Virus record (IMG/VR): IMGVR_UViG_3300022930_000019
Location: 1 to 37,507 of that record
Direction: 5' to 3' (one strand)
Source: a virus
Lineage: Duplodnaviria > Caudoviricetes
Length of the DNA: 37,507 nucleotides
Positions 1 through 37,507 of the stretch are shown in pieces. Below the pieces are notes generated by a model that saw only the letters and a program-made list of their open reading frames with translations, was not told the DNA's origin and did not search any database. How positions within the stretch are numbered: position 1 is the stretch's first letter; every line of letters begins with the position of its first letter. The translations under genes and the position numbers were made by a program.

Positions 1-2
1 CG

Positions 3-560
3 TTTGATTCATTCCGAACTAACGAAGCGAAGGCATGGCGCGATTCACAACCTGATGATACGGCGATCGTAACTCAACAAAAGATTGACGATCTCAACAA
101 GATTATTGATCGACTTATCGAACACCCAAAGATTAAACCGTTCTTAGAAGTTCCCTGTGCTACCGAGTTAATCGTTGAGAAGAAAGCACATGCGCACAAC
201 GTTAAGGGTATTCTAGACCTAGTATCGACGGATAACGAAGCAATAAATATTATTGACTGGAAATTCGTTTCGAGCCTTATATTTGACTCGTTCGCAAAAA
301 AAGCTTTGTTTATGCATTACGATCTACAGGCATCCGTATACGACTTTCTAAAAGACGCGACGAATGTTTATTTCGGAGTTATTGAGAACGAAGCACCACA
401 TCGTATTAAACTATTTCACTGCGACAGTTCATTCTTAGAAAGTGGAGCCGAGAAGTTCAGCAAGGCATTCAAGATACTAGACGAGGCTAAGTGGAGAGAA
501 CCGAACTTTAATATAGAAGAGGTATCAGAGCTTATGTCATGGGAAAATCATAATGGGTAG
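3..560 (+). CDS. PD-(D/E)xK exonuclease (RecE/lambda-exo-like), C-terminal part; 5' end lies at the window end
   Basis: Frame open from base 3: FDSFRTNEAKAWRD...KGILDLV...IIDWK...YDLQASVY (D, DxK and QxxxY motifs). Follows a Rad52-like annealase across the junction. Confidence 0.75.
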   Translation, partial: FDSFRTNEAKAWRDSQPDDTAIVTQQKIDDLNKIIDRLIEHPKIKPFLEVPCATELIVEKKAHAHNVKGILDLVSTDNEAINIIDWKFVSSLIFDSFAKKALFMHYDLQASVYDFLKDATNVYFGVIENEAPHRIKLFHCDSSFLESGAEKFSKAFKILDEAKWREPNFNIEEVSELMSWENHNG

Positions 561-825
561 GAAAAAGCCGGAGTGGTTGGATGAAAACCTTCCCAAACTT
601 GTAAACTTGTGTGAACAAAACGGCTATGAGTACGAGAAGAAAAGCATATATCAGTACAGGATTTATGGAGCAACTCACGTTATAGACATTTACCCAAGTC
701 GTATGGTTTACCATAGGCTGGAATGTGAAACTATAAGATCAGTTGAACCATATCCAAGAGTACTAGACGAACGATTTAATAAAGAACAAGTAGAACAATT
801 ACTTGCGACAGGAGACTTTAAGTAA
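553..825 (+). CDS. hypothetical phage protein
   Basis: 90-aa ORF overlapping both neighbours. Confidence 0.7.
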   Translation: MGRKKPEWLDENLPKLVNLCEQNGYEYEKKSIYQYRIYGATHVIDIYPSRMVYHRLECETIRSVEPYPRVLDERFNKEQVEQLLATGDFK

Positions 826-980
826 TGAGCGATGCGGGCGATAAAGCTGTAGAAAAACTTAGTATGGTAAAAGACTTAACTGAAAACAAAGAAGTGAAAT
901 TGATCGCTAAGATTATGTCTGAGTATATAACAAATAGTGAAAAAGACGATCTAGGTTTTAATGGTAAAGGTAAAAAGTAA
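825..980 (+). CDS. small hypothetical protein (51 aa, MSDAGDKAVEKL...)
   Basis: TAATG-coupled at both ends; below the track cut-off. Confidence 0.6.
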   Translation: MSDAGDKAVEKLSMVKDLTENKEVKLIAKIMSEYITNSEKDDLGFNGKGKK

Positions 981-1192
981 TGCCGGATAGTAAATGGAAG
1001 CAAACCATGATCAAAAAACTCGGTTCGGAAGAAGCCGTCAGCGAGTATATGTCAAATATATCAAAAAAGCAGATCGGCATACCTAAGCCTACAAGTGGTA
1101 CAGCCGCACTCTCAAAAGAAGAACGATCACGACGTGGTAAAGATGCGGCTAACAAACGATGGGGTAATACTAACGGATTGGATAATAAGTAA
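980..1192 (+). CDS. small basic protein, distantly KGG/general-stress-like
   Basis: Lys/Gly/Arg-rich (EERSRRGKDAANKRWG); TAATG coupling. Confidence 0.55.
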   Translation: MPDSKWKQTMIKKLGSEEAVSEYMSNISKKQIGIPKPTSGTAALSKEERSRRGKDAANKRWGNTNGLDNK

Positions 1193-1401
1193 TGGGAAGA
1201 AACATTTTGAGCATTTGTGACGAATGTAGCGAGTACATCTTTCATTTAAGAGGTAAAGAGGGTGACTTAATGCAGAAGTTCCAAAACCTGCACTGGAAAC
1301 ATGAGAAGTACACAAGAATAGTGAGTGATTACGTTACCGAACAACCTGACAGCTACGAAGATGTAACCGACGAACTAACTAACACAACAGAAGAGGGATA
1401 G
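1192..1401 (+). CDS. hypothetical protein with CxxC
   Basis: CDEC motif; coupled ORF. Confidence 0.6.
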   Translation: MGRNILSICDECSEYIFHLRGKEGDLMQKFQNLHWKHEKYTRIVSDYVTEQPDSYEDVTDELTNTTEEG

Positions 1402-1402
1402 T

Positions 1403-1879
1403 ATGAGCAAAGAAATAATTACAGTTGAGACTTATGGCAAGGGTATTACTGATAACCCCGACCTCATAGGTAAGACTATTAAAAAGATACGGTTTAGCGA
1501 GGAGTACCTAGTACTTGAGTTTGAAGATAGTGTTTTTGTGATGTCAGTTGAGGGCGATTGCTGTTCAACGAGCTACTTTTACGATTTCTACGGCGTAGAG
1601 AGTATTCTCAATCACAAGGTTAAAGAGATAACTACAGTAGAACTTGACCCAACCGACCTCAAGGCTTCACATAGTGGAGAATCAATAGAAGTCTACGGGT
1701 ATAAGATTATCTGTGATGATAATGAGAGCGAATATAACTATTACGGAACTAGTAGAACTGGAGTATTCTCTTTTAGGAACGACAGCAACGGATATTATGG
1801 AGGCTACTGTATACCTGTATCAGAAAGTTTCGACTATGAATCTGTTCCTGAGATAACAAAAGACGTATCGGGTGTCTGA
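1403..1879 (+). CDS. conserved hypothetical phage protein
   Basis: GDCCS and SNGYYGG motifs typical of a widespread phage family; RBS AGAGGG. Confidence 0.7.
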   Translation: MSKEIITVETYGKGITDNPDLIGKTIKKIRFSEEYLVLEFEDSVFVMSVEGDCCSTSYFYDFYGVESILNHKVKEITTVELDPTDLKASHSGESIEVYGYKIICDDNESEYNYYGTSRTGVFSFRNDSNGYYGGYCIPVSESFDYESVPEITKDVSGV

Positions 1880-1913
1880 CCCCCTACAGAGTAAGTAATA
1901 AAGAAAGGTAACT

Positions 1914-2504
1914 ATGAGGATACTAAATCTATATGCGGGAATCGGCGGCAATAGAAAACTATGGGATGGTCACGAGGTGACAGCTATTGAGAACGAACAA
2001 TATATTGCAGACGCCTACGCAGTGCTCTACCCAAACGATACGGTTATAGTTGCAGATGCCCACCAGTATTTACTAGACCATTACAAGGAGTACGACTTTA
2101 TCTGGTCATCACCGCCTTGTCCGACACATTCTCGTATGCGAAACTCACTAGTGAAGAGTAAACCAGTATATCCTGACATGAAGTTATACGAGGAAATTAT
2201 ATTCTTAAAACATTTTTATAAGGGTGACTGGGTTATAGAGAATGTTATTCCTTATTATTCACCACTAATCTCACCAGTTGCAGTGATTGACAGACACTTT
2301 GTGTGGAGCAACAAACCTATAAGTGAGTCAAAGTTTAGTAGAGGATATGCTGGGCGTATCACAGACCAATCTAAAGAAGCACTGGCCACCGAGTACGGTA
2401 TAGAATTACCAGAGGGAACAAAAAACCAGAGAAAGTTGCTGCGTAACGCTGTACACCCAGACTTCGGACTGTACATTCTAAACCAATTAGCGGAGGAATC
2501 CTAA
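1914..2504 (+). CDS. compact DNA (cytosine-5) methyltransferase
   Basis: Motif I LNLYAGIGG, catalytic motif IV SPPCP, motif VI ENV, C-terminal RNAV. Confidence 0.85.
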   Translation: MRILNLYAGIGGNRKLWDGHEVTAIENEQYIADAYAVLYPNDTVIVADAHQYLLDHYKEYDFIWSSPPCPTHSRMRNSLVKSKPVYPDMKLYEEIIFLKHFYKGDWVIENVIPYYSPLISPVAVIDRHFVWSNKPISESKFSRGYAGRITDQSKEALATEYGIELPEGTKNQRKLLRNAVHPDFGLYILNQLAEES

Positions 2505-2550
2505 TGTCATCTAACAAGGTTAATCACTAAGTAGTATAAGGAATAATAGA

Positions 2551-2664
2551 ATGAGCTACATCAAAGAATATGGGCTAAAAGTATGGTGGTATAACGTAAG
2601 ATTTAACTTTGCATATTGGTTACTGGGTGCTAAGTCTATGAAAGTTACCAGGAAAAAGCGATGA
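2551..2664 (+). CDS. small hypothetical protein (37 aa)
   Basis: AAGGA upstream; ATGA overlap with next ORF. Confidence 0.45.
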   Translation: MSYIKEYGLKVWWYNVRFNFAYWLLGAKSMKVTRKKR

Positions 2665-2894
2665 ATCAAGATATGGTTTTAGTACCGAAACACATAATCA
2701 AACGGCTTAGCTCTTATTATAAGGTTGGCGGATTCTTTCGTGAAGGTAAGCCCCCAATATTAGTATTGAATGCTCTTGATGACATAACACACTACGATTA
2801 CGGAGAGCCTATGCAAACGCAACATTCTTTCAGAAAAGTCCCAGCCGTACCAAAATCAAGGAAACGACCCCTAACCCAACAGGAAGATATATAA
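2661..2894 (+). CDS. hypothetical protein
   Basis: 77-aa ORF in operon. Confidence 0.55.
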   Translation: MNQDMVLVPKHIIKRLSSYYKVGGFFREGKPPILVLNALDDITHYDYGEPMQTQHSFRKVPAVPKSRKRPLTQQEDI

Positions 2895-2895
2895 C

Positions 2896-3072
2896 ATGGA
2901 TAAGGTGACTTTACTTCCACCAAACGCATTTGATACTGAATACCAGTTCACGGAGCCTATAGCTGAGTTTTACGGTGAGTTAGAAGACTTTATAATGGTC
3001 AGATTAAGTGAAGGTAAAGTACAAATACGGAGGGTCATTGAGAATCCTACCTCTGGTCAGAAAGATATATAA
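2896..3072 (+). CDS. hypothetical protein (58 aa, MDKVTLLPP...)
   Basis: RBS AGGA; fills the gap before NinG. Confidence 0.55.
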   Translation: MDKVTLLPPNAFDTEYQFTEPIAEFYGELEDFIMVRLSEGKVQIRRVIENPTSGQKDI

Positions 3073-3075
3073 GAG

Positions 3076-3669
3076 ATGGTATCCCAGGCTAAAGGCGGTT
3101 GTAAAGATTGTGGGTCTATGACTCATACAGCGGTTTATCACAATCGTAAGCCTATTAAGCCAAGGCTCTATACCGCCTCCTCGACAGGTACGACGAGTGA
3201 AAGTACTATTTACTTCACGGTAAAGAAGTCTCGAAAGAAGCGCACACCAAGGGCTAAAGCTAAAGATGCGGCATGGGCGGCATTCTCACTATTCATACGT
3301 ATAAGAGACTCTCTAGCAACCACAGGAACCATAGAGGCATGTGTATGTATTACTTGTAACGAACGCGGATACTCAGAACCCAAAGACTTCAAACATATTC
3401 AAGCAGGTCATGCGATCGGGGGACGTAAAAGCTCGATCCTGTTTCACGAGGAGATCACGAACGGTCAGTGCGACTATTGCAATGCACAGGGTAAGTTTGG
3501 ACTTAGTGGAGATTACGGCAATTACGCTGCTGCACTTATAAAGAAATATGGACTTGAACATTATAGGGAATTACAAGCACTTGCTCGTACAACTGTTCAA
3601 TACAAGACTAATGACTTTGTTGAGATAGCAGAACTGTATAAAGAAAAGACGAGAGCATTATTGTCATAA
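3076..3669 (+). CDS. ninG: NinG/Rap-family recombination endonuclease
   Basis: AFSLFIRIRD, CITC, QAGH, NGQCDYCN, Y...LIKKYG motifs. Confidence 0.8.
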   Translation: MVSQAKGGCKDCGSMTHTAVYHNRKPIKPRLYTASSTGTTSESTIYFTVKKSRKKRTPRAKAKDAAWAAFSLFIRIRDSLATTGTIEACVCITCNERGYSEPKDFKHIQAGHAIGGRKSSILFHEEITNGQCDYCNAQGKFGLSGDYGNYAAALIKKYGLEHYRELQALARTTVQYKTNDFVEIAELYKEKTRALLS

Positions 3670-3690
3670 ACATTAGTTATATGTTATGAT
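3661..3690 (+). promoter_or_regulatory. sigma70-like promoter for the KGG gene
   Basis: TTGTCA...TG-T-TATGAT. Confidence 0.5.
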
Positions 3691-3722
3691 GATAGTGTTA
3701 ATAAAACGAAAGGTAATACACA

Positions 3723-3920
3723 ATGGCAGGAACAAAAATTGGCGGCGCTAAAGCAGCAGCAAAGAATCTAGCAAAAGATCCAGACTTCTATAAAAAGATT
3801 GGTGCAAGAGGTGGCGCAAATGGTCACACTGGTGGTTTTGCCGCGAACCCTGACCTTGCACGCGTTGCGGGCGCCAAAGGTGGTAGAATCTCACGACGTC
3901 GCAAACCAGGTCAAGTCTAA
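3723..3920 (+). CDS. KGG-repeat general-stress-like protein
   Basis: DFYKKIGARGG...TGGFAANPDLARVAGAKGG; RBS GAAAGG. Confidence 0.85.
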   Translation: MAGTKIGGAKAAAKNLAKDPDFYKKIGARGGANGHTGGFAANPDLARVAGAKGGRISRRRKPGQV

Positions 3921-3931
3921 GCATAAATAGC

Positions 3932-3988
3932 TTGACTTAGCGTGTACGGTATGATAGTATAAATAAGTAAAGCAAAAAAGGTTTTACT
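3932..3988 (+). promoter_or_regulatory. early promoter cassette, copy 1
   Basis: TTGACT-17-TAGTAT; spacer motif CGTGTACGG; leader AAAGGTTTTAC inside a hairpin. Confidence 0.65.
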
Positions 3989-4152
3989 GAAACAAGGCAG
4001 CATTACAGTAGAAGATCGTCACTGACATCTCGACTGCCAAGTTTCAACAATATAAACAAACTGGGTAGCCTCCGAGTGGGAAATCAAGCAAGGTAATCGG
4101 ATGTAACCTCCGGCACGAGTCTTGCCAAGGAACTCACTCGAAAGCTACTCAG
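3989..4152 (+). ncRNA. structured 5' leader or ncRNA with two domains
   Basis: GAAAC/GTTTC + GGCAG/CTGCC (3989-4045); CTGGGTAGC/GCTACTCAG (4061-4069/4144-4152) with nested CGAGTGG/TCACTCG. Confidence 0.55.
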
Positions 4153-4169
4153 CAAAAAGAAAGGTTCAT

Positions 4170-4391
4170 ATGTCAAAAGAACAAGCACCTGTAAAAAAGA
4201 ACAAGAAAAAAGTAAACATGACTGTAGCTCAATTAATCGGATTCTGGTCACTAGTCGTACTGATCGCGACGTTCTGGTTTGGCACATTTGTAGGAACTCA
4301 AGCAACACTTAATTCACAAGCTAACGAAGCTCAGGTTAAGACGCAAGCGATCGAAGAATACAAGGCAGAACTTTTAAAAGAAAAACAGTAG
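4170..4391 (+). CDS. single-TM membrane protein; zero-frame part of a probable -1 frameshift fusion
   Basis: ATG 4170 after GAAAGG; basic N-terminus, then hydrophobic LIGFWSLVVLIATFWFGTFVG. Confidence 0.75.
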   Translation: MSKEQAPVKKNKKKVNMTVAQLIGFWSLVVLIATFWFGTFVGTQATLNSQANEAQVKTQAIEEYKAELLKEKQ

Positions 4392-4425
4392 CCTTACCAC
4401 CTACTGAAACAAAGCAAGCGGTAGG
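4373..4425 (+). other. -1 programmed frameshift signal (slippery heptamer + H-type pseudoknot)
   Basis: In-frame T TTA AAA (4373-4379); 6-nt spacer; stem 1 CAGTAG/CTACTG; stem 2 CTTACC/GGTAGG. Confidence 0.7.
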
Positions 4426-4744
4426 AACTAGCAAAGAAATTTTGCAAGTTGTGGAAAACTGTAGCCTCGTTAGCCGTTACGATTGGGACACTCGCATAGC
4501 TCGTGCAATTTGTATGGCAGAGAGTGGCGGGAACAGTCAGGCGTATAATGGAGCTAACAGTAACGGCAGCAATGATGCGGGACTGATGCAAATTAATAGT
4601 ATCCATGTAGATAGTGGGCTAATAAGTTCAGAAGACAGGTTTAATCCTGAAAAGAACATGGCCGCTGCGTATGCTATCTACAAAGGTTCAGGCTTTAGAG
4701 CTTGGAGCGCGTATAATAATCTTAGTTATCAGAAGTACCTTTAA
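4376..4744 (+). CDS. SLT-type lytic transglycosylase domain (-1 frame)
   Basis: AICMAESGG (catalytic Glu), DAGLMQIN, FRAWSAY; frame open back through the slippery site; the track's TTG start at 4442 has a weak RBS. Confidence 0.8.
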   Translation, partial: KRKTVALPPTETKQAVGTSKEILQVVENCSLVSRYDWDTRIARAICMAESGGNSQAYNGANSNGSNDAGLMQINSIHVDSGLISSEDRFNPEKNMAAAYAIYKGSGFRAWSAYNNLSYQKYL

Positions 4745-4752
4745 AAATTCGA

Positions 4753-5173
4753 CTGTTCACATGGACACGTAAGTGATCGGGTTCGATTCCCTCTCCCTGT
4801 TGCCAGCTAGTAACTGGCGACAGGCCTGGTTCGTTACTGAATGGGCTTATGTGTTCTTCATGGCTACACAAGGTGAAATCCTCTGCGTAAGCAGCTAAGT
4901 CCTACGACGGGTAACCGCCTGAAATATAGCGAAGTCAGTAGAACTTGTGTAGTCAGCTAGTAGTAAAGCGGGTGCTAAAGGATTTAATTGCCTAAGAGCG
5001 AGTATCGAAGCACTGTCTACTAGCAGCCATGTGAACAGCTGAGATTAGAGTACAAAGACTTATAGATGGTTGCACGGAGTACCACGCTAGGACAATTCGA
5101 TGGAGTAATTACCATTGCTGTGTTGAGGATATATACTCAGAAAACAATTGTCCCCGTTCCATCTGTTTATAAG
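4753..5173 (+). ncRNA. large multibranched ncRNA of unknown family
   Basis: 12-bp closing helix 4753-4764/5027-5038, nested helices, GTAA tetraloops, T-loop-like GGGTTCGATTCCC; second domain 5059-5173. Confidence 0.7.
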
Positions 5174-5206
5174 GTTAATAACAATATTTAGTAAGAGGAG
5201 ATACAG

Positions 5207-5416
5207 ATGATTTACAAAGTAGTTGAAGTTGGCGGATATCCAAAAGACGGTTCAACCTACGAGCTTGAGAAAAGGGTTAAAGAGATGATTGACATGGGTT
5301 TCAAGCCATTAGGTGGTATCAACTCATTTCAGGAATCCACGGGTGGAGGTATTCATACTAGGCGTTCGCAAGCTATGATTAAACCAGAAACATTATTGGA
5401 AAAGATTTTTAACTAA
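5207..5416 (+). CDS. DUF1737-like small protein
   Basis: YKVV...LEKRVKEMIDMGFKPLGGI...SQAM pattern; RBS GAGGAG. Confidence 0.6.
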   Translation: MIYKVVEVGGYPKDGSTYELEKRVKEMIDMGFKPLGGINSFQESTGGGIHTRRSQAMIKPETLLEKIFN

Positions 5417-5438
5417 CCCTTAATATAGAGATCAACAC

Positions 5439-5471
5439 AGGATCGCGATTCAACCCGCGATCTTTTATTTT
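5439..5471 (+). terminator. intrinsic terminator
   Basis: AGGATCGCG/CGCGATCTT followed by a T-rich tail. Confidence 0.7.
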
Positions 5472-5475
5472 GTAC

Positions 5476-5529
5476 TTGATTCTGTAGCGAGTATGGCATA
5501 TAATAAGGGTGTAAAAGAAAGGTTTTACT
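5476..5529 (+). promoter_or_regulatory. early promoter cassette, copy 2
   Basis: TTGATT-17-TATAAT; spacer CGAGTATGG; leader GTAAAA-GAAAGG-TTTTAC. Confidence 0.75.
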
Positions 5530-5646
5530 ATGAAAATTAAAGTTATGCATGTCAACCAATTAGGTGACAAAGGCGAAATTATCAAGCTTACTAAAGGTGG
5601 TTTACGAGTTCGCTTCTATAAGCGTTATCTAGGGCGAGGTCTATAA
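5530..5646 (+). CDS. 38-aa basic protein with weak resemblance to the ribosomal bL9 N-terminal domain
   Basis: MKIKVMHVNQLGDKGEIIKLTKGGLRVRFYKRYLGRGL; RBS GAAAGG; first gene after the promoter. Confidence 0.55.
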   Translation: MKIKVMHVNQLGDKGEIIKLTKGGLRVRFYKRYLGRGL

Positions 5647-5723
5647 TGTTGGGCAGTTACATTAAAAAAGAGCTACCGGTACTGTACAGCGTCTTAAACC
5701 TACCCACAGGAGATAAAAACTAA
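5646..5723 (+). CDS. 25-aa micro-ORF
   Basis: TAATG-coupled at both ends. Confidence 0.4.
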   Translation: MLGSYIKKELPVLYSVLNLPTGDKN

Positions 5724-6010
5724 TGGATGAAAAATTAAGTGATCTTGATCGTAAGTTTTGGGATTTCCACCACAATAACCCGATTGTATTTAATAAGTTA
5801 GAAAAGCTCGCAGCAGACGCATATAAAACCGGACGAAAGAAGATTGGTATCGGTATGCTATTTGAAGTATTGAGGTGGTATTCAATGTTTGAAGTTCAAG
5901 GGGAAGCTTACAAGCTTAACAACAGCTATCGGAGCCGTTACACACGTATCCTCATAGACGCACACCCTGAATATAGAAGTATGTTTGAAACACGGAGGAT
6001 TAAGTCATGA
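5723..6010 (+). CDS. conserved hypothetical phage protein
   Basis: FHHNNP...IGIGMLFEVLRW...YKLNNSYRSRYTR...FETR; RBS AGGAG. Confidence 0.75.
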   Translation: MDEKLSDLDRKFWDFHHNNPIVFNKLEKLAADAYKTGRKKIGIGMLFEVLRWYSMFEVQGEAYKLNNSYRSRYTRILIDAHPEYRSMFETRRIKS

Positions 6011-6141
6011 TCGCGATCGCATTAATGGTGTTCGGTGCAATGTTCATATTGACTGGTATCGTTATGTTTATATTAGTCTCTATCGAGTTCGCCAAAGAAC
6101 GTGACTGGTTGAAATCACGTAAATCTGGGAAGAAGAAGTAA
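6007..6141 (+). CDS. small single-TM protein (44 aa)
   Basis: Hydrophobic N-terminus, Lys-rich tail; overlaps both neighbours. Confidence 0.6.
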   Translation: MIAIALMVFGAMFILTGIVMFILVSIEFAKERDWLKSRKSGKKK

Positions 6142-6554
6142 TGAGTACTAAAAGCAATACAGAAGAACTATTTGAGCTATGTAAGGAAGTATATGTGAAG
6201 TTTCCAAGTTGGAAATATGGCCTTGACTGGATGGGATATGTAAACAAGGGTCTTGATAGTGAGTATATCAACCGAACTTGTTACGACCCAACTGATGATG
6301 AAGATGATTTCCTGTGGGAGCAAGAAGAATACGACCACGTTCCCCTCTATACCTCCGACTACCTACTAGAGAAGTTACTACAGGTCACCCCGTCTATAAA
6401 GTTTTACAAAGCAAGTAACGGCTACATTCACTTATTGTACGAACCGCAGCGACCAGACTACGAAACGTATATATCTGACACCCCACTCAAAGCCCTTCTA
6501 AAGCTCGCCATCGCGCTGCATGAAGCAGGCGAATTAAAAGGTAACTCACTATGA
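6141..6554 (+). CDS. hypothetical protein
   Basis: 137 aa, coupled. Confidence 0.7.
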   Translation: MSTKSNTEELFELCKEVYVKFPSWKYGLDWMGYVNKGLDSEYINRTCYDPTDDEDDFLWEQEEYDHVPLYTSDYLLEKLLQVTPSIKFYKASNGYIHLLYEPQRPDYETYISDTPLKALLKLAIALHEAGELKGNSL

Positions 6555-6988
6555 ACCAAGAACTGAGAGATAAGATAGACGCAACGTTGCAAGAACACCT
6601 AGGGGATTTAGATATTGAATTGAACTACCTTGTAAACTCCCTCTATCAATTAGTAGTAGAGAGCCAGAAAATTTCAGAAGGTAAGCTTGGAGACATCCAC
6701 CTTATACTTGTACGACTTAAAGATAATCAATATTACCAGCCAGCACTAGATACCTTTGGAGATGAAGTACGACCTTTCGCAGAAACTACATCATGGGGTG
6801 GTGAGCTACACAAAATGGCAGAGGTTGATTTAGCTATGAAAGATATAGCTACGGTGCTTCAATCTCAACTCTCATCTATAGGGGGTAAAAGCGAATGGGG
6901 AACACCAGGCAATACCGCTATTGAGGATATGCCAGCGGTGATTACACCAGCAGAGGTTGCTAGGTTTAGAGATTATGAGGATAGGTAA
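6551..6988 (+). CDS. hypothetical protein
   Basis: 145 aa, ATGA overlap. Confidence 0.7.
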   Translation: MNQELRDKIDATLQEHLGDLDIELNYLVNSLYQLVVESQKISEGKLGDIHLILVRLKDNQYYQPALDTFGDEVRPFAETTSWGGELHKMAEVDLAMKDIATVLQSQLSSIGGKSEWGTPGNTAIEDMPAVITPAEVARFRDYEDR

Positions 6989-6993
6989 CTAAT

Positions 6994-7233
6994 ATGAACG
7001 AATTACGAAAGAAGCTAGACGCAATCGAAGTTAGTATGCCAGCGGGTGAGTATAACTACGAATGGGAACTGGATGAAATGCTTGGTTCACCTGTCGAGTC
7101 CGTCATCGACGCTATCCTACAGGCTTTACCAGAAGAGGGGGACATATCTACCGACCCTAAGTGGAATCAGGCAAGGAGTAATACATTACGAGAAGTACGT
7201 AATATTCTAAATGAAGCGAGGAATTCAAAATGA
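6994..7233 (+). CDS. hypothetical protein
   Basis: 79 aa in operon. Confidence 0.65.
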   Translation: MNELRKKLDAIEVSMPAGEYNYEWELDEMLGSPVESVIDAILQALPEEGDISTDPKWNQARSNTLREVRNILNEARNSK

Positions 7234-7502
7234 GTTACCTACCAGATAATACGAGTGATGAGCTGCACCGACTTCTTTCATATATAACTGGCGATAATAC
7301 GAAAGCAGGTGATATTCGTAATACTGTATCTGCTATCAACACCCTCATCACACAGAGGGAGAACGCAGCAAAATTAAAGGGACAGGCCAACCTCATCATA
7401 GAATTACAGAATGCAGAAGTGATTGATGATATAGACGCTGAACACTGGTACGCACAGATTGAATCTGAGCTTTCACCTAAACTACTAGAGGAGAATAAAT
7501 AA
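7230..7502 (+). CDS. hypothetical protein
   Basis: 90 aa, coupled. Confidence 0.65.
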   Translation: MSYLPDNTSDELHRLLSYITGDNTKAGDIRNTVSAINTLITQRENAAKLKGQANLIIELQNAEVIDDIDAEHWYAQIESELSPKLLEENK

Positions 7503-7897
7503 TGGCACTGTTATGTAGCAAATGCGGCAAACCAGCGGCAATTGGACACTCGTGTACACCCTGGATTCAAGGTGTATCAAATGTATCTGTAATGCCTTCT
7601 AATGATGTACAGAGCGAAGAACTAGATAATTTACTCAATCAATTCTATCAAGCTGGTAAGAATGGAGACCATCCAAACAACTCAAATCTTCACAAGAGTG
7701 TTTTGGCATATAAAAGTTCAATCAAAGAAGCCATTGGTGAAGCACTAGCAAATCGTGACAAGACGGTGAAACTGACCGTAGGCGTTGTGCTGACGGGTGA
7801 TTTAGGAAAAAAATTCATAGAATATTACGACTCCTACAGGGAATTTGACCAAGAGCCTGACCGCATCCAATCATTAAAGACAGAAGGAGGAAAATAA
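7502..7897 (+). CDS. hypothetical protein with N-terminal CxxC...HxC
   Basis: CSKCGKPAAIGHSC; RBS GAGGAG. Confidence 0.65.
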   Translation: MALLCSKCGKPAAIGHSCTPWIQGVSNVSVMPSNDVQSEELDNLLNQFYQAGKNGDHPNNSNLHKSVLAYKSSIKEAIGEALANRDKTVKLTVGVVLTGDLGKKFIEYYDSYREFDQEPDRIQSLKTEGGK

Positions 7898-7963
7898 TGG
7901 ACAGCGGAAAACTAGACTACTTCATACCAACTATTGACCCAAATACAGGGGAGGATATAGCTA

Positions 7964-8287
7964 ATGGATAACTCTAGCAACGCGGACGAGATAATAACAG
8001 CCGATATGCTTTGGGATGGTGCCATAACTGAGAGCCGATTTAATCGCTTTGACGACGAGCTTATAGACAAGTATTTCAACGAGGAAGGTAAGGTGGCTAT
8101 CGAAAAGTATATACAGCGTAAAGTAACCGAAGCAAGGATTGATGAATTTGCAACAGTCAATGGTATTTGGGGAGAGGCAGAAAGTGTGTCTCCAAAATCA
8201 GCTGGTGTGAATATACATGACAGACTTATTAAACGCCAAAAAGAACTAACCGAGTCTCAAACTCTCAAGGAAAGGGAAGAACGATGA
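7964..8287 (+). CDS. hypothetical protein
   Basis: 107 aa; RBS GGAGG. Confidence 0.65.
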   Translation: MDNSSNADEIITADMLWDGAITESRFNRFDDELIDKYFNEEGKVAIEKYIQRKVTEARIDEFATVNGIWGEAESVSPKSAGVNIHDRLIKRQKELTESQTLKEREER

Positions 8288-8457
8288 GTAAACAGTATGA
8301 TTCATTTAAAGAGAAAACTATAAAAGCATCTCAAACAATCAATGAGGCGGGTAAAATGAAAGCTGTTGATGATGAGTATGTTAGGGGATTTGCAGATGCT
8401 ATGTGGGAAGCACGAGAGATTTTTATGCGTGTAGAGGATGAACCAAATGAAGCATAA
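8284..8457 (+). CDS. hypothetical protein (57 aa, MSKQYDSFK...)
   Basis: ATGA overlap; fills the gap. Confidence 0.55.
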   Translation: MSKQYDSFKEKTIKASQTINEAGKMKAVDDEYVRGFADAMWEAREIFMRVEDEPNEA

Positions 8458-8734
8458 CCCCTCACCTACAGTAAGTGATGAAGATACACGAAAAGAAGTA
8501 GACGATATTTTAAACCTACTTGGAGAGACTGCAGATATTAGTGGTGCTTGTACAGAGATGGTTTCCCTCATTGAATACAAGGAAAGAAAGGCAAGACTCG
8601 CAGGACGTATTGAGGCAGGAATGCAGCTACGAAAATCAATGATTAGCACTAGTCCATTTGTTGAAGGAATCCTTAACCCCTACTTACTAGAGCAGAGACG
8701 ATGCCTAAAGTTTACCTCAGAGGACAACAAATAA
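8438..8734 (+). CDS. hypothetical protein (start may be 8447)
   Basis: ORF in operon; GAGGA precedes ATG 8447. Confidence 0.6.
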   Translation: MNQMKHNPSPTVSDEDTRKEVDDILNLLGETADISGACTEMVSLIEYKERKARLAGRIEAGMQLRKSMISTSPFVEGILNPYLLEQRRCLKFTSEDNK

Positions 8735-8735
8735 G

Positions 8736-8825
8736 ATGGATGGTACATTTTGGCTCCTAATCGGGCTTTTAGCAGTACAGCTTATCGCTATGGCATGGGC
8801 TATTCTATGGCACGGAGATGAATAA
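8736..8825 (+). CDS. 29-aa single-TM peptide
   Basis: MDGTFWLLIGLLAVQLIAMAWAILWHGDE; GAGGA upstream. Confidence 0.5.
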   Translation: MDGTFWLLIGLLAVQLIAMAWAILWHGDE

Positions 8826-8898
8826 AATATATTGCACCTACTGCCTCACGAACACTCACAGCGATACTTCATGTCCATGGCAGATCAAGGATAAATAG
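8818..8898 (+). CDS. 26-aa CCHC zinc-knuckle peptide
   Basis: MNKIYCTYCLTNTHSDTSCPWQIKDK = C-x2-C-x4-H-x4-C. Confidence 0.5.
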   Translation: MNKIYCTYCLTNTHSDTSCPWQIKDK

Positions 8899-8900
8899 TC

Positions 8901-8928
8901 TTTACACATAAACCGGCTATGTTATAAT
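8901..8928 (+). promoter_or_regulatory. promoter of the glycan/redox cluster
   Basis: TTTACA...TG-T-TATAAT. Confidence 0.6.
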
Positions 8929-8950
8929 TGCGGCATAACTAGGAGTTAAC

Positions 8951-9256
8951 TTGAACAATATAGTGGTATGTAGAGAGAAGCTTGTAAATTCTAATCTAAG
9001 AGTTTACACTCCCAACCCCACACTAATGTTCGCACTTTCAGATACAAAGGTTATCGTAATTACAAACTTCCATACGTTCTTTCTCCGTCATACTCACCGT
9101 AACTATCTTCCGCGACTGAATAATGTACGACAGCTTATAGAGGCTAACAAAATAAATAATGCAGCAGACTTGCTAACAGAATTGAAACTAAATGTAGGAG
9201 AAGGTATAGAAATGGTTGTCACTAAGATTGATAGGGTGTTGGAGGAAAACAAATGA
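8951..9256 (+). CDS. hypothetical protein
   Basis: TTG start with RBS AGGAG. Confidence 0.65.
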   Translation: MNNIVVCREKLVNSNLRVYTPNPTLMFALSDTKVIVITNFHTFFLRHTHRNYLPRLNNVRQLIEANKINNAADLLTELKLNVGEGIEMVVTKIDRVLEENK

Positions 9257-9498
9257 ACTTCCTTATCACTGCACTCGCGGTATTTGGTTTAAGTAGCCTT
9301 CTGACGTCATATGACGGTGCGTGGGGCGTTTTTCGTAAACTTAGGGACAAGTTCCCCGATTCATTCTTGCACTGTACAGTATGCACCGCTGTGTGGCTCT
9401 CGATACCAATTATATTACTCGGTGCCTTTGTAGGAGTGTGGTCTATCGCACCGATTGCTATTGTCGGAGTCGTCATAATAATAGAGAGGTTAACATGA
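9253..9498 (+). CDS. DUF1360-like membrane protein
   Basis: Hydrophobic; DG...FRKLR and CTVCTAVW motifs. Confidence 0.6.
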   Translation: MNFLITALAVFGLSSLLTSYDGAWGVFRKLRDKFPDSFLHCTVCTAVWLSIPIILLGAFVGVWSIAPIAIVGVVIIIERLT

Positions 9499-9704
9499 TA
9501 GTTGTTTATAGTGCACGCTGCATGGCTTGTAGTCACAAACACCTTCACAGGACACTCACTCACTACGCTATGGAAAATAAGGTAAAGTACGAAGTACGCC
9601 GGACTAATTTATCTAAACAATTTGAAGAGGAGGCATTACAGTACGGATTGAAGCTACCCTTTGTTGTGGTAGACGGAGAAGCAAAAAGGATTGAAGATCT
9701 ATAA
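9495..9704 (+). CDS. glutaredoxin/thioredoxin-fold small protein
   Basis: MIVVYSARCMAC...LPFVVVDG; start corrected to ATG 9495 (RBS GAGG). Confidence 0.6.
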   Translation: MIVVYSARCMACSHKHLHRTLTHYAMENKVKYEVRRTNLSKQFEEEALQYGLKLPFVVVDGEAKRIEDL

Positions 9705-10348
9705 TGTATCCTGTGGTTTATTCTTATAAAAAGTCAAAGACGAGAGAGTTCGAACTATCACTTGAGTCGCTCAAAAATATTAAAGAGTGGAACGGTGTAG
9801 TCTTCGTGATCGGAGATATTCCCGATGTAGGGAATTATATTAAGTACAACCACATACCGATCAAATACAAGTGGGGAAAAGAATCACACTCTAAATCAAA
9901 CGATGAGATATGTGCTTACCTCACAGCCGCTGATTTTCTTGATGAGTTTATTATTATGGCTGATGATATATACATCTTGCAGCCCTGGAGTTTGGAGTAT
10001 CAAAACAGAGGAACATTAGACGATCACATTAAGACCAGGGCTAGAGGTGATAGCTATGCTAGACAACTTAGAGATACGAGGGATTTCCTGTTAGACAACG
10101 GTCAACCTACTCTAAGCTATGAAATGCACATACCTATGCTAGTTAAGTCAGATCAATTACGAGATGCCGCTGAGCTCGTTAGAACATCTCGTACTATGTT
10201 TATACGATCTATCATAGGTAACTGGTTCGAGATACCTTCTAACAAATCAATAGACCCTAAGAATCAGCCATTGACGGATGATACTGTGTTATATTCATCG
10301 CAAGATAGTACGTTTGATTACGAAAAAGTGAGGAGTTATTTAAAATGA
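9704..10348 (+). CDS. putative glycosyl/sugar-phosphotransferase (GT-A/Stealth-like)
   Basis: ELSLESL, VFVIGD, FIIMADDIY, YEMHIPM motifs; lies next to gmd. Confidence 0.5.
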   Translation: MYPVVYSYKKSKTREFELSLESLKNIKEWNGVVFVIGDIPDVGNYIKYNHIPIKYKWGKESHSKSNDEICAYLTAADFLDEFIIMADDIYILQPWSLEYQNRGTLDDHIKTRARGDSYARQLRDTRDFLLDNGQPTLSYEMHIPMLVKSDQLRDAAELVRTSRTMFIRSIIGNWFEIPSNKSIDPKNQPLTDDTVLYSSQDSTFDYEKVRSYLK

Positions 10349-11289
10349 ACAGATCAAGTGTATGGTTACGCAAAGAAAAGGGCACAGATATTGGGATAGA
10401 ACATAATGCAGAGGATAACTTCTTTTGGAACCCTTCAATCGCATGGCACAATAAAGAACTCTTTGTGTCATATCGTGGATATCGGAAAGACCCTAACTCA
10501 TTCAGATCTTATACAAGCCCTCTCGTCGTGGGAAAGCTAAAAGGTGATAAGTTAGTCGAGTATAAGGAATTAACGCCCCAAAACGTCCCAGATTACGTTA
10601 AGGAGTGTGGTATCGAAGATGTAAGGATATGGAGCGACGGCGAAAACTTATATGGGATCGGTGTTGTCCTTTCCGAGTTCCCAAGTGATCTAAAGCGCAA
10701 GAAACTAAACGTAAGACTTGCTGAGATTAAGATTAACTACGAAAAAGGAACCTACGACTTTATCGAAGACTTCGGGCAGCCTATCGGATTTCCTGAAAAG
10801 AACTGGTCACCTATTCAAGGACGACCACACGAATATATGTACGCAGTAGACAAACTGTACAGCTTCGGTATTATTACCCTCACAACCCCTAGAGCTACAG
10901 TAGACCATAGGATAATTCATAACGGTACACCACTTATGAAAATAAATGGCGGATATATAGCAATCATCCACCAAAGGACACGTCTTGCTAATCGAGCTGG
11001 TTGTTATCCTAATATGTTTGTTAAATATAACGACGACTTAGTACCTATTGAGTGTACTGACTGGTTCGTATTTGATGACTATAAAGATGAAGAAGTGCAG
11101 TTTATGTCAGGTGCAGCACTGCTAGACAAAGAAACCCTAGGAATAACAGTTGGCCTTGATCGAATCACTGCAAGGCGACCAGCGTTATACAAAAGTTTGC
11201 TATACAAAGTAAAGCTGAGTGATATTGATTGGCAGCCGTATAAACCGACACCTCTATTTCGGGGTGTTTATAGAGAAGGAGACAAATAA
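10345..11289 (+). CDS. five-bladed beta-propeller glycosidase/phosphorylase-like protein (GH130/GH43-like)
   Basis: WNPSI, GIEDVR, EKNWSP, HNGTP, VQFMSG blade motifs. Confidence 0.55.
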   Translation: MNRSSVWLRKEKGTDIGIEHNAEDNFFWNPSIAWHNKELFVSYRGYRKDPNSFRSYTSPLVVGKLKGDKLVEYKELTPQNVPDYVKECGIEDVRIWSDGENLYGIGVVLSEFPSDLKRKKLNVRLAEIKINYEKGTYDFIEDFGQPIGFPEKNWSPIQGRPHEYMYAVDKLYSFGIITLTTPRATVDHRIIHNGTPLMKINGGYIAIIHQRTRLANRAGCYPNMFVKYNDDLVPIECTDWFVFDDYKDEEVQFMSGAALLDKETLGITVGLDRITARRPALYKSLLYKVKLSDIDWQPYKPTPLFRGVYREGDK

Positions 11290-12290
11290 TGATAGCATTT
11301 GTAACGGGATGGACGGGTCAAGACGCAACACACCTTACTAAGCTGTTGCTAAGTAAAGGATACATTGTCATTGGATTAGTTCGTAGAGTATCGACAGAGC
11401 CACCACATCGTATTCGTAAGGGTTATGATTTCACCGAATCTATTAACTCAGGTCAACTCATACTAGAGACAGGTGATCTATTAGACCCGTCTAGCCTACG
11501 ACGTATTATCAAGCAGTACCAACCAGACGAAATATACAACCTTGCCGCACAAAGCCACGTCGGGTTGAGCTTCAAGCAACCAGAGCTTACAACACAAGTA
11601 GATTACATCGGTGTTATGAACCTTATCTCCGCACTAGAGACTTCACACGAAGGTAAATGGAAGATGTATCAAGCCTCAACAAGTGAGATGTACGGAGCTA
11701 AGGATGAGGGATCAATACTTAACGAAAAGAGTGAACTAAACCCTAACTCACCGTATGCCATTGCGAAGACAGCAGCGCATTACTACTGTAGAAGCAAGCG
11801 ATCGCAAGGACTGTTTATCTCAACAGGCATTCTATTCAACCATGAGGGAGAGCTACGAGGTGCAGACTTCGTAACTATGAAGATCGCTAAAGGTGTGAAC
11901 GCTTGGATTGAAGACCCTACACAAATACTAGAGCTTGGTAACATGAACTCAGTACGTGACTGGGGATACGCAGGTGATTTTGTAGAGGGTATGCACCTTA
12001 TCATGCAACAAGAAGAAGCAGACGAATTTGTTATTGCAACTGGAGAAGTTCATACAGTACGGGATTTTGTTGAAGCGGCTTTTAAAGCTAAAAAACTAGA
12101 GATCAAATGGGAAGGTGAAGGACAGGATGAAAAGGGCTGTGTGAATGGTGTTCTAGCCGTAAGAATTAACCCAGAGTTCTATCGTCCTAATGAAGTTGGA
12201 TATTTATTAGGAGATGCAAGCAAGATCAAAGCTATTGGATGGGAACGTAAGACAAGCTTTGATGAGTTAGTAAATATAATGGTTAAATGA
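11289..12290 (+). CDS. gmd: GDP-mannose 4,6-dehydratase
   Basis: TGWTGQD, YNLAAQSHV, QASTSEMYG, SPYAIAK, GILFNHE, RDWGYAGD, YRPNEV. Confidence 0.93.
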   Translation: MIAFVTGWTGQDATHLTKLLLSKGYIVIGLVRRVSTEPPHRIRKGYDFTESINSGQLILETGDLLDPSSLRRIIKQYQPDEIYNLAAQSHVGLSFKQPELTTQVDYIGVMNLISALETSHEGKWKMYQASTSEMYGAKDEGSILNEKSELNPNSPYAIAKTAAHYYCRSKRSQGLFISTGILFNHEGELRGADFVTMKIAKGVNAWIEDPTQILELGNMNSVRDWGYAGDFVEGMHLIMQQEEADEFVIATGEVHTVRDFVEAAFKAKKLEIKWEGEGQDEKGCVNGVLAVRINPEFYRPNEVGYLLGDASKIKAIGWERKTSFDELVNIMVK

Positions 12291-12475
12291 TAATAATTAT
12301 GAAAGTTTTTATTGTGCATGGAGATGATTACGAGGATCAAGTTGTCAGAACTGTCTATTCCACTGTTGAACTAGCTATAAAACATGTAGAAAAATTTAGT
12401 AGTTCCTTCTGGAAGTTAACGTTTTCAGAATACGAAATCAGGGACTATCTAATTGAAGATGACGAAGGAATTTAA
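12287..12475 (+). CDS. hypothetical protein
   Basis: MKVFIV...VYSTVELA pattern; start may be a few codons later. Confidence 0.55.
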   Translation: MIIIMKVFIVHGDDYEDQVVRTVYSTVELAIKHVEKFSSSFWKLTFSEYEIRDYLIEDDEGI

Positions 12476-12497
12476 ACACAGGTGCTATACTGAAGAT

Positions 12498-12881
12498 ATG
12501 AAAGACAAAGCCACAGAGCAGGGTAAAGGTGTATCACCTATCTCAGGTGTTGCTCCTCCTGTTGCCTCACAGTTTGGACAGCCCAACGGCAACCCTCGCC
12601 ATAATGGTGCATGGAAGAAAGAGGACACTGCTCGTTACAAGCTGGAGCTTCTGATACAGATGTCAGATGATGAACTTGATATATTGATACAAGAGCCTAC
12701 TACTCCTCGCTTTGATAAGAATATGGCAACTGCTGTAAAGAACGGTCAGTGGAAAGAGCTTGAGGGGATGATTAATCAGGTATACGGCAAGCCTAAAGAG
12801 ACAGTTGATCTATCTAACCCTGACGGTACTTTGACGCCAATTGTTCGTATTATTGACTCACGTATATCACAAGAAGAATAA
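12498..12881 (+). CDS. terS: terminase small subunit (probably leaderless)
   Basis: Directly upstream of TerL; SQFGQPNGNP and YGKPKETVDL motifs; TG-C-TATACT 6 nt before ATG 12498. Confidence 0.7.
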   Translation: MKDKATEQGKGVSPISGVAPPVASQFGQPNGNPRHNGAWKKEDTARYKLELLIQMSDDELDILIQEPTTPRFDKNMATAVKNGQWKELEGMINQVYGKPKETVDLSNPDGTLTPIVRIIDSRISQEE

Positions 12882-12905
12882 ATAACTTCCTTTAATGGCT
12901 ATTAA

Positions 12906-14138
12906 GTGCCAGGAATCACAGCGTTATATAAAGTGGATACAGAAAAGCTTATCACGAATGAGATATTGATACCCGCAGAGTTTGCTAGGTTACTAGATAG
13001 TGATTGGCGAGAGGCTGCTATACATGGTGGACGCGGTTCATTAAAGTCTCATACAGTTGCTCGTATTTTACTCATTAGAGCAATGCAAAAGAATGGTTTA
13101 TGTGGTTGCTTTCGTGAATACCAAAACTCTATCGCGGATAGTTCACATGCACTTTTAAAGAAGCTTATTGAAGATTATAAATTACCTTACTTCAAAGTAA
13201 CTGACGATGCTATAAAGAATACAAGAACAGGATATTCTTTTATATTCAAAGGTCTTAGGAATAACATTCAATCTATTAAATCTATCGAAGGTATGACAGA
13301 GGCGTGGATCGAAGAAGCACAGACTATCTCAGAGGCCTCACTTGATGTTTTAACCCCTACAGTTCGTATTCCTGGTTCACAGATATTCTACACGTATAAC
13401 CGCCTTAAAGATAAAGACCCTATTCACAACCGTCTCGTGATAGAAGGAAGACCAGGAACAATCGTAATCAATGTTAACTACGACGTTGCAATCAAATATG
13501 GTTGGCTATCCGATGTGTTGATGAATGAGATGACGAGCGACCGTGATAATCGTCCAGAGATCTATAAACACAAATGGCTTGGTGAACCATCCAACTTAAA
13601 GGGACAGATTTATAAGAACTTCAAAAAGATTCCTCGTATTCCAGAAGACGCAGAATATTTAGGCGCTGGTTTGGACTTTGGTTATACTAACGACCCTACT
13701 GCCCTTGTAGACGTATACAAGTGGAACAGGGCATACATTCTTGATGAGCGTCTATACAACCGAGGTATGCAAAATAAAATGATTGGTGTGTCGATTAAAA
13801 GATTGCCTCATTACACAAATCAGTTAGTTGTTGGGGATAGTTCTGAACCTAAGAGTATCGACGATATTAAGGATGAGGGAGTAAACATTATTGGCGCTAC
13901 CAAGGGCAAAGACTCTGTTAACAATGGTATCCAGCTACTACAAAGCCTAGAGGTTTATTACACAGAATCAAGCCACAACATTGAAGAAGAAGTATTGAAC
14001 TATGTTTGGCGTGTAGATAAGGAAGATAAGAGTCTTAATATACCTGTCGACGCTTATAACCACGCACTTGATGCAGCACGTTATAAGATAACAGATATTC
14101 TAAATAATAAACCTCTAGTCTATGGTGGCTTACTCTAG
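12906..14138 (+). CDS. terL: terminase large subunit, PBSX-like
   Basis: Walker A GGRGSLKS, Walker B AWIEEA, nuclease GLDFGYTNDPTA, DSSEP, NHALDAARY. Confidence 0.93.
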   Translation: MPGITALYKVDTEKLITNEILIPAEFARLLDSDWREAAIHGGRGSLKSHTVARILLIRAMQKNGLCGCFREYQNSIADSSHALLKKLIEDYKLPYFKVTDDAIKNTRTGYSFIFKGLRNNIQSIKSIEGMTEAWIEEAQTISEASLDVLTPTVRIPGSQIFYTYNRLKDKDPIHNRLVIEGRPGTIVINVNYDVAIKYGWLSDVLMNEMTSDRDNRPEIYKHKWLGEPSNLKGQIYKNFKKIPRIPEDAEYLGAGLDFGYTNDPTALVDVYKWNRAYILDERLYNRGMQNKMIGVSIKRLPHYTNQLVVGDSSEPKSIDDIKDEGVNIIGATKGKDSVNNGIQLLQSLEVYYTESSHNIEEEVLNYVWRVDKEDKSLNIPVDAYNHALDAARYKITDILNNKPLVYGGLL

Positions 14139-14179
14139 TTCAGCGTTGTTATACTAAAATAAGATAAAGGAATAAATGC

Positions 14180-14365
14180 GTGAATGCCATACAAAAGTTC
14201 ATTAAGAACATAAAAGACAACTTCGCAGAGTACTATACTCTCTTAATCATCGCTGTAGCCATCCCTGTTGCAATAGCATCACTCACCTCTGTTGTATGGG
14301 GGATTTTACTTTCGTTTGTCCTTCAAGCATTGGTAGGAATCTTCTACATTCGAGGTAAGCAATGA
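14180..14365 (+). CDS. small two-TM protein preceding the portal
   Basis: Hydrophobic 61 aa; GTG start, RBS AAAGGA; TG-T-TATACT upstream. Confidence 0.65.
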   Translation: MNAIQKFIKNIKDNFAEYYTLLIIAVAIPVAIASLTSVVWGILLSFVLQALVGIFYIRGKQ

Positions 14366-15804
14366 TACTAGGTACAGCACTTAAGGGTGCAAGATCTCAA
14401 GTCAACTTGGTTGGTGCTCCTTCATTCGCACAAGTGAATCCTTACGGCCTTTACAATCACTTCAAGTCTGACGAGTACGCGAGTCACTATCCGAATGTAC
14501 GGCCGATTACTAATGAGTTTATGCAGATCGTGCCTTATGCGATCAACGCTAACGGTAAGCCTGTTCCGCATGAAGTTATTGACGCTCTGTATCATCCTAA
14601 CCGTCGTGATAGCCTTCCTATGTTCCTTGAGAAACTTGGTGTATCAGTTCTATCTAATAGCTACACATATCTCCTCGTATGGCGTCGCGAGAACAACAAG
14701 GCTGAACCAGGTGGTGATTTTGGATTTAAGGGAAAGAACATTGCAGGGTTCACATTCCTAGAAAATCCAGCAATTGATTACCGTGATGGCAAGATCTATT
14801 ACAAGATGGGCGCACAGCAGTTCGATGAAGATGAGGTTATCGCTATTCCTGGCGGATCACGGCCTGAAGATCTATACGGTGGGTATTCTCCTGCACTCTC
14901 AGCTGCTAAGTGGGCAACCCTTGATGGTTACATTGCGGACTTTCAAAATGGGTTCTTCCAAAACAACGCTATTCCAGCCGGTGTATTTAAGGTTGCGGCT
15001 CCAACGCCTACTGAATATAAAGACATGGTTGAACAGCTTAAAGAACGTCACCAAGGTGCAGGGAACAATAACAATGTTTCCTATACCCATGTCCCTATTG
15101 ATGCACAGGGTAAACTTGCACCAGCTCAGATTGAATGGATTCCGTTTGCTCAGAGCAATAAAGAGATAGACTTTGAACCCCTCTTAAAGCATGTAGACGA
15201 TCGTTTATCTGAAAGCTATGGTGTTTCAGGAATTATTAAGGGTGTCGATAGTAACGCAACCTACAACAATGCCGAGGTATCAGAGGCTGGATTCGCTAAA
15301 CGAGCGGTCAAGCCTCTTGCGCTACGTATTTACTCACAGATCACGCATGAACTGAACCGTATTACTGGTGGTCTAGGTATAGCTGTCACATTCAGATACG
15401 AGATTCCTGCCGTATCAGATGCTGAACTCGTGAAGGCTCAAACTAAGACAGAAGAAGTTGCTATGATTAAAGAACTCACCGAACTCGGTTATAGTCTCGA
15501 CTCCGCTGTGGATGCCTTGCAACTTTCACAAAGTTATAAGCTTCTTAAAATTGGTAATGCCCCTACTGTGATTGATAATGATAAGCCAGAGGTTGATGAA
15601 GGAAAAGAAGTAGATCGCTCACCAGACCCCACCAGGATTGACGGTGTGACACCAGTTAACAGTGCTGATCTTGAATTACATTGCAAGGCATGTGACCGTT
15701 TCTTAGGCACGACAGACAACGCGAACCCGACTGATAAGCTAAAATGCTCAAACAGCTCTTGCAAAGCTCTAGAGGTTCCAGTAGTTAAGGAGATAAAAAC
15801 ATGA
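14362..15804 (+). CDS. portal protein (HK97-like) with C-terminal zinc-ribbon extension
   Basis: HPN, YGGYSPA, FFQNNAIPAGV, ATYNNAE motifs; tail CKAC...CSNSSC. Confidence 0.88.
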   Translation: MILGTALKGARSQVNLVGAPSFAQVNPYGLYNHFKSDEYASHYPNVRPITNEFMQIVPYAINANGKPVPHEVIDALYHPNRRDSLPMFLEKLGVSVLSNSYTYLLVWRRENNKAEPGGDFGFKGKNIAGFTFLENPAIDYRDGKIYYKMGAQQFDEDEVIAIPGGSRPEDLYGGYSPALSAAKWATLDGYIADFQNGFFQNNAIPAGVFKVAAPTPTEYKDMVEQLKERHQGAGNNNNVSYTHVPIDAQGKLAPAQIEWIPFAQSNKEIDFEPLLKHVDDRLSESYGVSGIIKGVDSNATYNNAEVSEAGFAKRAVKPLALRIYSQITHELNRITGGLGIAVTFRYEIPAVSDAELVKAQTKTEEVAMIKELTELGYSLDSAVDALQLSQSYKLLKIGNAPTVIDNDKPEVDEGKEVDRSPDPTRIDGVTPVNSADLELHCKACDRFLGTTDNANPTDKLKCSNSSCKALEVPVVKEIKT

Positions 15805-16133
15805 ATGACGAGAAAATAAGGCAAGGCGCAACCTTTGAAGTAACACTTAAAGACACCAACCTCACTGCTGAGACAGCTACAATCACTGTTTCTAATAGTG
15901 GGAACATACTCGCAAGCGATACAGCAAACTACGTTGAGACCGACGGTGTGATGTACGCGACGTTACGGCTCGATACGACTAACATTCCCTTAGGCACGCA
16001 TGAATACATGTATACTATCACTTATGCAGATAATGTTGTGGTGAAACTACCTGATGCTTCTAGCTGTGAAGAGGATGAGTGCGACCTACCAGCCTTTATC
16101 GTATGTGAAGCTAACGACATAGAGACGAGCTAA
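15801..16133 (+). CDS. virion-associated beta-sandwich-like protein
   Basis: IRQGATFEVT N-terminus; precedes fibre genes. Confidence 0.5.
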   Translation: MNDEKIRQGATFEVTLKDTNLTAETATITVSNSGNILASDTANYVETDGVMYATLRLDTTNIPLGTHEYMYTITYADNVVVKLPDASSCEEDECDLPAFIVCEANDIETS

Positions 16134-16135
16134 CT

Positions 16136-16726
16136 ATGAGAGACATTAACGTTGAGCATAAAAACATTACTATCTTAGTCAAACGAGAGTCTGGTGATAT
16201 TTCAGTACTTCATCGTGACAGTAGTATAGAGGTTATGCACCCAACAAAGAATGTCTCAGTCGATCACACAAATAAAATTGTGAACCTGAAAAGGTCAGAC
16301 AATAAGTTGAATGTCTCTCATCCCGAGAAAACTATATCTCTTTACAATGGGGGTAGGCGTGGTGTTCCAGGAGAGCAAGGTGAAGCGGCAACTATCGAGG
16401 TGGGATCGACTACAACAGGAGCGCCAAGTACACCAGCTGAGGTCACAAACGTAGGCACAGAGAACGCCGCAATATTCGACTTCGTTATTCCAAAAGGGGA
16501 TAAAGGAGATCAGGGTGATCCAGGTACAGACGGAGATAAAAATTATACCGAGACATTCCCACCTACTGACAATATATTCGTCACCCATAATCTTGGAAAA
16601 TATCCAGCAGTCACCGTAATTAACAGCGCAGGGGACGAAGTCGTAGGCGAAGTAAATTATCTAAGTATAAACACACTGATCGTAAGCTTTTCCGCTGCCT
16701 TCGGGGGACGAGTAACATGCAACTAA
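16136..16726 (+). CDS. collagen-repeat fibre protein
   Basis: GxY triplets, FDFVIPKGDKG, VTHNLGKYPAVTV. Confidence 0.7.
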   Translation: MRDINVEHKNITILVKRESGDISVLHRDSSIEVMHPTKNVSVDHTNKIVNLKRSDNKLNVSHPEKTISLYNGGRRGVPGEQGEAATIEVGSTTTGAPSTPAEVTNVGTENAAIFDFVIPKGDKGDQGDPGTDGDKNYTETFPPTDNIFVTHNLGKYPAVTVINSAGDEVVGEVNYLSINTLIVSFSAAFGGRVTCN

Positions 16727-16744
16727 TAAAAGAAGGATTCAATC

Positions 16745-17851
16745 ATGGCTAAGGCATTTTTAGTAGATATTAACTTAGGTAAGAATGAGTTGCAAAATGC
16801 TCGTATTCAAAACCTAGCAAGTGCACCAAGCTCACCAGTCGAAGGACAGGTGTATTACGATACAACTCTAGACAAGTTCGGTGTATATAATGGTGCCACT
16901 TGGGACTACATGGGTACTGGCGCAGGAGCCGGCACCGTTACAAGTGTAGCAGTCACAGGCTCAGACGGTATTGAAGTAGACTCAGGTTCACCCGTTACGT
17001 CGGCCGGCACGATTGCCCTTGGACTTAATGCTGGTACTACAAGGACATTCCTATCAATTAACAACGTTGACAACACGAGCGACGCAAGTAAACCAGTTTC
17101 AACAGCCACTCAAACAGCTCTGAACTTAAAAGCTAACCTTGCAAGCCCGACATTTACTGGCACGGTCACAGTCCCTACACCTTCTAACGCCACAGACGCC
17201 GCAACAAAGAGCTATGTTGATACTGCCGTAACAGGATTACTCGATTTCAAGGGCACAACAAATGCCTCTACAAATCCAAACTATCCAGCTGCTGTAGTAG
17301 GTGATGCTTACTTAGTATCTGTCGCAGGACGCATTGGTGGTGCTTCTGGCAAGATCGTTGAAGTTGGCGACATGTATGTTGCAATCGCTGACAATGCCGG
17401 TGGTACTGAGGCCTCTGTAGGTACTTCTTGGACTGTGCTTGAGCACAACCTTGCCGGTGCTCTTCTTTCAGCTAACAACCTCTCAGACGTTGCATCAGCC
17501 GCTACAAGCTTTGATAACATCAAACAGGCAGCAACTACCTCATATGTTGGTGCCGTTGAACTAGCGACTCAAGCAGAGGCTCAGGCTAAGACAGATACAA
17601 CTCGCGCGCTTACCGCTGCATCAGTTGCTGACTTCACACGAAAGTATACGGCCACAATCGGTAACGGATCAGCGACATCAATCGCAGTTACTCACGGTCT
17701 AGGATCACAGTACGTGACAGCTCAGGTATTCGACGCTACTTCAAACGCCGAAGTCGAATGTGACGTTGTGCTTACATCAAGTACACAGACGACATTCGGA
17801 TTCGTCACAGCGCCAACTACTAACGAGTACCGAGTTGTAATTGTAGGATAA
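16745..17851 (+). CDS. fibre/decoration protein
   Basis: NNVDNTSDASKPVSTA, KANLASPTFTG, DAATKSYVD, NNLSDVA, VELATQAE fibre motifs. Confidence 0.75.
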   Translation: MAKAFLVDINLGKNELQNARIQNLASAPSSPVEGQVYYDTTLDKFGVYNGATWDYMGTGAGAGTVTSVAVTGSDGIEVDSGSPVTSAGTIALGLNAGTTRTFLSINNVDNTSDASKPVSTATQTALNLKANLASPTFTGTVTVPTPSNATDAATKSYVDTAVTGLLDFKGTTNASTNPNYPAAVVGDAYLVSVAGRIGGASGKIVEVGDMYVAIADNAGGTEASVGTSWTVLEHNLAGALLSANNLSDVASAATSFDNIKQAATTSYVGAVELATQAEAQAKTDTTRALTAASVADFTRKYTATIGNGSATSIAVTHGLGSQYVTAQVFDATSNAEVECDVVLTSSTQTTFGFVTAPTTNEYRVVIVG

Positions 17852-17854
17852 TAG

Positions 17855-18847
17855 ATGTCTAGACAAGGACTTACACCCCAAACTGTACCAGATGACGCAT
17901 ACAATGCGACGACTTGGAATGGAAATACAGAAGTTCCTACCAAGAATGCTGTGAGAGATAAGATCGAAAGCATGAGTGGTGGCGGTGATGTAGTGGGTGC
18001 GGCCAGTTCTACCAATAACGCTGTTGTTGTCATGGATGGTACCACGGGTAAAGTTATAAAAGAGGCAACCATAATTGCAGATGGTACATCTTTCAAGAAG
18101 AATGCCGGAAGTAGTATTGGACTGTCAAGTTTAAATACTAACTACTCAATAAACATTTATGAGACAGAATCACGGGTTTATAACGGCGGGCTGAACATGG
18201 GTGAGATTATGGGTGTCCAAGGGGCGCAGACGGTCACCAATAAGAACTTAACCTCTGCTACAAACACCTTCCCAACATTCAACCAGAATACAACAGGATC
18301 TGCGGCAACGTTGACCACTGCCAGGAACATTCAGACAAACCTCGCTTCTACTAGTGCGGCATCATTCAATGGTTCAGCAAACGTTACTCCAGGAGTCACA
18401 GGTACACTTCCTCTAGGTAACGGTGGTACAGGTCAAACCACAATGGCAGGAATAGCACAAGAGGTTGGAAAGCTTCTTATGCCGATCGGGTTCATCTACA
18501 CCACTACTACATCTACTAACCCAGGCACAGCTATTGGATTCGGCACCTGGGCTGCCTACGGTGCTGGACGTGTGATTGTAGGTGTTGGTACATCTGACCA
18601 GTCTTTTGCAGCTGCAGCGACTGGCGGTGCCTCAACTCATACATTGACAACTGCAGAGATGCCATCACACAACCACCAACAATCTGTAGCAAATGGTATC
18701 GTTGGTGGTTCCGCTATGTCAGCGCAAGCAAACAACACTGGTGGTAACTTTGCGATCCCTAACACAACGCAGAATACGGGTGGTGGTGGAGCACACAATA
18801 ACCTCCAGCCTTATGTCGTAGCCTATATGTGGCAACGCACTGCCTAG
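17855..18847 (+). CDS. fibre protein with collar/gp10-like C-terminal domain
   Basis: PIGFIY...NP...FGTW...GRVIVG...TGGASTHTLTTAEMPSHNH...HNNLQPYVVAYMWQRTA. Confidence 0.75.
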   Translation: MSRQGLTPQTVPDDAYNATTWNGNTEVPTKNAVRDKIESMSGGGDVVGAASSTNNAVVVMDGTTGKVIKEATIIADGTSFKKNAGSSIGLSSLNTNYSINIYETESRVYNGGLNMGEIMGVQGAQTVTNKNLTSATNTFPTFNQNTTGSAATLTTARNIQTNLASTSAASFNGSANVTPGVTGTLPLGNGGTGQTTMAGIAQEVGKLLMPIGFIYTTTTSTNPGTAIGFGTWAAYGAGRVIVGVGTSDQSFAAAATGGASTHTLTTAEMPSHNHQQSVANGIVGGSAMSAQANNTGGNFAIPNTTQNTGGGGAHNNLQPYVVAYMWQRTA

Positions 18848-18939
18848 CCCAACTCACATATAATTAGTGTTAGAACCTAACAAGCAAAGTTCACAAGAAC
18901 GCGAGGAAGTGTTCTAAAGTTTAACAAGTAAGGAAACAC

Positions 18940-20859
18940 ATGAATAAATTCTGGAAATTTGCGAAGGCCGAATCTGGCTCAGAGCTTATCCTAGAGGGTG
19001 TTATCGCTAGTGAAAGCTGGTATGAAGACGATGTTTCTCCTAAAGCGTTTAGAGATGAGTTGAAAAACCATTCTGGCGATCTCACAGTAAGGATCAATAG
19101 TCCTGGTGGTGATGTATCAGCTGGTGTGTCTATCTACAATATGCTCAATGAACACGAAGGAAATGTAACGATAAAGGTTGATGGCATTGCTGCCTCAATC
19201 GCGTCTCTTATATCAATGGCTGGTGATAAGATTATCATGCTTCCAGGCTCAATGATGATGGTTCACTTACCTTGGGTGTTCGCAGCTGGAAATGCTGACG
19301 ATCTCGAAGGTGCAGTTGAAATGCTAAAGAAGACGGGGCAAAGTATGGTGCCGATTTATGCGGCTCGTACTGGTCTATCGGAAGAGCGTGTCAATGAACT
19401 ACTAAAGGCTGAGACGTGGATGACTGCACAAGATGCTGTTGAACTAGGCTTTGCTGACGAAGCGGTAGAAGCGAAAACTTCTCTTGCAGAATCAATGGCA
19501 AAAATTAGCGATCTTACATCTAGTATGCAATCAGCTGTTATGCAGCCTGTCATGAGTATTAAAGCAAGGAAAGCAGAGGTGACAGATGTTACCGATGAAC
19601 CCGAAACAACTGTTGAGGTGGTTACTGAACCAGAAACCCCAGAACAGCCCGAAGCGCAAGCTACGGAAACCGAAACTACGGAAGTGACTGAACCCGTTGT
19701 CGAGGAAACTATTGAACCAGTCAAGGAAAATGAAATGCCTGAACTAGAAACACAAGAAGTAGCTGCTGCTGCACAAGTACTTGAGCCTCAAGCACAAGCA
19801 CCTGTCGAAGCTAAGCCACAAATGAAGCTTAAAGCCTACCTTAAAACTGACGAAGCGATGAACACATTTGCCGAGATTCTCCAGAACAACCCTGGTGAAA
19901 CTGGTGGAAACAGCTCTGCAGCTGTACGCGACGCATGGAAGACTCACCTAGAGACTAAAGCCGGTGTCACAAACCCTCAAATCTTCCTTCCTACACCACT
20001 TATTACAGCTATCCAAAACGCCTTTGAAGACGGTGGAGAAATCTGGAACCGTGTTGCCAAGGTTGGTGCTGACGTTTGGAACGCTGCATGGGACACAGAA
20101 GATGATGTAAATGACAACAACGGGCGTGCTCGTGGTTACCGACGTAGTGAAGCCGAGGAAAAAGCAGAGCAAGTACTTACATTTGCAAGCCGTATCCTTC
20201 GTCCTCAGTTCGTTTACAAGTACATTACACTTAACAAGGAAGACATCAAAGAGCAACGCTCTACTGGTGCCCTAGTTACTTACGTACTTGCTGAACTTCC
20301 ACAGCGTATTGTTCGTGAAGTTGAACGTGCTATCGTCCTTGGTGATGGCCGTGCTTCTGGTGATGACTACAAGATTCTTGAAGGAACACCTCGTGGATTT
20401 TTCCCAATCTTGGCTGACGCTGAGGCTGGAAACTTCTTCGCTGACGTCGCCGATGTAGATGGAACCGAGTCTGCTGCTGAGGTTATCGCCTTAGCTGTTG
20501 ACGAAATCCGTACACCAGGTGAAGTTGTCCTGATCGCTAAGAAGGGTTACGCTACACGTGCTCGTTTTGCAAAAGATAGCCTCGGAAACTACCTCTTCCC
20601 TATCGGTACACGTGCAACTGACATCCTCGGTGTAAACGTTATCATCGAGCCAGACTGGTTCAACGATGTTAACTCACCTGACTTCGATGCGATTGTTGTT
20701 GTCCTCTCAGGATACAAAGTTGTTGGTGATACTTCTATCGAAGGATTCCAAAACTTCATCCTAAAGACTAACAAACAAGAGTACCTACAGGAAATCTGGG
20801 CTGGTGGTGGTCTTTCACAACGAAAAGCCGCAATCGCTATCCCTACAGCTACATCTTAA
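18940..20859 (+). CDS. ClpP-type prohead protease fused to major capsid protein
   Basis: INSPGGDV, GIAASIAS, MMVH, ETWMTAQDAVELGFAD; acidic linker; HK97-like capsid; internal AAGGA + ATG 19735. Confidence 0.88.
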   Translation: MNKFWKFAKAESGSELILEGVIASESWYEDDVSPKAFRDELKNHSGDLTVRINSPGGDVSAGVSIYNMLNEHEGNVTIKVDGIAASIASLISMAGDKIIMLPGSMMMVHLPWVFAAGNADDLEGAVEMLKKTGQSMVPIYAARTGLSEERVNELLKAETWMTAQDAVELGFADEAVEAKTSLAESMAKISDLTSSMQSAVMQPVMSIKARKAEVTDVTDEPETTVEVVTEPETPEQPEAQATETETTEVTEPVVEETIEPVKENEMPELETQEVAAAAQVLEPQAQAPVEAKPQMKLKAYLKTDEAMNTFAEILQNNPGETGGNSSAAVRDAWKTHLETKAGVTNPQIFLPTPLITAIQNAFEDGGEIWNRVAKVGADVWNAAWDTEDDVNDNNGRARGYRRSEAEEKAEQVLTFASRILRPQFVYKYITLNKEDIKEQRSTGALVTYVLAELPQRIVREVERAIVLGDGRASGDDYKILEGTPRGFFPILADAEAGNFFADVADVDGTESAAEVIALAVDEIRTPGEVVLIAKKGYATRARFAKDSLGNYLFPIGTRATDILGVNVIIEPDWFNDVNSPDFDAIVVVLSGYKVVGDTSIEGFQNFILKTNKQEYLQEIWAGGGLSQRKAAIAIPTATS

Positions 20860-20883
20860 TAACGGAAAGGAGAACGCCCTACT

Positions 20884-21495
20884 ATGGATCAAGCAAAGCT
20901 CGAAGCCCTATTGGGGCGAACTCTCAACGCTAGAGAGGTAACGAACCTAAAACTGTACCTTAATATTGCAAAACAAAACCTCCAAGACCTGTTATGTATA
21001 CAGATGGACTGCGGTAATTCATTTAGTGCAAAGACTTTCTCTGCTCGCGAGGGTTACTCAACAGTCTTTCTTGATACGTTTACACAGGTTGAGGAGGTTA
21101 AAGTTGATGGGGAAGTAGTTACAAACTACCATCTGGCGTTCTTCGACAATAGAAATGCTAAGTTTTTTAATGCGATTGTCTTTGACACAGCATTTAGAAG
21201 TGAGGCAACTATCGAGATTAACGCCTCATGGGGCTTTGAGAAGCTTCCTAATGACCTTGCACAGCTCTGGGCGCAGATGTTTGCTATTACTTCCAAGAAG
21301 TACAGCACGGATAGCGTCAAGAGCAAGAAGGTTGAAGACTTTAGTATTACCTATGGAGACTACACTGACGATGAAGAGTTTGTACGTAACAATGCACTTA
21401 CTATCCGAAAGTACAGTCTCTGTGGCGTAGGGTATGTTCTTCACGGTGAAACCTGTAGTCTCCATGGAAGGTATGACTGTGGATACTGTATTTGA
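20884..21495 (+). CDS. head-tail adaptor
   Basis: Position after capsid; WGFEKLPNDL, KSKKVEDFSITY. Confidence 0.7.
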   Translation: MDQAKLEALLGRTLNAREVTNLKLYLNIAKQNLQDLLCIQMDCGNSFSAKTFSAREGYSTVFLDTFTQVEEVKVDGEVVTNYHLAFFDNRNAKFFNAIVFDTAFRSEATIEINASWGFEKLPNDLAQLWAQMFAITSKKYSTDSVKSKKVEDFSITYGDYTDDEEFVRNNALTIRKYSLCGVGYVLHGETCSLHGRYDCGYCI

Positions 21496-21859
21496 TGTAT
21501 TCGACCTGAGTGACTATACCTTCTTGAAGATTAGCCGCGGAGGAGTTTACGGGAATGTTATCGAAGAGTCGTATCCAGCAGAAGGAGTATTTAAGCTCCG
21601 CAGCGGAATGGTTCAAGCTAACAATCAGGAATCTCGACAATCTGACTCAACACTCCACGTTAAACCCGATGAAAGCTTTATCGCTGACATCACGGTTGAC
21701 GGCAAAATCCTATTCGTAGGACATGGAATAAGAGTACAGGGTAAAGAATATGAGATTACTGGTGCAACTGGCGGCCAAAACTATGAGACGAATGAGCTAG
21801 AACATTACCGATTAACCTTACAATCCGCTGACTTTTCAGAATTTGTTGAGGAGTCGTAA
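21434..21859 (+). CDS. head-tail closure protein (start possibly ~21479)
   Basis: Position; beta-rich; GKEYEI...LEHYRLTL. Confidence 0.6.
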   Translation: MFFTVKPVVSMEGMTVDTVFDVFDLSDYTFLKISRGGVYGNVIEESYPAEGVFKLRSGMVQANNQESRQSDSTLHVKPDESFIADITVDGKILFVGHGIRVQGKEYEITGATGGQNYETNELEHYRLTLQSADFSEFVEES

Positions 21860-22185
21860 TGGGAGGGTTTAAGTCGAACTCAAAACTATGGCTTGCTAAC
21901 GAAGCAAGAGTACTTGATCGAGTCGAAGAAGTAATGGCTGGTGTCATCTTAATGAGAGGCATTATGCTTGCTCCAAGAGACTCAGGTACCCTGAGAGAAA
22001 ACGGAAGGGTTGAGAAGAACCCTAACGGTGGACGATCAGTGGTATTTGGTGACGCATCTGTGCCGTATGCTCGTAGGCGTCATTTTGAGAATAAAAAGAA
22101 CCCACAAACACTTAACTACCTTAAACGGGCTGGTGACAGTGTGAAAAAAGAGAGTATTAAAAAATATGTGAGCATGAGTAAATAA
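21859..22185 (+). CDS. HK97 gp10-like neck/minor structural protein
   Basis: APRDSGTLR, VPYARRRH, YLKRA. Confidence 0.7.
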   Translation: MGGFKSNSKLWLANEARVLDRVEEVMAGVILMRGIMLAPRDSGTLRENGRVEKNPNGGRSVVFGDASVPYARRRHFENKKNPQTLNYLKRAGDSVKKESIKKYVSMSK

Positions 22186-22186
22186 T

Positions 22187-22576
22187 ATGATTACTCTAAG
22201 CTTTTTAAAACTATTAGAAGATAATAATTTTGGTTTAATTGACACTGATCTGTTCTTTCAAAAGCTGACCTTAGACAAGAAAGGAATCTATATCGCGGAT
22301 ATAGGTGACGGACTTACTCGAGGACAACGAAGGACACAGAGCTTTGAACTTTATGCTAGGGGCAAAAACGACACAGATGGCTACAAGCAGTTGAGTGACA
22401 TACTTGATTTCTTGAGAGATAGCTACTCTGGCGTGTGTGAATTACCCCCTGTGCCACCTATCTCAACAAAAGAGTATACAAACGTAACAATATTACCAAC
22501 ATCTACCATTACCAATGTAGGATTAGACGCTAATAATCGTATAATCTACAGCATTACTGGTCAGATAATTTATTAA
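22187..22576 (+). CDS. tail terminator-like protein
   Basis: Position before major tail protein; GLDANNRIIYS. Confidence 0.6.
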   Translation: MITLSFLKLLEDNNFGLIDTDLFFQKLTLDKKGIYIADIGDGLTRGQRRTQSFELYARGKNDTDGYKQLSDILDFLRDSYSGVCELPPVPPISTKEYTNVTILPTSTITNVGLDANNRIIYSITGQIIY

Positions 22577-22586
22577 GGAGAATACA

Positions 22587-23087
22587 ATGCCTGTACCAAC
22601 AGCATCAGACCCGATGGGTGGCAAACTCAGTATCGACATTAACGGTGTAAACATCCCTGCATTTATGCTCGGTTCAATCTCTGCTAGTGTCTCACAAGTC
22701 TTGCGGACTAGTGAACGCCTCTCAGGAACAACAACTAACCCAAGTAACCAACTAGATAACCCGTCATACGATGTAACGTTCTACCCTAACCAGTGGTCAG
22801 ATCTGCAGTACTTCATGCCAGAGAACTACGTTGGAACGCCTGGTGGAACAGATGGGGCTTTCATCCTCGGAACAGAGGAATGTTCACTACCTGAACCTAC
22901 AGAAGTAGTCTTACACTACGACTGTGACGACGGTACAACACGCGACATCACTATGCCTGTTACCAAAGTTGCATTTGAGGACTCAAGCGAACGTAATGCG
23001 ACAGATGATCTGTCAGTTACAATCCACTTGTACCCACAGCCAAACGCACTTGGTCAGATTATTTACGGAACAGCTCCAACAAGTTAA
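22587..23087 (+). CDS. major tail tube protein
   Basis: Position; strong RBS AAGGAG; followed by a terminator. Confidence 0.65.
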   Translation: MPVPTASDPMGGKLSIDINGVNIPAFMLGSISASVSQVLRTSERLSGTTTNPSNQLDNPSYDVTFYPNQWSDLQYFMPENYVGTPGGTDGAFILGTEECSLPEPTEVVLHYDCDDGTTRDITMPVTKVAFEDSSERNATDDLSVTIHLYPQPNALGQIIYGTAPTS

Positions 23088-23106
23088 TCCGTTTAATCAC
23101 AAATCT

Positions 23107-23129
23107 AGCCCCTTCACGGGGGCTTTTTT
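23107..23129 (+). terminator. intrinsic terminator
   Basis: AGCCCC/GGGGCT followed by a T-tract. Confidence 0.85.
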
Positions 23130-23223
23130 GTTTCCCAAGAACCTTATAATTATACGTAGACATAAAGTCTGTTTGTCCCTAAAGGGAATATGCGAAAGCA
23201 ATTTAATAATCAAAGGAGATTAC

Positions 23224-23673
23224 ATGACTGAAATTAGTATTTCACTAAACAGTATTCAAAATATAAAGACAGTTAATATCGAAGGACTCGGTGTTCTTCA
23301 TATTCGCAGACTCGGTTCGGGTGAGGATCTTGACCTTTCCTTTAAGCAGCGCCGAATTAACAAACTTGTTGACGAACTAACCGCTATTGATTTCGTGGGA
23401 TTAGACGCGACAAATCCAGATGACATCAAGAAAATTGATAAGCTCGCAAAGAAAGCCGACGCGATTCAAGAAGAAATCTCACAGATCAAAAAAGATGAGT
23501 TTGAAGTGTACAAACGGCTACTCTCTGACGACAAAGGCGGCAAAGTCGTTGACGTAATCATGAATACCCTAACAGCACGTGAACGTGCAGAGATATTTAA
23601 CATCGCCTTCGGTGAAAAGAAAGAAATCGAAGCACCTGATACCGCGACACCACAGGACGGCTCTGATGAGTAG
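23224..23673 (+). CDS. tail assembly chaperone (probable)
   Basis: ATG 23224 with AAAGGAG; lies between tail tube and tape measure. Confidence 0.6.
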   Translation: MTEISISLNSIQNIKTVNIEGLGVLHIRRLGSGEDLDLSFKQRRINKLVDELTAIDFVGLDATNPDDIKKIDKLAKKADAIQEEISQIKKDEFEVYKRLLSDDKGGKVVDVIMNTLTARERAEIFNIAFGEKKEIEAPDTATPQDGSDE

Positions 23674-24055
23674 AAGCTTACTTGACCTGATGCCTAAAGA
23701 GGAAGCTGAAAAGGCGTTAAAGAACGCCCAAAAGCGCCTTGAGCGTCATATGTCTCGTAAGGGTCTAGACGTATCACCAGAGATTTATCTTGTATCGGAG
23801 TTCGGTTACTACTTCGGCTGGGATGCAGTATTAGCTATCCGTCGAGGTTATACGGTTGAACCTGTCACTGGAAACAAGGAAGTTTTCACCTTAGATGAAG
23901 CTCAAATACTACTAGAGGGTGCCCGCAAGGTATGGTATTCGAAACTTACAGAACAAGCACATGCTCAGATGGTAGGGGGAAGTTTTAAGGTGTCCTCAAG
24001 CTCGTTCAATGACGCTGTTAAACCATTCACAGATAAAGCAGAGGTAACTGAATAA
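23666..24055 (+). CDS. second tail chaperone-like protein
   Basis: Own ATG 23666; immediately before tape measure. Confidence 0.55.
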   Translation: MSRSLLDLMPKEEAEKALKNAQKRLERHMSRKGLDVSPEIYLVSEFGYYFGWDAVLAIRRGYTVEPVTGNKEVFTLDEAQILLEGARKVWYSKLTEQAHAQMVGGSFKVSSSSFNDAVKPFTDKAEVTE

Positions 24056-24057
24056 CT

Positions 24058-26553
24058 ATGACCTCCGGTTCTACAACAGTTGGAAGTGTAAAGTATGACG
24101 CTAGTATTGATCTACCGTCTCTTAAGAAGTCACTCGCTACAGCTGACAAACTCGTAGAACAATCTTACAAAAAGCAATCAGAAGCCTCTAAAAAAGTAGC
24201 AAAAGCGACCGCTTCAAAAGCTAGTTCAGGTAGTGGCACAAGCTCGTATGATGCGCAGACTCGTGTTAACGCCATTAAGCGTGAAGCACAAGAAACCGCA
24301 AAGACACTTGCAACCTATACACCACAGATTCAAAAGCAATTCCTAACAGTTGAGCGGGCAAACAATCAGGTAGCAAACGCCACGACCCGTGCTTCAACTG
24401 CAATTCAACGTTATGGTTCAGGATCTGCACAAGCAACTCAAGCGACAAATGCTCTTAACGTAGCGGTAGGTAACCAGTCTCAGCAACAAGCAAAACTTAC
24501 AGCACAGTTAAACGGATCATATAAGAGCCAGACAAGCTTTGCCACTTCTTTAGGCGACTCAGTTGTTGCAATCGGTGGGGTTGTCGCCGGGCTTGCTGTT
24601 CTAAATGGCGCATTTAACACAGTCAAAAAGAGTGTTGGGGTTGCGAACGACTTTGAAGCTTCTATCGCTGGACTCTCTCGGCTCTCTGAAAGGTTCGGTT
24701 ATAGTGCACAGGAAGCGACCGCTGGAGCGAAGTCACTTGCCGAAGATGGTCTTGTTACCGTTTCAACAGCTGCAAGTGGCCTACAGAAGCTCTTAACGGC
24801 CGGTGTAGGACTTCCAGAGGCGATTGCATTGATGCAGGGCTACAAAGATCAGGCAGCATTCGGTAAATCTTCTACAATTGACTTTGACACTGCCGTAGGT
24901 AACTTGGCAGAATCATTCTATACCGAAAACTCAGCAATCGGTAACTTATCTGGTCAAACTGAAAACTGGACACAAATCCTAGAGTACGGCGCTGGTGTAC
25001 TTGGTAAGAACGTATCGCAACTAACTGCTAAAGAGCGTATACAGGCTAAGCTTATCGGTCAACAACGCCTCAATAACCTTGTAGAGGGCGATGCTGGTGT
25101 TCTTGCAGATACAAATGCAGGAAAACAAGCTCGACTAAATCAGACATTATTAGAGATTGAAACAACAATCGGACGTGTAACTAACCAAATTACAGGTGGA
25201 TTCATTGGTGCATTGGGTGATATGAGTGGAGACGCACAGAAGTCTGCTATCGCATTTGGTGCAGGAGCAACAGCTTTGGTTGGCTTCCTGACTATTGTGC
25301 CATTAGCTGTCACAGGTTTTAGGACAATTCGTTCAGCCATTGTAGCAGTCGGTGTTGCTAGTGCATTCGCTAGTGGCGGTATTACTGCAATACTAGGAGC
25401 AGTCGCAGCAGTTGGTGCAGCAGTTGGTGTCAGCGCGCTCATCGACGGTCTTGAGACGACTGAGGATCTCTCAGCTAAATTTAGCGATAATGTCCAAGAG
25501 ACAGCACAAGGTTATGAGGAGGTTTCAAAAGGTGCAGCAGACGCAGCAAAGCAGATTGCTAAGATTAACGATCAAATGGAACAGGCAAGAGAAGACTACC
25601 GTTATTCCCTTGCTCAGTTAGTGGCTGAGAAAAATGAGAATATCGCAGCACTTACAGATACTTTGGCAGCAGAAGACCGTGCGTATACGAATGCTTACAA
25701 AGAACGTCAAACAAGCTTTGAAAAGTCCCAAAACGAGGAAGAGCTAACCCACACACAGAAAACAAAAGCATTACAAAATCAAATCGACTTTCTCAGCAGG
25801 TACAATACACAAGCTAACCAAAAACAAGTCACTGACTTAAAGTTTGCACTTTCTCAAGAAAATGCGGAGTATCAAAAGTCTACGCAGTTAAGGGCTAACG
25901 AGTTTGACGCTGAAACAAAGACTGCCTTTGAAGAATACGACAAGCGTCGTCAAGAGAATCAGAAGAAACTCGATGAAGAATTGGCACTCCTCTATAAACA
26001 CCGTGAAGATATTCTGGCTGTACGCGGTATAATCTTACGAGATGAGATTGAAAATCTAAAGAGAACACGTGACGAACAGATTAAGTCCCTTGAGGAACAG
26101 CGCATTAATGCTGCTAACTATGGTGCTGCAACTGGTAATGCATACAGGATTGCATATGTCAGTAGTGCAGAATTAAGCCCCGAAGAATCAAAACGGGTAT
26201 TTGGTATTGGTGGAGGTATTCGTCAATTATACAAAGACTCAAACGGCAATACCCAAGAAGTTCTTACCACACGTTTCGCCACTGGTGGATTCACGGGGCG
26301 TGGTGGGAAATACGAAGAGGCAGGCGTCGTACACAAAGGTGAATATGTACTTCCAAAAGAGCAAGTGAATCAGGCAACTGGGCAACCTAAATCTAGTGCT
26401 GGTAGCGTCACAAACGTATATGTAACCAACAATATGAGTGGCGTAATGGCCTCTAGCAACTCTGATTTAAGGGCTATCGGTGTAAAGATTGGTAAAGTTA
26501 TTAACGAAACTGTAATTGCAAAGACAGGCAAAGTTGGGATTCAAGGGATTTAA
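24058..26553 (+). CDS. tape measure protein
   Basis: 831 aa; Ala/Gly-rich helical and hydrophobic segments; C-terminal FATGGFTG...AGVVHKGEYV. Confidence 0.9.
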   Translation: MTSGSTTVGSVKYDASIDLPSLKKSLATADKLVEQSYKKQSEASKKVAKATASKASSGSGTSSYDAQTRVNAIKREAQETAKTLATYTPQIQKQFLTVERANNQVANATTRASTAIQRYGSGSAQATQATNALNVAVGNQSQQQAKLTAQLNGSYKSQTSFATSLGDSVVAIGGVVAGLAVLNGAFNTVKKSVGVANDFEASIAGLSRLSERFGYSAQEATAGAKSLAEDGLVTVSTAASGLQKLLTAGVGLPEAIALMQGYKDQAAFGKSSTIDFDTAVGNLAESFYTENSAIGNLSGQTENWTQILEYGAGVLGKNVSQLTAKERIQAKLIGQQRLNNLVEGDAGVLADTNAGKQARLNQTLLEIETTIGRVTNQITGGFIGALGDMSGDAQKSAIAFGAGATALVGFLTIVPLAVTGFRTIRSAIVAVGVASAFASGGITAILGAVAAVGAAVGVSALIDGLETTEDLSAKFSDNVQETAQGYEEVSKGAADAAKQIAKINDQMEQAREDYRYSLAQLVAEKNENIAALTDTLAAEDRAYTNAYKERQTSFEKSQNEEELTHTQKTKALQNQIDFLSRYNTQANQKQVTDLKFALSQENAEYQKSTQLRANEFDAETKTAFEEYDKRRQENQKKLDEELALLYKHREDILAVRGIILRDEIENLKRTRDEQIKSLEEQRINAANYGAATGNAYRIAYVSSAELSPEESKRVFGIGGGIRQLYKDSNGNTQEVLTTRFATGGFTGRGGKYEEAGVVHKGEYVLPKEQVNQATGQPKSSAGSVTNVYVTNNMSGVMASSNSDLRAIGVKIGKVINETVIAKTGKVGIQGI

Positions 26554-26555
26554 TC

Positions 26556-26936
26556 ATGGCCTATAAAATGTACCTAACAGACTCAGCGGGAACACACGAA
26601 CTTCCACCCCTAGAAGTCCCTTTGACCCGTGTTAAGAATGAGAAGATGACCACAGTAGAACCGCTAAGCGGTAACGTGTACCGCGATTATTTCGCTACAA
26701 AACTAGGGTATGCTCACACATGGGCTTATACGACCGAGGATGAGTACAATCTTATGGATGAGATCTATGAACGGATGAAATCTGAGTGGACATATCCACT
26801 TCTTACAATCGAGGGAACCGATATTGTTGATATGGTAGTCGATTACACGCTATTGCAACAGAATATTATTGATGATTGTGGAACAGTAAGTGACGTTTCG
26901 GTAGCATTCAGGGAAACTAAACAGTTAGGAAGTTAA
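26556..26936 (+). CDS. distal tail protein-like
   Basis: Position after tape measure; size. Confidence 0.55.
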   Translation: MAYKMYLTDSAGTHELPPLEVPLTRVKNEKMTTVEPLSGNVYRDYFATKLGYAHTWAYTTEDEYNLMDEIYERMKSEWTYPLLTIEGTDIVDMVVDYTLLQQNIIDDCGTVSDVSVAFRETKQLGS

Positions 26937-26937
26937 C

Positions 26938-28512
26938 GTGCAGATTGTACCGTCATGGTTTAACGACGTAGCAAACGGAAATATTCGCCCGATTTCATAC
27001 GGGGCTTATATTTCTTTTACTAAAGAATACGACGACGACATTACGTTCTTTACGCTCAACGTATCTCAGCTGAATGGAACCGATATTCTAGGAACCTCGA
27101 TAGACAATCCACTGCAAGCTTGGGACTTCTACGAGTATGCTGACTTTTCAGAAAGAATTATCTATCAATCTGTTCAAAGGGAGCTAGACTTTCCATACTC
27201 AGTCGTGAGTGCGATCGCAGACTTCTCTTTAAACAACTACGATAACTACTTTACCCCAAACTCATCGTCACCAATTGAACAGTATATTCGTCCAAAACGA
27301 CCCGTAAGGTTGCTACAAGGATTTTCTACTACTTTATTGCCACAGTTTGTTGGTCTTACACAGGGAATGCCAGAGATATCACGAGAAGACGGCACCGCTA
27401 CGTTTACAGCTATGGACTTCTTGACACAGATCTATTCGATGCCTATTAGAAATACTGCAGCGATGCAAAACGTAAGAACAGATGAGGTATTAGCGGCCAT
27501 ATTCACACAATTCGGTTTGGCTCCAAGTCAATATAGCCTGGGTAGAGGGCGTAACGTCATTCGATTCTTATTCTTCGAGAAAGATCAACAGACTGCCGGT
27601 GATGTGATTCGACCTATGATGCAAGCAGAAGGTGGTTTGCTGTGGCTTAGTGAGGATGGGATTATTATATTCAAGTCCCGGCTTGAGCTTCCAACATCAT
27701 CAAGCTATACATTTGATAGCGACAGTATTATTTCAATAGATACGTCCGGTGATGATCAAATCATCAACCACATTATTATCAATGCAGATGTACGCGAAGT
27801 CCAAGAGTATCAGACAGTTTACTCGAAGAAGACTACAGATAATAGCTTAAACGTCATTCCAGCCGGAGGATCGAATGTTTTTGCAGCAGACTTGCAAGAC
27901 CCTCTCCTTACTGTGGAACAGCCTATATACGGTGTAAATGCGGATGTTTCGTGGTTCACAGCCGCGAAATCTGATGGTACACCTGTATTATCAGGTGTGT
28001 CTATCAGTTCAGTTGAGTTAAAAACTAACACCTACGAAATGACAATTCAGAACACAAATGACTTTGACGTGAACATCGACCAGATGAGTATTTGGGCGCA
28101 ACCCGCTAAACGCATCTCTGTTGAACCTATCATCTACGAGAATAAAGACCAAGACTCTATTGATAAGTATGAAACACAGGGTGGGGGTAGCAACTCACCA
28201 ATGGAAATAACAAACAATTTCATTCAAGACATAGATACAGCCAGATCTCTTGCCCTCACTATCCTTGATGAGTACTCGGAGTATGCGGACATTATAGAGT
28301 TTGAAGCAAAGGGCAACCCTGCCATTCAGTTAGGTGATATAAATACCGTAGATTACACCAATTACAGCGGCGAATATAGGCTAATAGGCGTAGTAAATAA
28401 GCTACAGGAATCAAAGTATACACAAGTGATCAAAGCTAGGGGCTATAATCCTCGACAATGGTTCACATTGGACGTATCTCAACTTAACGGCACCGATCAA
28501 CTTGCACCATAG
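26938..28512 (+). CDS. baseplate hub / minor tail protein
   Basis: Position; GNPAIQLGD C-terminal motif. Confidence 0.7.
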   Translation: MQIVPSWFNDVANGNIRPISYGAYISFTKEYDDDITFFTLNVSQLNGTDILGTSIDNPLQAWDFYEYADFSERIIYQSVQRELDFPYSVVSAIADFSLNNYDNYFTPNSSSPIEQYIRPKRPVRLLQGFSTTLLPQFVGLTQGMPEISREDGTATFTAMDFLTQIYSMPIRNTAAMQNVRTDEVLAAIFTQFGLAPSQYSLGRGRNVIRFLFFEKDQQTAGDVIRPMMQAEGGLLWLSEDGIIIFKSRLELPTSSSYTFDSDSIISIDTSGDDQIINHIIINADVREVQEYQTVYSKKTTDNSLNVIPAGGSNVFAADLQDPLLTVEQPIYGVNADVSWFTAAKSDGTPVLSGVSISSVELKTNTYEMTIQNTNDFDVNIDQMSIWAQPAKRISVEPIIYENKDQDSIDKYETQGGGSNSPMEITNNFIQDIDTARSLALTILDEYSEYADIIEFEAKGNPAIQLGDINTVDYTNYSGEYRLIGVVNKLQESKYTQVIKARGYNPRQWFTLDVSQLNGTDQLAP

Positions 28513-28521
28513 GGAGAAAAT

Positions 28522-28845
28522 ATGAACTTAATTGAAACTATAAAGACACCAGGAAAGAATATCACCTCAAGCCTTAACGGGCGTATTCAGCTTGACGAAG
28601 CACAGGCTAGGCTTGTGATCTCTCAGGAGAACGGGGTAGAAAGGGTGGTACATAATATCGACGGTTCGTTCTATAACGATGAACAGGGCAATAATATGAC
28701 ACTCGTTGATACAAGAGGTATTAACACTATAGACCCCGACACTGGCATGTATCGCGGTAGGTGGGGTATCGCAACCGTAGACGATAGACCATTCGGAGGA
28801 TTCTCTAAAGATGGCAGTGACATTAGACAATTACTCGGTGAGTAA
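28522..28845 (+). CDS. minor tail protein
   Basis: Beta-repeat character; position. Confidence 0.5.
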   Translation: MNLIETIKTPGKNITSSLNGRIQLDEAQARLVISQENGVERVVHNIDGSFYNDEQGNNMTLVDTRGINTIDPDTGMYRGRWGIATVDDRPFGGFSKDGSDIRQLLGE

Positions 28846-28867
28846 CCAAGGTTGTTAAAATAAGAGT

Positions 28868-29230
28868 ATGAATAAGGTATCTCAAGAAAAACACGTCACG
28901 CTTAACCGACCTGCTCTGTGGAAGGCTGTACCTAGTGCTGAGATCGGCTCTCGTAAGTACACAGCTAATCGGAGCTATCTAGACGGTAATGTGATAAAAA
29001 TTGCAGATACAGATGCACCCATTACGGCGTATTACAAGACGTTCACAAAGGGAAAGAATGATTTCTCACTGTTCGTCTACAGCGATGAAGAAGACATTAA
29101 GAAGATATCAGAATTTTTCGATAAAATCGTAAAGAACACAAAAATTGAAGATATTGCTAAAGCACTTGTTTCTGCGAGTTCTGATGGATTTACATATCTA
29201 GATACTTACTATAAAGGAGACAAAAAGTAA
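28868..29230 (+). CDS. hypothetical protein (probably leaderless)
   Basis: TG-T-TAAAAT 6 nt before ATG. Confidence 0.6.
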   Translation: MNKVSQEKHVTLNRPALWKAVPSAEIGSRKYTANRSYLDGNVIKIADTDAPITAYYKTFTKGKNDFSLFVYSDEEDIKKISEFFDKIVKNTKIEDIAKALVSASSDGFTYLDTYYKGDKK

Positions 29231-29802
29231 TGGCCTTACCTAACCCATCAATGGCTTTCATTCCATTCGCGATTCTTACAGCTGATGAAATGAATGATCT
29301 TGTAGAGAATGACCAGGCACTTGCCGCTGGAACTGGATTTAACACGGGGGCTATCCCCACTTCCGCGCTCGCTAACGGTTCTGTAACACCTGGTAAGTTA
29401 GATCTTGATCCTCTAGCTGGGTACGTTGCAACAAATGAGTCAACTGTTTCAACAACATACGCAGCTCTTACTACAGTCGGACCGGCTGTAACCGTAGTAA
29501 TTGGCGCAAATGGCCTCGCATTAGTATCTCTATACGGCAAGTTTGCACAGACATCCAACCAAGGAACTGCAGCGATGGGATTCTCCGTCAGCGGTGCTTC
29601 AACTCAGGCAGCGGCCGATAACTATTCCCTCATGTTCACACGTGCTACAGGAGACGACGCGGACAACCAGCGTATCGGTGCAACTTTCCTACTAACAGGG
29701 CTTACACCAGGCTCTACGACGTTCACATGTCTATACAAACGTTTAACAGCAACGGGTACTTCGTTCTTCGCTGACAGGCGAATAGCAGTCGTACCGCTTT
29801 AA
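29230..29802 (+). CDS. tail fibre/receptor-binding-like protein
   Basis: ILTADEMN, LANGSVTPGKL, TGLTPGSTTF. Confidence 0.6.
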   Translation: MALPNPSMAFIPFAILTADEMNDLVENDQALAAGTGFNTGAIPTSALANGSVTPGKLDLDPLAGYVATNESTVSTTYAALTTVGPAVTVVIGANGLALVSLYGKFAQTSNQGTAAMGFSVSGASTQAAADNYSLMFTRATGDDADNQRIGATFLLTGLTPGSTTFTCLYKRLTATGTSFFADRRIAVVPL

Positions 29803-29829
29803 GATTAATTTAATATAGGGAATATAGTT

Positions 29830-30216
29830 ATGGCAGCAGAGATGACAGGACAGTTCAGCTTAACTTATACAGACACCGAATACGAAATTAGTCTTGGTGA
29901 TAGGTACGATATTTTTGATTTCGAATGTGGCGGCGAATTAGATGATGATGATCCTGATCTTTGGTTCTCTATTGGTCACGTAAACGACAACTCGGGTGAC
30001 CCTTACCAGAGAACTAGAACAGAGGCTTCGAATGGCAGCAACCACACTCAAGGCTGGATGACAGACCGTTGTATCCGTCTAAAACGATGGAATGGATCGT
30101 ATTTTGAAACCTTACTCGAAGCTTCTTATGTAGAGAATACTGCTACTAGCATTATCCTGAACGTCTCAGTAGCAAACGCTGATTATCCAGTATGGTTTAG
30201 CGCAAGGAAGGCATGA
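29830..30216 (+). CDS. hypothetical, possibly structural protein
   Basis: 128-aa acidic beta-rich ORF. Confidence 0.6.
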   Translation: MAAEMTGQFSLTYTDTEYEISLGDRYDIFDFECGGELDDDDPDLWFSIGHVNDNSGDPYQRTRTEASNGSNHTQGWMTDRCIRLKRWNGSYFETLLEASYVENTATSIILNVSVANADYPVWFSARKA

Positions 30217-30725
30217 TGAAAAAAATCTGGCAAATTTTATTCCTCTTCACTTGGCTAGTAGTAATCGCACTACTTGTTTGGCTGGCAATCGCCCTCGTTA
30301 ACAAAGGCGATGTTATACAACAACAAGTGATTAATCAGTACACAACTAAGGGCAACGGATTTAGTGCCTACGATATAGCAAAGAAGAATGGCTTTGTCGG
30401 GAATGAACCTGAATGGATTGCTTCCCTTCAAGGTAAGGACTCAGTATCGAATAATACAATTATCCAAAAAGAGGTAACTGTAGTTGAACAAGTACCGATT
30501 AAGGGTGATAACGGACAGGGTGCATATGCATTGTGGCTAAAACTAGGAAATAAAGGTACTGAGAACGATTTCTTACTGAGCCTAAAAGGTAAAGATGCCA
30601 AACCTGTTCTCCAACAGATTCGATTTAATGCCGACCTCAATCTATTTCAGACAAAACTACCCTCAGATACAGTATGGGGCATTATCCCTATATGTGGGGC
30701 TATGTCAGGGAAGGTCTGTAACTAA
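30213..30725 (+). CDS. TM-anchored protein with SAYxxA-type repeats
   Basis: N-terminal TM; SAYDIAKKNGFVGNEPEWIASLQG and GAYALWLKLGNKGTENDFLLSLKG. Confidence 0.65.
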   Translation: MMKKIWQILFLFTWLVVIALLVWLAIALVNKGDVIQQQVINQYTTKGNGFSAYDIAKKNGFVGNEPEWIASLQGKDSVSNNTIIQKEVTVVEQVPIKGDNGQGAYALWLKLGNKGTENDFLLSLKGKDAKPVLQQIRFNADLNLFQTKLPSDTVWGIIPICGAMSGKVCN

Positions 30726-30973
30726 TGGATGCGTTTCTTGAAGCCCTACTCGGTGATACCCCTATAGAGAGAATCATCATTGGTCTTTTGATATTGGGTT
30801 TTATTGCTGTGTCTAGGCTTTTACTTGCTGAAAAAGATAAAAGAATTACAGACGCAGGAAAGACATTCGATAACATTGCAACTCCTATGAAACAAATACA
30901 AGAAAGTATATCTCGTATGGAAGGTAAGATCGTAATATCTAAGAGGGCTGAACAAAATGAAGCTTCTGAGTAG
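30725..30973 (+). CDS. holin-like single-TM + coiled-coil protein
   Basis: IIIGLLILGFIAV then coiled coil; lysis region. Confidence 0.5.
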   Translation: MDAFLEALLGDTPIERIIIGLLILGFIAVSRLLLAEKDKRITDAGKTFDNIATPMKQIQESISRMEGKIVISKRAEQNEASE

Positions 30974-31166
30974 AATTATGGAGGACTTAAAGCGACTTCT
31001 CATCCCGCATTATACTGACAAGAAAGTGGCTGCCATTCATAAGGAAACTGAGGCTATGCTCGCTCAGGCTGCTATTGTGTCTGAGCGTTACAACAAATTA
31101 TTAAAAAAGAATGGTGTAACTATGAGGATTGCCATTGTTACGGGTCATGCGGAGGGTAAAAGCTAA
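30957..31166 (+). CDS. hypothetical protein
   Basis: Coupled ORF. Confidence 0.55.
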   Translation: MKLLSRIMEDLKRLLIPHYTDKKVAAIHKETEAMLAQAAIVSERYNKLLKKNGVTMRIAIVTGHAEGKS

Positions 31167-31522
31167 TGTTTTCAGAGGTAAATCTTTGGGTTATATATGG
31201 GTTACTGGCTCGAATAGCATCTATTATTATCCTCACAGCCTGGGTGATACCTGTTCAGTGGCGCGAACTTAAGAGGCAGTATGAACGCAGTAAAAACGGT
31301 GGAAACGATAAATACTGGCGATTGGCTTTTGAACTATTATTTATTACTGTCGTTACTGTCACATGTGCGATCGTTCCGATTACCTACCAAGGCACACGTA
31401 TTGAATCTAACAGTGACCTCACTTTGCAAAACATGTCTGCTTTCTTTACTAACACTATAATACTCAGTCAAGCTATTGGTTGGGTTCGTATTTATAGAAG
31501 TAAGTATGACGATCGGGCTTAA
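31166..31522 (+). CDS. three-TM membrane protein
   Basis: Three hydrophobic segments; directly before the endolysin. Confidence 0.6.
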   Translation: MFSEVNLWVIYGLLARIASIIILTAWVIPVQWRELKRQYERSKNGGNDKYWRLAFELLFITVVTVTCAIVPITYQGTRIESNSDLTLQNMSAFFTNTIILSQAIGWVRIYRSKYDDRA

Positions 31523-31552
31523 TGTACTAAGATTGATAACAAGGAGGTTTCT

Positions 31553-32338
31553 ATGAAAACCTATGTCCAAGTATTTACTCCGAATCCATACATTCCTTAT
31601 GTGGGCGGTTTATGCGAGGGATATGTTGAGGGAACTGCTGGACAGGCGACGATTCCTACACCAGAAGACAAAATGACGTATGGGATATATCCTAGTGCGT
31701 CTGCGGCATGGAAAGCAAATAATGGCAATCATCCTAACGAACTACCGCCAAAAGGTTTTTCAGTTCCAGCATATTTCTCATTAGGGAGTACGGAGGATGG
31801 TCACACTGCACTTGTTCTCACAGATGGGCGCGTTGCATCTTCAAGTCTCGAAGGATTTCACACAGCACCATTTATTTACCCTAATCTTAATGCTCTCATT
31901 GCAGATTATGCGAAGTATAATAATGGGTGTACGTACCTTGGTTGGAGCGAATATATTGGTAAACAACAAGTAGTTAGGAGTAATATGATTACGGATGCAA
32001 CAAAGGTGTATTACCTGAGAAAAGGTATTTATGCCGAAGACAAACCAGTTTCAGATACAGACCCTGATGTGGGGAAGGATTATGCAGCCGTCGCTGAGTC
32101 ATACCTTGACTACGCAAACAAAAATGGCTTCTCTTACTGGCAGTACAAGGCAAAGTCTGACAAACAAGTGGCCGAACTAAACCAGGAAGTCGAGGAATTA
32201 AAGAATAAGCCACCGCAGACGATCATAAAGGAGGTTGTCGTAGAAAAGGTAGTCATTAAAGAGGTCAACGTAGCAGATAAGTACCGTACATTTTGGGATC
32301 TCATCAAAGCAGCATTTAATAAGTTAGGGGAGAAATAA
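31553..32338 (+). CDS. endolysin, CHAP/NlpC-like cysteine peptidase
   Basis: GLCEGYV (Cys), SASAAW, DGHTALV (His), YLGWSE; RBS AGGAGG. Confidence 0.7.
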   Translation: MKTYVQVFTPNPYIPYVGGLCEGYVEGTAGQATIPTPEDKMTYGIYPSASAAWKANNGNHPNELPPKGFSVPAYFSLGSTEDGHTALVLTDGRVASSSLEGFHTAPFIYPNLNALIADYAKYNNGCTYLGWSEYIGKQQVVRSNMITDATKVYYLRKGIYAEDKPVSDTDPDVGKDYAAVAESYLDYANKNGFSYWQYKAKSDKQVAELNQEVEELKNKPPQTIIKEVVVEKVVIKEVNVADKYRTFWDLIKAAFNKLGEK

Positions 32339-32631
32339 TGGAAGTTTTCGCAGCAGCAACAGCAATTTCAATCGTCGCAGTCACACTAGTAACACAGGCA
32401 TTAAAGTACATTCCTGTCGAATGGACTACAAAGTTCGCGGTCTATATTAACATTGCTTTAAGCCTCATTGCATCGGTTATTACATATTACACAAGCTTTA
32501 ATACGTTACCTACGTTCTCCGGTGATTGGGGTACATTCCTCGCACAGTGGCTTGTAGTAGTACTTGGTGCAGCACTTACGTATAAGTTGGTTGTAAAATC
32601 AGCGGTTACAAAACCCGAAGGCAATGTATAG
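32338..32631 (+). CDS. holin
   Basis: Three TMs, LVTQALK motif; after the endolysin. Confidence 0.65.
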   Translation: MEVFAAATAISIVAVTLVTQALKYIPVEWTTKFAVYINIALSLIASVITYYTSFNTLPTFSGDWGTFLAQWLVVVLGAALTYKLVVKSAVTKPEGNV

Positions 32632-32673
32632 CAACTAGTTTATAATACAAATGTGGCCTCGCAGCTTCACACA

Positions 32674-32698
32674 GAACCCACCCTCAAAGGTGGGTTTT
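32674..32698 (+). terminator. intrinsic terminator
   Basis: GAACCCACC/GGTGGGTTT. Confidence 0.7.
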
Positions 32699-32720
32699 CG
32701 TATTTGCTATAATGAAAGTA

Positions 32721-32867
32721 ATGGAACAGGATGAACGACGCGTTACCAATTCGGACATTGTAGAGCTATTATCCGATAGCGATGAAATACTGTGCATCGG
32801 AACTGTAGTTGATTCTGTCACTGCTCGCATACTTGGAAATAATGCCTTAAGGTTGGTTGAAGAATAA
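32721..32867 (+). CDS. 48-aa hypothetical protein (leaderless)
   Basis: TG-C-TATAAT 7 nt before ATG; MEQDERRVTN... Confidence 0.5.
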   Translation: MEQDERRVTNSDIVELLSDSDEILCIGTVVDSVTARILGNNALRLVEE

Positions 32868-33011
32868 TGCTCACCGAGAACAATCACCACTTGTTTTATG
32901 CAAGACGTGATATGCTCTCATACACCCTCAGTACAAGGTTAAGAAACCATGAAGAAAGTTACAGATGCCGTTTATTTTACTAGGTGTTGAAGCGTTGAAA
33001 AGAACTCACGT

Positions 33012-33209
33012 ATGAGTGAGCTTGTAGATTATATTTCTATGTCAAACGAACGTCTTAATGATAGGGGCAAAGAATTATCCTTGGCGATCAACGGTAATTA
33101 CTTATCGGGTGAACGTAAGGCACAAGTCCAGCACGAAATAAGCTGTGTTGCTCTAGAACTTTGGTGCCGCCACCGCGATGGAGAGTTTGAAATCTTAGAA
33201 CAGGTATAA
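33012..33209 (+). CDS. hypothetical protein
   Basis: 65-aa ORF. Confidence 0.55.
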   Translation: MSELVDYISMSNERLNDRGKELSLAINGNYLSGERKAQVQHEISCVALELWCRHRDGEFEILEQV

Positions 33210-33216
33210 TAAGAGG

Positions 33217-33879
33217 ATGAATCCTTCCGATGCACGTAAGACACTTATCAATACAGATTTTAGTATTGACCAAGTAATACTCCTAAAGAATCAGTCGATC
33301 AGTATAGGAGGCGGAATAGATGTTACTATACCCCACGGTCTACCGTTTATACCGCTTGTCTGGTTTCAGTGGTCTTTTACATCAGATTTCTCAATAGCAT
33401 ATGAGAATAACACAGGAAGGTTCCCGTCAGGAAACATCGGGTATTACTTTGATTTACAGATAGCTATAGAGGCGAATTCTACTAATATAGTCCTCAGAGG
33501 TAACGGGGTTCTGGGAGCAACCACTGTATATGTGAGAATATTTGCATTCCAACCTTCAACATATAATGTACCGATCGCACACACGAGTGCTTTTTCAGAT
33601 AATTTTACACTCAATACAGACTATAACTATATGAAACTCATTACAAAAAGTGTCACAGGTCTGATTGCTTCCGGTGCAACTTTAACAATTCCTCACAATT
33701 TAGGGATCTATCCACACACTTTAATGTGGTTAGAGACCACAACGGGTACAATTTACCCCTTGCAATCTTCTACACCAGGTCAGAGTATTAATGCAGAATT
33801 AACAACCGATAGTATTATAATAAGGAATAATGATTTTGTAAGTAGGTACATGCACTACAGATTGTATATTGACGAATAA
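33217..33879 (+). CDS. minor tail/receptor-binding-like protein with duplicated module
   Basis: TIPHGLPFIP / TIPHNLGIYP and NTD repeats; TATAAT 6 nt before ATG. Confidence 0.6.
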   Translation: MNPSDARKTLINTDFSIDQVILLKNQSISIGGGIDVTIPHGLPFIPLVWFQWSFTSDFSIAYENNTGRFPSGNIGYYFDLQIAIEANSTNIVLRGNGVLGATTVYVRIFAFQPSTYNVPIAHTSAFSDNFTLNTDYNYMKLITKSVTGLIASGATLTIPHNLGIYPHTLMWLETTTGTIYPLQSSTPGQSINAELTTDSIIIRNNDFVSRYMHYRLYIDE

Positions 33880-33881
33880 TT

Positions 33882-34298
33882 ATGAATAATCCTGATTCTT
33901 TTGTGCTTACAACAGACTACGCAACCTTAAAGAATAGTCAACAGCAGCTAACGGCGACTATTACGGTTCCTAGTGGACAAGTTATAGCGGGCTCGGCCTA
34001 CTATGCATCTTTTGTTGATGTTCCCATTACCGCATCCTTAGGTTTATCAGCAGGACATATTTCGTCATCAAAAAATTCAAACCGTTCTCTAGTTGGTAAC
34101 GCGGTAGATATGTACAGATCAGGCACCGAAAGTGGCTTTCCAGCGCCATATGATATATATGCATTCCTGTGGAGAGTGAGCCCTAATGTAGTAAGGTTTC
34201 AAGTTTTAATACAAAATCCTTATGTGGGAACTCTTACGGGTGAAAGCGGATCAGAAACGTTTACAGTGGTATTTAATACCTTTTTGCCGCCGTTCTAG
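33882..34298 (+). CDS. minor tail-like protein related to the upstream module
   Basis: FVLTTDYATLK resembles FTLNTDYNYMK. Confidence 0.55.
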   Translation: MNNPDSFVLTTDYATLKNSQQQLTATITVPSGQVIAGSAYYASFVDVPITASLGLSAGHISSSKNSNRSLVGNAVDMYRSGTESGFPAPYDIYAFLWRVSPNVVRFQVLIQNPYVGTLTGESGSETFTVVFNTFLPPF

Positions 34299-34819
34299 CT
34301 ATTGAAAGGCTTTGAACTATTCATCATAATTCTTTGCCAATCTTCTTCTGTTGTACGACCGTTACGGGTCATAATGTAGGCATAAGTTATACCTGAATTA
34401 CCGTCTTGGTTGTTAGCTGCAGCAAACCTTATGGAAGCTTCGTTTAAGTATTCAAATGAACTTTTACGCATCTCGTCAGTAAATTTGTGAGGAAAACTAT
34501 TAATAAGATAATTGATTGAGTCTCGGTAAGCACCATTCGCCCAACCATATTGTACGATCAGATCTTCATTGCTCTGTATTTGTGGTGCTTCTGACACGTT
34601 TACAGGCTCTACGACAGGCTTTTGTTCGATAGTAGGTTCAGTGACTGTGTTAACTACTTCTTGCTGTTCTATGGGCTTAGAAACGGTTACAGCTTCACTT
34701 GTCTGAGAGACAATAGGAGTCTCAATAGATTTTGGAGTAGCTGATACGAATGTAGCGGTGATAATACCTATTGATAGTGCGGTAAATACTGATGCGATGA
34801 TAACCTTTGTTTTATTCAT
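34295..34819 (-). CDS. membrane-anchored/secreted protein (leaderless)
   Basis: TG-G-TATAAT 7 nt before ATG 34819; N-terminal TM, Pro/Glu/Thr linker. Confidence 0.65.
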   Translation of the reverse strand: MNKTKVIIASVFTALSIGIITATFVSATPKSIETPIVSQTSEAVTVSKPIEQQEVVNTVTEPTIEQKPVVEPVNVSEAPQIQSNEDLIVQYGWANGAYRDSINYLINSFPHKFTDEMRKSSFEYLNEASIRFAAANNQDGNSGITYAYIMTRNGRTTEEDWQRIMMNSSKPFNS

Positions 34820-34841
34820 AAACTGCATTATACCATAGTGT

Positions 34842-35177
34842 TTAATAAAAATCAACAGAACGGACAGCTAATCCACTCTCTTGTAGATATTCTGAATATG
34901 TTTTACCGGAGTTAACATTCGCTCTGCTTTTATCATAAAGCTCCTCATGGGCTGGAACACAAAATGTCTTTAAACATTCAGCCCTACACCATAGGCAACG
35001 CCTAATTTTTCTTAGCGGTTGTGTTGGATCGTACTTTAAATCTTGAATGTCACGAACGTAGTGCTTTTCAGCTGCAGTCCTTATTCTAATTTCATTGACG
35101 TGTTTGCAACGTTTAGAACAGAAAGGCGTGTTTTTACCTGTCCTAATGTCATCGCTACATTCGATACATGTTTTCAT
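34842..35177 (-). CDS. double zinc-finger protein (leaderless), candidate regulator
   Basis: CIEC...FCSKRC; CLWC...FCVPAH; TATAAT 7 nt before ATG 35177. Confidence 0.6.
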   Translation of the reverse strand: MKTCIECSDDIRTGKNTPFCSKRCKHVNEIRIRTAAEKHYVRDIQDLKYDPTQPLRKIRRCLWCRAECLKTFCVPAHEELYDKSRANVNSGKTYSEYLQESGLAVRSVDFY

Positions 35178-35368
35178 AGGTTCCATTATAGCGCACTTAA
35201 AAAGCCCCTTTTCCGTCGTGTTAAACGCGGGGAGTTAATCATTCAAGCTATTCCCTGAAGTAAAAACAGCCTCTAATTTCTATATGTATAATCTATGTAA
35301 AGTAAGTGTATACATTGTACATAGCAACAGATATAAAAAGTCTTAATCAATCAAATCAATGAATCGTG

Positions 35369-35420
35369 TATTAAGGGTCTTCGTTATTCTATTAAGGACT
35401 AGTTAACTATTTATTAAAGG
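35369..35420 (+). repeat. iteron-like TATTAA(A)GG x3
   Basis: Copies at 35369, 35390, 35412 (21-22 nt period) beside an AT-rich tract. Confidence 0.45.
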
Positions 35421-35861
35421 TATGTAAGAGGACTCCTATTCTTTTGCATCATGACTTTGTACTAGCCCTAGCATCCTTATAACCCTAAACTCTGTTTCCC
35501 GTATAGCAATGTACAATCATACTTGTCGTCCGTTTTATTGGGTGGAATAGGTAGCCTTGGAAGTCCTCACAAATACCTTTAATAGTTATAGACAAATGGC
35601 AGGCTCACAAGCATTCAAATCTTCTGCAGAAGTCCGAAAAGGGGCTGACGCCCACTTATGAGCCATCAATCGTCTATAACATAGTTCCAAATTGTTAAGG
35701 TATCTATATTTATATTCTCTCATACTTCAGTACAAAAGCAGACTTATTACGATAGCCTAAAACGTTGACGTATTTACCGGCTGTTTTAAAGTTGCGCCGG
35801 AAGCTTACGAGGACTCCCCACAACTATTGCACAACGAATAAAAATAACCTATAATGAATGA

Positions 35862-35911
35862 GTCTAGTAATACTAAACACAAACACAAGGGGCGCTCAAA
35901 GCGTCCTTTTT
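35862..35911 (+). ncRNA. ~50-nt antisense RNA
   Basis: TTGCAC-17-TATAAT (35827-35855); terminator AAGGGGCGC/GCGTCCTTT followed by T. Confidence 0.6.
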
Positions 35912-35997
35912 AAATTGTTTTCTATTCTAACCTATGTATTATGTCTAGTAATACGAAGGTTGTACCTATCTTACTTTATTTTGCGTGCTTTTACAAC

Positions 35998-36101
35998 AAG
36001 AAAAATAGCCCCGAGGGAGGCTATAATTCTTCAAAATATACATCTACAGTTACCCGAACAGGTAGTGTAAATATTCACCAAGGTACTATGCCTCGCCGCA
36101 T
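35998..36101 (-). ncRNA. sRNA unit D
   Basis: TG-C-TACAAT; hairpins with minus-strand G.U pairs; terminator ATAGCCTC/GGGGCTAT + TTTT. Confidence 0.55.
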
Positions 36102-36120
36102 ATACTCATTGTAGCATAAT

Positions 36121-36234
36121 GTCTTACCCTACTATGTAATTGACTTGGCAGTCGGCCAGACGGGATCTTCTGCTAGTAGGGTATGCTCTGTAAAAATAAT
36201 CAAAGCTATATGTTTGCAGTCTTACCATCTGACT
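36121..36234 (-). ncRNA. sRNA unit C (strand less certain)
   Basis: TG-G-TATAAT at 36241-36249; 10-bp TACCCTACTA/TAGTAGGGTA helix; no U-tract. Confidence 0.45.
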
Positions 36235-36255
36235 ATTTTTATTATACCATCTTAG

Positions 36256-36385
36256 AAAACAAATAAGACTCCGTTACGAAGGCTCAGTATGTGGAGGGTA
36301 TTACATCTGAACGGGAGTCTTACTGCCTAACTTTCGTTAAATAGGGGGTATGAGGTGCTATTGACTGATTATCGCATCAATCAAC
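36256..36385 (-). ncRNA. sRNA unit B
   Basis: TG-T-TATAAT at 36392-36400; 13-bp G.U-rich 5' hairpin; C-rich unpaired segments; TAAGACTC/GAGTCTTA + U-tract. Confidence 0.6.
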
Positions 36386-36420
36386 AACTTGATTATAACA
36401 TAACCGGTAAAAAGGTACAT

Positions 36421-36518
36421 AAGCAAAATACTCCGCTTGCGAGAAACGGAGTATTGCTATAGAGGGTAAAAGGTTTTACATATTGCGATCGAAGATCACG
36501 CAATGAAAGCCCTCTAAT
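36421..36518 (-). ncRNA. sRNA unit A, antisense to the early-leader RBS motif
   Basis: TG-T-TAAAGT promoter; hairpin carrying GTAAAACCTTT; terminator AATACTCCG/CGGAGTATT. Confidence 0.6.
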
Positions 36519-36566
36519 ATGTCTACTTTAACATCATTGAGTATATTTTGTAAAGTAATAATATAC

Positions 36567-36620
36567 TTGTAATACAAACGAGTATGGTATACAATAAAGA
36601 GGTAAAAGAAAGGTTTTACT
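36567..36620 (+). promoter_or_regulatory. early promoter cassette, copy 3
   Basis: TTGTAA-17-TACAAT; spacer CGAGTATGG; leader GTAAAA-GAAAGG-TTTTAC. Confidence 0.75.
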
Positions 36621-36622
36621 AA

Positions 36623-36799
36623 ATGGACGATATAGATATACGTATCAAAGAATTAAACAGACAGATGGCTATTCAGTTGGTTAGGCATGCAATGACCGAT
36701 TATTTTCAACAGGTTATGAAACAAAATGGAACTGACTCTACCGAAATCGCAACAGTAACAGTAGATAAAGTTATTAAAGCACTAGAGTGGAAACCATAA
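36623..36799 (+). CDS. 58-aa hypothetical protein
   Basis: RBS GAAAGG; TAATG-coupled to the recombinase. Confidence 0.6.
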   Translation: MDDIDIRIKELNRQMAIQLVRHAMTDYFQQVMKQNGTDSTEIATVTVDKVIKALEWKP

Positions 36800-37368
36800 T
36801 GCAAGATGAACTAACAGAAAAAGAGCTTGCGGTTGTGAATAAAGCAATCCAAAAGCAAAAAATGACTGAATTGACGTATAAAGCGGTTCTTTCGATCAAT
36901 CCGCCTACAAAGATCGTAAAGCATCATGAATTCGGCAAGTTCGACTACCTACCTATTACGGCAGTTGAGCGTCTCCTAGACGGTCTATTTGATGGATGGA
37001 CACCAGAGATCCTACGTGAAGGCTCAGTTATTAATGGCTTTTACGTGGTTGTAAGGTTAAAGGCAAAAATCCCTCAATCAGATAAATACCTTGTCGCAGA
37101 TGGTATCGGATTTGCTGAATTTCAGACTAGGAGAGGTGCAGAGCCTACAGACTTTACACAGCTTATGCAAAGTGCCGGTGTCATGGCAATCCCGCGAGCA
37201 AAAGCTGAGGCTATTAAAAATGCTGCTAAGTCATTTGGTAACTTATTTGGACGAAACCTCACACGCAAGGATGACCAATCCATCGAAGAAGCAGACGTTG
37301 TTAATGCCTCACGTGCCAAAATTGCAAACACACTAAACCAAGGTGAAGACAAGAATGAAACAAATTAA
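36799..37368 (+). CDS. Rad52/Rad22 (Sak-like) single-strand annealing protein
   Basis: YLPITAVERLLDGLFDGW, VVVRL, DGIG, AKAEAIKNAAKSFGNLFGRNL; start corrected to ATG 36799. Confidence 0.8.
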   Translation: MQDELTEKELAVVNKAIQKQKMTELTYKAVLSINPPTKIVKHHEFGKFDYLPITAVERLLDGLFDGWTPEILREGSVINGFYVVVRLKAKIPQSDKYLVADGIGFAEFQTRRGAEPTDFTQLMQSAGVMAIPRAKAEAIKNAAKSFGNLFGRNLTRKDDQSIEEADVVNASRAKIANTLNQGEDKNETN

Positions 37369-37507
37369 CTTATCCCCAAGTTTCCTTACAAAAGTATATA
37401 AAAAAGGCTATGATTATGCGGTGGGTGAGAAACTCGGTCTATTCAATACAGACACTAAGGCGATGAGTGACGGAAGATTGCTACATGCCCTTATATCAGA
37501 ACGTCTC
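37355..37507 (+). CDS. N-terminal part of the PD-(D/E)xK exonuclease, continued at window start
   Basis: MKQINLSPSFL...AMSDGRLLHALISERL (LSPS and G..LH motifs); open to the window end. Confidence 0.7.
   Translation, partial: MKQINLSPSFLTKVYKKGYDYAVGEKLGLFNTDTKAMSDGRLLHALISERL

Follow-up and report, generated by a model that had tools for sequence, protein, structure and literature searches.

The locus analyzed here raises the question of how a small phage genome without a recognizable initiator starts its DNA replication, and whether a long RNA encoded between its late and early genes takes part in this process. The window, i.e., the whole stretch of DNA analyzed (a virus record of 37,507 bases), carries genes for terminase, portal, a ClpP-capsid fusion, tail, a Rad52-like annealing protein and NinG, and no integrase, repressor, initiator, primase or helicase was found among its 70 ORFs scanned against PHROGs and Pfam. 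Since the record is cut inside a gene, its ends (37352-37507 and 1-560) falling within one RecE-like nuclease gene, the window genome is circularly permuted and nearly complete, despite a completeness estimate of 40%; the same portal is present in another assembly of 37,679 bases. Among the sequencing runs listed as matching the window were four DNA runs from leaf litter, one of them possibly its source, and no RNA run. The long-RNA locus sits in the gap 35187-36622, with the end of the late genes on one side and a divergent early operon on the other (Table 1).

An earlier note on this DNA had read the locus as a long, ORF-free, switchable RNA opposed by an antisense RNA. The minus-strand promoter hexamers that it named (TTGTAA at 35996-35991 and TAAGAT at 35973-35968, 17 nt apart) and all six of its pairings are present where it had placed them, and promoter-like hexamers occur at the equivalent position in many of the relatives described below, as judged by eye. 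Over 35300-35960, the fold of the minus strand is better than that of shuffled sequence (z -3.88, as compared to -2.76 for the plus strand; 20 shuffles each). Exact 9-bp inverted diagonals number 6 in 35190-35996, whereas 200 shuffles had 1.6 on average and never more than 5. The long RNA turned out to be larger than first drawn, running on the minus strand from about 35961 to 35193; the proposed 3' limit at 35314 was too short and left out a conserved 3' half at 35258-35193. The description of some 650 nt as ORF-free holds except for an overlapping 70-aa plus-strand ORF (35858-36070), which is probably spurious and gave neither Pfam nor PHROG matches. One helix, 35314-22/35509-17, is at chance level (78.5% of shuffles contain at least one 9-bp diagonal), and neither of its arms lies inside the blocks common to relatives. 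As to the two alternative partners suggested for 35559-84, 35695-703 lies in a motif conserved in 44 of 47 members, but 35809-18 is the conserved 5' strand that covaries with 35229-35 rather than with 35559-84. The mutually exclusive folds, as the note had listed them, are conserved only in part. GC-skew mapping of an origin, which the note had advised, was uninformative, as the skew turns near 36271, tracking the change of coding strand.

Table 1. Predicted and conserved features of the long-RNA locus and its neighbors (window coordinates).
Feature	Position	Strand	Remarks
Predicted long-RNA promoter	35968..35996	-	-35 TTGTAA, 17 nt, -10 TAAGAT
5' hairpin SL1 with phage-specific seed (35943-35954)	35929..35961	-	predicted small-RNA target
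Predicted antisense RNA, ~55 nt	35861..35914	+	5' seed 35862-35873, terminator-like hairpin 35887-35908, T run
Predicted antisense-RNA promoter	35827..35855	+	TTGCAC, 17 nt, TATAAT
Conserved 5' core	35725..35827	-	two pseudoknots plus P1, P3, P4 and P5 strands
Pseudoknot 1	35825-19 with 35796-90	-	conserved 5' core
Helix P1	5' strand 35819-13, 3' strand 35235-29	-	covarying long-range pair
Helix P3	35800-777	-	conserved 5' core
Pseudoknot 2 and P4	35765-40	-	conserved 5' core
Helix P5	5' strand 35739-27, 3' strand 35258-47	-	joins 5' and 3' core
Conserved motif, alternative partner of cargo stem B 5' strand	35692..35702	-	44/47 members
Cargo stem A (35672-80 with 35585-93)	35585..35680	-	encloses branched insert
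Cargo stem B (35566-83 with 35413-30)	35413..35583	-	variable insert; ORFs or tRNAs in relatives
Conserved 3' core	35229..35258	-	P5 and P1 3' strands
3' tail: hairpin, A run, G run	35193..35228	-	G run able to re-pair with P1 3' strand, terminator-like
Zinc-finger-like ORF	34842..35186	-	downstream neighbor of RNA, not a conserved element part
Rad52-like (Sak) annealing protein	36787..37368	+	opens divergent early operon; locus marker in relatives

The RNA belongs to a real, conserved and apparently undescribed family, with 52 distinct copies (some of them near-identical) in phages, actinobacterial prophages and a 7.2-kb island. The first relative, L003, was reached via Sak and has three gap blocks in common with the window; the members come from viral, genome and metagenome contigs that were scanned with patterns, the hits then being filtered with profiles, and the motifs used as patterns are conserved partly by construction. 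The named hosts are Dietzia, Cryobacterium, Arthrobacter, Pseudarthrobacter, Kocuria and a Rathayibacter, all of them Actinobacteria; two Bacillota pattern hits failed the profile and were dropped. The family is rare, and its covariance model was absent from 150 other genomes of G002's family and from 150 genomes of G171's class (small genomes). The window had no Rfam match at the gathering threshold, the region at E <= 10 and L003 at E <= 5 gave only chance-level matches, and annotated phage and plasmid collections yielded short chance-level matches or none. No description of the family was found in the open literature covered, and the core motif was absent from the full texts searched and from 6 supplementary files of PMC10690425; the family may still be one of the ten thousand candidates that this source leaves unnamed.

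The core of the RNA covaries and contains two pseudoknots, and long-range helices close it around a cargo that differs between members. When 42 of the 52 5' cores were aligned (10 near-duplicates were left out), the 22 pairs forming the two pseudoknots and three helices were paired in 86.2% of cells, as compared to 69.9% in shuffled and 24-38% in slid alignments, and two-sided changes numbered 153 against 49.8 in shuffles; relatedness inflates the contrast with shuffles, and the structure was drawn from the same sequences. Pseudoknot 2 occurs as ACG/CGU in 42 copies, GCG/CGU in 9 and ACC/GGU in 1. P1, the closing helix, forms all of its 7 pairs in 23 of the 46 members having a 3' end, one of them through a compensatory change, and L197 shows a further compensatory change in this helix. 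The conserved G-U pairs favor the minus strand acting as single-stranded RNA. Group I and II introns, RNase P, tmRNA, omega-RNA, hammerhead, pistol and HDV-like RNAs, compared by their consensus features, were dropped on the blank Rfam search and the helix order. In 26 of the 46 members, not including the window, an inner copy of the 5' strands could capture the 3' strand; such inner copies, sequestering the 3' core strand, count against a role in replication, which leaves them unexplained.

The 3' tail bears on the suggestion that the locus is a cis-acting attenuator of the zinc-finger gene. The G run of this tail is found in 42 of 46 members, with a weak and variable U-tract, and in the window the tail can fold into a terminator-like hairpin just before that gene. 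Among 44 members, however, the first downstream ORF lies on the same strand in 23, on the opposite strand in 20 and is absent in 1, and no common family recurs among these ORFs. Since the orientation of the downstream gene is random, a leader attenuator is ruled against, and we regard this reading, which the earlier note had offered as its second option, as very improbable.

The antisense RNA of the note was recovered as a prediction, with a plus-strand promoter and a terminator-like hairpin followed by a T run. Its seed is the second copy of a direct repeat, the first lying in SL1, and its promoter is placed alike in type I members (by eye). Across the family, the controller consists of an upstream 5' hairpin whose phage-specific seed of 11-18 nt complements the 5' end of the predicted RNA of ~55 nt. 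A repeat of at least 12 nt between the 5' hairpin and a site 60-100 nt downstream was found in 45 of the 51 members with enough flank, as compared to 19 of 510 shuffles. The controller was assigned in 49 of these 51 members (L163 and L197, where the layout is absent, were excluded, and L230 was reassigned by hand): in 31 the repeat is direct and the small RNA antisense, and in 18 it is inverted and the small RNA sense. In the direct type, to which the window belongs, an opposing promoter would yield an RNA beginning with the seed complement; in the inverted type, that RNA would come from an inner promoter located on the same strand. Because two layouts lead to the same RNA-RNA pairing, regulation by an RNA is favored over a DNA operator. 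The mean energy of cognate duplexes is -21.8 kcal/mol, as compared to -8.3, and the cognate duplex is the best in 43 of 49 members, partly by construction. On the sequence evidence, the RNA family has a dedicated, predicted antisense controller. Blocking the seed in equilibrium folding clearly raised the terminator probability in 5 of the 18 sense-type members and barely moved it in the rest, so that a consistent switch was not reproduced; folding of truncated transcripts with the seed blocked gave mixed directions.

What this controller controls is suggested by relatives in which the RNA is replaced. Five Sak-related genomes have no RNA core, and four of them (G007, G008, G009 and G010) keep the controller; the fifth, G019, is the most distant and was looked at less closely. 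Behind the controller, G008 and G010 carry a protein of ~95 aa, and G007 and G009 carry other ORF-free structured stretches. The latter (L270:17480-17900 in G007 and L274:10230-10720 in G009) fall outside the RNA model, have a similar purine-rich tail and are candidates for further RNA families; a pattern built from the G007 RNA matched only itself. The ~95-aa protein did not occur in any of 13 genomes or prophage regions bearing the RNA, and all four further loci encoding it possess the controller (two direct and two inverted); in two of these four, short, iteron-like repeat arrays precede the ORF. Loci of this family behind the controller, with short repeat arrays, include L272:10075-10368, L007 at about 2600-2930 and L285-L288, and in L007 three sites resembling the DnaA-box consensus lie beside the gene.

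The ~95-aa family comprises 35 representatives (33 aligned), and its nearest named Atlas families are DUF6017, DnaB_2, RepB_C and gp59 (0.76-0.77), all replication-initiator or loader domains, which we treat as a lead. There was no meaningful Pfam match, the DnaB_2 profile included, and no viral match at E <= 0.001; comparison with the DnaD domain 2zc2 gave Z 4.8 and rmsd 2.8 over 60 aligned residues at rank 17, tied with unrelated folds, a weak indication that the protein is DnaD-like. The reason that the earlier note had given for a replicon, i.e., that no initiator is recognizable, did not hold: no Pfam match to a Rep, primase or replicative helicase was found in 113 of 199 representatives from RNA-bearing relatives and, likewise, in 100 of 145 from relatives without the RNA, so that the missing initiator is not discriminating. 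Sites resembling DnaA boxes lie upstream in 5 of 40 members (about 2.4 expected), and none was found near the window's RNA copy. The replicon reading itself, with an antisense regulator, is the best supported, and it is favored because the controller is common to a protein-type module.

Given that related phages place a small initiator-like protein behind the same switch, we postulate that the long RNA likely initiates phage DNA replication under antisense control, in a manner similar to ColE1 and without homology to it; we put the probability of this reading at about 0.5. Both RNAs would be transcribed from the locus, and the long RNA would start phage DNA replication in cis. The small RNA would invade SL1 and block production or folding of the core. 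In this way it may confer copy control and homo-immunity that are phage-specific and need no protein repressor. When unblocked, the core would do the job of the small initiator-like protein, either by staying on the template (as an R-loop or primer, as in ColE1) or by recruiting host restart proteins. If this is true, it would explain both replication and immunity of small phages in which no initiator, primase, helicase or repressor is recognizable. Moreover, an RNA-based origin would gain a structure that is defined and covarying, such as was not met in the parts of the mycobacteriophage paper covered here (PMC7157519). As protein and RNA replace each other behind one controller, the question can be tested directly in cultured hosts of the Arthrobacter type. 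The seed variants, which number in the dozens, point to a set of orthogonal replicons or RNA switches usable in Actinobacteria.

Prophages of cluster A mycobacteriophages have RNA-based origins, with an ORF-independent region of about 600 bp, a noncoding RNA and no RepA (Wetzel 2020, PMC7157519). The family resembles them in its actinobacterial phage hosts, its noncoding RNA and its ORF-independent region, but the prophages examined here are integrated, at variance with what that part of the paper describes. RedRock, Gladiator and Alma (3 of the 5 origins) gave no HMM or covariance-model match, and no parABS was found in the window or in 11 member loci. As far as the same part of PMC7157519 describes it, the ColE1 RNA II/RNA I pair shares with our system a long ORF-free RNA, a small counter-RNA at its 5' part, a sequence-variable specificity and the absence of a recognized initiator gene. 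As in ColE1-type systems, the sequence of the predicted small RNA complements the long RNA in its 5' region; no Rfam match to ColE1 RNA I (three stem-loops) was obtained at gathering or at E <= 10. In contrast to ColE1, a single terminator hairpin is predicted for the small RNA, along with a 5' seed that targets a separate upstream hairpin through a repeat; the small RNA is sense-encoded in 18 of 49 members, and the core combines two pseudoknots with exchangeable cargo.

The cargo lies between the core halves, whose spacing is 87-666 nt (47 members). Long stems with conserved arms hold mutually unrelated inserts; in the window, the arms of cargo stem A are common to relatives and its branched insert is not. 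One cargo contains a full tRNA-Cys, tRNA-like motifs occur in 9 of the 47 members, and 9 of 47 have ORFs of at least 50 aa, one probably spurious and several of one family. The tRNA-like RNAs, whose anticodon and T loops carry long insertions, sit in long carrier stems (L003:4390-4712 and the cargo of L148, L160, L162 and L214); such RNAs are also present outside the core and in L272:7147-7767. Small ORFs with strong ribosome-binding sites lie inside the cargo stems of L182, L231, L236, L238, L243, L218 and L228, and the six scanned had no Pfam match. The 77-aa ORF at L180:2676-2909 (minus strand) looks like the Acb2/Tad1 hairpin (Atlas 0.87; Tad1 at ranks 2, 3 and 6 but with E about 1), a resemblance that we treat as a lead only. 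Because of the shape of these stems, we presume that they are RNase III sites; RNase III would cut out the long stems and release passenger RNAs and mRNAs, some of them probably anti-defence.

Such cargo could mean that the core is an expression scaffold, protecting or processing a transcript that delivers anti-defence products (tRNA mimics and sponge proteins) upon infection and that is silenced in lysogens by the small RNA. The tRNA-Cys, the tRNA-like motifs, the ORFs and the Acb2/Tad1 look-alike would all suit it, but members with inserts of 87-150 nt retain the full core and mostly the controller, a second cargo array of L003 is located outside any core, and the swap with a protein module is left unexplained; we therefore consider a scaffold rather unlikely. 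ROOL and GOLLD are large phage RNAs that contain pseudoknots and a variable linker with room for tRNAs, and their core measures 580-800 nt (PMC12286853). Our family, likewise phage-borne, pseudoknotted and tRNA-capable, differs from them by a conserved core of about 150 nt and a dedicated, predicted antisense controller, and the window and L003 were not matched by the ROOL and GOLLD covariance models of Rfam. More speculatively, a family of phages and islands could rely on one RNA-only cassette for both immunity and replication, in which the small RNA, variable in its seed, controls an initiator slot whose occupant is interchangeable, being a small protein in some phages and one of several unrelated pseudoknotted RNAs in others, and in which the RNA described here truly replaces the initiator and carries processed anti-defence cargo; we regard this wider scheme as possible, though doubtful.

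In free phage genomes, the RNA sits at a fixed locus. Four integrated prophages carrying it possess a serine integrase, a coupling-protein-like ATPase and Replic_Relax, and no repressor, primase or helicase was found among the subset of their ORFs scanned. In 9 of the 11 loci inspected, a Replic_Relax gene is no more than about 3.5 kb away; together with the ATPase it is presumably a mobilization pair, although it could itself serve replication. The prophages G002-G005 (L203-L215 and L250-L252) have a GC content of about 52-55%, as compared to 62-79% in their flanks, and a large serine integrase, beside dprA in three of the four; they may be phages that also could be mobilizable. In Dietzia, an island of 7,197 bp (L209:11052-18305) at tRNA-Leu contains an integrase, the RNA module, passenger genes, an Mrr-like nuclease and an IS, with no recognized Rep and no lytic genes. 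Its content speaks for replication initiation by the RNA, as do the four prophages and the precedent of mycobacteriophage RNA-based origins. An antisense pair with element-specific seeds on such a minimal island would fit an RNA toxin-antitoxin or addiction module stabilizing the element. We find this improbable, as the RNA showed no conserved toxin ORF and free phage genomes carry the RNA at their fixed locus.

The reading that ranks next after replication initiation is an RNA-only switch of lysis/lysogeny or early genes, in which the small RNA silences the transcript for an activator or antiterminator (an RNA or a small protein), not an initiator, as modeled on P4 CI or P1 C4. In the pIP501 RNAIII and pT181 rep attenuators and in the P4 CI and P1 C4 immunity RNAs, a small RNA binds a nascent leader hairpin. 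Similarly, in the sense type the small-RNA terminator directly precedes the core, i.e., the controlled unit, and in several predicted folds a G run can pair with the 5' arm of this terminator. The family differs from these systems in that it controls a structured RNA rather than a Rep or Ant protein, even if relatives place a small protein in this position, and no Rfam match was obtained. The locus is divergent from the early operon, no CI-like repressor was found in the four prophages scanned, and the 44 distinct seed strings among the controllers suit immunity groups. However, the Dietzia island has no lytic genes to switch, the short repeat arrays before the protein form resemble an origin, and the downstream genes have no fixed orientation. 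We consider such a switch unlikely, and replication initiation by the long RNA remains our preferred reading.

A few further observations concern the window itself. No relatives of a 186-aa neighbor protein were found in the viral contigs searched. A cluster comprising GDP-mannose dehydratase and adjoining genes precedes the terminase (9704-12290) and is possibly devoted to surface or DNA modification. Between the long-RNA promoter and the early operon, the minus strand of 36000-36620 contains more ORF-free, well-folding stretches (z down to -5.5), and the segment 36580-36620 recurs at 5488-5529.

Follow-up and report, generated by a model that had tools for sequence, protein, structure and literature searches.

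The minus strand of this phage genome carries a predicted gene for a small RNA of ~95 nt, sRNA A, whose 12-nt guide is complementary to a ribosome-binding tag repeated in three of the phage's own leaders. The initial annotation had proposed a minus-strand antisense RNA directed at the tag common to the early leaders, and sequence comparison bears this out: guide and tag are matched in all 11 phages compared, and in all 11 the unit is read with antisense polarity. A trans-acting antisense RNA is thereby supported. By pairing over the Shine-Dalgarno (SD) sequence and spacer, it probably keeps 30S subunits from loading at the genes that open the early units. The basis of this mechanism is the complementarity and covariation of the sequences, from which we infer all later steps.

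The window, i.e. the whole stretch of 37,507 nucleotides that was analysed, is an entire 37.5-kb phage record with terminase, portal, protease-capsid, tail, exonuclease, NinG and methyltransferase genes; it also encodes a Rad52/22 recombinase, a KGG-repeat protein and an SLT protein. The exonuclease gene is cut by the record ends (37355-37507 and 1-560, with a short gap between), and the record therefore looks nearly complete and circularly permuted. Its completeness estimate of 40% is at odds with this appearance. A search of 50,697 named phage records with the recombinase gave a single match, in the TM7 phage DolZOral124_53_65 (39% identity), which has the recombinase-exonuclease pair, the KGG gene and the lysozyme-like gene in common with the window; a Saccharibacteria host is therefore likely. 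Profile searches, covering PF01381, PF00589, PF00239, PHROGs and Pfam only, detected no HTH_3 domain above cut-off and no resolvase in any of 22 records, and no tyrosine integrase in 21 of them. Family searches found no DNA-binding protein among the window ORFs and no match to an antirepressor family among all 67. The 109 pattern matches of the recombinase in genome contigs include no relative, so no prophage copy is seen, and the exact 19-nt leader pattern has no match in viral contigs.

The exact 11-mer AAAGGTTTTAC occurs at 3977, 5518, 36469 and 36609, always on the plus strand, and a fifth site at 31751 carries one mismatch. Allowing up to one mismatch, 0.96 sites are expected, and five were reached in none of 100 shuffles. 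Three of the exact copies (3977, 5518 and 36609) are those that had been claimed for the leaders, and each lies ~12-17 nt 3' of a plus-strand promoter (Table 1). The unit at 36567..36625 heads a 58-aa ORF, the Rad52/22-family recombinase and the exonuclease, and the leader at 3932..4160 precedes ORF 4170 and the SLT lysozyme-like gene. AAAGGT is the ordinary SD of the phage, found also at 1904, 3709, 4160 and 6537, and the information therefore resides only in the TTTAC extension. The view that the targets comprise an RBS and a start codon holds for 5518 (ATG 5530) and 36609 (ATG 36623) and fails for 3977, which has no ATG within 8-24 nt and, by inspection, no GTG or TTG either; this site is thus not a translation start. 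The spacers between the -35 and -10 boxes at 3932, 5476 and 36567 carry a phage-specific repeated motif, as they likewise do in G002, G005, G007 and L044. It could be a protein-binding site or the outcome of module homogenisation.

Table 1. Coordinates of sRNA A, its parts and the three tagged leaders in the window.
Feature	Position	Strand	Remark
sRNA A, ~95 nt: closing stem, apical hairpin, guide, terminator	36424..36518	-	ends predicted
sRNA A promoter: -35 TTTACA, 18-nt spacer, extended -10 TG.TAAAGT	36525..36554	-	predicted
Main guide, 12 nt, complementary to SD and spacer of three leaders	36468..36479	-	
Second arm UUUCAU/U, able to pair with start codons at 5530 and 36623	36502..36508	-	contribution uncertain
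Apical hairpin, UUC loop	36485..36499	-	predicted fold
Intrinsic terminator, 12-bp stem then U-tract	36427..36455	-	predicted
Early promoter (36567-36595), tag 36608-36619, ATG 36623	36567..36625	+	
Early promoter, tag 5517-5528, ATG 5530 of 38-aa ORF	5476..5535	+	
Promoter, tag 3976-3987 without start codon, two-domain structured leader	3932..4160	+	

Read on the minus strand, the unit has the order originally described: GGGC (36512-36509), TTTCAT (36508-36503), the apical hairpin (36499-36485), GTAAAACCTTTT (36479-36468) and ACCCTCT. The limits first given to it, 36461..36515, are too narrow, as the promoter (36554-36525) and the terminator, down to 36427, belong to it too. The terminator (36455-36427) is followed by a U-tract on the minus strand only. 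The predicted fold of sRNA A has an energy of -29.5 kcal/mol (z = -4.4), and none of 200 shuffles was as stable. Its promoter adjoins, back-to-back, the early promoter at 36567-36595. Promoter calls rest on consensus matches, which are not enriched in this region (8 vs a shuffle mean of 10.3). The guide core is predicted to be unpaired with a probability of 0.74 in the window and of 0.39-0.96 across the 11 phages.

By helix energy, the guide is the first-ranking antisense match to the three leaders among 602 candidate sites of the genome. It would form a 12-bp helix of about -12 kcal/mol with each tag, for opening costs of 1.9 kcal/mol in the guide and 3.3-6.5 kcal/mol in the target; net binding is modest because the leaders fold into hairpins of their own. 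When 60 gene starts were scored, only 5530 and 36623 reached -12.3, the next value being -7.6 and the median -2.6. The extension of the pairing through a 4-nt bulge at 36609, part of the original proposal, is present in the sequence but would need to open the closing stem.

The comparison with related phages encompassed all nine distinct recombinase relatives with at least 64% identity and enough DNA, plus the TM7 phage, making 11 phages with the window. Duplicates (L043, L045, L046, L048), a locus that was too short (L047) and recombinase loci at or below 41% identity, L010 excepted, were left out. Each relative possesses two to four promoters followed by its own extended SD tag, the target sets being chosen by hand. 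Every pyrimidine-core site on both strands, amounting to 243-676 distinct sites per record, was ranked by helix energy to the phage's own tags. This contiguous-helix score replaced an unconstrained duplexfold ranking, which was noisy (unit first in only 3 of 10 genomes, in the top three in 8 of 10). The promoter-hairpin-terminator unit ranks first in 10 of the 11 phages and second of 598 in G001, where the site ahead is a plain complement at 34109, outside any such unit. All 11 guides perform best on their own tags (mean -15.5 vs -6.2 kcal/mol), and none of 200,000 permutations was as good.

Since the guides had been picked as best matches, this energy matrix is inflated, and two controls were therefore added. 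A target-blind filter (non-coding, promoter, closing stem, terminator), written after the units had been seen, is passed by 8 of the 11 guide sites vs 49 of 9751 candidate sites, these 49 including positions inside the units themselves. The three failures are G006 and L010, which overlap an open frame, and G007, without a closing stem in the minimum-energy fold. When foreign tags were swapped in, the unit was selected in 6 of 110 cases. The 11 natural guide/tag pairs are largely orthogonal in the energy matrix, and the co-variation of guide and target that had been put forward as a check is found in all 10 relatives examined.

At the DNA level, the guide locus repeats the tags directly in 8 phages and in inverted orientation in G004, G006 and G008. 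In both orientations the promoter and terminator read the antisense strand (11/11), which argues against a plus-strand or operator copy, the protein-binding case that had been named as refuting. Where guide and tag differ internally, the change is G-U compatible in six instances and A-C in one (4 vs 1 independent positions), an excess that lends weak support to pairing as RNA. An ATG lies 11-15 nt from the tag start in 24 of the 31 target sites of the 11 phages, and the SD core is covered by the guide in every case. In 7 of the 11, the sRNA promoter and an early promoter stand back-to-back, their -10 boxes 37-60 nt apart. In phage lambda, the repressor gene is likewise placed back-to-back with an early promoter.

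The start-less tags bear on what the pairing does. One is present per phage, and in 7 of the 11 phages it heads a long hairpin. Such leaders are found at 3962-4170 in the window and at G001 27513, G002 34637, G003 26699, G006 5476, G007 27777 and L044 4725; they combine a long hairpin with an A/C-rich linker and, in most cases, another stem, often before a small membrane-protein gene. The RNA might thus pair with the tags and act mainly on transcription or folding, either by premature termination, conceivable only at 3976 and the mode of action of P4 CI (PMC4825925, as far as accessible), or by refolding the 3976 leader. RNAalifold returned no consensus structure for the seven leaders, and the guide invariably sits over the SD core, mostly at a fixed distance from an ATG, so that this reading is improbable.

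The four copies could also be sites at which a protein binds DNA, or relics of promoter-module duplication, the hairpins being incidental. The copies in the window are near-palindromes (GTAAAA..TTTTAC), a feature restricted to this phage's leaders, and the phage-specific motifs shared by the promoter spacers imply that modules are homogenised. Inverted repeats of the ESAS type were proposed as protein sites in the accessible part of PMC3203893, and one phage, G010, repeats a 28-nt tag without an sRNA. The extra copy, however, consists of the RBS part alone, is enclosed by a closed stem and reads antisense whichever way the DNA is oriented; RNA pairing would account for the G-U positions in G007 and L044, and the family searches offer no DNA-binding protein. 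A DNA-site origin is accordingly held to be quite improbable.

That the guide is an anti-SD mimic against host or competitor mRNAs, its match to the phage's own leaders merely recording an origin from a leader copy, is very unlikely. Its CCUUU core would fit any AAAGG SD, the 3' half of sRNA A resembles leader 36599-36619 with a 4-nt deletion, and the adjoining unit B has invariant C-rich loops; but a host-directed guide should be invariant, like unit B, whereas the guide tracks the phage's own extension in 11 of 11 cases. An ordinary terminator-like hairpin with an accidental loop match, conceivable in an AT-rich genome with a common SD core, is strongly disfavoured by the 11-mer shuffles, site ranking, own-tag matrix, target-blind filter and tag swaps, and is hardly credible.

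Besides the main guide, a second arm had been proposed to close a three-way junction on the target. With short targets, the complex of lowest energy at 5518 and 36609 takes the form of this junction, which is lost with longer ones. With 29-nt targets, the arm pairs with a probability of 0.5-0.77 at 5518, 0.66-0.78 at 36609 (with one G-U) and 0.11-0.17 at 3977, where the junction is not the minimum-energy complex. With 50-56-nt targets other extensions win, and in 385 of 600 trials random arms are as good. The gain at the two ATG targets is equalled by random arms in 65 (25 nt), 104 (29 nt) and 256 (35 nt) of 500 trials each. A post hoc count puts the two ATG targets together at 0.16% and the full set of three at 0.03%, the targets not being independent. 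In the relatives the guide mostly forms one helix of 9-17 bp, sometimes bulge-extended over the AUG, as in G007; two arms around an intact apical hairpin are seen for one G007 target only, and no relative has them for more than one target. The junction contributes ~1 kcal/mol, as computed with ViennaRNA, which ignores coaxial stacking and may underrate the arm. As modelled, the bipartite three-way junction is no more than plausible. The arm is an optional extra, and a start-codon pairing that matters can be put forward only tentatively. To note, the arm and adjoining stem bases (36500-36509) are identical to 10 nt of the G007 guide, and the arm may therefore be a remnant of an older guide or a match to another phage's tag.

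Beyond the recombinase relatives, 65 loci around the KGG gene were collected. At least two grouped leaders were present in 12 of them, 11 being independent, and 53 of the 65 were left unscored. A matching hairpin unit occurs in 5 of the 11 independent phages (L055, L066/G016, L094/L095, L101/G017 and G009), that of G009 having escaped the strict core and emerged only when the search was relaxed post hoc. The automatic grouping chose spurious leaders for G016 and G015, G016 being positive on other analyses, and G018 yielded no leaders. No matching RNA was seen in the other six phages with repeated tags, G010, G011, G012, G013, G015 and the fragment L099, and tags can therefore persist without it; G010 and G012 are near-complete. 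G011 is counted as negative because its 18-nt match, although it satisfied the filters for closing stem and terminator, corresponds to the template strand of an endolysin RBS. Judged from these loci, a tag-matched RNA is common in KGG-gene phages, not universal. As a separate feature, G011 (L135) harbours repeated short tail-collar-like segments in both orientations (~6350-8420 and 12470-12700), adjoining a tyrosine recombinase gene, which suggests an invertible tail-fibre cassette.

sRNA A is the first of four units in its region. Four extended -10 promoters, 133-151 nt apart (36530, 36397, 36246 and 36113), are found on the minus strand of 35995-36555, each followed by a structured non-coding unit, A to D (z = -4.4, -6.7, -2.3 and -3.7); the models point to a tandem array of candidate small RNA genes. 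Unit B (36255-36388, minus strand) also occurs in L151, L153, L154 (G007) and L157 (G009), and in G007 too it lies 3' of sRNA A. It combines two invariant C-rich single-stranded segments with covarying stems (double change in 11 of 25 pairs, 5 sequences); the full design is present in 4 of 12 pattern matches, and there is no Rfam match. By these sequence criteria, unit B is a conserved RNA family, and the invariance of its loops suggests a host or protein target. Units B-D have no convincing targets in their own genome. Unit C (36140-36175, minus strand) and the first hairpin of the 3976 leader (4009-4042, plus strand) have the motifs AGAAGATC and CGACTGCCAAGT in common, in the same sense, and these are absent from the loci of other phages. 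A ribozyme reading of them was dropped, given this absence and the lack of an Rfam match. Two further non-coding regions can be mentioned. The stretch at 35410-35830 (L001 9090-9500) displays 15-19-base blocks identical to G001 amid divergent sequence and is possibly an origin or a larger RNA. The 400-nt region between the SLT gene and ORF 5207 (4745-5160) contains many short hairpins and has no Rfam match.

Phage RNAs acting by complementarity to early messages have precedents. The c4 RNA pairs with its target through two segments (a'/b') and is processed from the target operon. In phages P1 and P7, its loop-displayed guide acts in trans to occlude the RBS on an mRNA of the phage itself, the target being the antirepressor message upstream of a protein repressor, and c4 sequence differences give heteroimmunity (PMC12197685, accessible part). 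sRNA A resembles c4 in displaying, in loops, a guide complementary to a phage RBS. Unlike c4 with its ant message, it has its own promoter and terminator and targets several promoter-proximal early leaders. These head the recombination operon, a 38-aa ORF and a structured leader, and the searches yielded no repressor. P4 CI is an RNA-only immunity factor that pairs with at least two sites of the early transcript; it is processed from the transcript it controls, is flanked by same-strand targets, seqA upstream and seqC downstream, and acts by termination (PMC4825925, accessible part). sRNA A is likewise proposed as an RNA-only immunity factor with several early-transcript sites; unlike P4 CI, it would be a separate gene with a divergent promoter and its own terminator, and its targets are SD sites, all on the opposite strand and two of them on the far side of the genome. 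The window has no Rfam match at E ≤ 1, hence none to the c4 or 6C covariance models, and six related loci gave only a tRNA at gathering score. Considering the lack of an Rfam match, the different targets and the separate gene, the predicted sRNA A would work like c4 and P4 CI and belongs to neither family.

Cluster K mycobacteriophages carry an asymmetric extended SD repeated 11-19 times before non-structural genes, and four of them also have one copy in reverse orientation that is not associated with a gene start; the accessible part of PMC3203893 leaves open whether the ligand is RNA or protein. The tags described here are similar, being asymmetric extended SDs placed before starts (two of three in the window, 24 of 31 in the 11 phages). 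They differ from the 13-bp cluster K consensus in motif and in number (three copies in the window, two to four per phage), and in that they vary between phages together with a matching RNA; the same part of that source describes no sRNA gene for cluster K. The mycobacterial 6C/B11 RNA, whose loops complementary to RBSs repress many mRNAs, is host-encoded, with invariant C-rich loops and a broad regulon (PMC10470900, accessible part). It is a host analogue of sRNA A, which does not possess the two C-rich loops. A literature search, with most subscription papers outside its reach, returned no description of a tag-matched phage sRNA, and the accessible part of PMC10746230 addresses neither SD sites nor repressors.

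Taken as an antisense repressor of translation, sRNA A would be transcribed from a sigma-70 promoter placed back-to-back with the main early one, and its exposed guide would pair with the tag following three of the phage's own promoters. The tail of 16S rRNA carries the CCUUU core, which the guide would imitate, its specificity coming from the phage-specific extension. By covering SD and spacer at 5517 and 36608, it would lower first-gene synthesis and, by polarity, the recombination operon too, with possible added pairing of the second arm to the start codon. As the tag at 3976 has no start codon, pairing there would alter the structured leader or titrate the sRNA, and this tag may be an attenuation site or a sponge. 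Since no integrase or protein repressor was detected, the RNA is most likely the phage's repressor, a role assigned from gene content. It would turn early genes down after entry and keep out other phages bearing that tag. Its role could lie in early shut-off, in a carrier state or in this exclusion, and the data fit each. A more speculative, rather doubtful extension is a protein-free switch, in which the sRNA silences the tagged leaders, the start-less leader is a sponge or RNA antirepressor, and paired drift of guide and tag creates immunity groups. If true, it would be a general explanation for start-associated sequences in phages.

The genomes compared here come without a detectable integrase or repressor. 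A single RNA repressing a tagged set of early genes would fill this gap in what is understood of life-cycle regulation in Saccharibacteria phages, in a group that includes the named phage MG269973, and the proposed RNA gives a testable prediction on the function of start-associated sequences.
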